NCBI GenBank assembly: GCA_009103225.1
Contig: RHPI01003642.1
Span: forward strand, 94,451 to 158,450
Length of the DNA: 64,000 nucleotides
From: Chlorokybus atmophyticus
Lineage: Eukaryota > Plantae > Mesostigma and Chlorokybus algae
Reading direction: 5' to 3'
The number at the start of each line of letters is the position of its first letter. Within the stretch, counting starts at the first letter, position 1. Positions 1-64,000 of this stretch are shown one piece after another. The notes below the pieces were generated by a model. It did no database searches, had not been told where the DNA came from, and saw only the letters and a list, made by a program, of their open reading frames with translations. Made by a program: the position numbers and the translations under genes.

Positions 1-333
1 CGACAGCCGTTTCCCTTGGCATTTAATCACTGCCCCCCCCCAATTAACCTCCCCTTCCATTCCCCTCCTGCCATGAATGACTCATTCATACAACTCGGAG
101 TTGTAAGTAAAGCATTGAGGGCAACTCAAGTATACTAACAATCGTGTATTTCATTGCAAGTATTGTTGCAAACAATAGTTGTAAGGCACAAGCCAACCCG
201 GAACAACTCTGCAAACGTTCATGCGGGATATTTAAACCCATGAACTCATTTCATCATTCACTCATGTATATTGTTGTCATATCAGTGCAATATGATTTTT
301 TATGTAGTTTTTGGTTGCATATTGCGTGGAGCG

Positions 334-442
334 CATTTGCCACCATATTTGCGCGTGCACATTGATGATACATATATGGTCAACCCAACAACCCTTTCGC
401 TACCATTTGCTACCATTGCTACCATGTTTGCGCGTGCACATA
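334..442. repeat. Short degenerate direct/tandem repeats (tttgc[c/t]accat; tttgcgcgtgcaca x2)
   Basis: catttgccaccatatttgcgcgtgcaca near 334 recurs as catttgctaccattgctaccatgtttgcgcgtgcaca near 404. Confidence 0.6.
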
Positions 443-572
443 ATTGTAACATAAGACTTGCAAGTTTCATGCGTAATTTGCTAACTTATAGATATTAATT
501 CAATGAAATTGCAGTGCGATAAAATATCATGTGAAAAGGCCGGCTTTACTCTGTTACACAATGTACAAGGCC

Positions 573-681
573 NNNNNNNNNNNNNNNNNNNNNNNNNNNN
601 NNNNNNNNNNNNNNNNNNNNNNNNNNNNNNNNNNNNNNNNNNNNNNNNNNNNNNNNNNNNNNNNNNNNNNNNNNNNNNNNN
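573..681. other. Assembly gap (N run) followed by a poly-C tract (682-703)
   Basis: Ns seen directly in the sequence. Confidence 1.
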
Positions 682-1984
682 CCCCCCCCCCCCCCCCCCC
701 CCCGCGCATAGAGGATTGAGTCGCAACGGAGTCAATAAAGTTGATTTAACTCAATTTAGCATGGGCTGCCGATTGCAGGCATTTTAACTGCATGCTGGCA
801 ATTGCGGTGCATTGAGCCATCATAGTGGATGGTTAATATGCATCACGATACAATAACACCTTGAACTTGATGGGTTGAACCTCCTACCCATTGTAAAGAT
901 TTTATTGTTTCCACAAAGGGAAAATTCCTGCTATAACCACCTTTTGCTTTGGTCATACCATTTAAGAGAAGCCCTTACGAATCCAAGTTGGATGTTGTGG
1001 GCAGCGGCGGCGCTTATCATGACGATAGCAATGTCTGCACTGGCGCTAGAAGTAGTTGAATATTGGCTACTCATGAGCTCCTTTCGTTCCATGTCTAAAC
1101 CTCCGCGTGCTGAGCATAATGGCGACATTCGCGCTTAACGCATCTTTCATTGCTGCAGCAACTTGTATGGTTGTTCCGGTGTCGAACCTGATAAGCTTGT
1201 ACCAAACGCATTGGTACATCGTCGTGTACATTTGCATTAGGTTTTTGTAAAGCCACTGCACATCATATGCAATAGCTACTTCAGATGTTTATATTATGAA
1301 TGCATGTGTACATTTCATCGAAACCAGCAAAATACGGTAAGAGACTCGCAGCCGTGGGTGGTTACATGCATTGCGTACAAAGCTAACAATCATACAATCA
1401 ATTACGTGAGCTGTTATTTGATATATAGATTATTACCCGACAGGCCTTACACCATGGCAATATGCGTTGTACTCTCAGGCGGTAGCGAAAGTGGACATTC
1501 AAATGAGTAGGTAAGAAAACTGTGTTTTTTAATTGTGGATAGATTGTATCAATTTTGCTGTTCAAATGTCTTTCTTGCAAAGGTTCTCCTATTAGATCAG
1601 TGTGTGAGCAGTAATGAAATAAGAGATTCTGCGTCGCGCGATGTAAAGTCCAATAGCATCTGGCAAAAGTAATGAAGCTTATGATAAAGTATTGTAAAAG
1701 TCATCTGCATGGCCCTTGAACGGATTCAGAGTGTTTTTACCAACAACTCCAAATGAACATCAATAATAAAAAATTGAAATCACGTACAAGTTGTGGGCAT
1801 TATAATACATGAGGCATGCGGCTCCATCCATCATGTAAAGTTTGCTACCGTGAGTAGTGGTTAAGATGCTAGTGTTATACTGATACAGTTAGGTAGTACA
1901 TGTCAGCAGAGCAATATCAGTATCGGCATCAAGAGAAGTACGCAATATGCAATAGCAAGTGCGAGGCCGAAAACGACCCCCGCC

Positions 1985-2245
1985 CCCTCCATATAGATAT
2001 AACACATATAATATGTATGATATACGCATACATTACATATGTATACATACATATATGCATGCTTATTTGGGCATGTGTGTAGGCATAACGATATGAATAA
2101 GCATGTGTATATTGTACATGTACATGAAGTATGTGTATGGCATATCTGGGTATGCCATGATGGATGCTGTACTAGTATGTGTACATATATGTGCATAAGC
2201 AAATGATTACTAACATTATATGTGTTTGTCATGTATGCACGCATA
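1985..2245. repeat. Low-complexity AT/RY-rich degenerate microsatellite (tatgta/catata-like)
   Basis: Degenerate (TA/TG/CA)n composition. Confidence 0.6.
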
Positions 2246-3459
2246 ATGCCACTAGCTGTACTTTCTCTTATTGCACATGCGGTGTGTTGCCTTGCAATTG
2301 CATGTGGAAGGTGAGATTATAATGCTTACGCAACTGAAGTTTAGTGTCCATCGTCTACAGCAGGCTAGCGTGCAAGAAACATGATAACTTTCTGGCGCTT
2401 TGTGTCCCAGATCAAACTGCATTTGCTCACCCATCTTCTGCCAGCATAAGGTGTTAATGGCAAGCATACGAGAGACCTTGCTGGTTCGTGTTGGCAGTGT
2501 GCCGGTAAGCTTGCTAATGCGAAGTACGCTCGACCGTCTTGTTTTGTGTACTGTATCAGCCACCAGCAAGTGTATTATAGACAATACCTGCCAGGCTGAT
2601 ATGCAGCTGTCATGGATGTTGCTGCGGGCTGTGCTGTGCGCTAGTAGGGCTAGGTGACAGTGGCTTGGTTTGCAGCCTCACTTTTGTGGCATGTTCGCTG
2701 CAAGAAACGGCGTGCTCCAAAAGCACTCTCTTTTGGGTTCTGTATAGTCAAAGCTCCAAAGCCTGTTTTGTGCTGGAACCCAGTCAGCATGCTTGTTTAC
2801 TAGCGAGACTACTTGTAGTGTACACGGCACAGCAGCGGTCAAGCAGTCAGCACCACGCAGTGCAGAATGATACAACCAAGGCCGTAAAGCTTGATGCTGA
2901 CACTTGTGGTAGATATTCGCGTCTGATGCCTCAGATTGCTTTCAGGAACTTGTCTGACTACAGGGGGTACAGTTCGTGGTTGTTTGGATTGACCTTAACT
3001 GCACCGGCTCTGGCTCATGCGTAGTGCCACAATGATAGTTGCAATGGTGGCTTGCGTGCACACACAGTAAAAAACACTCACAGTCAGGTACAAGGGCGAA
3101 CGCAATGCACTTTAACAATGAGCTGCATGCAGTCTAACAGTCTAATAAAGGCTACTAATATAACCCAATCTAACAATGCCACGGCAATCTGCAGTAGCAA
3201 TGTAATAATACAAGGACCGCGGCTGCCGTGTGTGCTACAAAACCTCGTAACATAACACCACGACACTGTTACCCTCAAGAAATATCTACAGGACAGGGTA
3301 AAGTCCGCAAACAAGCTTGCGCGCAAGTCTTCAGCGATGGCTGAAGTCCTTATGACAAGGAATGGCTTGTTGAAAGCTGATTGGCGGCTGCGTTGATGCT
3401 GCCTTTAGGCACCTGCCAGCAGACACATAATTTAAGCAACTACAAAGCCATACTGACAC

Positions 3460-4885
3460 TCAACAACAAACTACGTAGGTGGGATGACCGCACGTACTGT
3501 TGCCACGCTTCCATAGCATCTTTGGCCTTGGCGCATCGTTCTTCGCAAAGTACAGCCCGCAAGCATTACACAGCGGTCCTCCGCCGTGCTTGTCTTTGCG
3601 CCAAAATGGTGTTGCAGACGTGGCGCAGTTCGAACACACCTTGGCATCAGACCCAGTGCCCTTACTTCGTAACCGCTTACTTGAATCACCTGCAGGCCGG
3701 CCATCCCCCCTCATCCTTTTGCGCCCATCGAACAAGCTGTCCGCACTCTCGTTGCACAGCAGAGCCTGCAAGCCATGCCAGTTAGCCACCAGTGAACAGC
3801 ATGAAGTGCACTCGAGTGTCTGTCTATGCAAGATAGCACACAACAGCACACCTCTGCTTCTGTCCCACTAGAACTGGGGGGACTGATGGCGGTTTGCAGC
3901 TGAGCGGGCGCTGAGTATGGTGGAATGGGTGCGAAATGAGGAGGTGGAGGCGGTGGTAACGAGAACGGATGAGCAGGCGGAGCAGCAGCAGCGGCGGGGT
4001 GGCCGTACGGTGGCGGCACAGGCCCTCCTTGCTGGTAGGCTGCTGCTGCCATGTTGCAGTACCACCACCACCACATCTGCTGCGCTTGCATTGCAGCAGC
4101 TGCGGCAGCTGCCGGCGAGGCTGCAAGCATTGGCGGCCCGTACATCGGCGGCATCACTGGCGACGGCATTGGACTTTGTGAAACGACAATAGCAAGCTCC
4201 TGTCAAGTAAAGACTCCAGTCAATCAAGGTGCCAGACTTGTGCCCAACACTGCTTCGACAACCAGCATACAAATCAAACTTCCCCCTCCCCCCGCCTCCC
4301 CCCAAGTACCCACTGAACCTGGCTACATGTGCAACTGCCAGTAGCACCTAAAGTCCTCAATACTTGTCGGTCGACTTATGAAACACAAGCGAACCATACT
4401 AGCAAGCACGACACTGTCTGCCACCTCCCACTTCAGTTTCCGACGGAAATCGTTCCCTAGCAAACCCAACAAGAACTGAAACACCTGTTTTCTCACTGAG
4501 ACCACACTACAAGTAGCAACAATTGGTCACATTAGCTGCTGACCTCACGAGCTTCGCCTTGCGCATCTCCCCTCGCCACGTCAGCGGCTCCAGAAAGGCC
4601 CACCGCTTCAGTTCCAGGCGATGCGCAAGCAGAAGTTGCGGCAGTAGTTGCAGGCTCCACCGCAGCTGCCTCGGGCTGTACTGCGTCTGCGGGCCTGGCG
4701 TCGTCGCTGCTGCTGGCTGCTGCTGCCGGCATAAGCAGAGCCTCAGCAAGCACGGTGGCGCTGTGCGCCTCCTCCCCGGCCTGGCGGGTGTCCGGGACCG
4801 CCGCGCCGCCCGCGTCGCCGACCCGACCAACGGCGGCGGAGCCAGGAGCGCAGGCTCTGATTGGCACTGGCACAGCCAGCGCCAT
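3460..4885 (-). CDS. GATA-type zinc-finger transcription factor (multi-exon, C-terminal finger)
   Basis: CSNCATSATPFWRKDKHGGGPLCNACGLY matches C-X2-C-X18-C-X2-C. Upstream exons are Ala/Pro/Gln-rich. Start (MALAVPVP at 4885) and end are approximate. Confidence 0.85.
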
Positions 4886-6264
4886 GCCTGCCGGCGACTC
4901 CAATGTAAATGGGAGGTACACTCCTAGCCAATTCCCCACCAGTAGAAGGAGGCGGAGGACGAGGACAAGTAAGGCGACAGCGCCGCCTCCCGCGGCTCGC
5001 CGGTCCAAGAACCCAACCACACCCTGCGGCTGACCAGACCGAGCAACACTGACTGATAGACAAAGCCGAGCCTGAACTACAGCACAGGCTGCTTCTGCTG
5101 CTACGAAATCATCCTGGCCTGGTATGCACCCAGCACTACTCACCAGGCGCTAATGCGAGCTACGCTGACACCAACACCGCCGCCGCTGCCGGCTACTACC
5201 AACAACCCAGCGCTAGCTGCTATCCAGCAGCGGATGGAGGTGATCTAAGCTGTCCCTGCTGCTCTCTCCTCGCTCTAACAATCTGCCGCCGTTACTCCTC
5301 CGCCGCCTGCCTCCTCCTCCCGCCAACGCCTCTGCCCCGCCGCTGCCCCCTACTACCCCCCCCCCTAGCAGTAGTAGACTACACACGCCGCTCTCTCCTG
5401 ACCCGGACCCGGACCATCACACGCGCGCGGGCCGAAACACACTGCTCCAAACAGCAAACTGAACCGAACTCCCGCCGATTGACTGCCCCCCAGCCACTTC
5501 CGCGGCCTTGGTCCTGCCGGTCTGATCTTTGCATGGAGCGGGTGGACGGTGCTGGAAAGGAGTGGACATGGCCGAAACGTGCAGGTGGATGGGACAGAGT
5601 GGCCGGGCCGCGGTCGACGGAGCTGACGGGATGACGGAGCATAACGGACTTTCTTGTCCGGGCCGCGGCGCGGGCACACACAGCGGCGTTTGTCGGCGTC
5701 AGCAGCAGGCGAGGCGAAAGGCGCGCGTGGCGGGTATCGCACGCGGCAAGGCGAGAGGCGGCGAGTATCTTGCGGAACGGGCGCTGACTGGAGGAGCTTC
5801 CTGTATACCGCGGCGAGTTGGTATCACGCGGCGTTGATGACGCCGCCGGTCAGCTTTTCCGTTTTGTAAGTTGCCACGGTGGATTCGACTCACTCGCACG
5901 GGTGGTCCCCAACTGCACTTTTAGATTCTGATCAATGTTGTGAGAGGCTGAGATTTGAAACTTTCCGTGTTGCGTCGTTGCCCCTCCGAATCACGACAGC
6001 CGTTCAATGAACGGTGGTCATGATGCGCCTAGGCTGGTACATACAGGGCCTATAGCATGCCGCCTGAGGTAATAAACCTGGCAACCGTACCACACTTTGT
6101 ATGACCATTCTACGGTGGAACTTTGTATCCAGGGCCACCATGTTGGATAGGCGCACAAATGGTCATGCTCCGTATACATGTACATATAGACCGGTGACGC
6201 GGCTGCATCAGATATCTTTGTCCGAATTCAATTAACAACAACAAACGACTTATATGTACGTAAA

Positions 6265-6694
6265 GTCTACCCCCGTTACAAGAATCACGTTTATCCTTCA
6301 GCTTTTCATTCCACTAACGGGTTATTCTTTTACCGTTCAAAGAATATATATCCTGTTAATGGGGGTATTGACTGGTAATCTTAAGCCACGTCATCATATG
6401 CTGACATGGCAAAACTAAAATTCATATTTTATGTATATATTGCACAATATCATACATGGCTTCTATTGTCAAAAGTGATGTTTATTCTAATATCAGCAAA
6501 ATATCTATGCTGTTAACAAAGTATTCCCCCATTATAAGATTGACCCCACTTTGAATTTCAAGCCTTCTCTTTAGTCTTATTACGCACAAGACTATTTCAG
6601 TAACCAAAGATATTTGCCTGTGAAACGATTGGTTCTTTGCAATACGATTATCTTAACGGGGTGATTTCCTTAAAGTCTTTTAACGGGGGTAGAC
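6265..6694. mobile_element. MITE-like non-autonomous DNA element with terminal inverted repeats
   Basis: gtctacccccgttacaaga (6265-6283) is the reverse complement of tcttttaacgggggtagac (6676-6694) with one mismatch. The interior is AT-rich and non-coding, with degenerate internal TIR copies. Possible TA TSD at 6268-6269 and 6690-6691. Confidence 0.65.
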
Positions 6695-6882
6695 GGTATC
6701 GATCCTGATCTACACAACACAATGTTAAAACTATTGACAATAAAAAGTGACATGTAACGAATATCGTAATCATGTCAATACAACCTTTGTCGTACAGAAA
6801 AAAGCCCCCTAATTCTTCAATACACTTATGAAGTGACTATTTACGATGTTACTGGATCGAGAATTAATGAGCGTGGAATTCG

Positions 6883-6955
6883 TGCGCAAGGCAGGACTTG
6901 AACCCGTGTCTCAAGCTTCGAGGACCAATGTCACAGCCCACTCGACCATAATGAC
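6883..6955 (-). pseudogene. tRNA-derived element (tRNA pseudogene or SINE head; most like tRNA-Gln)
   Basis: The minus strand reads GTCATTATGGTCGAGTGGGCTGTGACATTGGTCCTCGAAGCTTGAGACACGGGTTCAAGTCCTGCCTTGCGC. It has an A box (TGGTCGAGTGG), a B box (GGTTCAAGTCC), a D stem (GTC/GAC) and a T arm, but the acceptor stem does not pair. Confidence 0.6.
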
Positions 6956-7018
6956 TAGGTGCTTTTATGGTCCATTTGTGGTTATTGAATGTACCTTCCC
7001 GTTACAGTGTGGGTGTTT

Positions 7019-7041
7019 GGGGGGGGGGGGGGGGGGGGGGG
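7019..7041. repeat. Poly-G homopolymer (23 nt)
   Basis: Seen directly. Confidence 0.95.
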
Positions 7042-9186
7042 CTTGACACTTATACTAGTAATGATCAACAACTGTAATATTACTATGCATTTCAACAGTG
7101 ACGGTTAAAACGCAACGATGCAGTTAAATACAATTGTACCGGTTTTGCATCAAGTTTTTGTATAATGCCATTATACTTGCACACTCCAAGCATGCGCATG
7201 TAAAGCGCAATGCGCCAACATCGTCGTCATCATCGTTGTCGCGTTGGTTAGTTGTGTACTTGGCGGTACCAGCTCGCAAATGCACAACTTAGCAAGTCCG
7301 TTCTTTATACCCGCAATGATAGGCAAAGCTTGATAGCTATATATTCGACTTGCACACGAGCATAATTTGCAAGAACTACTTAAAGACTTTATGATAGATA
7401 ATGTAATTATCAAATAGTGATGTAGTTCCCTTGCCATTTACTCAACTACATGATAACCTCATTGAATCAACTCACTACAACTTGGCTTCATCAAGCGCAA
7501 TGTGTATCCCTTTTTATGATATGCACACGAACAGCGCANCAATTGCATACAACATGATTGCGATGAACCATAGTAACCCTACTTTTGTGACAAATGTTTA
7601 ATGTATAATTATCTGAGAAGTACATTACTTATACTACAATGTACCTGTTTTATATACTAATTAAGTAAATGCATATTACTATAGACAACGTTGTGTCAAG
7701 TTTAAGTCATATGTGTATGTGTGCTTGCATTTGTAGACATGCAATGTACGAGTGATCGCTTCTTGCGAAAATACACATTTTTTTAAAGAACCATTGAATT
7801 TACGGATGTACATATGCAACATTTTATGCGCCTATTAATGAAACATGCGGTTATTGCATAATCAGTAATAATTGCCTTTTACATGGTTATATAGCTTGCA
7901 TATGTTGCCTTGTCGTACGATGCGGATTTACTACAACATTGTCTACGATCAAATTCACATTGTATAAATTGTCAAATACATAACTTGCAAAAGAGCTGCT
8001 ATGAAGCATGCTCAAGCGGAATGGGGGCCAGATGTTATGCACATTAATGCACATGCGATACAAGACTTGACATGTACTGAATGACCGCAGCTGTTACGAA
8101 TTGGGATAAATTGTGACAAGCCTCACTCATGGTAGAGTTTTTGACTACCATAGCCTAGTGGTCGGGCCCCGATTGTTACAGCAGCATGCACTTTGTCACC
8201 ATGGCATGCATGCATTTTTTGTCTGGACAGTGCAGCGAGTATGAGTAGCATAGAGAAGATTTTGGATGACATCTGAGGTTGGTGATGAACCAATTGGACT
8301 TCTATCGAGTACATGCATGTGGACACTCCACATTTGAATTTATTATTTAGATCATATTTTTGCGTTATGGTTGATTGCAAATGAGTTTGCTTCTAAGTTT
8401 GCCATATGCTAAATAATAATAAGCTCATTGTTAAATGCAACATGCATTTAAGAATATTTAAGAAGAGTAATGAGATGCGACATATTGCGATTTCGCGCGT
8501 GGCGAGAGGCGATATTTTTTTGAGCGGTGCGCTTGCACATGCATGTGACAGAATGTTGCACGCACACTTGCTGGTGTTTGCTTTCAGAATCAACTGGATG
8601 CTGAGAAGTGTGGCCATCTTAATGGCAATCGAGACTCTTAGCTGCGTCAGCCTCAACTTGAGCGTCATCCTCGGCCTCAGCCGCTATCACTCGGCCTCTG
8701 CACCATTTCACCTCATTACAAGCTCTGCGTCTCAACATCATATTGACTGTGAGGCTTTGTCATGCTGCCAGTGCATGCGCTCGCACATTCATCACTTGCA
8801 TTTTCTGTACACTTGCACCAGCTCAACCGCAAGCCATTACATTTATCCCTTGTTGAATATGCAACACGCCTAGGTGTTCAAGTGGAGTGTGAATGCGGCG
8901 CATTTACTCAGCCGTATGAGTTTGTGTCGTACATAAGATTGTGCATATATCAGCATTGCTGTGCAAATGGTGCAACTTTGCCTGCCTACTCTGCCTGCTC
9001 CTGGTCTGGGCCCAGAATCGTTGATTGCTGCTCTGTTTGTTGTGACTGTGGCTGCATGTGTGTGTCAGTCTAGCACTCGTGAGCTAGATATATGACATGT
9101 ACCTTCTTGTGTGTCCCGTATTACTGTACAGCTGTAGAGCGCCTGCATGGATTGCTAGCAGGGTGCAACTACAGACCACACGGCTA

Positions 9187-11082
9187 TCACTTGGCCTTAT
9201 CCCACCCGTTGGTTGTTGACGCATTGGTACCGCCCTCATAACGAGCGTCATCGTCCAGATGCGCAAGCACGGACCTCATTCTTCCAATGGCGTCAGTGAT
9301 GTTGGATCGCGAGCTAAAGTGCACGTCCAGAATCCACGGCACAAGGTCCAGCATCATCTGTGGTGCAGGAGCATGTTAACACCGAATGAAGGCCTTGTTG
9401 ACGGTGAGGATACGCACCTGCGGGTATCTCTTCTGTACAGCTGGCGGCCACTTCACCCTGCCGCCAATAGCAGCCAACGCCAGGCTTCCTCCGGCTTCCC
9501 CGAGCGAGTACTCGAATGGCGACATGCCCCCGCACCTTCAATGCAATTGCAGCAAACAGCACACGTCAACAATGCTGACCAAGCAAGAGCACATGCGCAC
9601 CCACGGACGTGCGTGCTCACATGCATACACGTTCAACTTACATTGTGGCGTATAGCGTGCATCCCAGAGCCCACACGTCCGTCCTCTCATCAACGAGGCA
9701 GTCGGAGGGACAATCCCACAACTCCGGCGCACGGTAAGGTGCGGACGCATTGGACTCTGCCCACTCCTGCATTTCGCAGAAACACACAGAGCGATGAGTC
9801 ATTCGCCAAATCTTAGCCAGTGTTGTCACTGTTGTCATAGCAACTCACCACCCACCTGCAATGCGAGGGCTTCCATCCTGGACTTGATGCGGCGTCTAGC
9901 GGGCCCCGCAGATCCAAAATCCATCAGCACGGCGATAGGCCTTTGGCTGGGGTTGGAATTGCTCACAGATGCTTTACCCCTGTCAGCACTGTCGACGTCA
10001 TCCGCGAGCAGCACATTGTGCGGCTTCACATCGTTGTGCGCATACGGCTCGTTCGGGTCATTGTGCATTGCGGACAGACCCTCCGCCACCTAAACATATG
10101 AGTACAGGACCTGTCTATACTTTGGACAGCATCTAACAACACTGAAGAGAACAAGCATGCTTGCCTCCAGTATGATCTGCATGGCGATGGGTGGGGGCAG
10201 CCACTTGCCATCTTTCTGGAGCGCCAGCAGAGTGTCCTGCAGCGTGCCTTTTCTGTAAACTGGAAACAACAGGCATGCCACGTACGCGCTCGATGCTACA
10301 GCCTGACAGCACAACCACAGATCAGGAACAACAACAGTGATAACGCAACCCTGTATGAGGACTACCGCCAAATGTGCATGTGTACACTGGCAGCGAAGGA
10401 CACGAGCAAGAGCATGCTTGCATAAGGTGGAATCGTGTACCGGTGCTGGTGCGATGTCTGCATCGATGAGGTCGAGTAGGTTAGGGTGGTTGAACCTGCG
10501 CATGACATCGCGCTCACGGCGTACAGCCGCCAGCTGCTCGTCCGTCTGAATGAGAACTCTCTTGAGAGCGTACTCTCTAGCTGCCCCAAAGCGTGTGTAT
10601 CAGTTCTCTGTGAAGAACCTTGCAACAGTGCTCGCCTCTGTCCAGAAGAACTCACTGTATGCTTCATCGGGCGCGTCGCGCAAGACTTCTCTCACCAAGT
10701 ACACAAATGAAAAGCCGCCCTCTCCAAGCAGTCTTTTCACCTGCACCAGTAGCACCAGTGTCATCATGCTGATCAATAACAAAGCCGAGCGACTTTTATG
10801 CAAAAACCTGTGCATGTCAATCAGAATATGGACTGTGTGGTGCATTTTTAACTGTAATTTCAACCGAACGGACTCTACTGCTGTATGAACACCCGCAATG
10901 CATGGCGGAATGGCTTCAACGATTGGACTTCATGTGTGGTCTGAGATTAGCAATGTCAGTGAATGTGAACTGTGTCCCCCTGCCTTGAATCTGCGCTGTC
11001 CAATGTGGATGTCACTGCTGACGCCCGCAATCTGGCCACCACCGCCCACGACGCCCCTGAGCGCAGAGATCGCGCAGCCCAT
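9187..11082 (-). CDS. STK16: STK16/MPSK1-like Ser/Thr protein kinase (NAK family)
   Basis: N-terminus MGCAIS (myristoylation/palmitoylation-like). Kinase motifs LGEGGFSFVYLV, FNHPNLL, YAHNDVKPHNVLL, DFGS, APYRAPELWD, DERTDVWALGCTLY and SPFEYSLGEAGGSLALA lie in GT-AG exons. Confidence 0.9.
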
Positions 11083-11906
11083 GCTCTCCGCCAGCCGGGC
11101 GAAGATGAGGTCCGTGCCGCAGAGCAGCAGCGACATCTGCCTTGAGCTGGAACTAGGCTGATGTTATCACATCTGCTGCCTGCGAGGAGCATCTCGCCGC
11201 CCGCCGCCACCGCCACTGCCGCCGTGGCCGTCGTTGTCGCCTCACCCGTCGACAGGCGTTGCGCTGCCCGCGATGTAGTGAATCACGCATATAGCGATGG
11301 TCGTGCACAAGTGGTTTAAAACACTGTACACACCAGTAGGGAGACAACTCTACATGCAGCTGGCAGTGCATGACCCTCACTCAGCGTGCGTAAGCTTTGC
11401 ACCCGTCACAACGTCCCAACATTACAGCTATGGATGATGATGAAAGTTGTGAATTGCACTAGCCGTGTTGGCAATTGCAACGACAAAACTTACACATTTG
11501 TGCATATTGATATAATGAACGCATGAAAGAAATTGTACAAAACGTTATTTGACCAAGACGTGTCAAGTACTTGACAATTATGATAGCATACAAAAGGATT
11601 CGTACATGTGATTTGGTTATGAAACATACCTTATATAAAACTGCAGGAACTGTGCATGTGCATATGTTCACAATTGATACAATGACTACCGTAGTGCCAC
11701 GAAATCTTCGCAAAAAGAACAACTCCGCTCGCGCACTATATGAAATGGTAAAAAACTGAATTTCGGCGCCCTAGCTTATGCATTCATGTGACTAAGCACT
11801 GGACTGCATAAGTTGGCGCGGTTCCTACAAAAATGACATTAAATATTGTGGAGGCCTCTCTTACGGAGATTTGAGAGCACTATGGTAAAAATGTTACAGA
11901 GCCCCC

Positions 11907-12481
11907 NNNNNNNNNNNNNNNNNNNNNNNNNNNNNNNNNNNNNNNNNNNNNNNNNNNNNNNNNNNNNNNNNNNNNNNNNNNNNNNNNNNNNNNNNNNNNN
12001 NNNNNNNNNNNNNNNNNNNNNNNNNNNNNNNNNNNNNNNNNNNNNNNNNNNNNNNNNNNNNNNNNNNNNNNNNNNNNNNNNNNNNNNNNNNNNNNNNNNN
12101 NNNNNNNNNNNNNNNNNNNNNNNNNNNNNNNNNNNNNNNNNNNNNNNNNNNNNNNNNNNNNNNNNNNNNNNNNNNNNNNNNNNNNNNNNNNNNNNNNNNN
12201 NNNNNNNNNNNNNNNNNNNNNNNNNNNNNNNNNNNNNNNNNNNNNNNNNNNNNNNNNNNNNNNNNNNNNNNNNNNNNNNNNNNNNNNNNNNNNNNNNNNN
12301 NNNNNNNNNNNNNNNNNNNNNNNNNNNNNNNNNNNNNNNNNNNNNNNNNNNNNNNNNNNNNNNNNNNNNNNNNNNNNNNNNNNNNNNNNNNNNNNNNNNN
12401 NNNNNNNNNNNNNNNNNNNNNNNNNNNNNNNNNNNNNNNNNNNNNNNNNNNNNNNNNNNNNNNNNNNNNNNNNNNNNNNNN
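11907..12481. other. Assembly gap (N run)
   Basis: Ns seen directly. Confidence 1.
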
Positions 12482-12963
12482 AGGTACTACTGCGCCCCCG
12501 CGCTTGCCCTTAAGCAAACGTTATATTCATATTACTTTGAGGTATGATAATGTATGCTACTGTATAATCGTGCTTCATAGTTGATGTTACACTATTGGTT
12601 GACTGAAGAGTTTTATGCTCAGCGTGAGAACTTCATCACCCCTAAGTGGTAATGTTTATTTTCATGTCATAGTAGCACAACATGGTCATGTAATGAAGTT
12701 GCGGATGCCAAAACGCATGGCTGCACGACAAAGCGGTCTAGGCAGATATGCGCATGTCCGAACATGGACACTTATTACGTGTTGTACAGTGTACAGCTGG
12801 CATTGCACACAAGAAGTTGGTGGACAGAGACTGCATGTTCACGCAGCTTTGGACGTGCGAATTACTCTTTGCATCTTGTACACGTAGTTTATCCAGCATG
12901 CTGTACCAAAACCCATAATAGAACCACTATCAACTGCTTCCAATGCCCTACCAACTGTGTCTC

Positions 12964-15111
12964 TCACCTTGCACCATCCTTGTGGCGCTCGCGCTCTATA
13001 GCAGCTTGATATGGCGGTGCTATCGGAGGCGCAACAGGCGGCAACGGTACATACTTGGCAGCTGTGCCATCTGCCGAATCCGGTTGCAGCTGCAACGGGT
13101 AGGACTGGTCCGCATCGTACCCGCTCAGGTCCCCGCACGACACGAATGGCACGAGAACCCTGTTGATGCCTGTGCTGTACTGCTGGCTGGCCACATCTGC
13201 ACAAGTGCACCACAGTGAGTAATGTCTCATGGTTGTTCATGTAATGCTGTCACATGTACCATAATCTTTTCCGCCAGACGTGCCTGTAGCAGCTCCTTCC
13301 AACATAGCGCGCAACTGTGAGGGGTCAAAGCTTTCTGGAGGGGCGTACCCTTCGCATACTACGAAAGCCTCTGCATGACATGAAAAATGAGCCATGTCGT
13401 AGACACTGCACGCACACACAGGCAACATGTGGGGTTGTGTTCCAACATGTGTCTCATGTACGCACCTATTGAAGAGTTCCGGCTGCTCTTAGGCTTGGCA
13501 CAAGTGACTCGAGGGAAAAACATCTTCAACTGCAAGAAGGCAGCAAATGTTGTTGGCTGAGGTCAAGAAGCCAGGCAAGTCACTGTTGCAACAAACCTGA
13601 GCGTATAGCAGGCTGATGTCTTTGCCTCGAAAAATCTTTGCCACAAAGTTGCCACCCGGACGCAGAACGTGTGTGACTATGGTCAAGGCCTGCGAGGACA
13701 CATTTGGTTGGCAATGACACTCTTGTCACACGAGCAATGCAAAGTGACAGATGTGTAAGTCACCGCAAGGATCAGTTGCGCCTGAACGAACTCGTCCATG
13801 TCGTGCAGTCCAGTCACTGCGAAAGAGCAACTTGATTGGTGAAAATGCATGCGGTGCACAATGTGCACACAGTAACAACTATACCGTACCATCAGGTGCT
13901 CCATCACAAACAACAAGGTCTGCTTTCTCGCCGTCAAAGTGAGAGATGACCTGTTAAGGGCAGCCCAGTGAGTAGCATGTGGGCTTGCAGCTACCTGCAT
14001 GCGCAAGGTTTATGCTGAATCTTGCACCCTTGTGTGACTTTGAGTGACCCTGCCTGGTGCAAGCCTGAACGAATGCGAGCATGCAAAATTGCTACACAAG
14101 CTCAGGGTGACTCCCACCTCTTGCGCAGTGCGCAGGGATGTGATGTCACCCTGTATTTGCACAACGCCTTCCAGAGGCGCCATGGGTTGCAAGTCCACAG
14201 CCACGATGCGAGGTGGGCCCCCTGCACTGTTCGCTCACGTGAGTGTGCGCCTTTGTGCGAACCAGCAACCAAAGCCAACCAATGTCATTCAATGCAAAGT
14301 GTACAACGGCAACATGCAGCAGAATGCAGGCCGTCACCTTGAAGCCATCTTTCGTGGGCCGTACAACTTCCTACTCAGCACCTTCAAGGGCAAAGTAGTG
14401 ATTGTGGGCACTGCATGCACCAACAAGCACATCTACCGGACAGAGCAAGCAGACCAGTACCTGACTCCAACTTCCTGGCGCAGCGCAAAGGTCCACCACG
14501 CGGTTGACACCTGCAGCAGAGCAGGGATTGGCCTTGGGTTAGCTGGAGAGCTTGTTGCTAGGGATTTTGCCAAACTTTCATTGTAGGTGTGATGGGCAGT
14601 TACCTTGGAGGATGCCAAATTCTTCATCTATTTGCATCAGTTTGAAAGCGCTCCGTGCTCGCCATCCCTCCTCCTTGGCCTTGCGGTAGTAGATGTCCTG
14701 TAACCGTCGAGGTGAGTACGCTCCCCGTCACAAGTGCACAACAAAGTAAAGTGCAATGCCACAGGAGTAGGCACGCTAGGGCTGCGGCTACTGACAACGT
14801 AAAAGGCAACAGAAACAGCGTTCCTTGGCTTTGCAATTCGAGATACTACGCAGCAGTAGCAGCAAAGTCGTACGAGCTGCTGGCACGTGTTTTAGACAGA
14901 ACACTGCGTATCGTATACATCTACAAGAGCACTGGCATTGAGCATAATCACCGTAGTTCAATACAGCCGCAGTTGTTGAGCTTGGCACTCATGACACTCA
15001 TCTGATGCTCGTTCAAAACTCAACATTGTACCAGTCAACCAGAAAGAAACAGATCAGCAATCACGATGGACAACCGGTCCTTACCCGCCGGTCCTTGGAG
15101 GCTCTTCCCAT
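12964..15111 (-). CDS. TRM7: tRNA (cytidine32/guanosine34-2'-O)-methyltransferase, FtsJ/Trm7 family
   Basis: Exon 1 MGRASKDRR splices to [27 protein letters not shown]. Later motifs are [26 protein letters not shown] and [18 protein letters not shown]. Confidence 0.95.
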
Positions 15112-15500
15112 ATTGCCGCCGCCACCGCCACCGCCACCGCCATGCACAGCAAAGCGCGCGGCAGAGGCTTCAGACGTTGATCAGGGTCACACGACGACCA
15201 GCACGCAACCGGATCGACTGCTCCGGCTCGGTTCGGGACGAACGACGCAACAGCAGCAGCAGCAGCAGAGCGACGAAATACATGCAACTGTAGAGCTGCT
15301 TTTGTGCTGGGCTCTTTAAGGTGTCGCTGGTGTCGTCGGCGTGGCTGTGGGTGGTGTCGGCATTGTGGGCGGGTGCCCTACGACTCGCGAAGCATGCTCA
15401 GAGCTGTGCCGAGCGCTGCATAGGTGTCCGAGTAGTAGGTGTCAACTTGTGCAGCCTGGGTTCTCTTGGTAGTGTAGTCTCTTCACTCCTCCCACCCCAC

Positions 15501-17060
15501 ATGGCGAAGGTGTGCTGCAGCGGGGCCATGGCTGCGGCGGCGGTCATTGCGCCGTTGCCAGCTGGTACCACGAGCGCTTCGCTGGTTGCGGCGGCTGCCG
15601 TTGCCCCGGCCGTTGGACAGCGCCGGTCTGCTGCATTTGGAACGCGCCTGCTCGCTAAGGTGCGCGCTTGGCGTTGCATTGTGACAGCTGTGCTCACTTA
15701 CAGCATTGCGCTGTTGTAACAGCTGAAGTTGCTATACGATGTGGGTCACACCAGCGCTCAAAGCATGGCAGTTTCAATTGCACCTTGTAGCTAGTAATCG
15801 CATTCTCACTGTATTCTCATTCACTCTACCAGTCAAGCGTTACCTTGTGTTGTCAAGATATATATCAGCTGGATTGTAGCCTCTTGCAATGGCGACTTCA
15901 GAAGTCTTAACACACTGCGTCATCCCATAACAGCAGTCCGAGTATGTCAGCCCAACATCAACTTCAAACTTGAGTTGTTCTCGCAGCTTCCGCAACGGCT
16001 AGCAAAAGCTTCATACAACAGAACTACTACTGCAGCGAGCTTCACAGGGCAACAAACGGTTAGACGTGTTGTCAGCCTGTATACCTCTCAGCAGTGCTTG
16101 GAAAGCTATCATCTGTCTATACCTGCAGCTAACGGCGTGATCCGTTTATGGTTTATACTTGCAGGTTCCGATGATGATTAAGGGAATACAGCATGCTGGT
16201 ATTACAACCAGTGATGTTGAGACATCTATGGTGCGCGCCTTGCCACAGCAGTACTTATGTCGTGAACGTTTGTCTCTCTATGTCAAGTTAATTGTCGCAC
16301 TTTTTCTGATGCAGAGGTTTTACATTGACATCCTTGGTGGCAACCTGGTTACGGACGAGATTGGCATCACCGGGACGGAGTTTTTCTCTACGCTGATGGC
16401 CAAGGAAATTGATGATCTCAAGAGACTGGACCTCAAACCACCCGCTCTGTGTGTGCCTGACATGTTCACCGGCGCAAGTAAGAGTCTTTTCGTCCCGTAC
16501 ATGGCTTGTTACACATGACACTTTAATGCACAGCGGTAGCCATACTGCAGCGCAAGCTAATAACCTTGCATGTACCGTCATGTCCAGCTTGCGTGGCGCC
16601 TCAGTGCTTTGCATGACATTCATTCATTCAACTGGTTGTTGCAGACCCTCCCTTCTTCCTGGATGTGTACTTCATCCAGTTTGACCACAATGTGGTTGAG
16701 CTCATCCACTACCGCGACGAGCACAACCGCACTTTCAATCCCGGATACTACCCGCCATTCACAAGTCCAGCAGTTCTTGGCGCCATGCATATAGACTTCA
16801 ACATCAGCCCAAGTGTCGACATTGGCGAATTCCGGCAGGAGCTGATTACTGTGTGCTCAGACCTGAACATCCCGTTCTCAGCTACAGAGGTGTCACGCAT
16901 TGATGGTGGACACTTTGAAGGTTGGAATCTGTTCTATGCCAAAGGTCCGGATGGAGAGCAGTTGGAGTTTAACCAGGTGTCTGGCGCATCGCGGCTGTTG
17001 TTCAACAAGGCTGCAAGCATGCGTGGCAAGCTGTGGTCGAGCCGTAAGAAGGTTGGGTAG
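15501..17060 (+). CDS. VOC (glyoxalase/bleomycin-resistance superfamily) metalloprotein with Ala/Ser-rich transit-peptide-like N-terminus
   Basis: Spliced product IQHAGITTSDVETSM|RFYIDILGG ... DVYFIQFDHNVVELIHY ... MHIDF ... GWNLFYAKGPDGEQLEFNQ shows the H/E/H/E ligand pattern of paired VOC modules. Start is 15501 or 15528. Confidence 0.8.
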
Positions 17061-17238
17061 ACCTGCTGTGCGCACCTGAGCTGTTGCTGCGCTGTTGGTA
17101 TCATAGATAATGTACTGGCTTCTGTTTGTAATTATGATATCCACTTTTCGTGTTGGGCACTGTTGCTCATGTGCACTGCTTGCCAAGCAATTCATTGATT
17201 GAAGTCCAGTCAGTACAGGTTTGCTATCTTTTCACTAT

Positions 17239-19176
17239 CTACCGTACTGCTTGGGCCTCTGTCGAGTCAACATGTTGACACACGGGTAAAAAATAGGTGT
17301 CCAGCTGCCAATACTTCAACTGCACTTCCTTCCACACGTCCTCTTTCAATGTAACTGGCAGAGGAATGTAAGTCGTCTCCAATCCAAGCAGCGTGAGCTC
17401 CAACCTGCGTAACGAGGCAAAATAAGTGCATACAAGTGTGATGCCTGCATGTGGTTGGATTGATTATGCGGCTTTGCAACTGTGCGCACCGAGCCACTTC
17501 ACAGCTGACGAGGTGGAAGAATGCGTTGTCCGCCGCAAGCCCGTTGAAGTACGAGTAGATGCCATTGGGTCCTAGCAATTTGGGGAGATGTGAGTGGAAC
17601 TCGCGAAGGTCATCATAATACTCCCCATACGTGTCAAAGAAGATGCCATCGTAGCTGGAAAGATCCGCAATGACGTCTTGCCATCTGCCAAACAAGATGC
17701 GCACGCCAGGCTTCTCAGCCCACCCATCCTGCCAACATCCACGCAATAAGAAACGAGGTACTACTGCGAGCTAGCACAGTATCAAAGCACACCTTCAGCA
17801 TGCGTTGGTAGACTCCCGGGTGGGCCTCTATGATTGTGTGCGATCTGGGCTGTCGCCGCTGTATTGCCGTGTCCACAAGGCCCATACCAAACCCAACATT
17901 GAGGATGTCACCCACCGGCGCACTCCCACAGACAGCCTGTCATGAGCAACAGTCAACGTGCCACAACCACTGATGCAGTCGACATGCAGGCATCTTCATT
18001 TGCCAACTGTACCTGCGCGTGTGCTTCCATGAGAGGCCCTTCCCAAGCCATCATCACCCCTTTGCTCTCATGGTCAACGAGCTTGTCTTCATCATACTGA
18101 ACATCCTTGTGCAAGTAGTCGCGGTTCGGGGCCAGCGGTAGCCGCATGCTGCGCTGTGCCGCACCCAACACGAGCTCTGCCCTGCACCCTTCCCAGCAGC
18201 TTGATGAGCATCAAGAACAAACGGCATGCAATCACGTTGTCAATGGCAACAGAAGTTCAACAAAGGCCAGCTGTGCCTCACCCGCATTGATGAGGAGGTC
18301 CACTGCCTCTTTGCTCTCGTTCTCAAGAGCGTAGTCTCCAGCACAGCGCCCATCACGATCAATGGCATTCCAAGGCGCTCCCGCAGCCAGCAACCTTTGC
18401 AAGACCTGGCACGAACTGACCAAGTTACTTTTGCAAAGCAAACCATAATTGCCACAACCGTTCCCGCTGTTCAATCACCAAGCTATACATGATTGTAGTC
18501 CGAGCAAGTGTGCGCATGTGCCTGCACACGCAAGCACTGCTGTGTACCTCTGTATGATTGGCTTTTGCAGCAGCCATCAAGGGACTGCGGCCGTCAGTGT
18601 CGTCTTGGAAGCTTGCGGCAGCGCCTGTTGTACCAACGGCAATATTCAGTAGGTGATTATCCGTCGTAATAATATTATTCACACTGTCGCTTGAAGAGTC
18701 ACTGCCATGTGCCTGCCAAACTGCTAGCTAGGCTATTGTGCATGAGAGTATTCGGCACAAGTGCTGCAACACGCAATGTCACACATGGGCGTCCGCACAG
18801 TCGTCATTCCATGTGTGCTTGCTCCGAGCACACAAGTTCCTCGCATACAAAGTCTGCACTTGCTCTTTTTGTCGTTTGCAGTGGCATCGCCAATGGTTCG
18901 TACATGCTGATGCACAGGGATAGCTGCATGCGAAACATTCTACACAGCTACCTGCAACGCAATGCTGCAATGCATGGTACTAACAGCCATGATAATCGCA
19001 ATGCAGGGAAACACACGCAGCACGGCACGCTGCCTACCGTCTTTGAGATGTGCGTCCACAGCAGCAATGTCCCCGGCTTCCGCCGCCCTCAGCAGCCGGC
19101 GCCCCAGCTGCTGCTCGGCCGCAGCCTCGGGCTGCACCATGTCCTCCTCCTCACCAGACGCCGCCGCCTCCACCAT
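17239..19176 (-). CDS. RMT2: Protein arginine N-methyltransferase 2 (ankyrin repeats + GAMT-like SAM domain)
   Basis: Ankyrin segments (GRSPLMAAA; LLAAGAPWNAID) followed by VMMAWEGPLMEAHA, LNVGFGMGLVD, HTIIEAHP, GRWQDV and YDGIFFDTYGEYY. Confidence 0.92.
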
Positions 19177-19250
19177 GACGTCAGCTTCACTTTGTGCAGT
19201 CAGCTGACACTTGCCCGGACCTCTGGTTGTTAAGCTGCTGAAGGTCAAAG

Positions 19251-22200
19251 ATGGAGCAGCGGCGGCGGTGGTGGGTTTTCTCCTGGTTGCTGGTGGTGGT
19301 GGTGGTGGTGCTGCTGGAATCGGCAGCATGGGTTTCAGCAGCAGGGTTCACCAGCACAGGCGAGTCAGCTGCAGCGGTGAACGTGACTTACGACGGCAGG
19401 GCCATCAAGCTCAATGGCCAGCGCAAGCTGCTTGTCGCCGGCGCCGTGCATTACCCGCGCAGCACTCCAGCTGTAAGCATAAGCAACAGAGCTAAAGGAA
19501 AGCTGACACACCTCACATGTCAGCACGCAATTGGTATTGGGAGCAGCAGTAGCACATACTTTCAGTCAACACCACACGTGGTCAGTTGTGCAGTTGCTTG
19601 TGCCGAGCACATTCTGGTCGCTTGAGACTGACTCACTGTTCTGTTAATCCTAGTTCCCTCTGGAGAAGTGTTGCTTTGCATTGTTTGCTGCGCTGTGGCA
19701 TGCCATCGCACAGCACAGCATACTATTGAACTGCGTAGCCAACACGAGCACACTGTAGAGAGCTTCACTTAGCTTGCTTTCCCATGCTGGCGACCTCAAA
19801 CAAGCAGACAACCCGTTTGCTTGGTTGCAGATGTGGCCTCACATTATGCGGCGATCCAAAGCCGCTGGCTTGGATGTCATCCAAGCGTATGTCTTCTGGA
19901 ACATGCACGAGCCTGTGAAGCGCCAGGTACCATGCTATCATCCACTCGCTGCGTACACATGTAGCAAGATTTCAATGACACCTGACACACAATGTAACAG
20001 TATGACTTCACGGGACGCGCCGACCTCGTGCGGTTCTTGCGTGAAGCTGCTGACGCTGGCCTCCTGGTCAACCTGCGAATAGGCCCATACGTCTGCGCTG
20101 AATGGAACCTCGGGTGAGCATTGCGTTGTTACAAAGACCAACATTACTGCGTATAAGTACACACATTGGCTGAAAGAGAAATGTAGTCGTAATCAGCGTT
20201 GTCTTGTTTGCAGCGGTTTTCCCTTCTGGCTGCGTGAAGAGCCTGGCATACAGTTTCGCACCAACAACGACGTGTTCAAGGTACAAGTGTGTTGGTGTTG
20301 CCCGTTGGCACACACGCACGCCACCTGAACAAAAAAAAAGTGGTATCTTCCATGATTTTGTGGAATTGCAGAGGGAAATGCAGACTTTCGTCCGGTACAT
20401 AGTGGACCTGGTCCGCAATGCCAGCCTTTTCTCATGGCAAGGCGGCCCTGTCATTCTCGCTCAGGTAAGGCTAGACGACAACACCATTTATGACAGTGTT
20501 CTGTCACCCACACGCTCATAGTGGATTGATTGCTAGATTGAAAATGAGTACGAGTATTTGGAGCCAGGCTGGGGCGATGCTGGCCGACAATATGTGCAAT
20601 GGGCAGCCGACATGGCCATTGGCACTGACACGGGCGTTCCTTGGATCATGTGTAAGCAGCCGGACGCACCCGGTGAAGTGGTGAGTGTGTGTTCTGCTAC
20701 TCACGTCACACCTAGAACAGTGATAAGCCGACTTATGCTGTTGCTTTCCTTCTTTGTGCAACGCAGATCAACACCTGCAATGGCCATTACTGCGACGGCT
20801 TTTTGCCCAACAGCCCCAACAAGCCCGTCATGTGGACTGAGGCTTATCCCAGCTGGTCAGCTGGTCCTTTTTTTTTATGAATGCAAATAACTTGAGCCAA
20901 TGCAACAACATGTGATGATGGACAGATGGGCCCACAGGTTCCAACACTGGGGAGAGTCCAGACCCAACAGGCCAGTTGAAGATCTGGCGTTTGCTATAGC
21001 GAGGTTCTATGCCAGGGGAGGCACGTACTCAGCATACTACATGGTGAGGCACATCGCACGTCTGTCATCAGCGTGTGCTAACACATGCTGTTACAGTGGC
21101 ATGGCGGGACAAACTATGGGCGCACGGCTGGTGGCCCGTTCATCATCACGTCATATGACTACAACGCTCCATTGGATGAGTTTGGTGCGTGAACCTTTTT
21201 CTGCTACTCTGCTGGTTTGTTGCATGCTGTGTTGCAGCTGTTGTAGACACTTAGCGGAAGCCTCCTTGCGCAGGGCTTGAGCGGTTTCCAGATTATGACC
21301 ATCTTGCAAAGCTGCACGGAGCTTTGCATGCGGTTGAGAAGGTCCTCCTGTCCAGTGATGCACCAGCCGCCTTATCCATAGGCCCCAACTGCGAGGTCTT
21401 ATGCTGCAAACCTATTTGTTGTTCTGGATGCTTACTTCTTCAAGCTTAAGACTCGAGACATCATGCTTGTTGGTCAGGCTCATGTATACGAGAACAAGCA
21501 CGGGTGCGCGGCATTCCTATCAAACAAAGATGCACTCGTCGATCGCACTGTCTCGTTTCACGGAAAGGAGTACCGATTGCCGGCATGGTCTGTGAGTATC
21601 CTCAAGGACTGCCACTCTATGGTGCACAACACTGCGGAGGTGATTTCCTACTTGATGCTCGTCTTCAAGTGTTGTGCATGCAACTTGGGAGAGGGCGATG
21701 ATATCTGTCTCACTTGTATGGCAGGTGGCCAAAGCCAATGTTGACCAGCGCGAGTGGGTGAATATAGACAGCCCACTTAAATGGAGCTTTGTCTCAGAGA
21801 CTCCTGGCATCTGGAACCACACTGCCGCCGTGGTATCTGACAAGCCGATGGAGCAGCTGCATTATACCAAAGACGATACGGACTACTTTTGGTATTCTCA
21901 CAGGCAAGTGGTACCAGTAAACATCTCCTGAGCTCGTTTGTTCGTATGTGCACGTGCGTGCGCGCATGCATGGGTGAGCTCGCGCAAGGGTTACGTGTTG
22001 CTTGCTGTGCATGTCTGCATTGTGAGAGGTTGCCTGCTTGCTGGCAGAACACATGTGGACTTGCAAGGGCAGTCTGCAAAGAACGCAAGCATTGTGGTGC
22101 CTACATTCAATGACGTTCTACACGTTTTTGTGAATGGAGAGCTGTCAGGTTTGTGCAGCTGCTGGCAGTGTTAGTTTCTAGTGCATTGTGCAGCAAACAT

Positions 22201-23468
22201 GGTGCTGGGAGGCTTTGCCTGCTTCATGGCGTAAATCAAGGCTGCGTGTGATGCAGGCACCCTGATAGCAGACAAAGGCAACCAGTTGCCTGTGGTCTTG
22301 AAGGCCGGAGCGAATGCCATTGATATCCTGAGCATGACTGTGGGTTTGCAGGTGGGTTGTGCTTTATATAACCATGCAATGCTAGTGCTATTAGTCACAG
22401 GCTGCAAGGAACACACGCAGGCTTGCAACACCACATGTCACATGCTGGCAGAACTTTGGCATTGATTACGAGTTTCAACCTGCTGGGATACGGAGCGATG
22501 TCCTTCTGGCTGAGCATGCTGAAAACTGGGTTACTTCAAGCCTAACACCGGGAAACTGGAGCCACCAGGTGGGCCCACATGCCTTCAGCGCATCTGTGGC
22601 TGAGTCAACACAGCTTTCGTGTTGTATACGTGCGCGTGTTTGTATGTAAACATCAGCACTGTTCAACAGGTGGGCATCAGGGGCGTGCAGGAACAGTGGT
22701 TCATGCAGGACGGTAGCTCAGAATGGCAAGACCTGTCACCATCCTGTACAGATCGGCCACTGACTTGGTTCATGGTATGTTTGCGATCACTTCACAACAG
22801 TGACAGTGCTGGATGTGCTTACAGCATTGGCAGCTGTGTTTGTGCATCAATGGCCACTGATGCCTGCCATGTGCGCAGACAAAGTTCGACAACCCCGTTG
22901 CTGGTATAGACGCAAGCGTTGCAGCAACACACGGACCTCCACCTGTTGTTGTGAACATGGCAAGCATGGGGAAAGGCACGATATGGGTACGATCGGTTCC
23001 AAGCACACATGTCTCCTTGTGTGCTTGCAGTTCTGCCGAGTGCGTTTCACCGGTCATGGGACAGCAGCATGTTGCACTTTGATTGAGTACACAGATTGTG
23101 ACACTGTTTTCAACGTTTTCACCTGACAGGTCAATGGGCACAATTTGGGACGATATTGGCCTCAGCTGATAGCGCCAGCTGAGGGTTGCAACAAGGCATG
23201 TGACTACCGAGGGACATATGACCCATATGCAAAATGCCGCACCAACTGTGGTCAAAGCTCCCAGATCAGGTGCCATAGCTGGTGGTGGCACCTAGCGCTG
23301 TGTGTGGTCAGCATATGTGGCTTACAATGCAAATCGTGCAGGTACTTCATACCACCCGATTGGTTACAGCCCACAGACAACCACTTTGTGGCTTTGGAGG
23401 AGATCGGGGGCAACCCAGAGGGTATCAAGTTAGAGTTCTTGCAGTCTCGTCCCACTTATGTACAGTAG
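19251..23468 (+). CDS. BGAL: Plant-type glycoside hydrolase family 35 beta-galactosidase, secreted; no C-terminal lectin domain seen
   Basis: Hydrophobic signal segment, then [47 protein letters not shown] (acid/base), [14 protein letters not shown] (nucleophile), [21 protein letters not shown] and EEIGGNP. Confidence 0.95.
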
Positions 23469-24520
23469 GGTCTTTGTTTGTCTGCATCCAGCGGTTGCTG
23501 TTGGATATATGGCAGCAGCTGCAATGCTGCAATGGCGCGCAGTGTATAGTAGGCTTTGCCAGTCTTGGGAGCGTTTCGTACATTATCTAGGGCAGCAAGG
23601 TAAGCATTTGGCACAGTAGTTGGCCAACAGCAGATGCCCCGCAATGCAACAATTAGGGTGTATGCGTATGGCAGGGCGCATACCACCTGCCCTGGATGGC
23701 TTTTTGACGGTATACCAGGTCGCTATAATCCCCAGTAATTGCCTTGTGTGGCAGCCATGCAAGGTTGGTGTTAAGTACAGGATAAGCGCCAGGCTGTTAT
23801 AAGCATGCACTTTCCCGCCACGCATCACATGCAGCAAGTTTTACGCACCTCCATGCGGCACACATGCCTGCAACCACCGGGCTAACTCTATCCTACACGC
23901 TACTCCTACACCTACTGCCCCCCTGTTAGTCATCCAAGCATATATCGACATATATTGGCAGTGGCAGTGGTAGTCTCCTGCACAGCGGCTGCGTGCATTT
24001 CCCCTTCCAGCAACAGAAAGACAGTTTTGGATTGCAGCAATGATTCGGAAAGCATGACACGTGCCTTCACAGTTGATGTGGAACTGTCACATGCACCTTC
24101 AGATATATGGTGATCTTGGTATTTACACCATCAGTGCTTTTCCTACAATGAATTCCGAGTAGGACACTGCAAGTGTTGAGAGTTCTCTAGACAAGAACGG
24201 CCTGCACAGCCATTCTTGTCTAGCGATTACATTGTACATCTCATCGAGTGTTGGTGTGTTGGCTGCCTACGCTTTTGATTTGCAATTACATTGACGTGAC
24301 CATGTGCACTGTTTGTGGAAAGCTATTGTGCTGGAATCTGCGGAGCGCGGCACAATGGATGGACGTGGGCATGTGGACAAAGTTCAAAGTGCTGTTGTTA
24401 ATGAGCGAATCAGGTTCTGAACCACCATAGGTGCTCAACTCGCTCAACTTCTTAGTCACATGCAAGTTCACGGACTACAGCTAGCGGGTGATCACAGACA
24501 TGGCCAAAAATGAGTACTAG

Positions 24521-27500
24521 TCATGATGCCAAATCATGTTCTAGGCTACGCAACAGTCCTAAATACGATTCTTCCGGGAACTCACTTTCAATTGTTTGCG
24601 CGTATGCTCTCCACAGCTGCCGGTCACCTTGAAAGAGCTCCAAGAGCAACTGGTTGCGATGAAGCAGCGTTGCCAGCACAACAACCCACTCTGTACAGCC
24701 GACGGCACGCATGTGCGCAAGCAGCACCTCAGCATCGTGCCTCATCTCCGGCGAGTCCGGACCCAACTTGGACCTTACCGTCCTCAGCGCTGAAGGGAAG
24801 TCTTCCAGCCGGGCGGCGCGGCTGCGCTCTGCTGCCAGAAAAGCCGACAAGTCAAACTGCGTGCCTTTGGCAAACTGAACCAATTGCCGCAGATCATATC
24901 TGGTCAGCAGGCGGGTTGCATGGTCGCTCAATATGCGGCCCACTGTCGTATGCAGCACGTCCGCGCGTTTCTTCGGAGCGCTGGAGGTGAAGCCAAACTT
25001 AAAGAAGGTTGATATGATGCCATCTGCACTGTCGTCAACCTCCTTGTCGCTGGTGCTCACTTCACGTCCGGAGCGTATCAGGAATCGAACTAGCTCACCG
25101 GCCAAATCGTACAGGCCGCTGCCCAGCACTGCTTGGAGAAGGCGCAAGGCCGACTGTTGGCCAACAGTTGGTCCCTCCAGCTTCTCAATCACAAGAATAT
25201 AGCATGCGGCCGTGCGGTACTGCCCGTTGCTGATGCACTGCTCGAAGAGTGTTGTAGGCTTGCCTGCCGCCTGAAAGAGTAGCGCCCAGTGACGCTCATC
25301 TGTTTTGCGCGCGACACTCACAACGACATCAACGAAATCAGGGAAATGGCTGATAAGCTCAGCCGCTGCCACAAGCATGTTGTAACCGGGGTTCTTGTCG
25401 GGATTTGGGGAGGAAATGTACGGGCCAGTGGGACTGAGCAGGCCCTGAGCTTTTCGCCTGGCGCTGGCACTCGCAGTGGCCGCATCCAGCACCGTGAACA
25501 GCAGCCACTCCAGGGAATGTGAGAAATGCGGACGACTGGTGTTTGCTGAGGCCAAAACCAACGCCTCCTCATGGGCCTCAGTCTGGAGCAGGTGCCGTAG
25601 CAGACATGGTAGAATGGGCTGCGCTTTGGGGGTAGGCTCGAAACAGGGCATGTCTGTATTTGGGACCACGCATAGTCTCTGAGAGACCCCGACAATCACT
25701 CCAGCAGCTGTAGAAACGCCCAAAGGGTACACCTCGCGGTCAAACTCCAGCTCTGGATCTTGCTGGAACAGACTGTCGGAAGAGGACGTGTCGGGAGAGG
25801 ACGGGTACCACAGCTGCATGCCCCTGTGCCCGTACGCCCACCATGGCCTCTCTGCCGCTGATGCCTCTGGTTGCGACCGTCCAGCAGTCACCCAAAAATG
25901 CTCAACGCCAGTGAGTAGTTGGCGCTCCGTTCCCTGTCGGACACGCTCTAATGGGCATAGCCGGTAACAACTAACAGGACGTATGTGAACGACAAATGTC
26001 CATGATAACTTCAGGTATAACATTGCAAACTGTACCTGTGCTATATGGAGTAGCAATAGCTGCCCATCACTGCGCAGCACTATGCAGTGATCTGGTGCAG
26101 CGTCTCCCGCGTTCAATAGTTGTGACGATGCATCGGACTTGCCATAGTTTGCCACAAACATCACTGCCACTGGAGGCCGCTTGACAGATTGCAGGGAGAG
26201 CTCGCGCACAGCTGTCAATACTGCTCTAGGACTTCCCAAAGGAGTTAGCTCACCCTGCAATCAGTGCCTGGCATCAGCATACGCCCACAGATTGGTATTT
26301 TTATGGGACAATGTGATAGGTGCGTTAAACAACACGCACCTGAACAGCCACTTGGTATACAGTCAGAGCAAACGGACTCGTCACTGTTAGGATAAACTCC
26401 CCATGTGTGTCCATAGCCAAAGGCTGCGTGGGTAGAGGCTGCCGACATAGGAGGGAGGACTGGTCTAAATGGTAACGAGGATAAAGCAGCAGTTCAAACC
26501 TGTGAAGACATGTGGCATGGGTTAACTCCAAGCTTAGCCAAGCTGACATGCTGTGCACATGTGCAACGACAAACTATGCAATCATGCATAAGTAAATATG
26601 CAACTGCTATGAGAAGTAAGCGACGTACTTTTCCGCTTTCTGCGAGCAGACAACAATGGTGCGGTGATGCCACATAAGACCTGCACAGCGTATGGCCCGC
26701 TCCTGTGAGACGTCCCCAAACATGCGCCACTTCTTGGATCGCAAGTTGAACAAGATTAGTCCCTGACGCCCAGCCACAGCAATATCCGATCCATCTTCAC
26801 TCGAGGCAACATGAACAATCGGCCAGTTGAAGGATATGTACGACTGCGCACGACCACCAGGATAAGCACATCAACACTCCGCTGACCAAGCAACCCACGC
26901 AACCATTAGTAACGGCTTCAATCAGTAAACAAGGCACCTGCGGCACTACTAGGTGTTGGATGTGCAACTGCTGCGACGCATCATTTTGTATCAACATCAA
27001 CCGGTCTTCTGCCTGACAACCGCAAAATGAAAGTGTCAACACAACACGTGTGCATGTGTCCATGTGTGCGCGCGAGTATGCGCCGAAGGCTGCAATGCGC
27101 ACCTGCAACATCTCCCAAACTGCAGATGTGCGGGCGACAGAGCTGGTCATGCTGCCCTTTGCGAATGGAAACTGCAACAGTCGTGGAGCTGTTCCTAGCG
27201 ATAACTCGGCTGCCATCAGGTAGTAGCCTTCAGGTCCCCAGGCTGCTGTTGTGACCCCACCCTCCAAGGGCTCGCCATGTGTGCTTGAGGATGCACTTGT
27301 AAGGGGTGAGGCAGATACGCCGCTGCCACCCTATGGAAAGAAAGTTGACAAATTATCGTATATGAATGCAACCACAGCCCTGCTGCAATGATAAAGCCAG
27401 AAAATGACATGTTACCAAGTACAACTCAACAACATCTCACCTGACGAATCGTGCACATAAGCCGGCAGCCAGAGACTGACCACACACTCAATCCACGTAA

Positions 27501-28920
27501 TTGCCAGCCCACCGCCAACACACAGTTGTCGGGTGACCATTGCAAGCAGGACACAGCTCCAGTGTCTTCAACAGTGCACCCCCAGTCTACCAGTGAAAGC
27601 GTCCGCAAGTATGCACACCTATCAGCTAAACTATACATGTCAACAACACCATCCCTTCGTCCAACAGCCAGCACCTGGTCGCAAACCAGTTGTTAAGCAC
27701 GACCAGTAATACCAAAGCATGTAGTAGCAGAATAGCGGCTTTATTGCAACTACCTCCGTCCGGGTTGCAATGGCTACACAGGCAGCATCTGAGGCAAGCA
27801 CGGTGTCCTTGTGCACTTGCTCAACGGGATGCAATCGAGACGTAGAAGTCTTTGCAACAATGACACGGCCATCCGCAACAACAATGGCTAACACCTGCAG
27901 CGCTGCACTGTACTCTAATTGAACAATCGAGTTGGGCTCAGGTGGGCTCTTTTGAGGGGAGGGACTGGTATCAGTGGCACCATGTGTGCCATTTGCAACT
28001 GCATCCTTTGGACTTTTGGGTGCTCCCCCAACCAAATCCAGCATCCCCAGGCGCTGTGAAACAAAGCATGTCATTAGAGCACTTTCCAGGTGTGGTAGGT
28101 CTCACACCAAGAACGGCATTGTTATGAGATTGGTTACAACTGACCACATCGCAAGCACTGAGGGCTTACCTCTCCACGCCATGTCATTAGCAACAACCGC
28201 CCATCTGACAGTCCCAGCAGCAGAGACTCGCCATCCGTTTCGAAAGCAAAACTGCCGACCACAAACCGCCTTGCAGCATGAGATTCAAAGCCAAGAGCAA
28301 AGTGACAAGAGGAGGATACTACATCATCGTCACATGCATCCAGCGACTGGTTACTCCTTGTCCATGCAGTGTTACAATGAGCTCACCATGATACATTGGA
28401 GTCGGCAAAGCGTGCAATGGCACGCAAGGAGAGTGTAACCCTTTTGAACTGCTGCGCAACAAGTGGATCAAGCAACTGCGCTATCTCTAGCAGTTCCTCC
28501 CCTTCAAGCACATCATAGAAGTGCAACGCATTGCCAGTAGTCTGCGAATCACATGGTTGTTAACATGCTTGGGCTGCATGCAACATGACACAAGCCGAAT
28601 GTGCATACCAGCACGACTAATGATGTGAAGTCTTTGCTCCAGATCGCGCGTGCATTTGCTCCTTCACTTGTCACTGATTCCTCTGTGCGTTTCACCTCTC
28701 CAAGTTTTACGCGATGCTATCAACAACCCACACCAAGTGAGCCGGCCGCCAGTACCAACCAAGCACAACATGTTGTGGGTACCTGATTGCCAGTCCATAC
28801 TTGAACCGAGTGCGATGTAATGACAGCAAGCCTGCCGTTGCCGTATGCAAGATGAACAATTGTTTGCGCGTCGTCCTCAACCGCTGCAAGTATCTTTGGC
28901 CATCCGTATGCAAAATACAT
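24521..28920 (-). CDS. RIC1: RIC1, RAB6/Ypt6 GEF complex subunit
   Basis: N-terminus MYFAYGWPK, beta-propeller exons, DPELEFDREVYPLG, LPCLLRHLL, HFSHSLEWLLF, VVSVARKTDERHW and TAACYILVIEKLEG. Confidence 0.92.
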
Positions 28921-29560
28921 CTCTTACACCGCAACGCTGTAGTTGTTGGCTTCGGGACACTGAAGATTCACCACTGGCCACCTTTCCTACTCACCATTTC
29001 GCAACCAACCACTTGCCACCTAAGCCTGCAGTGCACCGCGACATTGCACCAGTTGGTTGCAAAAGATCTAACCAACAATGCGCCCGTAGATTCTGTTCTC
29101 CACTTTGGCATGACTTGCACAAGCTAGTAACAATGCTGAGGGTGGCGAAATCATGCGCTGCAAGTTGATTTGCATGCCGCATTGCTGGCTGCATGACAGC
29201 CAGCATGTACCGCATGGCTTGTGGGAAGAGACGATAGTGAATGACGAAGATGGGAGTGGTAATGCCAGTACAGCAACAAACGTGATCACAAACTTGCAAG
29301 CTTCATGGACTCCTGTGCAAGCAGGCGGCTCACCTCTGCGTGTGCAAGGGACTTCTGGCGCAACAGCACAGATAGTGAAGCATTGATGTCGCGCCTTCAC
29401 ACATGAGATCCGCACATACCCCAAGCAACAGCGAGAAAGGCTCTCATCAGCAGTGCCTCATCCACCTCAACCTGCTCGTCCTGCCCCTCTGTTCCTCCTC
29501 CTGATCCTCCCCCGCCGCCGCCGCTGCAACCGCCAACGACAACGCTGGACTCGAACTGTT

Positions 29561-29568
29561 TAGGGTTT
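29561..29568. promoter_or_regulatory. Telo-box (TAGGGTTT = AAACCCTA) in the RIC1/GMPS divergent region
   Basis: Exact interstitial telomere-like motif between divergent genes; function is inferred. Confidence 0.35.
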
Positions 29569-29903
29569 CAGGCTGAAAATTTCACCCTACTTGGCACAGC
29601 GAACAATCGGAAAATTGCATACGGCTTCGATGACCGACTCGAAATCGGTGGCTTGCCGCGTTGATACAGCGTAGTTGATACCTGACGAAGCGTTGCAGGC
29701 TGCAGCGGCGGCGGCGGCGGCGGCGGGGACATTGCTGGTGGCGGTGGGTAAACAGAAGTTGGAGGAGGTGGAGAAGCAGTACCTGCATGTGCAGAGCTTT
29801 GTCATTGCCGCTGCTGTAAGAGCCGGGGGCAGGCGCATTGCGCGAGGTGCGCGAGGTGTAAAATTCTGCTGGGGCTGGAGGTTGGGGGTGAGGCTGCTTA
29901 CAC

Positions 29904-32585
29904 ATGGCAGCTTCGCTGCTGGACGCTGCGACGCCGGCGATAGATGCGGCGGCGCCGCCTCCAGCGAAGAGGCTGCGGGCTGGGAGGAATGCCGTGCTGG
30001 TGCTGGATTTCGGCTCGCAGTACACGCAGCTCATCGCGCGCAGGATCAGGGAGCTCGGCGTTTACTCCATCTCGCTGCCTGCGGACGCCAGCGAGCAGCG
30101 CATAGAAGACGCTGAGCCCGCAGCAATTATTCTCTCAGGCGGACCCAACTCTGTGCATGAGGAGGGTAGCCCTCAAGTACGCGCATTGGTTGGCTGCGAC
30201 ACTTTGAACAATGCAATTTTAGTAGCTCTCAATGCATGGCAAGCTGCATTGCACCGGGAATGCTGCTTAAACACTCAAATCCAATTGCATGTCACACTCA
30301 GCAATGAACGGCAATGCATGTTGACCTTTGTGAGCCTCCCTCTAGTCAGACCCTATCTGTCATGCGCTTGCCTCCACAAACTTGTGTGCAACTGCAGCGC
30401 TCTATGTGCACCAATAATCGGCGTGCATGTGCATAGTGATACTGGCATGCATGTGCACGCACAGATATACGAACACACATTAGTGAATGCTCTCCAGGTT
30501 GGTTAATGTTTGACTTGACAAGAAGTTTCACCTGTGCAGGTCAATGAGGGCTTTTTTGACTTCACAATCCGAGAGGGGATTCCTGTGCTGGGCATATGCT
30601 ATGGCATGCAGCTAATTGTTAACACCTTGGGTGGAAAGGTAAGACGCTTGCAGCTGTATTGTATCATCTAATGCAATGACTTCCCAGCCAGTGCTATGAG
30701 ACCATGCAGTTGCTTTCGCGTGGCTGATCACATGTTGAGTTACCTGATGTGATTCAAAGTACGTAGTCTTGTAGGTTTCAAGAGCAGAGGCTCAGGAGTA
30801 TGGCCGCATGACCATAAATCCTCTGGAAGGGTCCAAGCTATACGCAGACAATGCAGCACCTCAGACTGTTTGGATGAGCCACGGTGATGAAGTGGTTCAA
30901 CTACCAGAGAACTTCACATGCGTCGGGCGAAGTGATCAGGTTTGTGCAAGCAGTGTGCATTGCCAAGTGTTACCGCTTGTGCACGCTGGTGATGCTCGTG
31001 GACTGAACGCTAGGTGTGGCTTGCAGAACACAGTTGTTGCAATTGAGAATGTGGTCCACGACATATATGGTCTTCAGTACCATCCAGAGGTCACGCACTC
31101 GCAGAGGGGAATGGAAACTCTCCGGAGGTGGCTGTTCGATATTGCTGGTGAGCTTGCATCAGGCGCTTTTTATTGTGGTTGCGGATCATGACTGACTCGT
31201 CCCTACGACAGCTGTGCCTGCGACTTGGAAGATGGAGAGCGTGCTGAAAGAGGAGACGGATGTCATCCGCGAGATGATGGGACCTACAGACCATACCATC
31301 TGCGCCCTGTCCGGAGGTGTTGACTCAACAGTCGCTGCATGTTTGATCCACAGGGTATGGCCTTTTCCAACTCAATCAGTGTCAGTGCCTGAGCACGTAC
31401 GTTGTAACTGCGAGGAAAGTGGTGTTCACATTAGTTTTCAATCTTCCAGGCTATTGGAGAAAGGTTACACTGCGTGTTTGTGGACAATGGTCTACTACGC
31501 TACAAAGAAGCTGAGCGTGTTATGGACACATTCCAGAAGCACTTGCATCTTCCCGTCACACATGTGGACGCGTCCGAGAGGTTCCTATCAAAGCTGAAGG
31601 GCGTCACTGACCCAGAAACAAAGCGGAAAATCATTGGTGCTGAGTTCATCGCTGTGTTTGATGAGTTTGCCCAAAACCTTGAAAAAGAACTAGGACACCT
31701 ACCGCGCTTCCTAGTGCAAGGAACGCTGTACCCAGATGTCATTGAGTCCATGCCACCTCCTGGCTCGGGCAAGAAGCACTCACATACAATCAAGTCCCAT
31801 CATAATGTTGGTGGTCTGCCGAAGAACTTGCGGTTCACACTGATAGAGCCCCTGAAGATGCTGTTCAAGGATGAGGTACGTGTTACGACGCATTGTCTAC
31901 ACGCTGAGAACATATGGGCTTTGTATGCGAATTGAGCAATCGTAAAATGTAATTGGTAGGTGCGCGCGCTTGGCAAGTTGTTGGAAGTCCCTGCACGGTT
32001 TTTGGAGAGACACCCCTTCCCGGGCCCAGGGTTGGCGGTGCGCGTTCTCGGTGATGTTACAGCGGACGGAGCACTAGAAACTCTACGAGCAGTACGTTTG
32101 GGATTGTAGTTGTTTCGCATATCAACTTGATATCCGCTGGGTGTCTGGACAGGCGCTCACTGCGTGTACATTTTGCAGGTGGACGAAATCTTTGTGAACT
32201 GCATCAAGGAGAAGGGACTCTACCACGAGATCTGGCAAGCGTTCGGTGTGTTCTTGCCAATCAAAACCGTTGGTGTTCAAGGTGACAGGAGGACTCACTC
32301 CCATGTTGTCGCGCTGAGAGCAATCACGAGTTCGGATGGGATGACTGCCGACTGGTACGCCCCTTTGCTGCTGCGTGTCATGTCAAGAGTGTTGCCATGT
32401 ACTAGGTAGGCGCACCTCAGTGCCTTGAAGCTTGGCTGCTGGCAAACAATGTGTTGTGCAGGTATCACTTTAATCCTGACTTCCTTTCATATGTCTCCGG
32501 CAAGATTTGCAATTCTGTCGCTGGTGTTAATAGGGTCGTGTACGACATTACGTCAAAGCCGCCAGCTACTGTCGAGTGGGAATAG
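29904..32585 (+). CDS. GMPS: GMP synthase (glutamine-hydrolysing)
   Basis: [26 protein letters not shown] (catalytic Cys), [57 protein letters not shown] and C-terminal [17 protein letters not shown]. Confidence 0.97.
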
Positions 32586-33274
32586 TGCTGAATCTTCAAG
32601 CACTCAGTTCAAGGTGTTGCTTGACCATTCCTTGCAGATTGTGTTGCTCATAAGGCCACAAGGCCACCTCTGCAGTTGCATTCATGCCCAGGGCACAGTG
32701 ATTAGCACATCTGGCACAATATGGCATGGACACACTGCCTGCGCGATCATAATCTGCGTGAGTGAGCAGCAACATGTAAAGAGCACCGCACATGCTGAAC
32801 AGCACGGCGCAGCTAGTTTGGAGGGTTGAACAAGGATGCAGTTATGTAAAATGCATGTGTCCGTCGCCGTCGAAGTCTGTCAATAAGCTAGCTTCAACTC
32901 CTGGCAGGCATGGTTTTGCGAAGGGGAATGCTCTCAATGTCATGAAAGTGTTAAGCGTAAGCTACGTGCACAGCTCAAAACGCTGGCGGTGGAACTACTT
33001 AGGCATCATGCCCGAGTGCAGTTGTATAGGTCCTACGGCGCAAGTCAAGTTATTCACATAGCCAAGATGCGGTGCTTGCACACCATGTTCACAATGATGC
33101 TGAGTGCTGATTATGTACAAGGTCAACACCGCAATCGACTGTGCTTCATTAGTGCAGGCTTTACACTTATACACACATCTACGACCATAGGCTGTACACT
33201 AATCAACACCAAGGTGACCCCTTGCTGTACTGTAATGTCTCCAACAGTAACGTTCTTCACAACAGCATCACACC

Positions 33275-34919
33275 CTACATGGCCTCATCCGCCTCCAGAG
33301 TCGCCCCGAGGCTGTTGTTCTGCTGCATTCGCTCCAACACTCGGCGCTTCTCGTCATCCGGCAGCGCAGTGAACAAGAATATTGACTTGTCACCAATATC
33401 ATCCTGCAACAATCTGGCTGCATTAACACATCACTGCACTCGCTCATGAACGGCAACCCGTAACCTGATTGTCTCAGTACCTTGATGGCTTGTGTGAACT
33501 TGCGGGATGCAAAGACGCTGAACAGAGCAACCCAGCCGGCAAGCAATGGTGCCTCAAAAGACTGTGGCATGTGGACCTGTAAAAGAGCATTAAGCAACAT
33601 GCTGGCAGGTATGAATGCCGCCGAGCTGTCACAATGAACGTACAAGCAACCATTACCAGATGGCCTAGAAGAAGAGCCGGGATGGCCAAGAACAGCGCAA
33701 AGGCCTCGAGCTTGCCATAGCATACGCCTGCAGCACAACATCAATGCCCACGTCAGGAATGCTGCGCGCTGAGAAGAGTTTCCTACACTCCAATTGGAAG
33801 TCTTGAAGCACTCACCTTCTTTGAAAGCTATGCCGGTGAGTGCTGCAAACATCGGACCAACGAGCCAAACAGCCTCCGGATGATGAGCGATATGCTGCGT
33901 CAATGGCTCCGAGGCAGTTGAGCCAGCATAGATTGCACCAGCACATCCGACAAGCCACATCCCTTGCATGATTCTCTTCAGCTCACCCAAATACCTGACA
34001 CCCAAGGAAGACAAGAGACACATTGCACGCCATACAGCAACTGGAACAACACTGCTTGACAGGCAAACACATGATAGAACTGCAATTGAGTTAAGCTTAA
34101 ACGCTTACATATGCACCAGAACCAGCGATGTCCCGAGCCCAGCAGCACCGACCACCCAGGCTCCTTGTGACAGAGTTTGTAGCCAGCCAGCATCGGGAAG
34201 TGCGAGGGATGCTGCACCCGTGGTGATTGCTGGAATAACAAAAGTATGTCACCAATGCGCACAAGGCTGCATAAAATAGCAGCAACTACATGCTTCAGGT
34301 AATTGTCATAAGGGTCCGGCTCGCACGCTTACATGGGTGGTGAAGAAGTAAGGTGCTCTTGCAAAGTGTCCACGCATAATGCAGACGACAATGGAAGACC
34401 AAGAACACAAATGTGACGAGAATCGTGGAGTAAGCTACGTCGTGCACCGCACTCGCGCATATACTGGACAATACATATGAAGATGAACTCTAGAGGCATA
34501 CGCTGAGTGGCTCCAATGATGATGCTGTTGATAGGATAGGAACCGAGTGTTCAGTGGCTGTGCCTACTGTATGCCTTGTGTGAGGTAGCACCTGCCGCAG
34601 TGGCGACAATACCCGCCCGGTAGCCAAGAACCTCCTTGACGTCGTTCTCGTCCACTGTCCAGGGACCAAACCGCCCCTGGTACACCTCCGCAGCGCCGTC
34701 CTTTGCCAGCGAGCAGGAGGCTGTCCTGCCCCTGCCGCTCCTGCCCCTGCTGCTGCTGCTCCTCCACACCCCTCCCTGCCGCCTCAGCGACAACTCGACT
34801 GCAGCATTGGCCGGCGCTGCACCGCTTAGGGCACTACATCCCTCTGCAGCCCTCCTGCAGCGCGGTGACACCACGCAGCAAGCCCCCACAGCCGCCGCCG
34901 CTACCGCCGCCGCCGCCAT
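33275..34919 (-). CDS. DUF2301-family integral membrane protein with plastid-transit-like N-terminus
   Basis: VYQGRFGPWTVDENDVKEVLGYRAG, VGPMFAALTGIAFKEG and C-terminal DDIGDKSIF. Confidence 0.85.
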
Positions 34920-35448
34920 CGCCGCGCCAGTAAACAAAGTTGCTTGAGGAAAAGTGTTTAGCGACGCAGGACGGGATAGGCGGAGTGGAGATCCAGTGTG
35001 GAAAAAGAAAAAGTGTTGAGGCGACGTGGATTTACTAGCTGTGCGCAGCACACAAGCTTAGACCAGGGTGGCGATCAAGGTCGGGCGGTGGCGACGGCGG
35101 CGGCGGTCCTGGAGCAGGCGCAGGAGTCGGAGGAGGTCAAGAACGTGGTGTCGGTGGTCGAGCCGCAGGCTAGGAAAGGGTGTGGCGCACAAGGAGGGGG
35201 TGTACTGGGTGTATCGAGTGAGGGAGTAGCGCTGGTGCGTGTGCGTGCGTGTGGAGTGTTGGACGGCGACGGACAGGCGGACTTCGAGGATGCGGATGAT
35301 GGGAAGGCGCAGGTGGACGGCCGACAGCCGGCAGCTGGCGTGGTGCTGCTCCTGGAGGGTAGCGTAGCCTAGCGTAGCGTAGTACAAGGAGAGTCCAGCA
35401 GGTGGAACAGCTGTAGCAGTAACAGCAGCAGCACAAAGAGGAAAGGCC

Positions 35449-37695
35449 ATGCTGCGAGCGGTTGTGGTGGAGCTTCTGCCGGCGGCCAGCACACCAGCAG
35501 TAGTTAGGTTGAGCAGCAGCAGCAGTAGGAGGTCGGCAGGGTCCCTGGCCCGACCCATGGCGGCGACGGCCGTACTGCGGCCGCCGCCGCTGCTGCAGCG
35601 CAGGGAGGAGCAGCTGCAGCGGGCCGTGCTAGGCCGTACCGTGCGCGTCATGCAGTGGAACACCCTCGCTGATGGCCTGGCCCAAAACGGCGACTTCGTG
35701 CGGGTACCTACCTTCAGCACACATAAGCCTTCACTCACGGCTGAATCCCGTTCCATGTGCTTGTTAGTTGCCCAGGCAATTCTTACAGCGTCGTACTTGC
35801 TTGTAATCTGAAGCATTGTGCCAAGGGTTGCTATTCCCATATGTCAGCTACCATGCGGCATTCAACTATAGCACAGCTTCTGGTTCTTGTTTACTCTGTA
35901 CATGTTGCACCTGAGCGCTAGCTCCATGACAGTTGCGTGATCTGCTCAGTCAATATGCTGGTATGTTGGGACATCCTCTCCTGCAGCTCAGGTTCCATTG
36001 TTTGAAGCGAAAAGGTCTGGTCACATGCCTCGAGTCGATTGCAGATCCAATGTCTTTGTCATGCTTTCCTGCTGTGTTGTCTTGCAGTACGATCTGAATG
36101 CTGTTACACACTGCAGGGATCCTGTATAAACTGCAGACTGTTTGTAGGTTAACTTACGCTTCTTGAGCTGTAACATGCATATCATGCATGTTAAGAGAGC
36201 ATGACACTGCTCGTTTCATGTTTTGGCACCCCACCCTGCAGACACCTGAGTCTGCGCTCGAGTGGGAAGCACGGGGACCGCTGCTGCTTGAGGAAGTCTT
36301 GAGAGCAGATGCCGACCTTGTATGCATGCAGGAGGTCAATCACTTCGGTATGACTTATTCATTCAAAAACGTTAGTGCCTGCCTCATCGCATACGGCTTG
36401 AACTGACTCAACCTATTTTCGCAGATGACTTCTTCTTACCAAAGTTGCAGGAGCATGGATACAGCGGTGTTTTCAAACCAAAGAAGAAGTCACCAGCCCA
36501 GGTGATTACCAGTGTTGCATTAGTCTTGCTTGCTGTGCCAATGCACTGGTTTGTATGAGGTGATGTTCTTGATTGTTTTTCATTGATTTCTCGGTAACTT
36601 GGCGGCAAGCCTGACGGTTGTCTGGCTTGGCAGCGGTATGGGCTGCCGCCAGATGGTTGCGCCGTGTTCTACCGAACAAAACGCTTCTCCCTGTCAGGTA
36701 TTGTGCTTTACAACTGTATGCTGCTTGCTTGTTGCAACCACATTCAGCACTTGACTGGCTCTTGCATGCAGACTGCATTGTGGAGAATTACACAACCTAT
36801 GACGGCGATCTTGAGAATCAGGTGAGTGTGTTGTGCTATCTCACCCGAGTCGCTGGTGCAATGTCGCTGAGCTTCACTTTGCAGGGGCTTGTTGTGCTGC
36901 GATTGAGATGCAACAACAGCAACAACGAGTTGCTGTTGGCAAATACGCATCTCAAGGTGTGTGGCGATTAGAGTTGCAGCTGCACATGTTAGTTCATCAA
37001 ACACTGCTGTACATCAGCATGTTTACTCTGCTTGCTGAACTGCAGGCAAAGGTTGGCGCAGAGAACGACAGCAGGCGAAAACGTCAGGCGCTACAGTTGC
37101 TTGAGGTGCCAATGCTTGCAAAGCTTATGCGCCTTGTCTGGGCAATGCAGTCGAGCATGTCAGGGTTGTCTGTCATCAGCGAGGGATTGCGCTCATGCAC
37201 ACAGGGTAGTAGAGGCTTGCTGATGAGCGAACATATCAACACTTTCAGAAGCTGCAACTGCAAGCCATGCCCTGTGTTGGAGACAAAGTGAGCGCGCTGT
37301 CAGTACCTGTGCTGCTCTGCGGCGACTTTAACGCGACTCCGTTCTCTCCTGTTTGCGACACTGTGCGGCACCACTCCTTGCACCTGCGTAGCGCGTACGC
37401 GTTTATGGCGCAGCCGGACAGCGCGACGCTCGTGAACGGCCACGGGGATGGCGGCCCAGCCGCCGAACCTCAGTTCACCACATGGAAGGTCCGCACGTGC
37501 GGGGAGAAGGCGGAGACCGTGGATTACATCTGGTACTCAGGCGATGGCAGCCTGCTGCCAGTTAGGCGCTGGCAGCTTCCCACCAAGTCGGAGATCGGGG
37601 CGCTGGCCTTGCCTTGTAGCGTGTATCCTTCTGATCACCTCGCCTTGATGTGCGAGTTCATGTGGTGCGATGCCAGCGAAACGCATTGGCTGTGA
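35449..37695 (+). CDS. NOCT: Nocturnin/CCR4-like EEP-family phosphatase/deadenylase
   Basis: RVMQWNTLADGL, LEWEARGPLLLEEV, ADLVCMQEVNH, NTHLK, LCGDFNA, FTTWK, ETVDYIWY and YPSDHLAL. Confidence 0.88.
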
Positions 37696-38240
37696 CCTCT
37701 GCCTATCCAATTTTGCACGTTGTACAGTATTGGAGTTGTAGGTACGCGCTTGGTTGTTATGTCAGCAACAGATTCCGCAGAAGAAGCTCAGTTTTCTTGC
37801 AGCGTCACGTAGCTATTATCTAGCATGTAACCATACATGACAGTTGCGCACCCCAGTACAGTTGCGCACCTTCCTCAGTAGGCAAAGTCAGTTTTGCCCT
37901 TCCCGCCCAACCATGCAGCCCCTGACTTAAGGTGCTGTGGCCAAGTTGTTTTTGTGACGGACATCTTTGTGTTTCTTTCTAGGTGCGCACCTAGCATGAA
38001 AAGCTCGCGCACAGGGGGAAAGCAGAGTGGAACAGCATTTTATTTCGGGCAGCTTGTTGGGTTTGGATTGTATGATAGGTAATTACCGCACTGCGCCTAT
38101 AAAATACGAAGATGTTGGTGATTGTATACCAGAGCAGAATTGGATGAGGTAGGCTCTGCAGGCAGCTGATCAATAGATTACCTGTAGACTATGCACTTCT
38201 TACTGTGCAGCAATTCTTCGAATTTAGGATAAACGCTGCC

Positions 38241-38776
38241 TTATAGAGGAAGTAGTGGTATTTGAAAACTACTAAGTAAGTTTGGCTTCTTTAGTTTTAG
38301 CAGATGTGACTAGGTAAAAATAACCCCATGAAGAAATTTAAACAAATAATGTCTCTTTGATTCTGGGAATAATCAAAGATCATCTAGACCAATATTATAA
38401 TATACCCCCGAACTGTCAGAAGTCAGTTTTAATCCTTGTAAACCTTTAAGACGAGGCCAAACGGTAGTAATTAGTTTATCAAGAAGATTATATACCGGCT
38501 CTTCTCGCAAACTTACTTTACAACCAATATAATCATTTGTACGTAATGTAAAAGCTATAAGCAATTTTTTTTGCTCATGCTAAAGTAAAAATATGACCCA
38601 ATATCAATTCCAAAGCAACTACAAAGGATAAAACCATTTTTCTGCTACTTACTTCGTTTTTTATACTTCCGTAAACAATAATCTTTACAATCTTTGGTAC
38701 ATCCATAATATAGTTATAAAGACACTCATAAAATGGAACTTGTTAAATTACATTTTCGATTGAAATGAAACAGCAT
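38241..38776 (-). pseudogene. rpl5: Mitochondrial ribosomal protein L5 pseudogene (NUMT)
   Basis: Intronless AT-rich island. Frame-hopping translation gives ML-FHF..ENVI*Q, IMDVPKIVKII, ALELILG..AKK-IA, FTLRTNDYIGCKVSLR..VYNLLDKLITTVWPR, LFPE, LVTSAKTKEA and LLSSFQIP*, with several stops and frameshifts. Confidence 0.88.
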
Positions 38777-39411
38777 CGCATCCTTGCAGGTATAATTGCA
38801 GGAAGGACGCTTAACTATAGAGGGATCAGCTATACACTACGGTCATTTTACTTTCTTTCTTTTACTTTACAATATGTATCAATCGAGGTAGGCAGCCAAA
38901 GGTAGAAAGGCAAGAAGATAGAAAAGTAGGGAGGTACTGCATGCACTACTGCTGATCTGCGATAAAGAGTAATGTAACTCTACAACTTGGCGATTGGGTA
39001 CACAATGAAATACCATCCTGCAGCGTACCAGCTTTGGATTTGGGGGTAATCGGTTGGATTAGGAGTTAATCTTCTGATAAAGCGGGGTAATCGGTTGTAA
39101 TGCAGTGCATGACTCGACTGCTTGGACTGTTGTGTGCGGATGCTTCTGCAAACGGCAGTCGCAAAGAAGGTTCACTGGCAAATCAATTTCAGGCATAAAA
39201 CAGTATACAGTTGTATATACAATCACTGTTGTACACATAACCCTCTGCGTCTTTTGTACACTGGTGGTTGTTGCCTAGCCTGTGTTGGTGTGACTACTGG
39301 TGCTACATGTACAATGCATGGGCAACACTACTCCACACCTTTCATACACTGGCTGACTGCGTTTCTGTGCCTGTCTGCACTACCTTCACTGCTACACAGC
39401 TGTCCGTTCAG

Positions 39412-41086
39412 TCAGTCTGGCTGCAGCGACCTTGCAAAGCCGACATGTTGCAACAAGCCCGTGTTATCTTTGACGCCAATGGCCATGCAGTAGTGCTGCT
39501 GTATGATGTGCCATTCTTCAAACTCGTCAAACAGCTCCAGCCTTTCCACCCGCCGACGATCGTCCTGGTCGAGGTGGTGCGTGTAGATCTCGTCCATGTC
39601 CGCAGCGCTCGCCCTTTGCCAACCGGTGTGTAGGAAACGATCCCTCTGAGCCTGCAAATTGGGTGTGCCGTGAATGCCCAGCAACGGGCTGCCGCGCGCT
39701 TCCAAGTTTATTAGCATCTGCTCGCCAAACGGATCATCCGGAAGAATCTGCAGCATACGTTTTGTCGCACACAGCCAGATTGTTGTCAAGGTGCTCTGAT
39801 CTCATAAGACACCACAATACCATGCAGAGTACTCATTCCTTACCGGCTCGTACACAACATAAGCTGCGGTGTTGAACTTGCTGCCACCCCACCTCACCAG
39901 ATCAACCGAGTGCTGCGGTTTCATGTACACGAGCACGCATTCGGACAGGATCAGAGTGGGCAGCGAATAGTCCAGCCTTGCTTTGTGCAGAACCTTCTCC
40001 AAGTCGTTGATACTGCGCAGGTCGCAGGGTAGGAGGCAATACGCTTGCGAGCAATAGAAGCCCTCTTCTGGTTGCTGCTCATCATCTGATCCCAGCTTAG
40101 GGAACAGCTGTTTCAATGCGGGGTTGCTGCTAATGATACTCAGTTTCCTGCGCGTGACTTCAGGGAAGTCCACCTCGCAGTAGCGGTGGAAGCTCTGTCC
40201 CTCTGAAGCCAGCTGGAAAAAAGCAGTGTCAAAACCTGCTCCGAGAGAGAGCACTTGCTTCTTTGCTTCATCGCCTCCCGCAGACAAGAACTGGCGCACA
40301 ATCTGACGGATTGCAGCCCATCTTGCATAGTAGCCTGAGCAACACCGGGTTCAAAACTGCACACAGCTCCATGCTGTGACCCGGGAGTGACGTGTTGCTC
40401 AAGAACATGTTGAGCGTTACATGTAGGACAAAGCCAGTGCAACATGACTGACGATCGTACCCAAGACATCGGCTTGCCTCGGTTTATCAGCGGCGCACGT
40501 TTCAGCGGGCGCTTCACAAAGAACCGTACAAAGTCATCACGGAAGTAGCCCTTTTGCGCACAAGAACTGGGGAGGAACATAGTTGGTGATGAGCGCATGA
40601 GTACTGGGCAGCAACCCAAACCCATTGGCATGCAGTACAACTTTTCTTTCAGCTGGTTTGGATTGCAAACAGTTGTGCTCGACCAGCATGCAAGTGCTTG
40701 GTGATAGTGCAAGACCTCAACACGTGTGAGTCAACAGCCACATAACGAGCACTGCTCTTTGCTCGACTGTTGCCTGCCTCGAAGTCAATGGCACGACCAC
40801 ACTCTCCTGTGCTTTCGCATAAGCAATGTTGCATGCCACATGTGTCGGCACTACAACACAAAAGGTCTTTGGAACAGTGCTAGTGCCACAAACTCAACCC
40901 AAACACACAGACAATGCAAACGTCAACTAAAGGCGAGGCAAGCATGCATGGCTTGCTGTCAACGCACAGCTTGCTTATGCTGGCGTCGTCATTGGTGGCC
41001 TGCACAGCGCTGTCGCCTCGACCACCAGCTGGAGAGCTTTCGCCAACGACACCAGGGTACCTACCGCCGTCACCTTCCCCCGCCAT
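39412..41086 (-). CDS. LCMT1: Leucine carboxyl methyltransferase 1 (PP2A methyltransferase)
   Basis: VQATNDDASISKL, KGYFRDDFV, RAPLINRGYYARW, QVLSLGAGFDT, PTLILSECVLVYM, DPFGEQMLINL and RLELFDEFEEW. An alternative upstream ATG lies at 41140. Confidence 0.95.
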
Positions 41087-41157
41087 GCTCCCGCCCAGCT
41101 CCGCCAACGACCACAAGCATGCCTGCAAGAATGTCGCCATTCAGCTTGCTTGCGGGC

Positions 41158-42864
41158 ATGGCGCAAGCAGCGGCGGCGGCGGCGGTGGAGGCGGCGAGAG
41201 GGGTGAGCTTGTCTCTGTCAATGTCAGCTAGCGGAAAGACATGGAGAGCGCTGCCACTGCCGTCTACGGCGCGGACATCCATCATCCGACGTCAGTGGCG
41301 GCCTCCTGACCCACCGACAAGGCAGCACCTGTCCAAGGCGACAACCACAGCGACAAGCTTGCCCAGAAGGTGGAATTCTGATCGCAAAGGACAGCAAATT
41401 GCTGCTTGCAATGCGTCCGTGAAGCAGCAGAGCAACAGTAGTAGCAGCAGCAAGCATGTCAGTGAAGCCAGTGAGCATGTAGAGCAGCAGGAGCAGCAAC
41501 AGTCGCAGGATTGGGGTCCGGAGGAGGGTTTGGGTCTGCAGTGCGGGCGGGTGCTCCTAAAAGACTGGTGCACGTGGGGCATTGGCGGTCCCGCCCGTTT
41601 GTTTGTTGAAGTGCGCAGCCTCGCCCACCTCAAGGCTGTGCTGAGGTGGGTGCGACTGGCTTCCAGTTTCATTATGCTGTCTTTGATGCTTTGCTTCTTC
41701 AGTTCTCTTCGTTATTTTTTCTGACTTCAAGGCTGCACTGACTGTATATCATAAATGACGCAAGGTAAACGCGTGTCAAGGTGCCAAGCTGTAGCAGTTG
41801 CGTACCCAGTATACTACCATTTCCGCAACTGTGACTGACTCAGTAGCGCTAAGCATCATGACGCGCGTTGCGTGTTGTTGGTCACACTCACGCGCATTGG
41901 TTGCTTGCAGCTACTGTCACAAGAACGACATTCGTCCTTTTGTTCTCGGCAAGGGGTCGAATGTCCTGTTCGATGATAGGGGTTTCAATGGATGCGTCAT
42001 ACTCAACAAGATAGACTTCTTGGAGGAGCTAGGGGATGGACGCTTCCGGGTCGGAGCAGGGTATCCCTTTAACCAGCTTGGGCTCCTTACCAGTCGCCTA
42101 GGATGGACCGGGCTCGAGTTTGCCGCTGGCATTCCTGGCAGTGTCGGTGGTGCTGTGTACATGAACGCCGGCGCCAACGGGCAGGTCAGCATGAGTCAGT
42201 GACATGCTTGCTGTTACGGTCTCCTTAGCGGTGCGTATGTTTGATGTCATTTGCATTTGTTGCAGGAGACTTTCACTTGCTTAGAGTCGGTTGAGATAGT
42301 GTATTGCACAGGGGAGACTGCTAGATTGTGCGCGCGCAATGGACAGCTGGAGCACTCTTATAGGCAGTCACCCTTTCAACAGCACGATCCACAACACGGC
42401 ATGCCTTATGTATACGCAGCAACATTTCACTTAACACCCAGTGAAGAGGCACGGCAAAGGCAGCAACATTACCTGAACAAGTATGCAGCAGTTATACCTA
42501 CAATTATCTACCATGTGCTGTCAGACGTGCGAGATGTGTGATGTTGGTGTTGTTCTGTTCTGGCAGGCGGTATCATTCTCAACCAGTGTCTGATAAGAGC
42601 GCCGGCTGCGTGTTCCGCAACCCAGGCAAGCAGTCTGCTGGTGCGCTCATAGAGCAAGCAGGGTTGAAGGGATTTGCTGTGGGGGAGGCAGTCGTGTCCA
42701 AGAAACACGCCAACTTCCTGGTGAACAAGGGAGGCTCGACAGCCAAGGACATGCATGCGCTGATAGATGCTGTCAAGGCGCAGATACGGCAAGAGCATGG
42801 CATCGAATTGCATGAGGAAGTGCGATTCATTCCATACTCTTACGACGAGGGTACTGCTTGCTGA
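41158..42864 (+). CDS. murB: UDP-N-acetylenolpyruvoylglucosamine reductase (plastid peptidoglycan pathway) with long transit-like N-terminus
   Basis: [65 protein letters not shown] and LHEEVRFI. Confidence 0.95.
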
Positions 42865-43209
42865 AGAGCAGAGAACTAGCAAGTAATGTACTTGTGGCAT
42901 CAAGGCAACCGGAGTGGTTGCGATGTATAGGGTCGGATAGTGCTCATACTCGATGCAGGTGACAACATTGTCACTGTAAGAGCACTGTCAGAGCACCACC
43001 TTGGCACATTGTACAACTAATCTCTAAGCTGCAAGGCTCCTTGCAAGTCTAGTTACCTGCCAGTGCCCTCGCACCAACAATCCCCCTAATGAGCGCGCCA
43101 CTACTTGGGATGCAGTGCAGCACCTTGAAAGCATGTGACGCATGTCCTCAGGCTGGTGAGGTGACTGTGCTGCAGACGCCGATGCACACCACCGTCGATG
43201 CTGTGGGAG

Positions 43210-44084
43210 CTATTCTTTATCACTTGCACCTGACGCTGCAAATGGTAAATTCCCAGCAGGGATGGGGTTCTTTAGACGCACATATGCCTTCTTGTAGTCC
43301 TTGCGGTAGAAAAACTGGTTGCCGAACTTCTTCTTCTTGCCTTCATAGTTAGCTGTGTTGACCCGGTCAACCTGTATGCCATACACGCTCTCCAGATAGC
43401 GTCGTATCTCCAACTGCGATGCAAGACATGCGTACGAGCTCGTATTGGTGTGTAAGCCACTGTGCAACTTCTCCCAGCGCAGGAATAACAGGTTGAATGC
43501 CTATGGTGACAAACCACTTGCGCAACCTGGGGCCAGACTCATTCTACTTCTGCGCTAATACAAATGCGGCTACAGGGATCGTGTTCCATTGTTGCGCACA
43601 TTGCTGAGACCAGCTGAGCTGACACCAGCAACAGCATGCTGCATGCGAACTGACTGCATGGCTTGAAACTGCATGGCTGAACAAAGCAAGCGACACTTCG
43701 TGTTGTAACAACATCAGCAACCAATCAAGTAGCATGTCGCGTTGTAGGTTGCAAAGAATTCAGGGCAACTTAGTACAAATGGGTTGAAAAGCGAAGGCTA
43801 GGCACAATCGTTGGCTACAAGCACAGCCACACAGCAGCTCGGATGCAGACACTGGTGACCGCTTGCTGCATGTATTTGCATGTGAGTATGTGCATGCATA
43901 TGTGTACGTATCTATGTGTATGTGCTTCTAAATGCAACCCTGTGCATGCTCATTGCCTACATGCATTGCATACCTTGGTCACCCGCGGTAAGGTCCTAAA
44001 CACGACGTCCCGAATAGACTGCCCCTGCACCGTGGCAGACACCAGCGCCAGCGGCAGCCACCCAAGATGCGGCCGCCTCGCCAT
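43210..44084 (-). CDS. MRPL23: Mitochondrial large-subunit ribosomal protein uL23
   Basis: Two exons with an intron of about 555 nt: MARRPHLGWLPLALV...VFRTLPRVTK | LEIRRYLESVYGIQVDRVNTANYEGKKKK...KDYKKAYVRL. Confidence 0.88.
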
Positions 44085-44473
44085 CACCCGCCACCCTCAG
44101 GCTGGCAGCACAGCCGCGCGCAGCAAAACAGTCCCGCACCAGACAGCCCTTCCCTACCTGCTCCTGCTGCTCACCCACCTATCACCTCAGCAGCGAATTA
44201 ATTCAACCGCTCAGCCAAGGCTACACCCCACACCAGCGTCCTCTACGCACCACAAACCCAGCCTCTTGTCCACCAAGCCCACCTGCGCCGCCGCCTCCGC
44301 CGCTGACCACCAGCAGATCGCCAGCCAACCCTAATCTGTCGCTGCCTTGGCCAAGTTGTGCACTTGTGTGTAGTGGAGCGCAGAGGCGGTGGGCCAGCTG
44401 GTGGCGCATTCCAGAGATGGGGTAGGAGGAGGACGAGGAGGAGGAGGAAGCTGAGTCGTTGCTATCCAGCGCC

Positions 44474-47400
44474 ATGGCCGAGGCCATAGTTCAGGATGCT
44501 GGGCACAGCGATTCAGTGCAACCCGCTGCAATTGCAGGTTGGGGTGTGGTACTACCTTGCCTTGGTTTAGCAATAGGCAAGGTAATTCACAACAGCTGGC
44601 AACAGCAAAGTGCTAACTTTTTCTCTTCTTTTTGTATTGCCATACCTTTATGTAGTGGACAAGGCATGCATCAACTCTTTGCAAGGTAGTTAGACAGACA
44701 TTTCTTACGACTGTATGAGTCAAGAAGTGGCAACACCACGCTTGACTTACATCATTGACTACCAACCTCAGCAAATCCAGCTGTGAAAAGGCATGTTGTC
44801 GCGTTGTTGTATAGTAAAGGCAGCACGCGCAGATAATCTATGCCCGTGGCTGTGTTTGACGCCTTCCTGCACGCAGGGGAGAGAGAAGCATCCAATGTGC
44901 TCAAGTTTGCACCCTTGCAAAGCGCTGTGGACGTGCAGTTCTGGACGGAGCTTGCGGACACCAAGCTGAACAGCATAGGCTTGGATGAACAGCCTCAAGC
45001 CATAACAGGTGTGCCGCTGTGTGTTGTAAAACAACATTGCACAGCAAAGTTGTTCTCATCATGCACATTGCAACCAGGATTCTGGCGCCCGAACAGCCGG
45101 CCTGAGGTTGCCGCTCGGCTGGAGTTGCATACGCAGGCCATGAGCCAGCTGGCGAATGGCCCCACGGGTTCATTCCCAGCCTGCGGACGCTTACTGAACT
45201 TCAACACTCTTGAACGCTTTCGCGAAGCAGACCGCCAAAAGCTGCTGGTAGAGGCTGCATTGGCGGTAGGCACTCAACTGGGCTGCAGTGTTGTGCTTTG
45301 TTGTTGTTGCTGTCGCTGTCATATGGTCGTTCCTGCTTAGCCAAGCACTTTCTAACATGTTGTTCTCTTCTCGCAGTTGCAACACGATATCTTGTCCGGC
45401 GCAGCAGAGAAACAGCTGTCGCGCCTCAGCCCCTTCCTGCTCATAACCTTTGCTGATCTCAAGCGTTGGTCATTCACGTACCACTTTGCGTTTCCCGCCA
45501 TTTCGCTGCCACGGCCCGCAACTGCCTCAGCCGCGTTGCGGCTTTCAGACACGTACAGCAGCGAAGAGGTAAGGTCTTGGTAGGGAGGCTTGTTGTTGCA
45601 GTGTGCACCTTTGCTAAGACACGTCGCAAACTCGTGGGGTTTCATAGGTGGCTCGCATTGCAGATGTATGCACAGGCTGGCGCAGCTCGCGAGCTGAAGA
45701 GACAATCGTAAATGAGTTGGCAGCTCTGAGTGTTGAAGAGGATTCTGCGCGCTTGCAACAGCCCAGCCACAGCGACCCATGCTGGCTGTTACTGCTGCCG
45801 GCTGACGGGACAGCCACAGCAGTTCATCTCTGTGAGTGGCCACGTGTTACACAACGTGCAGCCGACAAGGTATGGTACTGTTGTAAGCACTGGTTGTACA
45901 GACACTGTAGTGTAAGCTTGCGTGTATGCTTGAGGTGTGCGCGTGTATGCATGTGTCCGTATTAGGCAGTGCAGTGGCAGGTACACGTCTGCTTGTAAAG
46001 TTCATACCTGGCTTGCAGGTGTTGCTAGTCGTGGCGGACCCTTTCAATGTGGTCACCTACCCAGGCTGGCCTCTCCGCAATGCACTTGCACTGTTGGCTC
46101 TCCGCTGGAGCGTGGAGCAAGTGCGAGTTTTGTGTTACCGGGAGACACGCGGCGCATTGGATGCGACGCGAACGTCAGTCCTAGATGTCACGCTGCCAAT
46201 TCTATCAAACCAGGTGCGCAAGGAGCCGCTGCAAGGCATTGGATGGGAGCGCAACGCGCAGGGCAAAGCGGTCGCCAAGATGTTGGATCTCGGCCCGCAG
46301 CTCGACCCGCTCCAGCTGGCGGACGCCGCCGTTGACCTGAACCTCAAACTCATGCGGTGGCGTCTGCTGCCCTCGCTCGACACCATCAAGATCAGATCAA
46401 CGAGGTGTCTGCTTCTTGGCGCAGGCACGCTTGGCTGCTCAGTTGCACGCGTGTTGCTGGTAATGTCACCCGCAACCTGTCACGCCCTCGTCATATTTTG
46501 AAGGCATGCGACTCATCTCGGCTCGTTTGGCGTGTGTCTGCTTGCAGGGGTGGGGCGTGCGGACGATCACCTTTGTGGACAACGGCAATGTGGCGTTCTC
46601 CAATCCCGTGCGACAACCGCTGTTTGAGTATGAGGACTGTCTAAATGGTGGGGCCTCCAAAGCGCATTGCGCTGCTGAACATCTGAAACGCATCTTTCCG
46701 GGCGTTGTAAGTTTACGAACACCTTACCATCTTAGTGGCTGTTAGCATTGACACTTGCACAAAGGTAAAGGGTAAACACTTGTTCGCAGACAGCTGAAGC
46801 AAGGCGCATGTCGATTCCCATGCCGGGACATCCGGTTTCACAAGAGCAGCAGGCTGGCATACTAGACGCAGTGACGCAGCTGAAGGAGTTGGTGTCCGCG
46901 CACGATGTTGTGTTTATGCTGACGGATACCCGCGAAAGCCGTTGGCTTCCAACCCTACTTTGTGCAGACCAATGCAAGGTATCATACTATCTGGCCTGAA
47001 CGTTGTAGGCATTGAATTGCCGCACGCATGACTGCACCCGTTGTGTGCAGTTGGCTATCAATGCTGCGCTTGGGTTTGATACCTTCCTCGTTATGCGCCA
47101 CGGGGCTGGCGTGATGGCTGCGGATGCGGTCGGCGCAACATCGCACGAGCGGCTAGGGTGCTACTTCTGCAACGATGTGGTGGCGCCTCTGAACTCCACC
47201 ACAGACCGCACACTCGACCAGCAGTGCACCGTCACCCGCCCCGGTCTCGCACCGTTGGCGTCTGCGCTCGCTGTGGAGCTGATGGTTGCCATCTTGCATC
47301 ATCCGCAAGGGTAAGTCAAGGAAGGGGAGGCAGTTGTCAAGTCAGCTGATATAAACATGGCAGCTGACGCGACAACTGTTTCACACGGCAGAGTTCATGC

Positions 47401-47918
47401 ACATATTACCAGCATGTGCATAAACTCTGCTGGTGACAATGTTGGTGTTGATTGAGCACTGTCGGGTCTCTCTTTGCATTTCTTCTGATTGGCCCCCGCA
47501 GTAGTGTGACTTGTTGTGCAGCATGTCAGCTCCAGCAGACGATGCCAAACAAGTTGGGGAGCCTGTTTCGCAGCCACTAGGTCTGTTGCCTCATCAGATA
47601 CGCGGCTTCCTCACGCACTGGAGCAACCTGATGGTCAAAGGGCCGGCCTTTGATAAATGCACAGCATGCTCATCAACAGTAAGCGATCGCGTTGAAGTTC
47701 AGTGGTCCGTATCAATGCTCATTGACAGATGTAAAGCCAAACGCCTGTTGGTGCAGGTGGTGAGTGAGTATCGGCAGCGCGGCGCAGATTTTGTATTGCA
47801 AGTACTCAAGCACCCTGAGTATCTGGAGGAGCTCACAGGTCTTGAAGCTCTGAAAAGTGGAGTGGATGAGTATCTAGCTGAATGGGATGCAGATGATGGC
47901 GATGAGGTTGAGCTGTAA
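44474..47918 (+). CDS. ATG7: Autophagy E1-like activating enzyme ATG7
   Basis: [71 protein letters not shown] and [13 protein letters not shown] (catalytic Cys). Confidence 0.97.
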
Positions 47919-48855
47919 TCTTCTTGGTGCGCAAGGCCCCTCCACAGGCAGAATATCTAGATTTCCCACTGTATCGGCTGTAACATAGATGTACAAATAA
48001 GTGTGAGCACATGCATTCACAGTTCTGCGTGATTATTGTAACTTCTGTGCAATGCCTGTGAGCTGTGAGGTCTTGTACTCGGTGATTATTACTTGTGTGG
48101 GCTTATACCAGACAGGCTATGCACTGGACTCCTGTGCTGCACTATCTGGCCATGCATATTGCACTGATGAATTGCTCTGAATGCACTGATCCTTAGTCGT
48201 AACTGATATCACTGGCATCAAAGGTGTTGAATAGCTGGGACTTGGGCAGCAGATTGGTGGAGGTTGCAGCTATCGGTGTCATTACAGGTGAGCCGTGTAC
48301 CGGCAGTATGGATCGCTGGATCGCTGTCTTGCAAATTGGTGCTACCCCCTATAGACCAACCAAAGTTTGCCATGCTGCGGTTAGTGGCGTAACTTGCTTG
48401 CGTGCCGACTTCCTTTCAGTGTTTTGTGTCACGGACAATGACACTCACGGTTGGCGGGTTCGTTGTTGCAGGCTTCTCTGATCGCGTAGTTTACTGTTCT
48501 CCGGACTTTTGCAGGCTATGAATGGCATCCGTGGTGCATGCACTGATGGCAACCAAGCAGGCATGGACTTGTCTGCACAGGCTGCTGCAATCAGGTATTG
48601 CTATATGATTTTGCCCCATCAGAGCCCTTACCCCCACCCATCCCACGCACGCACCCCGCGCGGGCCGACCTCATGCCCATGTGCGGGTCCTGTTTGCTAC
48701 CTGTAGGTCCATGTTGGCACTACTTCCCAGTGGGCTGTATTGATGACAACATGCATTGCTGCTGCTAGCGCCCAAATATGTGCACAGCACCAGATGTTGT
48801 GGACTGTTTTATGCTCGCTGTTTCTTGCACGTTGGACTGCACTGAAACACATGAA

Positions 48856-51800
48856 CTAAACCCCGACAGCGATCAAGTTCAGCGCCTTTTCCAGTGCCGG
48901 CTCCATGAACGGAAAATCTGTCCTCACCCTCTCCACTACTCCCGCAATTGCAAGTCGCTTGGCCTCCGCAGCCGCCAGCTCCACGTCAAGCATCTCCATT
49001 GGCAGCTTGGCAACCTGCAGGTGACGCAGTGGTCAGTCATAGCGGCTGTTGTAAGAAACCGTGTCCCAACAAGGAGTGACTGATCCTCTTATGAGATGAT
49101 GGGTGTGTGAGCCTGGCGGCGCTCAGTGTGCACACATGTTTAGATGGATGCTGTTGTTCGTCACTTGCCTGTTTGTTCAGTATCATGTCCTCGAAGCGCT
49201 TGCCCACTCGTTGCTGCTGAGTTGTCCGAAGCAGTGCGAGCATCTTGTCAGTCACTGCCTTGGCTACCTCTGCTTGGAGCTGTTGGGTCACACAACACCA
49301 GACTCAGCTATGCAGCAGTGTGAGCAGGAAAGGGGGTGTGATATAAGTACAATGCGTGCAAAAGTAACTTACCTCCTGCTCTTGCCGCATCAAGTCCTTG
49401 ATCTCCCTCTCTTGCTGGTCCAGCTCAGCTGTGCCTTCCTCCCGCTGGCGCTCGAGGTCTCGTGCAGCGGCCTCGCTCTCGGACGCCTCGCGCTCCACCT
49501 CACGCAGCTGCCGCCTCACGTCCGCCGCAGCCTTCTTCAGCGCAGCCGCCGTCGCTGCCGGGGACTTCTTTGCTGCCTGCAGTGTGGTGTGCCACGTGTC
49601 ACTGTGGACACATGATGTTCATGTGCGTGTACAGTTGTGTTTGCATCCTGTTCTTGCCTGCACGCGGCCGGCGACAGCTATGTGCTCACGCTTCCCGATA
49701 GCGCGCTCCATGTCGGAGATGAGCTTCTCTTGCCTGCGCAGGAGCTCCGCGTGCCTCAGCTTCATGCGATGGATCTCTTTCTGCTCACAAGAAGCAACAA
49801 GTTTGGGTTTACCACTTATCACATGGCAACGGATGCAAAGAGTAGATCAACGAATGCTAGAGATGCACACCTGCATGGCAGCCTGGATTTCGTTGCCGGC
49901 CTCAGGGTCGAGGGCCTCCTGTGTCTCCTTCTCAAGCTGTATCTTGCGTTCCCACAGCATGCACTGGCGCTCGGCCTCAATTGACTCAGCAGCGAGCTCG
50001 CGCTTCTCCTCCCTGGCATCGTCGATCTTGGCCTTGAGACGCGCGGCGTCGCCCTCCATGTCCTTGAGGCGGTTCACGATAGAGGTCTCGAGGTTGAAGT
50101 TGTCGTTGGCCAGCCCCGCCTGCAGCGCCCCGTTCTTCGCGATCATCTCATTGAGTCTCCCCAAATCCACCTGCATCCCCCTCACCGCCACGTCGAGACC
50201 CCGCACCTCCTTCGCGTTCGCCTCGTGCTGCGCGTCAAGCCGCACACGCTTCTGACCCAACACCGTGTGCTCAGACCTCAACCTCCTCACCCTGTCCGCT
50301 GTCGCTGCCTGATCACACACTCACGCGCGTGAGTGTTGTGTCTTTGCAACATGTAACACATCCAACATCACTCTGCATCAACTTGCCTGTTCAGCTGCGA
50401 GGGTCACGAGTTCGGTTTGAAGGCGGACCCATCGGCGTTGGAGCTCGCGGGACTCTGCGTCCTTGCGTGTGATGTCGCGGGAGATGTTGGCGGCGGTGGC
50501 CTCGAGGGGCCCCATGTTCTCCTCCGTCATGTTGGACGTCATCTTGTCGTAGAGGCGGTTGAGGCGGTCCACCTCTTTGGTCTTCTTCTCAATCTCATCG
50601 TGCCGCCTCCTCACCTCAGTCTCGTACTTGCCAATGGTCTTACCCTTCTCCTTCATCTCTGCCTCCAAACTCGACAGCGTGTCCTTCAGCTTGTCTATGT
50701 GCGCCTGTGTGTGTTGCGATTGTGACTGTATGTTTGGGGGATGTCATCCCACATTGACAAAAGTGGTTGTATCAACACGCGTGCGTACCTGGGTGTTGAG
50801 GATGTCCACGCGGGACTTGGCCACCTCGTTGGCAAGTTTGGCGGCGAGTATTTGCTGGTCGAGAGCCCGACGCCGTAGTAGCGCTGTTGATTGAGCCGTC
50901 TTCTGTGCGTCCTTCTCCATTGTAGTCTGCACGCACCCAACAACAGAACATTCTCAATCACTGTCGCGCACAAGATAACCTCAACATCGTCAACAGGAAG
51001 AATAACAACAGTGACGTGCCTGATCTGAGAGTTTGGCGTAGACAGCAGCCTGTCGGTCCTGCATCTCTCTGTTGCCCTTGACGATCTGCTTCTCAAGGGC
51101 GTCTCCATCGGCCGCAATGGCGCGGACCTCGGCACGTGCGCGGGCGGTAGCCTCCTCGGTGACCTCGAGGGACTTGTGGAGCTTGGCGTAGTGCTCTTGC
51201 AGGCGCTCCTGGCGTTCGCGCAGCGTGCCGATCTGCTTGGTGAGGTAGTCCGCCTCGCCCTCAGCCTTCTTCAGCGACGCCGCCAACGCCTCACCCCGCT
51301 CCTTTTCACGCCTCGATGCCTTACCCAAACCCTCACCCTCACCCCGCAGCGAAGACGCCTCCTCACCCTGCATCCTCACCGCATCCTCCGTCGCCTACAC
51401 CATCATCAGTGTTAGAACTATCGTTGTTGCTGTTGTCAAAGGCACACACTCACTTGCAGGGTTTCATCTCGTCGTGCCATGGTGAGTAGGGCTGTTTTCC
51501 ACTGTGAGACGAGGCGTCTCTTCTCGTGATTGACAGCCTCCATGTCGACGGAGGCGGCATCGAGGGTGGCGCGTGCGGCGCGTGTCTCCTCCTCCTGGGC
51601 CGCGAGGCGTGCAGCGTGTAGCGCCAGCTGCTGCTGCTGTGACTTAAGCTGCTCCTGCAGTGTGTTCACCAGGGCGTCCTGCCTCTCCTTGTCCTTCTCC
51701 AGCTTGGCCACGCTCTCCTCGGCGGCGTAGGTGGCTCGCCTCGTGACGGCGATCTCGTCCTGCACCTTGGCGTTGTACGCCTCCACCTGCTTGAGGGTGG

Positions 51801-52897
51801 CGCCGAGGCGGTCCAGCTCAACCTGCACGCCCGCCACCTGCTTCTGGCCCTCCCCAGCGGCGCGGCTGCGGTCGGCGGTGAGGCCACGCATCTCCTGGAG
51901 ATCCGCCTCGGCGGCAGCCCGGGCATCGCGCAAGGCCGTAGCGCCCTCGTGTGCGCGCTCAAGCTGGAGCTGAAGACGAGCAAGTTGCTGCTGAACGCCG
52001 TATAGCTCCACGCCGGCTGCCTCGCGCTCGCGAGCAGCGACCTTTGCCTCCGCACCGCGCTCGCGTAAAGCCTCCTCCACCCTGCATGTACGCGTGCGCA
52101 CGGTGTTGGGTGTGTGCTGTGTTGAATTAGATGATGGAACTGTCACTTGCGATAGCACGCACAAGTGCCAGTGGCTAAGGGCACTAGTCACTTGAATGCG
52201 TCACACGCAACTGTGATCACTCGACTGGAGTGCTGTTGGCTGCCTTTGGCATGTGTCACACGGAACTATGGTCACAAGATTAGGACTGGGCGCTTGTTTG
52301 CCAAGTGGTAGCTGCAAGTGCGCTTGAGACAACGTGTGAGCTTGCTATGGAGAAAGAGTACATACAAGCGCTACCGAATTGATGTTCATGTACACGCTGC
52401 AAAATGCACATGCGCTGCATTCCCACATGATGCCGCACCGTTGAGAGCGATGAGTGTGCCATCATGTTGTTTCGCGACTGCTACTGTGAATGACAAACAG
52501 CAGTGTAGCTTGTGTCTTGCAACTCTCAGCAAGCTTCCACTACTACGCACCTTGCTTGCGCTGCCTGCAGCTGAGCCGTGAGAGCAGCTTGGGCTCTCGC
52601 CAGCAGGGGATGGTCGGGATCCATCTCATCAAGCTCATCGTTGTTGACGGCGGCGGCGACCACATCATCATCTTCAGGCACAGGCAGGAGGAGCCCCGCT
52701 CCTTCTCTCCCTCCACCTTGCTCTTCCAAGCCGTCTCTGTGAGCGCCCGCCTCCTCCTCCTCCATCGCTCCTCGCTCCTCTTCCAAACCCCTCCCTTCTG
52801 CTTGCCGCCTCAGCGCCCGCCCCTTGTCCTCCGCCATCTCGGCGTCCGCGGCGGCGGCGGCGAGTTGCGCTGCGATGTCCGTGAGGGCGTTGGCCAC
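48856..52897 (-). CDS. CCDC40: Coiled-coil domain-containing protein 40 (axonemal 96-nm ruler, FAP172)
   Basis: Acidic N-terminus, MDPDHPLLARAQAAL, GVELYGVQQQLARLQ, DEIAVTRRATY, LWERKIQLEKETQEALDP and KLISDMERAIGKRE; coiled-coil throughout. Confidence 0.92.
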
Positions 52898-52932
52898 CTC
52901 TTTGGGTCACGTGCAGCCCTGCGCCCCTCCAG

Positions 52933-52997
52933 ATGACGTAACGCCATTGTTACGTACCCTGTTACGGTAAGTTAGGGTTTGCAGCGTAACGTAAGTC
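52933..52997. promoter_or_regulatory. Compact bidirectional promoter core with clustered GTTACG/CGTAAC motifs and a telo-box (52973-52980)
   Basis: Four GTTACG/CGTAAC hexamers plus TAGGGTTT lie within the 141 bp between the CCDC40 and ASB ATGs. Confidence 0.4.
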
Positions 52998-53038
52998 ACG
53001 ATCGTGGCGGTGAGGTGGCCGAGGGTGTGGGCGGCGGG

Positions 53039-54623
53039 ATGGCGGCGGTCGTGGCGCATGTGGCGTTGCTGGCCGGGGACGGCTTGTGCATCAGCAAATC
53101 TGGGCTAGCGCAATGCAGAGTTGAGGGCCCCCCTCACCGACCTCGGCAGGAGCAGCAGAGGGCGTGGTCAGCCGCCGCCAGGCCTCTGCACGTGCGCGCG
53201 AAGAGCGGCAGGAGGCTGACAGCTTCTTCTCCTAGCCCAAGCGGTACACCTCACACCCTTTCTATCTACACCAGCATTGTCATGCAAGTGGCCACAACCA
53301 AGTTGCACAGCAGATGTTGCAGCGAGTTGTGGTAGATAATGTGTTGCATTCCATGCAAGAGACTGTTGAATGCGCCTTGCGTTGGCTGCAACCTTTCAGC
53401 CAATTGCACTTGCTTATAGCATGTTTATGCTTTGTTAGAGCGTCGGCCTTGTGCGGCCACCCTGTCCGAGGAACACGCGGATGCTTCTACCAGTGAGTCT
53501 GGGGTCAGGCATCAGGTGGTCGTCATTGACAATTACGACAGCTTTACCTACAACATCTGCCAGGTATGTTGCTGACATTGTGCTGTGGTTCGTTGTGTAG
53601 CCGTCAACTGCCAGGTCATAAGCAGCTTGGTTGCGTTATGGTGTACATGTTATCCAGCATGGTGTCCAAGGTGTTGCTGCGCGCAGTACCTCGGGGACTT
53701 GGGCTGCAATTATGAGGTGTATAGGAACGACCAGATTACCGTTGAAGAAATACGCAGGTAAGCAGCAGTTAAACGATGCTGCGAGCAGTGCACCCGCTGC
53801 GCAAAGTCTTCTCACCCCAGAGGCCCTGCTCAGGATGAATCCAGGTGGCATCCTCATATCGCCTGGCCCAGGTACTATCAGCCGGATTTGATACACCTCC
53901 TCATGTTACCTGTGTGATTTACAAGCAAGAAACAACAATAATCCATCAGTATGGTTGGATTAGGCCGGCCGGAGGACTCTGGCATTGCGTTGGAAGCCGT
54001 GGAGAAGCTAGGGCCAGAGTTTCCATTGTTTGGGGTTTGCATGGGCCATCAGTGCATTGGTCAAGTGTTTGGAGGTGCGTAGTCACATTGTTATTAATCT
54101 GGGTCACAGCTTAATAGCTTCATTGGCACTCTTTCTGCACAGGCCAGATTGTGCGCGCCCCAACTGGTCTGATGCATGGCAAAACTTCACCTGTGTTCCA
54201 CAACAATGTTGGCATTCTTGAAGGCATGCCCAGGTGCGTGACTGTTGGCATTGGCTGCCTGTGCAATTGAATATTCTCACACTAATGCATCTGTCATGTG
54301 ATGTTGGTGCAGCCCATTCACTGCAGCGAGGTATCACAGCCTGGTGATTGAGAATGAAACATTCCCTCACGATCAGCTGGAGATCACCGCGTGGACAGAA
54401 GACGGCACGGTCATGGGCGTTCGCCACAAAACTTACCCTCATGTTCAGGTGCAGCACTGCTCCGCCTCCTCTAGATCTTCTTGACGTACAGGTGAATTGA
54501 CACTTAATGCACATGTTACAGGGAGTGCAGTTTCACCCAGAGAGCATCATCACACAAGATGGGAAGACTTTGTTGAAGAACTTCATGCTGTCGCTCAAAA
54601 CCAAGCAGCGGGTACCAAGCTGA
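53039..54623 (+). CDS. trpG: Anthranilate synthase beta subunit (class I glutamine amidotransferase), plastid-targeted
   Basis: Transit-like N-terminus, [41 protein letters not shown] and GVQFHPESI. Confidence 0.93.
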
Positions 54624-55479
54624 TTGCCAATCCATGCCGCTGCGGTGCAAGTACTTGCTGAAGTGATTGGTCTGTAATGGTATGAACTTTCACAATCGCG
54701 CACACTGCTATCAGTTCAGAGGTATATACAATGCCGCGTGCTATATAGCTTGAGCAATTGGAGTGTGCACATGATGGTGACAAGCAGTAAAACGTGTTCA
54801 TTTAACTGTCTCCCGCAAGAACATATTACAAGAAAGCCCAATGCTGCAACACCATGTTCATCTTGAATAACTGGTCACATGCACAGTGTAAAGGTACTTA
54901 TCTGTGGCAACCAAATCCTATGGCAACTCAATGCTTAACAAACAGCGTAGGTTGAGACTATGCGCATATGACATTATCTTTGACACATTGCCAACACTTA
55001 TGTAGCTTTTATACAAGCTCCGGTGCAAGCTTTCTGGAGCTTTGCGCGCAATGAACAACGCAGTCGGATACATAATTAATTGTGCGCAAAGCACAATGTC
55101 ACCTTTGTATTGAAAACCCTGCTGTCATTGAGCGCGCGCGTTAAAATGACGCGCTGCACACCATTGTATACAAATATAGCATTGCGATGTGTGACAACTT
55201 GACAAGCATGACACGTATTTTCATGGCAGTCACGCAGCAGCCAGGAGCAGTGTCTTGATAACCACCGGGTGATGCCTACCAATCAACTACCAACCATCGC
55301 TACTGCCCTTGCCCTCAGTTGACAGACATGCATACACATTGCAAACAGTGTTTGTACACACACATGCATAACCAACAGTAGAGAGTGTCCATTTCAAACA
55401 GTGTTTGTACACGTTACTCGTACACACTGCTGCTCATTACACAAAAGGAAGTAGCGACCTTGTACTCTTGATGTTGCAC

Positions 55480-58400
55480 TTAACAGTAGGTGAGAGGGCA
55501 CCCAGACTGCGCATAGTTTTGAGAGTTGAACTTTCTCATGACTGTGGTCACTGCACAAGAAAACACCACTTGTCAATTTCCAAACTAGCATGCATGCAAT
55601 GTGACCACCACACATCACACGACATTGATGACCAAGTCCACTTACGTTGAGTAACGTTGCCCCTACTGTACAAGGCGTGGCGGAAGTCCAGCTTAACCGA
55701 AAGGGGACACTAAGACAATCAACCAAGCGCTTAGTCGACACATGCATCAGCAATGCAATGCATCGCAATGCAAGAACAAAATGCAAGAGTTTTCTTGAAC
55801 AACACACCTGCGCGTAATACACCGTCTCCGCATTGAGCAGCGCTGCGGTGGCCTCCCTTGCTAAGGTGTCAATCTGTATTGTTGAAATGGTAATAAGCAG
55901 GACACGCATGGAAACAATGTGCAGGCACCTCCGGCATAAGCATTGGCAGTCACACACGCACATGCACACATAGGTAGGTTTGCGCACACGCATGCGTGCG
56001 CGCACATCACATCACATCACATCAACAACGCATTCGCACACATATCTACAAGGGCAAACATACCCGACGGGAGCCGGTTCTCAGAGATTGGCCGATGGTA
56101 CGGTTGCCAAAGAGGCGCTCAATGAGCTGCACATACACAAGCCACTCATGCATATGTAGCGTGTATACACGACGCTGGCAAGCACTAGCTTGAGCCTCAA
56201 TTTGAGAAAGTAACAACAAGCAACCATACCCGCGCATCTTCACTCGCACGGCTAGCGAATGCTTCAGAGAGCTTGGTGTACTGCTTGATATTGTTGGGAT
56301 AGTTGCATGCGAACCGATATGACCATGCATATACTGAACAACCCCGCTTTCCGCGCACTCTTCCTTCCGGAAACGCCTGCCTGTGGGTCACTCGACTCAG
56401 AGAGGCTGGTTTTGGTGTGAAGAGCGAACTTGTGCATGGTGCATCTCTACACACACACACTTACGTTGCGCATGATGGTGCGTTGTTAATCACTGTCACA
56501 TTAACACTGCGTGACACCTCAACGCCATCCTGTGAGAGGGTTACCGTGATGAGCTTGACTCCACTAGTGCCATACTGGCAGTAACCTGTCTTGTTGCCCT
56601 GTCACAAGCACCAGAGTTAGTCACTTCGTGAGGGGAGCTAGCTGCTGCAGCTGCATACCCGACCCAAGACACAACATGCACGAGTTGTTTGCTCACCACG
56701 TGATCCGGGCCACACTGTATGGTGAGGTCGAAAGGGAGGCAGTAAGTATTCGTGTACGACACGCTCACTAGAACAGCTTCTCCAACAGTTGGTCTTGCAT
56801 TGCCGCTATCTGGGACACCGCGCACGGAGTAAATCCTCGGGGGCGTTGTGCTGCCAATGACGGTGACGTTGGTGGTGAGAGTGATGGGGGTTGAGCCTGG
56901 GCAGGAGGAGTCGGGGTCGCTGCTGGCTCGCGCACTTAACGAGTACACCCCCGGACGGAGATGCAGTGTGCCCGCGTCAAAACGGGGTCTCGGCCCCGTC
57001 GCATCGTCAAAGTCACCATCGCTGTCAAAGTCCTAGGCCAGCGTGCGGGTATTACCGCATTCATCGACACCACCGGCAGCTGCCACGTAGATACTCCCGC
57101 AAAGGGACACTCTGTACAGCTCTCCGATGCTGCAAAGCCGAAAGGTGAGCAAAGACCTGTGTGACGACGACAACAACAACAACATGCATGTGTACTCGCG
57201 CTTACTAGTAGGTAGCAATGGTGATGTTTTTGGAGAGCGAGACGGAGACGTTGTTCTGCGTCAAGGTTGCGGTGATAACTTTCAGTCCAGGTGAATTGTA
57301 TCGGCAGATCGATGTCTTATTGCTCTGACCATACACACGGACAGACTGTCAGCACAACATCATGATTGCTCGGAGGTGTGGCATGCAGCAGCGATGATAG
57401 CGCTCGAGCTCAACTCACCACGTTGTCTGCGCCGCAATCAACAGTGACTGTGGAAGGAAAGCAGTACAAGGTTGACCTCGTGACTGAAACTTGGATGTCC
57501 TCGCCAGCGGTGGGGACGGGGTTGCCACTCCTGGGAGATGTGTTTATGCGAGTGATGGCGATCTTGGCACCCGCAATGACAGTCAAATTGACTGTGTACA
57601 CTTCAGTTGGAGAGGCAGGGCAGGGGGGGCTGCTGCTGGATTGCACACTCACTGGGTGGACACCGGGATAGAGACCGAACTTGCTGGGGAAAATGTAGGG
57701 CCTGCTCGCTGTGGAGTCGTCAAAGGCTCCGTCGTTGTCAAAGTCCCACGCAAGCACACGCTGTCTGCCACATGCGTCAACGGTGATGGGGGCTGCGAGG
57801 TAGACGTAGGAGCAGGGGGAGACGCGGTACGGCCCTCCCATGCTGCACGCACACGCACACGCACAACCGGTTGAGTGCACAGCCCCGGCAAAACAGCTTG
57901 TGTAACAACAAGTGCATCAATAACCGCACTCACTAGAAAGTCGTGACCGTGATGTTGCGTGAACGCGATGCAACAACGCCGAACTGCGAGATGGTGGTAG
58001 TGATGGTCTTCGTGCCGGACGTGCTGTATCGACACGTTTCCATCTCGTTACCCTGCCACAATGCCAGTGCGTGAGCACAACACCAATCAACAAGCTCACC
58101 AAACACCAACATGCGATGCAACACTGGCTGCAAGCGCGCATGCGCCACTCACCACGCTGTCTGGACCGCAGTCTAACACAAGGTTGTCCGGCACGCAGTA
58201 TGCTTTGGTGCTCTGCACACCCACCCTGATCCGCTCCGCCACACTTGCAACCGGGTTGCCGCTTTCTGGATACGTGTTTATGGCGCCGATGGCGGGCCGC
58301 ACGGTGGTGACGTTGACGGTGGTGCTCGCCACTTCGGGAGGAGAGTCTGGGCAGGAGCTGCTGGCGCGGACGCTTATCGTGTTGACTCCGAGACCGAGGC

Positions 58401-61400
58401 CCTGCGCGTACGCATTGAAGCTAGGATTGCGACCGGAAGCGTCGTCGAATAACCCGTCGTTGTCGAGGTCCCAAGCAAGGCTTCGCTCCTGGCCGCATGC
58501 ATCCGTGCTTGCGACGGCAGTCAGCCGGATGCTGGAACATATCTGCTCGCGGTACGGCCCTCCTATGCTGAAGAGACGAACACGAACAACAACATCTCAA
58601 CTCATGCACGCGCTGTGCATGCGTGCGTGCGTGCGTGTGCGCTTGCATGCATGATGACGCCGTGCTGCTCACATGAATGGCAAAACCGTGACGTTGATGC
58701 TTCGAGACACAACGATACCAAACTGCTCCAGCGTCACCGTAATCACTTTAACTCCAGTGCTGTTGTACCGACAGACGGCGGTCCCACTATAGGCCTGTTA
58801 TTGCAGAAGAGTGCAGCACAATCAGGCACGCGCGCACGCACGTGCGCACACACGCACATGGTATAGAACACGGCAAGCAAGGTATACCGCAAGTGTAGTA
58901 TATCATAACAACTGCGTACCTCCGCTACATTGTCCGGGCCGCAGCTGATGGTCTGGGTGTAGGGCAGGCAACGCTGCAAGAATGTTTGCGCAGAGATGCG
59001 GATGCTCTCGCCTATGGTCGCGTTGGGACTGCCGCTAAGCGTGGATGCACGCAAGCTGGAGATGACCGGCGGTACGGCCGTGACATTGAGCGTGGTACTG
59101 CGCACTTCAGGAGGAGACGCTGGGCAGGAGGGGCTGCTGCTGGCTTGAATACTTAGCGTGTGCACGCCGGGGGGCAGGCGCTGGTCATTATTGATCACAG
59201 CGTAGGGTCCGGAGGCGTCATCGAATTCGCCGTCGTTATCATAGTCCCATCGCAACACCCTCTGCTTGCCGCAAGCATCAACGCCCACACCCGCGGTCAA
59301 TTGCAAGTAGTCGCATGCTCGCATTTCAAAGGGCTCGGCCAATCTGTCGGTCAGTACTTGTTGTTATTGCTCATGGTCATGGTTGTTTGGTTGTGGACGT
59401 GAAGCGGTCATGCATGAAGGCGCGTGTGCGCGCGCATGTGTGTGCCAGCAGCAGAAACACTTACGATATGGTCTTGACTGTGACGACGATTTCCTCGGAT
59501 GCCACAAAGCCATCTTGCTCCAATGTGACTGTAATATGCTTGTCCCCGGTGGTGTTGTATTGACAGGCACCTTTTTGCCTCGACTGCGATTCGCACGGAG
59601 GCACCTCATGCGTAAATGCTTGCACGCCATGGCAGCATGCATGCAGCGTGCACATTTGGCTAGCACGAGCCACAACAAAGCAGCTGCTCTCTCACCATAT
59701 TGTCCGGACCACAGTTGATGGTCAGGTTGTGGGGCCTGCAGCTTGCAATGACAATGTCCGCAGTGGGTCTGAATAGCTCACCAACATAAGCTTCGTTGTT
59801 CACGGAGCCGGCATTGGCAGTTCGCGTGCGTGCTTGCACGCGTCGTATGAGAGGGACTGCACTGCCCGTGACCGTGACAGTAGTGCTGAGCACCACGGGG
59901 TCATCGGGACCCGGGCAGGTGGAGGGGCTGCTGGCTCGAGCGCTGATCGTGTACACGCCCGGCCGCAGATTGGCCGCCCTGAACGTTGGTCTCCCCCCAA
60001 CGGCATTGTCAAACACGCCGTCGTTGTCAAAGTCCCAGGCGAGGGTGCGTGGCTGACCGCACGCGTCCCCACCATATGCTCGCAGCTGGATGTTGCTGCA
60101 CACAGCCACGGTGTACGGGCCTCCCGCGCTGCGCTCGGCAAAACAAACAGCAGACATGCGTCAACACTGAGCTGAGCACAGAAGAGTCACATGCAGTGTT
60201 ACCAATATTGGTGTTGAACATGCAAGCGGCTTACTATGCAATGGCTCCGATCGTTTGGTTCGCCGTTAGTCCGAAGCACCACTTGCCGGGCTGCAGTGGA
60301 AGGACAACAGGTAAGTGACTGCCAAGCCTCTCTTGAGTACACATGTTGACACACGCGTGCCTCAGGAGGCACGTCTTCACGCGTGCATGCACGCGTGAAT
60401 GCATGCGTGCATGTGTATGCCTAAGCGGTTGCATGCATCATGCCGCCTGCGGCAGGCTGCTTGCTTAGGATGCAGACGGTATCTGGTAGTTGTGCCCACC
60501 TGCCCAATGTTGGAACTCTCTCTGGTTGCATTGCCGGCCGCCGCGGTCAGCGCGCTGGGCAGGCTGTAGCTGCGGACCCCATCCCCAACATTGAATCCCG
60601 CTTGCGCTGTACGCCAAAGCACATCAACACAAACCCCTCATGGTCAAATTGTGCACACACCATGTGCAAAAGGGCAAAGTGCAGTCGGAGGGGGGCACTT
60701 ACCCTTGTAATACAAGTTGGTAGTCTGGGGCCTGTCATTGGCGTACAGCAAGAAGATAAAGGTAGTGTCGGTGTTGAAAGCGATGACTATCTGGAACGTT
60801 TCGGCTGCAAGTTTCGCTGTGCAACACGTAGCGGTCTGAGCACAAAAGGGGTGTCAATACATGAACATGTGGACAGCGCGTGTCACATACATCAGACCTC
60901 TCCGCACATGCATGCAGAGGGGCACACACATTGTTCCAGGTGGCAATGACGGCTGATGTTGCACTGAAGCCGGCTGCGAGTTGTTCCGCGGGAAACGCTT
61001 CACGAGTGTCATCGCTGATACCGGCAAGAATGGCTGCGTCGTTGATCGTGCGGTATGTCGTCTGGCCACAGTTTCGGCACAAGTTGTAGAGCTGTGTCCA
61101 GAAGCCTGCCACCATGCTCAGGTTGGGATCTTGCGCCGGAAATTCCCTTGGTAAACCTCCGTAGCTCCGTCGGAAGTGGATTCCGCCATTGCTGTTGATG
61201 TACACCCCTCGCACGCTCGGTACTCCAAATACAGGCACCGCAGCTGGCAGGCGAACTAGGTTGGAAGCACACGCGTAGCACCTGCTCGCCACACAGACGA
61301 GAGTCAGTTGGGAGCTCCGTGTCATTTGCAAAGCACTACGCACGTTATGAACACCTCCTCATGCATGCACCATCATGGGCAGGCACGGCAGAGGACTGTG

Positions 61401-61647
61401 TCTTTCACTCATTGCAGTCGGCTACATGACACAGACGACAATCAAAGCAAGTGTTGTGTCGATTCGCCGTCCCACACAGGCAATAGATAAATGGCGTGGC
61501 AGTCAAATGCACGTTCAGGCAAGCCAGTGCATACGTTCTCATTGTTGTGTCGCCGCTGGCAGCGCCGAAGGGGTAGAGCTCCTGTACGGTAAGGGCGGAG
61601 GCGCCGACAGCCAGCAGCGCCAGAGACAGCATCCATGCCGCCGCCAT
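55480..61647 (-). CDS. Large secreted protein: signal peptide + NIDO domain + 5 tandem double-Ig/PKD-like repeats with WDxDxDG loops + C-terminal LAREATAALLNA...GCPL domain; in-frame TAG at 57033-57035
   Basis: Signal peptide MAAAWMLSLALLAVGASA and LYPFG..GD. NIDO-like motifs YINSNG, VAGFWT, VIATW, NTFQIVI and AQAGFNVGDG..YSLP..SSNIG..GKW. Five colinear repeats with conserved intron positions. The last exons can be spliced in frame to a stop at 55480. Confidence 0.82.
56460..60135 (-). repeat. Five tandem two-exon coding repeat units (about 0.75-0.9 kb each)
   Basis: Each unit is a large exon (GGPY..C..D.CG..R.L.WDxDxDG.FD..C.P..TTV.VT..SG..GE..C.P..CG.D.V) plus a small exon (C.Y.T.G.K.ITVTL.Q.G..V.V). 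Loops are WDFDNDG, WDYDNDG, WDLDNDG, WDFDNDG and *DFDSDG. Confidence 0.9.
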
Positions 61648-63230
61648 TGCCACCGGTGGCGAAGAAGAAAACGCAGCTTGACCCATTCTCAGAACCTGTC
61701 AAGCAGTCAAAGAAGAAGAGTTGAAACTGAGATCTTGTTGAAAGGAGCAAACTGGCGAGCGGAAGAACAGCAGCGAAGAGACAGATATGCATGCATGCAA
61801 AGGCTCTCACTCGCACGCACGCATGCAGCACACAGGGGCAGCAGGTGACGCGGCAGCAGCGAGCAATGCAGCACACAGAGAGCCAAGCACCTGAGCATAC
61901 TCACCTGGCCGAAAGCGGGCTCGGCGGCGGCGGCGGCAAGCAAGTGCCGCTACTCTAAGCCCAGACGCAACTTATCCTTGTCTTATACCCATGTGCTGAC
62001 TCCTATTCGTTTGCGGCGGCAGCGCACGCACCAGCGAGCTTGCCCTAGAAAAGCCGAGGAAGAGTCCAAGAACGCACCAAGAGAGCGCACGCCTGCTGGA
62101 TAACATCCTCGGTACCAGGCTGCTACGATCTGCACGTGTAAGTACAGTTCTTTGCACACGCTTCAACTTGGGTCTAGTGGCATCTAGCCACGTGCTGGTA
62201 CGGGCTGTCATCGTATTAGTCTGCTATGGAGGGAAGCGGGATGCCCTACCTGAAGTAGGCTACCGCATGACCTTACGAGCTTCCGTATTCGAGTTGAACG
62301 TCACCCAAGCTGAGATGCTCTCTGCAGCGAAATGCAGAGTGGTGCGGCCCCGGGTGCCCCCTGCTTGTTCGTCACGCGAATTTTGTCTGACCTTATGGCT
62401 GAAATTGAAATCACAGCATAACCTCTCTGTTACAAACCGCTGACCAAGAGATCTCGCCTTGTAAGAAACGTTTTAATGTGAACATATCAAACAAAAGCTG
62501 TCCACTCCAAGATCAAGAGACCCCGCAGCAGGACCTCAACATCATCGATTTTTTCTTACACGAAGGGTGCGGTATAAAATGCATTAACGTATGCATGTTT
62601 TGAAAGTTATATATTACTGGACGTAAGTAAGTGTCTTACAAATATTATGTGCCGGACAGCATGACATAGCATTAAACATTATACACGGCGTGATGTTTGT
62701 GACGTAACCTCGACCTAAGAGTTCGATCTTTGACGTCGAGGAAATAGACACGTTTTATGAGATAAAATGTAGGAGGATGTGTCTTCTATTCGAACACACG
62801 CTTCTGTGAGATGAAGTTATACTAAATGGTCAGGTGACACAGCTGCTTGCTGGGCGTGGCAAAGCTTTCGTGCATAGGGTAGCGAAACGAGGGAACAGCC
62901 GACATAGGAAAAAATTGATGAAACTGGATGTTTGCTCATGCTCTACGTTGAAAGTTCCAAACATGTAGCAAAGGGCGGTTACTGAAGCCAGCTTCGGCTG
63001 CGACAAATACTATTGCGATAGAGCTGACGACTTCATTGACGGAATTTAAGCTGACCCACTCGACCAAGTCCTTATAGGTGCTGCACGTTATCTACGTACA
63101 CTGTATAATGCAGCATGTGGTACATGCTGCGCTAGAATGTAGCAGCAATTGTTGCAACAACCTACAAAAACCTACATGTTACTGGTTGAGCACTACCGTA
63201 TTTCGTCCCCCCCCCCCCCGTTTATTATGC

Positions 63231-63658
63231 AGGGGGGGCTTTGTTTGTANNNNNNNNNNNNNNNNNNNNNNNNNNNNNNNNNNNNNCCCCCCCCCCCCCC
63301 CCTACCCTCTTACACCCCCCGGGGTGGGTGGGGGTATTGGTGGGTGGAGGCGTGCATAAACATACACTAAGTTGTTTGAGGCATGATTAGGGCGACTATG
63401 ACCGTGGCAGAGCCACGGCCTTTACCGCTGCCACCCCCAATGTCGCCGCCGCCCCCTCCGCCGCCTGTTTCCGTTGTATCTCGCGCCTGCCGCCTGAGGG
63501 CAGGCGCGAAATACGACGCACAGTTACGCTGCGTCGCGTATCTGACGCGACGCAGCGTAACGCCGCGCAGAAATACTACCGCCCGCGTCTCATAAGTTCG
63601 CCCTAATACAACCCCCCTAAACATAGGGGGGGCTTTGTTTGTAAGGGGGGGTTGTATT
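63231..63658. repeat. Cluster of GC-rich hairpins plus an exact 19-bp direct repeat spanning a gap
   Basis: Inverted repeats at 63481-63491/63499-63509 (11 bp), 63523-63539/63545-63561 (17 bp, perfect) and 63605-63617/63646-63658 (13 bp). agggggggctttgtttgta occurs at both 63231-63249 and 63625-63643. Confidence 0.8.
63250..63286. other. Assembly gap (N run) followed by poly-C
   Basis: Ns seen directly. Confidence 1.
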
Positions 63659-64000
63659 CGCACAAGTACGGTAATGTTGTCGTGCATACGAATTCCTTCT
63701 ATAGCATTTGCATATCGAGTACGTCATTGCACAATAACCTAACAAACTTCCGCTAATAACACAACAATAATTCAGACGTACTGAAACCCCGCAATGTGAG
63801 CTTTTCCACAATTCTCCATAAGGAAAACATGTAGGGAGGGACACAGTGTCTCTCCCTACTTGTAGGGCAAAATGTTAACTACTACTTGGATCTTCGGCTT
63901 CAACTTCAATCCCATCCATCTATTGCAGGTTGGAGTGAGGGTCTCAGGTTTGTGCTGTATTCGTATGCAGCACCGTTGTAGCATGCTCTGCCAAGATGTT

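Follow-up and report, generated by a model that had tools for sequence, protein, structure and literature searches.

The gene analyzed here encodes, in our reading (probability about 0.72), a secreted protein in which a NIDO domain is followed by five two-module units of PKD fold (ten modules) and by a Cys-containing C-terminal domain of ∼135 residues, an unusual architecture assembled from known parts. It lies on the minus strand of a 64-kb stretch of DNA from the alga Chlorokybus atmophyticus, the whole of which we call the window. The lineage that gave rise to land plants has Chlorokybus and Mesostigma as its earliest branch; the cells of Chlorokybus sit in packets within a common matrix, whose proteins are barely known. 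A genus-restricted, expressed family that combines a NIDO domain with ten PKD modules would provide concrete candidates for this algal matrix, and it would be a clear case of an extracellular architecture put together independently from widely shared parts.

The locus is a genuine, transcribed, and spliced nuclear gene of C. atmophyticus. Its coding span runs from an ATG at 61686 to a TAA at 55482-55480 and comprises 20 exons, with 3957 nt of coding sequence and 19 introns of 76 to 253 nt, all of them GT-AG. An exon-by-exon comparison recovered all the exon translations, in order, within a public C. atmophyticus protein of 1349 residues (jgi/Chlat1/5076, also Chrsp33S05072; hereafter P0001), a model that bears no functional name and begins with a 43-residue N-terminal extension beyond the ATG at 61686. 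Whole-protein analyses relied on P0001 and on the paralogs retrieved by the searches. Six of the 19 introns are listed as joints (CT..AC) in spliced RNA contigs from four runs of two studies. Furthermore, RNA contigs X1 and X3 contain pieces identical to the window, including a 100% identical X1 contig over 60930-61281, and an RNA loose end of X2 at 61281 backs the junction between exons 1 and 2. A sequence-only reading of this DNA had predicted a gene of ∼20 exons encoding a signal peptide, a NIDO domain, five tandem units, and a C-terminal domain; each of these elements is present on the minus strand, and the RNA contigs document that the gene is expressed. The start assumed in that reading, 61647, is the second ATG of exon 1 and can serve as an alternative to the ATG at 61686, with which our gene model opens.

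Exon 1 (61535-61686) contains the start codon, the signal peptide, and the first NIDO residues (LYPFGAASGDTT). It reads MGQAAFSSSPPVAMAAAWMLSLALLAVGASA|LTVQ, in which inspection predicts a signal peptide (MGQ...AVGASA|LTVQ) that combines a hydrophobic core with the small-x-small pattern AVGASA|L. Paralogs P0002, P0003, P0004, and P0152 share this core and likewise start with MG[QR]. The C terminus, GCPLTYC, has no hydrophobic tail, and the protein contains 24 N-x-S/T sequons and 42 Cys. Judged from its sequence, the product is probably a large secreted, disulfide-bonded modular glycoprotein carrying N-glycosylation.

Elsewhere, NIDO domains typify the matrix proteins of animals. In the Chlorokybus gene, it is encoded by exons 2 to 5 (61281-60930, 60835-60703, 60606-60500, and 60290-60235; 60235-61281 overall), which are delineated by Pfam and by the X1 contig. 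The domain, first described as NIDO-like, is a genuine Pfam NIDO (PF06119): the match on residues 120-298 of P0001 scores 96.1 bits against a gathering cutoff of 25 (E = 3.5e-27) and spans most of the model, from position 3 to position 183 of 186. Exon 2 alone matches NIDO at 47.5 bits (E = 2.7e-12) and exon 3 at an E value of 1.2e-3, and the exon-2 open reading frame gives an E value of 5.7e-13. The closest long relatives found outside Chlorokybus are fish alpha-tectorins (29-30% identity, E = 2.5e-11), not bacterial proteins. Like the Chlorokybus protein, animal alpha-tectorin has its NIDO domain directly behind the signal peptide of a large secreted multidomain glycoprotein. However, the animal NIDO proteins (alpha-tectorin, nidogen, SNED1, and mucin-4) continue with vWD, ZP, EGF, or FN3 domains, whereas the protein of this streptophyte alga continues with PKD-fold pairs and the C-terminal domain. 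The sequence-only reading knew no such architecture from land plants, and indeed our protein searches found the combination of NIDO and PKD pairs nowhere outside Chlorokybus. Its suggestion that the system was undescribed holds insofar as the protein is unnamed and the literature searched yielded no description of the family, but the gene model was already public, and NIDO, reported to be absent from land plants, had already been noted in streptophyte algae (PMC11096116).

Each of the five tandem units is made of two exons, A and B. Unit 1 (59465-60128) consists of A1 (60128-59696) and B1 (59583-59465), unit 2 (58673-59343) of A2 (59343-58920) and B2 (58794-58673), and unit 3 (57934-58567) of A3 (58567-58153) and B3 (58052-57934); all three are defined by the unit HMM and by P0001, and RNA pieces cover 59696-60128 (X1) in unit 1, 58919-59343 (X1) in unit 2, and 58152-58567 and 57934-58051 (X4) in unit 3. 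Unit 4 (57206-57842) consists of A4 (57842-57419) and B4 (57324-57206), with RNA joints 57842|57934 and 57324|57419, and unit 5 (56465-57129) of A5 (57129-56697), which holds an in-frame TAG discussed below, and B5 (56598-56465), with joints 56599|56696 and 56379|56464. The A exons are each entered with two codon bases brought from the preceding exon, and the B exons start on a codon boundary. The units share 38-50% identity with one another and have six conserved Cys each. When the unit HMM was run over all six frames of the window, only these five units scored (E values of 1e-54 to 1e-63, and 6e-36 for the one that the stop interrupts), and no tandem paralogs were found elsewhere in the 64 kb. 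The regularity of the units in conserved Cys, acidic loop, and introns would make direct tests simple.

The AlphaFold model of unit 4 (P0001 residues 855-1035; pLDDT 94.5) displays two PKD-fold β-sandwiches. The first module superposes on the PKD-like domain of ColH (4u6t) with a Z score of 9.8 and an rmsd of 2.1 over 79 of 86 residues, and the second on the PKD domains 2c26 (Z 9.4) and 1l0q (Z 8.8). Taken together, the PKD-like domains of Clostridium histolyticum ColH/ColG (4u6t, 4jgu, and 4tn9), 2c26, and 1l0q share the fold of the algal modules at Z 8.8-9.8 and rmsd 2.0-2.6 over 78-80 residues, with sequence identities of only 11-20%. Structure prediction thus shows that both modules of each unit have the PKD fold. 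The Pfam PKD cutoffs were not reached: exon A1 scores 13.8 bits against 23.5 for PKD, P0001 has no Pfam PKD match at E ≤0.01, P0002 scores 23.2 bits for PKD_4 against a cutoff of 27, and only 2 of 19 units match PKD_4 at E <1 (best, 0.0029). The modules, initially termed Ig/PKD-like, can therefore be assigned to PKD by structure and, through the family profile, connected to PKD_4 arrays, but by sequence they stay below the Pfam PKD cutoffs.

The unit profile retrieved 2351 matches. Beyond the Chlorokybus paralogs, the matches examined (nine by Pfam, ten by source) were PKD_4-rich bacterial or metagenomic arrays or PPC/He_PIG surface-type proteins. The metagenomic protein P0005 matches the profile with an E value of 2e-93, and its best stretch (923-1028) overlaps a PKD_4 domain at 916-1009; P0007, P0052, P0148, and P0020 are also PKD_4-rich, the stretch-by-stretch comparison of the PKD_4 overlap being confined to P0005. 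Algal module 1 aligns to the PKD_4 domains of bacterial surface proteins, such as an FG-GAP/PKD protein from an Ilumatobacter MAG (MFK7919643.1), and of the metagenomic P0005 and P0007, with which it shares the signature GGPY...(A/T)WDxDNDGxYDDATG. The bacterial motif GGPY...WDxDNDG.FDDA.G, cited in the sequence-only reading, is real: over the stretch GGPY...WDLDNDGxYDDATG, the algal units are 35-41% identical to bacterial and metagenomic PKD_4 arrays. The bacterial arrays nevertheless have no alternating two-module unit, none of the six conserved Cys, and no introns, and they come with neither NIDO nor the C-terminal domain. A sequence search of the PDB found nothing with the unit profile and nothing useful with a bacterial PKD_4 query. 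The two-module unit also superposes on a module pair of the Chlamydomonas mastigoneme protein Mst1 (9b4h and 8wa2), a green-algal extracellular filament protein with tandem Ig-like modules (Z 7.5-7.8, ∼160 residues, rmsd 5.5), but this Z range is common for unrelated β-sandwich tandems, and Mst1 has neither a NIDO domain nor a sequence signature in common with the algal units.

The first module of each unit carries an acidic loop, W-D-x-[DN]-x-[DN]-G-x-F-D-D, which is conserved across about 30 units from 11 gene models. Among 32 units, the residues expected from the WDxDxDG-type loop reported at the outset are retained in 29 (D1), 29 (D/N3), 31 (D/N5), 31 (G6), and 30 (D/N10), and weak TSP_3 and GEVED matches fall on the loop. 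As read from the sequence, the loop thus has what defines the DxDxDG type, namely, Asp/Asn at positions 1, 3, and 5, Gly at position 6, a downstream acidic residue, and conservation, and we infer that it would bind Ca2+. Collagenase PKD-like domains are stabilized by Ca2+, although their Ca2+ site is not known to be the WDxDxDG loop. No solved structure containing the loop was found by sequence search of the PDB.

The C-terminal domain (∼135 residues) contains conserved Cys and the motif EATAALLNAET. It is encoded by exons C1 to C5 (56380-56230, 56126-56064, 55873-55808, 55709-55646, and 55550-55480; 55480-56380 overall), with joints 55709|55808, 55873|56064, and 56379|56464 in spliced RNA contigs. 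It matched no Pfam family, either exon by exon or as a whole, a word-index protein search gave no matches, and two scans of bacterial and archaeal genomes found no relative. The AlphaFold model, built from three sequences, is helical with a pLDDT of 46, too low for a fold search; of the helical C-terminal domain originally proposed, the domain itself is present, and its helical character is a prediction of low confidence. In the Atlas, the C-terminal domains of two paralogs resemble a PDF1_C cluster (PF27764) with scores of 0.78 and 0.81, below the lead threshold of 0.9, and this cluster is the sole one with a Pfam family among the matches listed; three clusters of bacterial hypothetical proteins score 0.80-0.89. 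PF27764 is the C-terminal domain of the land-plant PROTODERMAL FACTOR 1 and FOCL1. It is a tentative and rather doubtful idea that the domain described here corresponds, in the alga, to the C-terminal domain of these epidermal wall proteins. If true, a module of the plant epidermis and stomatal cuticular ledge would have started out, in the earliest streptophytes, as the terminal domain of giant matrix glycoproteins of the NIDO-PKD type, linking the algal packet matrix to plant surface biology through a mosaic of an animal-type matrix domain and bacterial-type repeats.

The integrity of this particular copy deserves attention. An in-frame TAG occupies codon 1024 (57033-57035), in unit 5, and replaces the family-invariant Trp of the WDxDxDG loop; Trp stands at this position in 19 of 19 aligned paralogous units, and the position-5 units of paralogs P0004, P0066, P0151, and P0152 also carry it. 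The public model avoids the stop by splicing out a 36-nt GT..AG stretch (57033-57068), which removes VDECGNTRTLA together with the stop, and P0001 consequently reads ...AAAGG|DFDSDG across it. A 36-nt intron is implausible, given that the accepted introns measure 76-253 nt and that an RNA contig of a sibling lineage (X4 record 19) is unspliced through 56696-57129, and the intron of the public model is probably an annotation artifact. An X1 contig identical to the window begins at 57013, and no contig-derived fragment of exon A5 turned up in a protein search. Reassignment of the stop codon was set aside, the TAG being one in 1318 codons, at a Trp codon one base away, in a gene that terminates in TAA. 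As the reference assembly stands, the change from TGG to TAG at codon 1024 would stop translation after four units and cost the product most of unit 5 and the C-terminal domain; the locus would then be a shortened variant, a pseudogene of very recent origin, or the site of a base-call error. Since the TAG is in frame, the full-length product may not come from this locus.

A serious alternative, to which we give a little less than an even chance, holds that the TGG-to-TAG change is genuine: this locus would be a recent pseudogene or a truncated allele that makes no full-length protein, and intact paralogs (e.g., Chrsp31S04848) would carry the function. It accords with the invariance of the affected Trp, with the existence of five-unit paralogs free of the lesion, with the dependence of the public frame on the implausible intron, and with a second departure in unit 5, whose GELY replaces the GGPY (or near-identical motif) of the aligned units, a Pro-to-Leu change at a column invariant in 19 of 19. 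Yet all family-invariant residues of unit 5 past the TAG and of the C-terminal domain are intact, unit 5 sits on a branch of ordinary length (0.42 versus 0.33-0.40 in its closest relatives), transcription and splicing continue past the TAG, and a single-base assembly error may be the source of the TAG instead.

The gene belongs to a family of at least 13 paralogous gene models, all in Chlorokybus, which vary in content, some lacking NIDO, some of the units, or the C-terminal domain. In a tree of the units, u1 to u5 cluster by position across paralogs with 97-100% support. We propose that a two-exon unit was duplicated in tandem inside the algal genome, which would have generated the array of five units with the intron pattern inside it, and that this duplication predated the divergence of the paralogs. 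An ancient horizontal transfer from bacteria of the PKD-pair units, and perhaps of NIDO, with introns, Cys pairs, and tandem duplications acquired later, seems to us unlikely. The 10 top non-Chlorokybus unit matches whose sources were looked up are all NCBI, ENA, or IMG genome or metagenome records, including one named Ilumatobacter MAG protein and three on contigs of 3.9-7.4 Mb; the one locus examined has a bacterial-style gene context, the top matches carry the GGPY...WDxDNDGxYDDATG signature, and no other eukaryote is among the strong unit matches examined. However, bacterial top matches are expected from sampling alone in a database dominated by bacteria, the closest long NIDO relatives are the animal alpha-tectorins at 29-30% identity, the GC content of the gene is similar to that of its neighbors, and its introns are many and conserved in position.

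As for function, a matrix or adhesion role, taken alone and suggested by the sequence, has in our estimate about an even chance. In such a role, the ten modules would form an extended extracellular rod, with the acidic loops occupied by Ca2+ and with the NIDO and C-terminal domains at opposite ends for interaction or anchoring, and the family would contribute, as structural or adhesive components, to the wall or mucilage by which the Chlorokybus cell packets are bound together. In bacteria, the PKD-type modules of glycoside hydrolases and collagenases also have binding roles; the family could instead bind glycans or microbes, as lectin-like, wall-polysaccharide-binding, or defense proteins whose lineage-specific expansion reflects an arms race. 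The best structural matches are accessory PKD domains with which collagenase ColH/ColG and a cellulosomal enzyme bind substrate; they would fit this proposal, as would a family that is expanded, confined to the genus, and varied in domain content. We nevertheless regard it as quite improbable: a likeness of fold does not amount to a likeness of function, the protein contains neither a catalytic domain nor a known lectin domain, and the units hold strict positional orthology rather than being shuffled.

Bacterial contamination or a misassembled bacterial surface-protein gene, for which only the bacterial-type PKD signature speaks, is practically excluded by the 19 GT-AG introns (six seen as RNA joints), the spliced RNA, the ordinary eukaryotic neighbors on the contig (RIC1, GATase, and DUF2301), and the occurrence of paralogs, at least 13 gene models, elsewhere in the scaffolds of this alga.

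The locus also holds a lesson for annotation: Pfam-based pipelines detect the NIDO domain alone, and the public model conceals the stop codon by means of a false intron. Finally, RNA loose ends at 55667 had suggested a missing downstream exon, for which pattern searches of the window came back empty; comparison with P0004 shows that these loose ends belong to contigs of paralogs that diverge at that point, the true donor lying at 55646.

Stop-to-stop translation placed an exon with a start codon and a signal-peptide-like segment at 61686-61535 on the minus strand, followed along the gene by a NIDO-like block, five paired open segments and short C-terminal exons. The layout proposed by the sequence-only reading, namely a signal-peptide-like exon, NIDO, five two-exon units and C-terminal exons, was borne out by translation, Pfam and a unit HMM. 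The exon model, which combines RNA joints, contig pieces and the DNA sequence, comprises 20 exons between 61686 and 55480 (minus strand), 3957 nt in sum, with GT-AG borders throughout and introns of 76-253 nt. Spliced contigs over the locus are present in four public runs from two studies; the pieces from runs X1 and X3 are identical to the window, and those from X2 and X4 are ~88-91% alike and come from sibling lineages or paralogs. The introns at 55710-55807, 55874-56063, 56381-56464, 56599-56696, 57325-57418 and 57843-57933 were confirmed by joints bounded by CT..AC on the plus strand, i.e., GT..AG on the gene strand, all in spliced contigs of this minus-strand gene. Over 57419-57745, within exon A4 (the large exon of unit 4), run X1 yielded one identical contig (depth 58) and another differing at 32 of 327 bases (depth 8.5), indicating expression of a ~90%-identical paralog or second lineage alongside this gene in that sample.

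Searching 1.84 billion representative proteins with a profile built from the five large (A) exons yielded 2351 matches. The best was P0001 (1349 aa; EukProt Chlorokybus atmophyticus P004528, jgi/Chlat1/5076/Chrsp33S05072), the public model of this gene, which holds the translations of all 20 exons in order and carries no functional name. Our whole-protein analyses are based on P0001 and the paralogs returned by the searches. P0001 starts with a 43-residue extension (MLSSRRALSW..., window 61687-62140) that is not conserved among paralogs, the conserved paralog start being MG[QR].

The NIDO domain was recognized by Pfam on the raw ORF (E 5.7e-13) and in exons 2 and 3 individually. Its closest long relatives found outside Chlorokybus are fish alpha-tectorins, with 29-30% identity. 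Among streptophyte algae, NIDO has already been reported for Zygnema, and land plants are said to lack it (PMC11096116).

The five A exons share 38-50% mutual identity, invariant Cys residues and an acidic loop, and the five small (B) exons also align with one another. A unit HMM run against all six frames of the 64-kb window matched only the five units. On this evidence, the repeat is real and far above chance. The units fall below threshold with the Pfam PKD models, PKD_4 reaching E <1 in 2 of 19 units, which is why the recorded Pfam annotation of P0001 holds only NIDO and a weak GEVED. Nevertheless, profile matches, a shared signature and the fold together show that each unit consists of two PKD-type modules. 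Among the matches examined, those ranked below the paralogs are mostly long PKD_4-rich proteins; in the one protein checked, the metagenomic P0005, the best matched stretch overlaps a PKD_4 domain. These matches derive from bacterial or metagenomic records, including an Ilumatobacter MAG protein, contigs of 3.9-7.4 Mb and one locus with bacterial gene context. They share with the units the signature GGPY...AWDLDNDGQYDDATG at 35-41% identity (BLASTP), which is precisely the bacterial PKD-like motif named in the sequence-only reading. An AlphaFold model of one unit, computed from 19 aligned units, has a pLDDT of 94.5 and displays two beta-sandwiches. Module 1 resembles the PKD-like domain of ColH collagenase (4u6t; Z 9.8, rmsd 2.1, 79 of 86 residues superposed), and module 2 resembles the PKD domains of 2c26 (Z 9.4) and 1l0q (Z 8.8).

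The earlier interpretation is partly supported. There is a sound basis for reading the product as a modular NIDO-PKD protein, predicted to be secreted, whose modules might be of bacterial origin. Six Cys are kept per unit, the protein has 24 N-x-S/T sequons, and of 32 units compared, drawn from 11 gene models, ~30 retain the loop W-D-x-[DN]-x-[DN]-G-x-[FY]-[DN]-D-A. As judged from its residues, this conserved loop fits a putative Ca2+ site of the established DxDxDG type. A matrix or adhesion role may reasonably be proposed, as may a stiffening of the protein by Ca2+.

The exon layout is identical in every unit: the A exon starts with two codon bases brought from the preceding exon, and the second module is split by an intron at a codon boundary. 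In a maximum-likelihood tree of 31 units, these group by position (u1-u5) across paralogs with 97-100% support. Together, the grouping and the shared layout indicate that the five-unit array, introns included, arose by tandem duplication in the algal genome, and the duplication therefore predates the expansion of the gene family. All further family models found come from Chlorokybus atmophyticus, on scaffolds Chrsp31 (a cluster of four: S04786, S04846, S04848 and S04899), Chrsp124, Chrsp279, Chrsp29 (two), Chrsp120 (two adjacent single-unit models) and Chrsp153. P0152 (Chrsp31S04848, 1355 aa) shares the complete architecture, P0002 is devoid of NIDO, and P0004 has three units and the C-terminal domain. 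The tree assigns the adjacent P0025 (Chrsp120S01796) and P0047 (Chrsp120S01795) to types u3 and u4, and annotation seems to have divided a single multi-unit gene into these two models. We found no paper on NIDO-PKD proteins in algae or on the Chlorokybus family. The component domains are already known; the novelty lies in how they are combined, in a two-module unit that bears Cys and in a family confined to the genus.

Exons C1-C5 encode a C-terminal domain of ~135 residues that contains conserved Cys as well as the motif EATAALLNAET and recurs in the paralogs P0004, P0151, P0152 and P0066. It has no matching family in the Pfam copy searched, sequence searches, including two scans of bacterial and archaeal genomes, returned nothing, and its fold model is unreliable (pLDDT 46). 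An Atlas feature search with two paralogs returned the same four clusters: three of bacterial hypothetical proteins (scores 0.80-0.89) and the plant "Protodermal factor 1 C-terminal domain" (PF27764; 0.78 and 0.81). All four score below 0.9, the threshold for more than a lead, and we regard the link to PDF1/FOCL1 as such a lead.

Codon 1024, in unit 5, reads TAG (57035-57033). A product stopped there would retain NIDO and four units, but just 31 residues of unit 5. P0001 preserves the frame by removing 57068-57033 as a 36-nt GT..AG "intron", thereby hiding the TAG; even the shortest real intron is more than twice as long as this stretch, and a sibling-lineage contig traverses exon A5 unspliced. 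Trp occupies the position in 19 of 19 aligned family units, including the position-5 units of P0004, P0066, P0151 and P0152. The TAG, one base away from TGG, is possibly a base error or possibly a real, recent nonsense allele; past it, all family-invariant residues are preserved, and the branch of unit 5 in the unit tree is of ordinary length. The gene copy under study may accordingly be truncated. Unit 5 starts (57117-57128) with IGELY, versus GGPY or a close variant in the aligned units; all 19 of the 19 units have the Pro that is lost there, so that unit 5 shows a further unusual change besides its stop codon.

The neighbors in the window are ordinary eukaryotic genes: RIC1, DUF2301 and a GATase exon. 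The last, the terminal exon of a class-I glutamine amidotransferase (54507-54623, plus strand; GVQFHPESI motif, Pfam GATase E 1.6e-6), lies immediately downstream on the opposite strand. The RIC1 homologue is represented by a long exon (24521-26260, minus strand; RIC1 C-terminal region, E 2.9e-45), and the DUF2301 membrane protein by an exon at 33268-34023 (minus strand).
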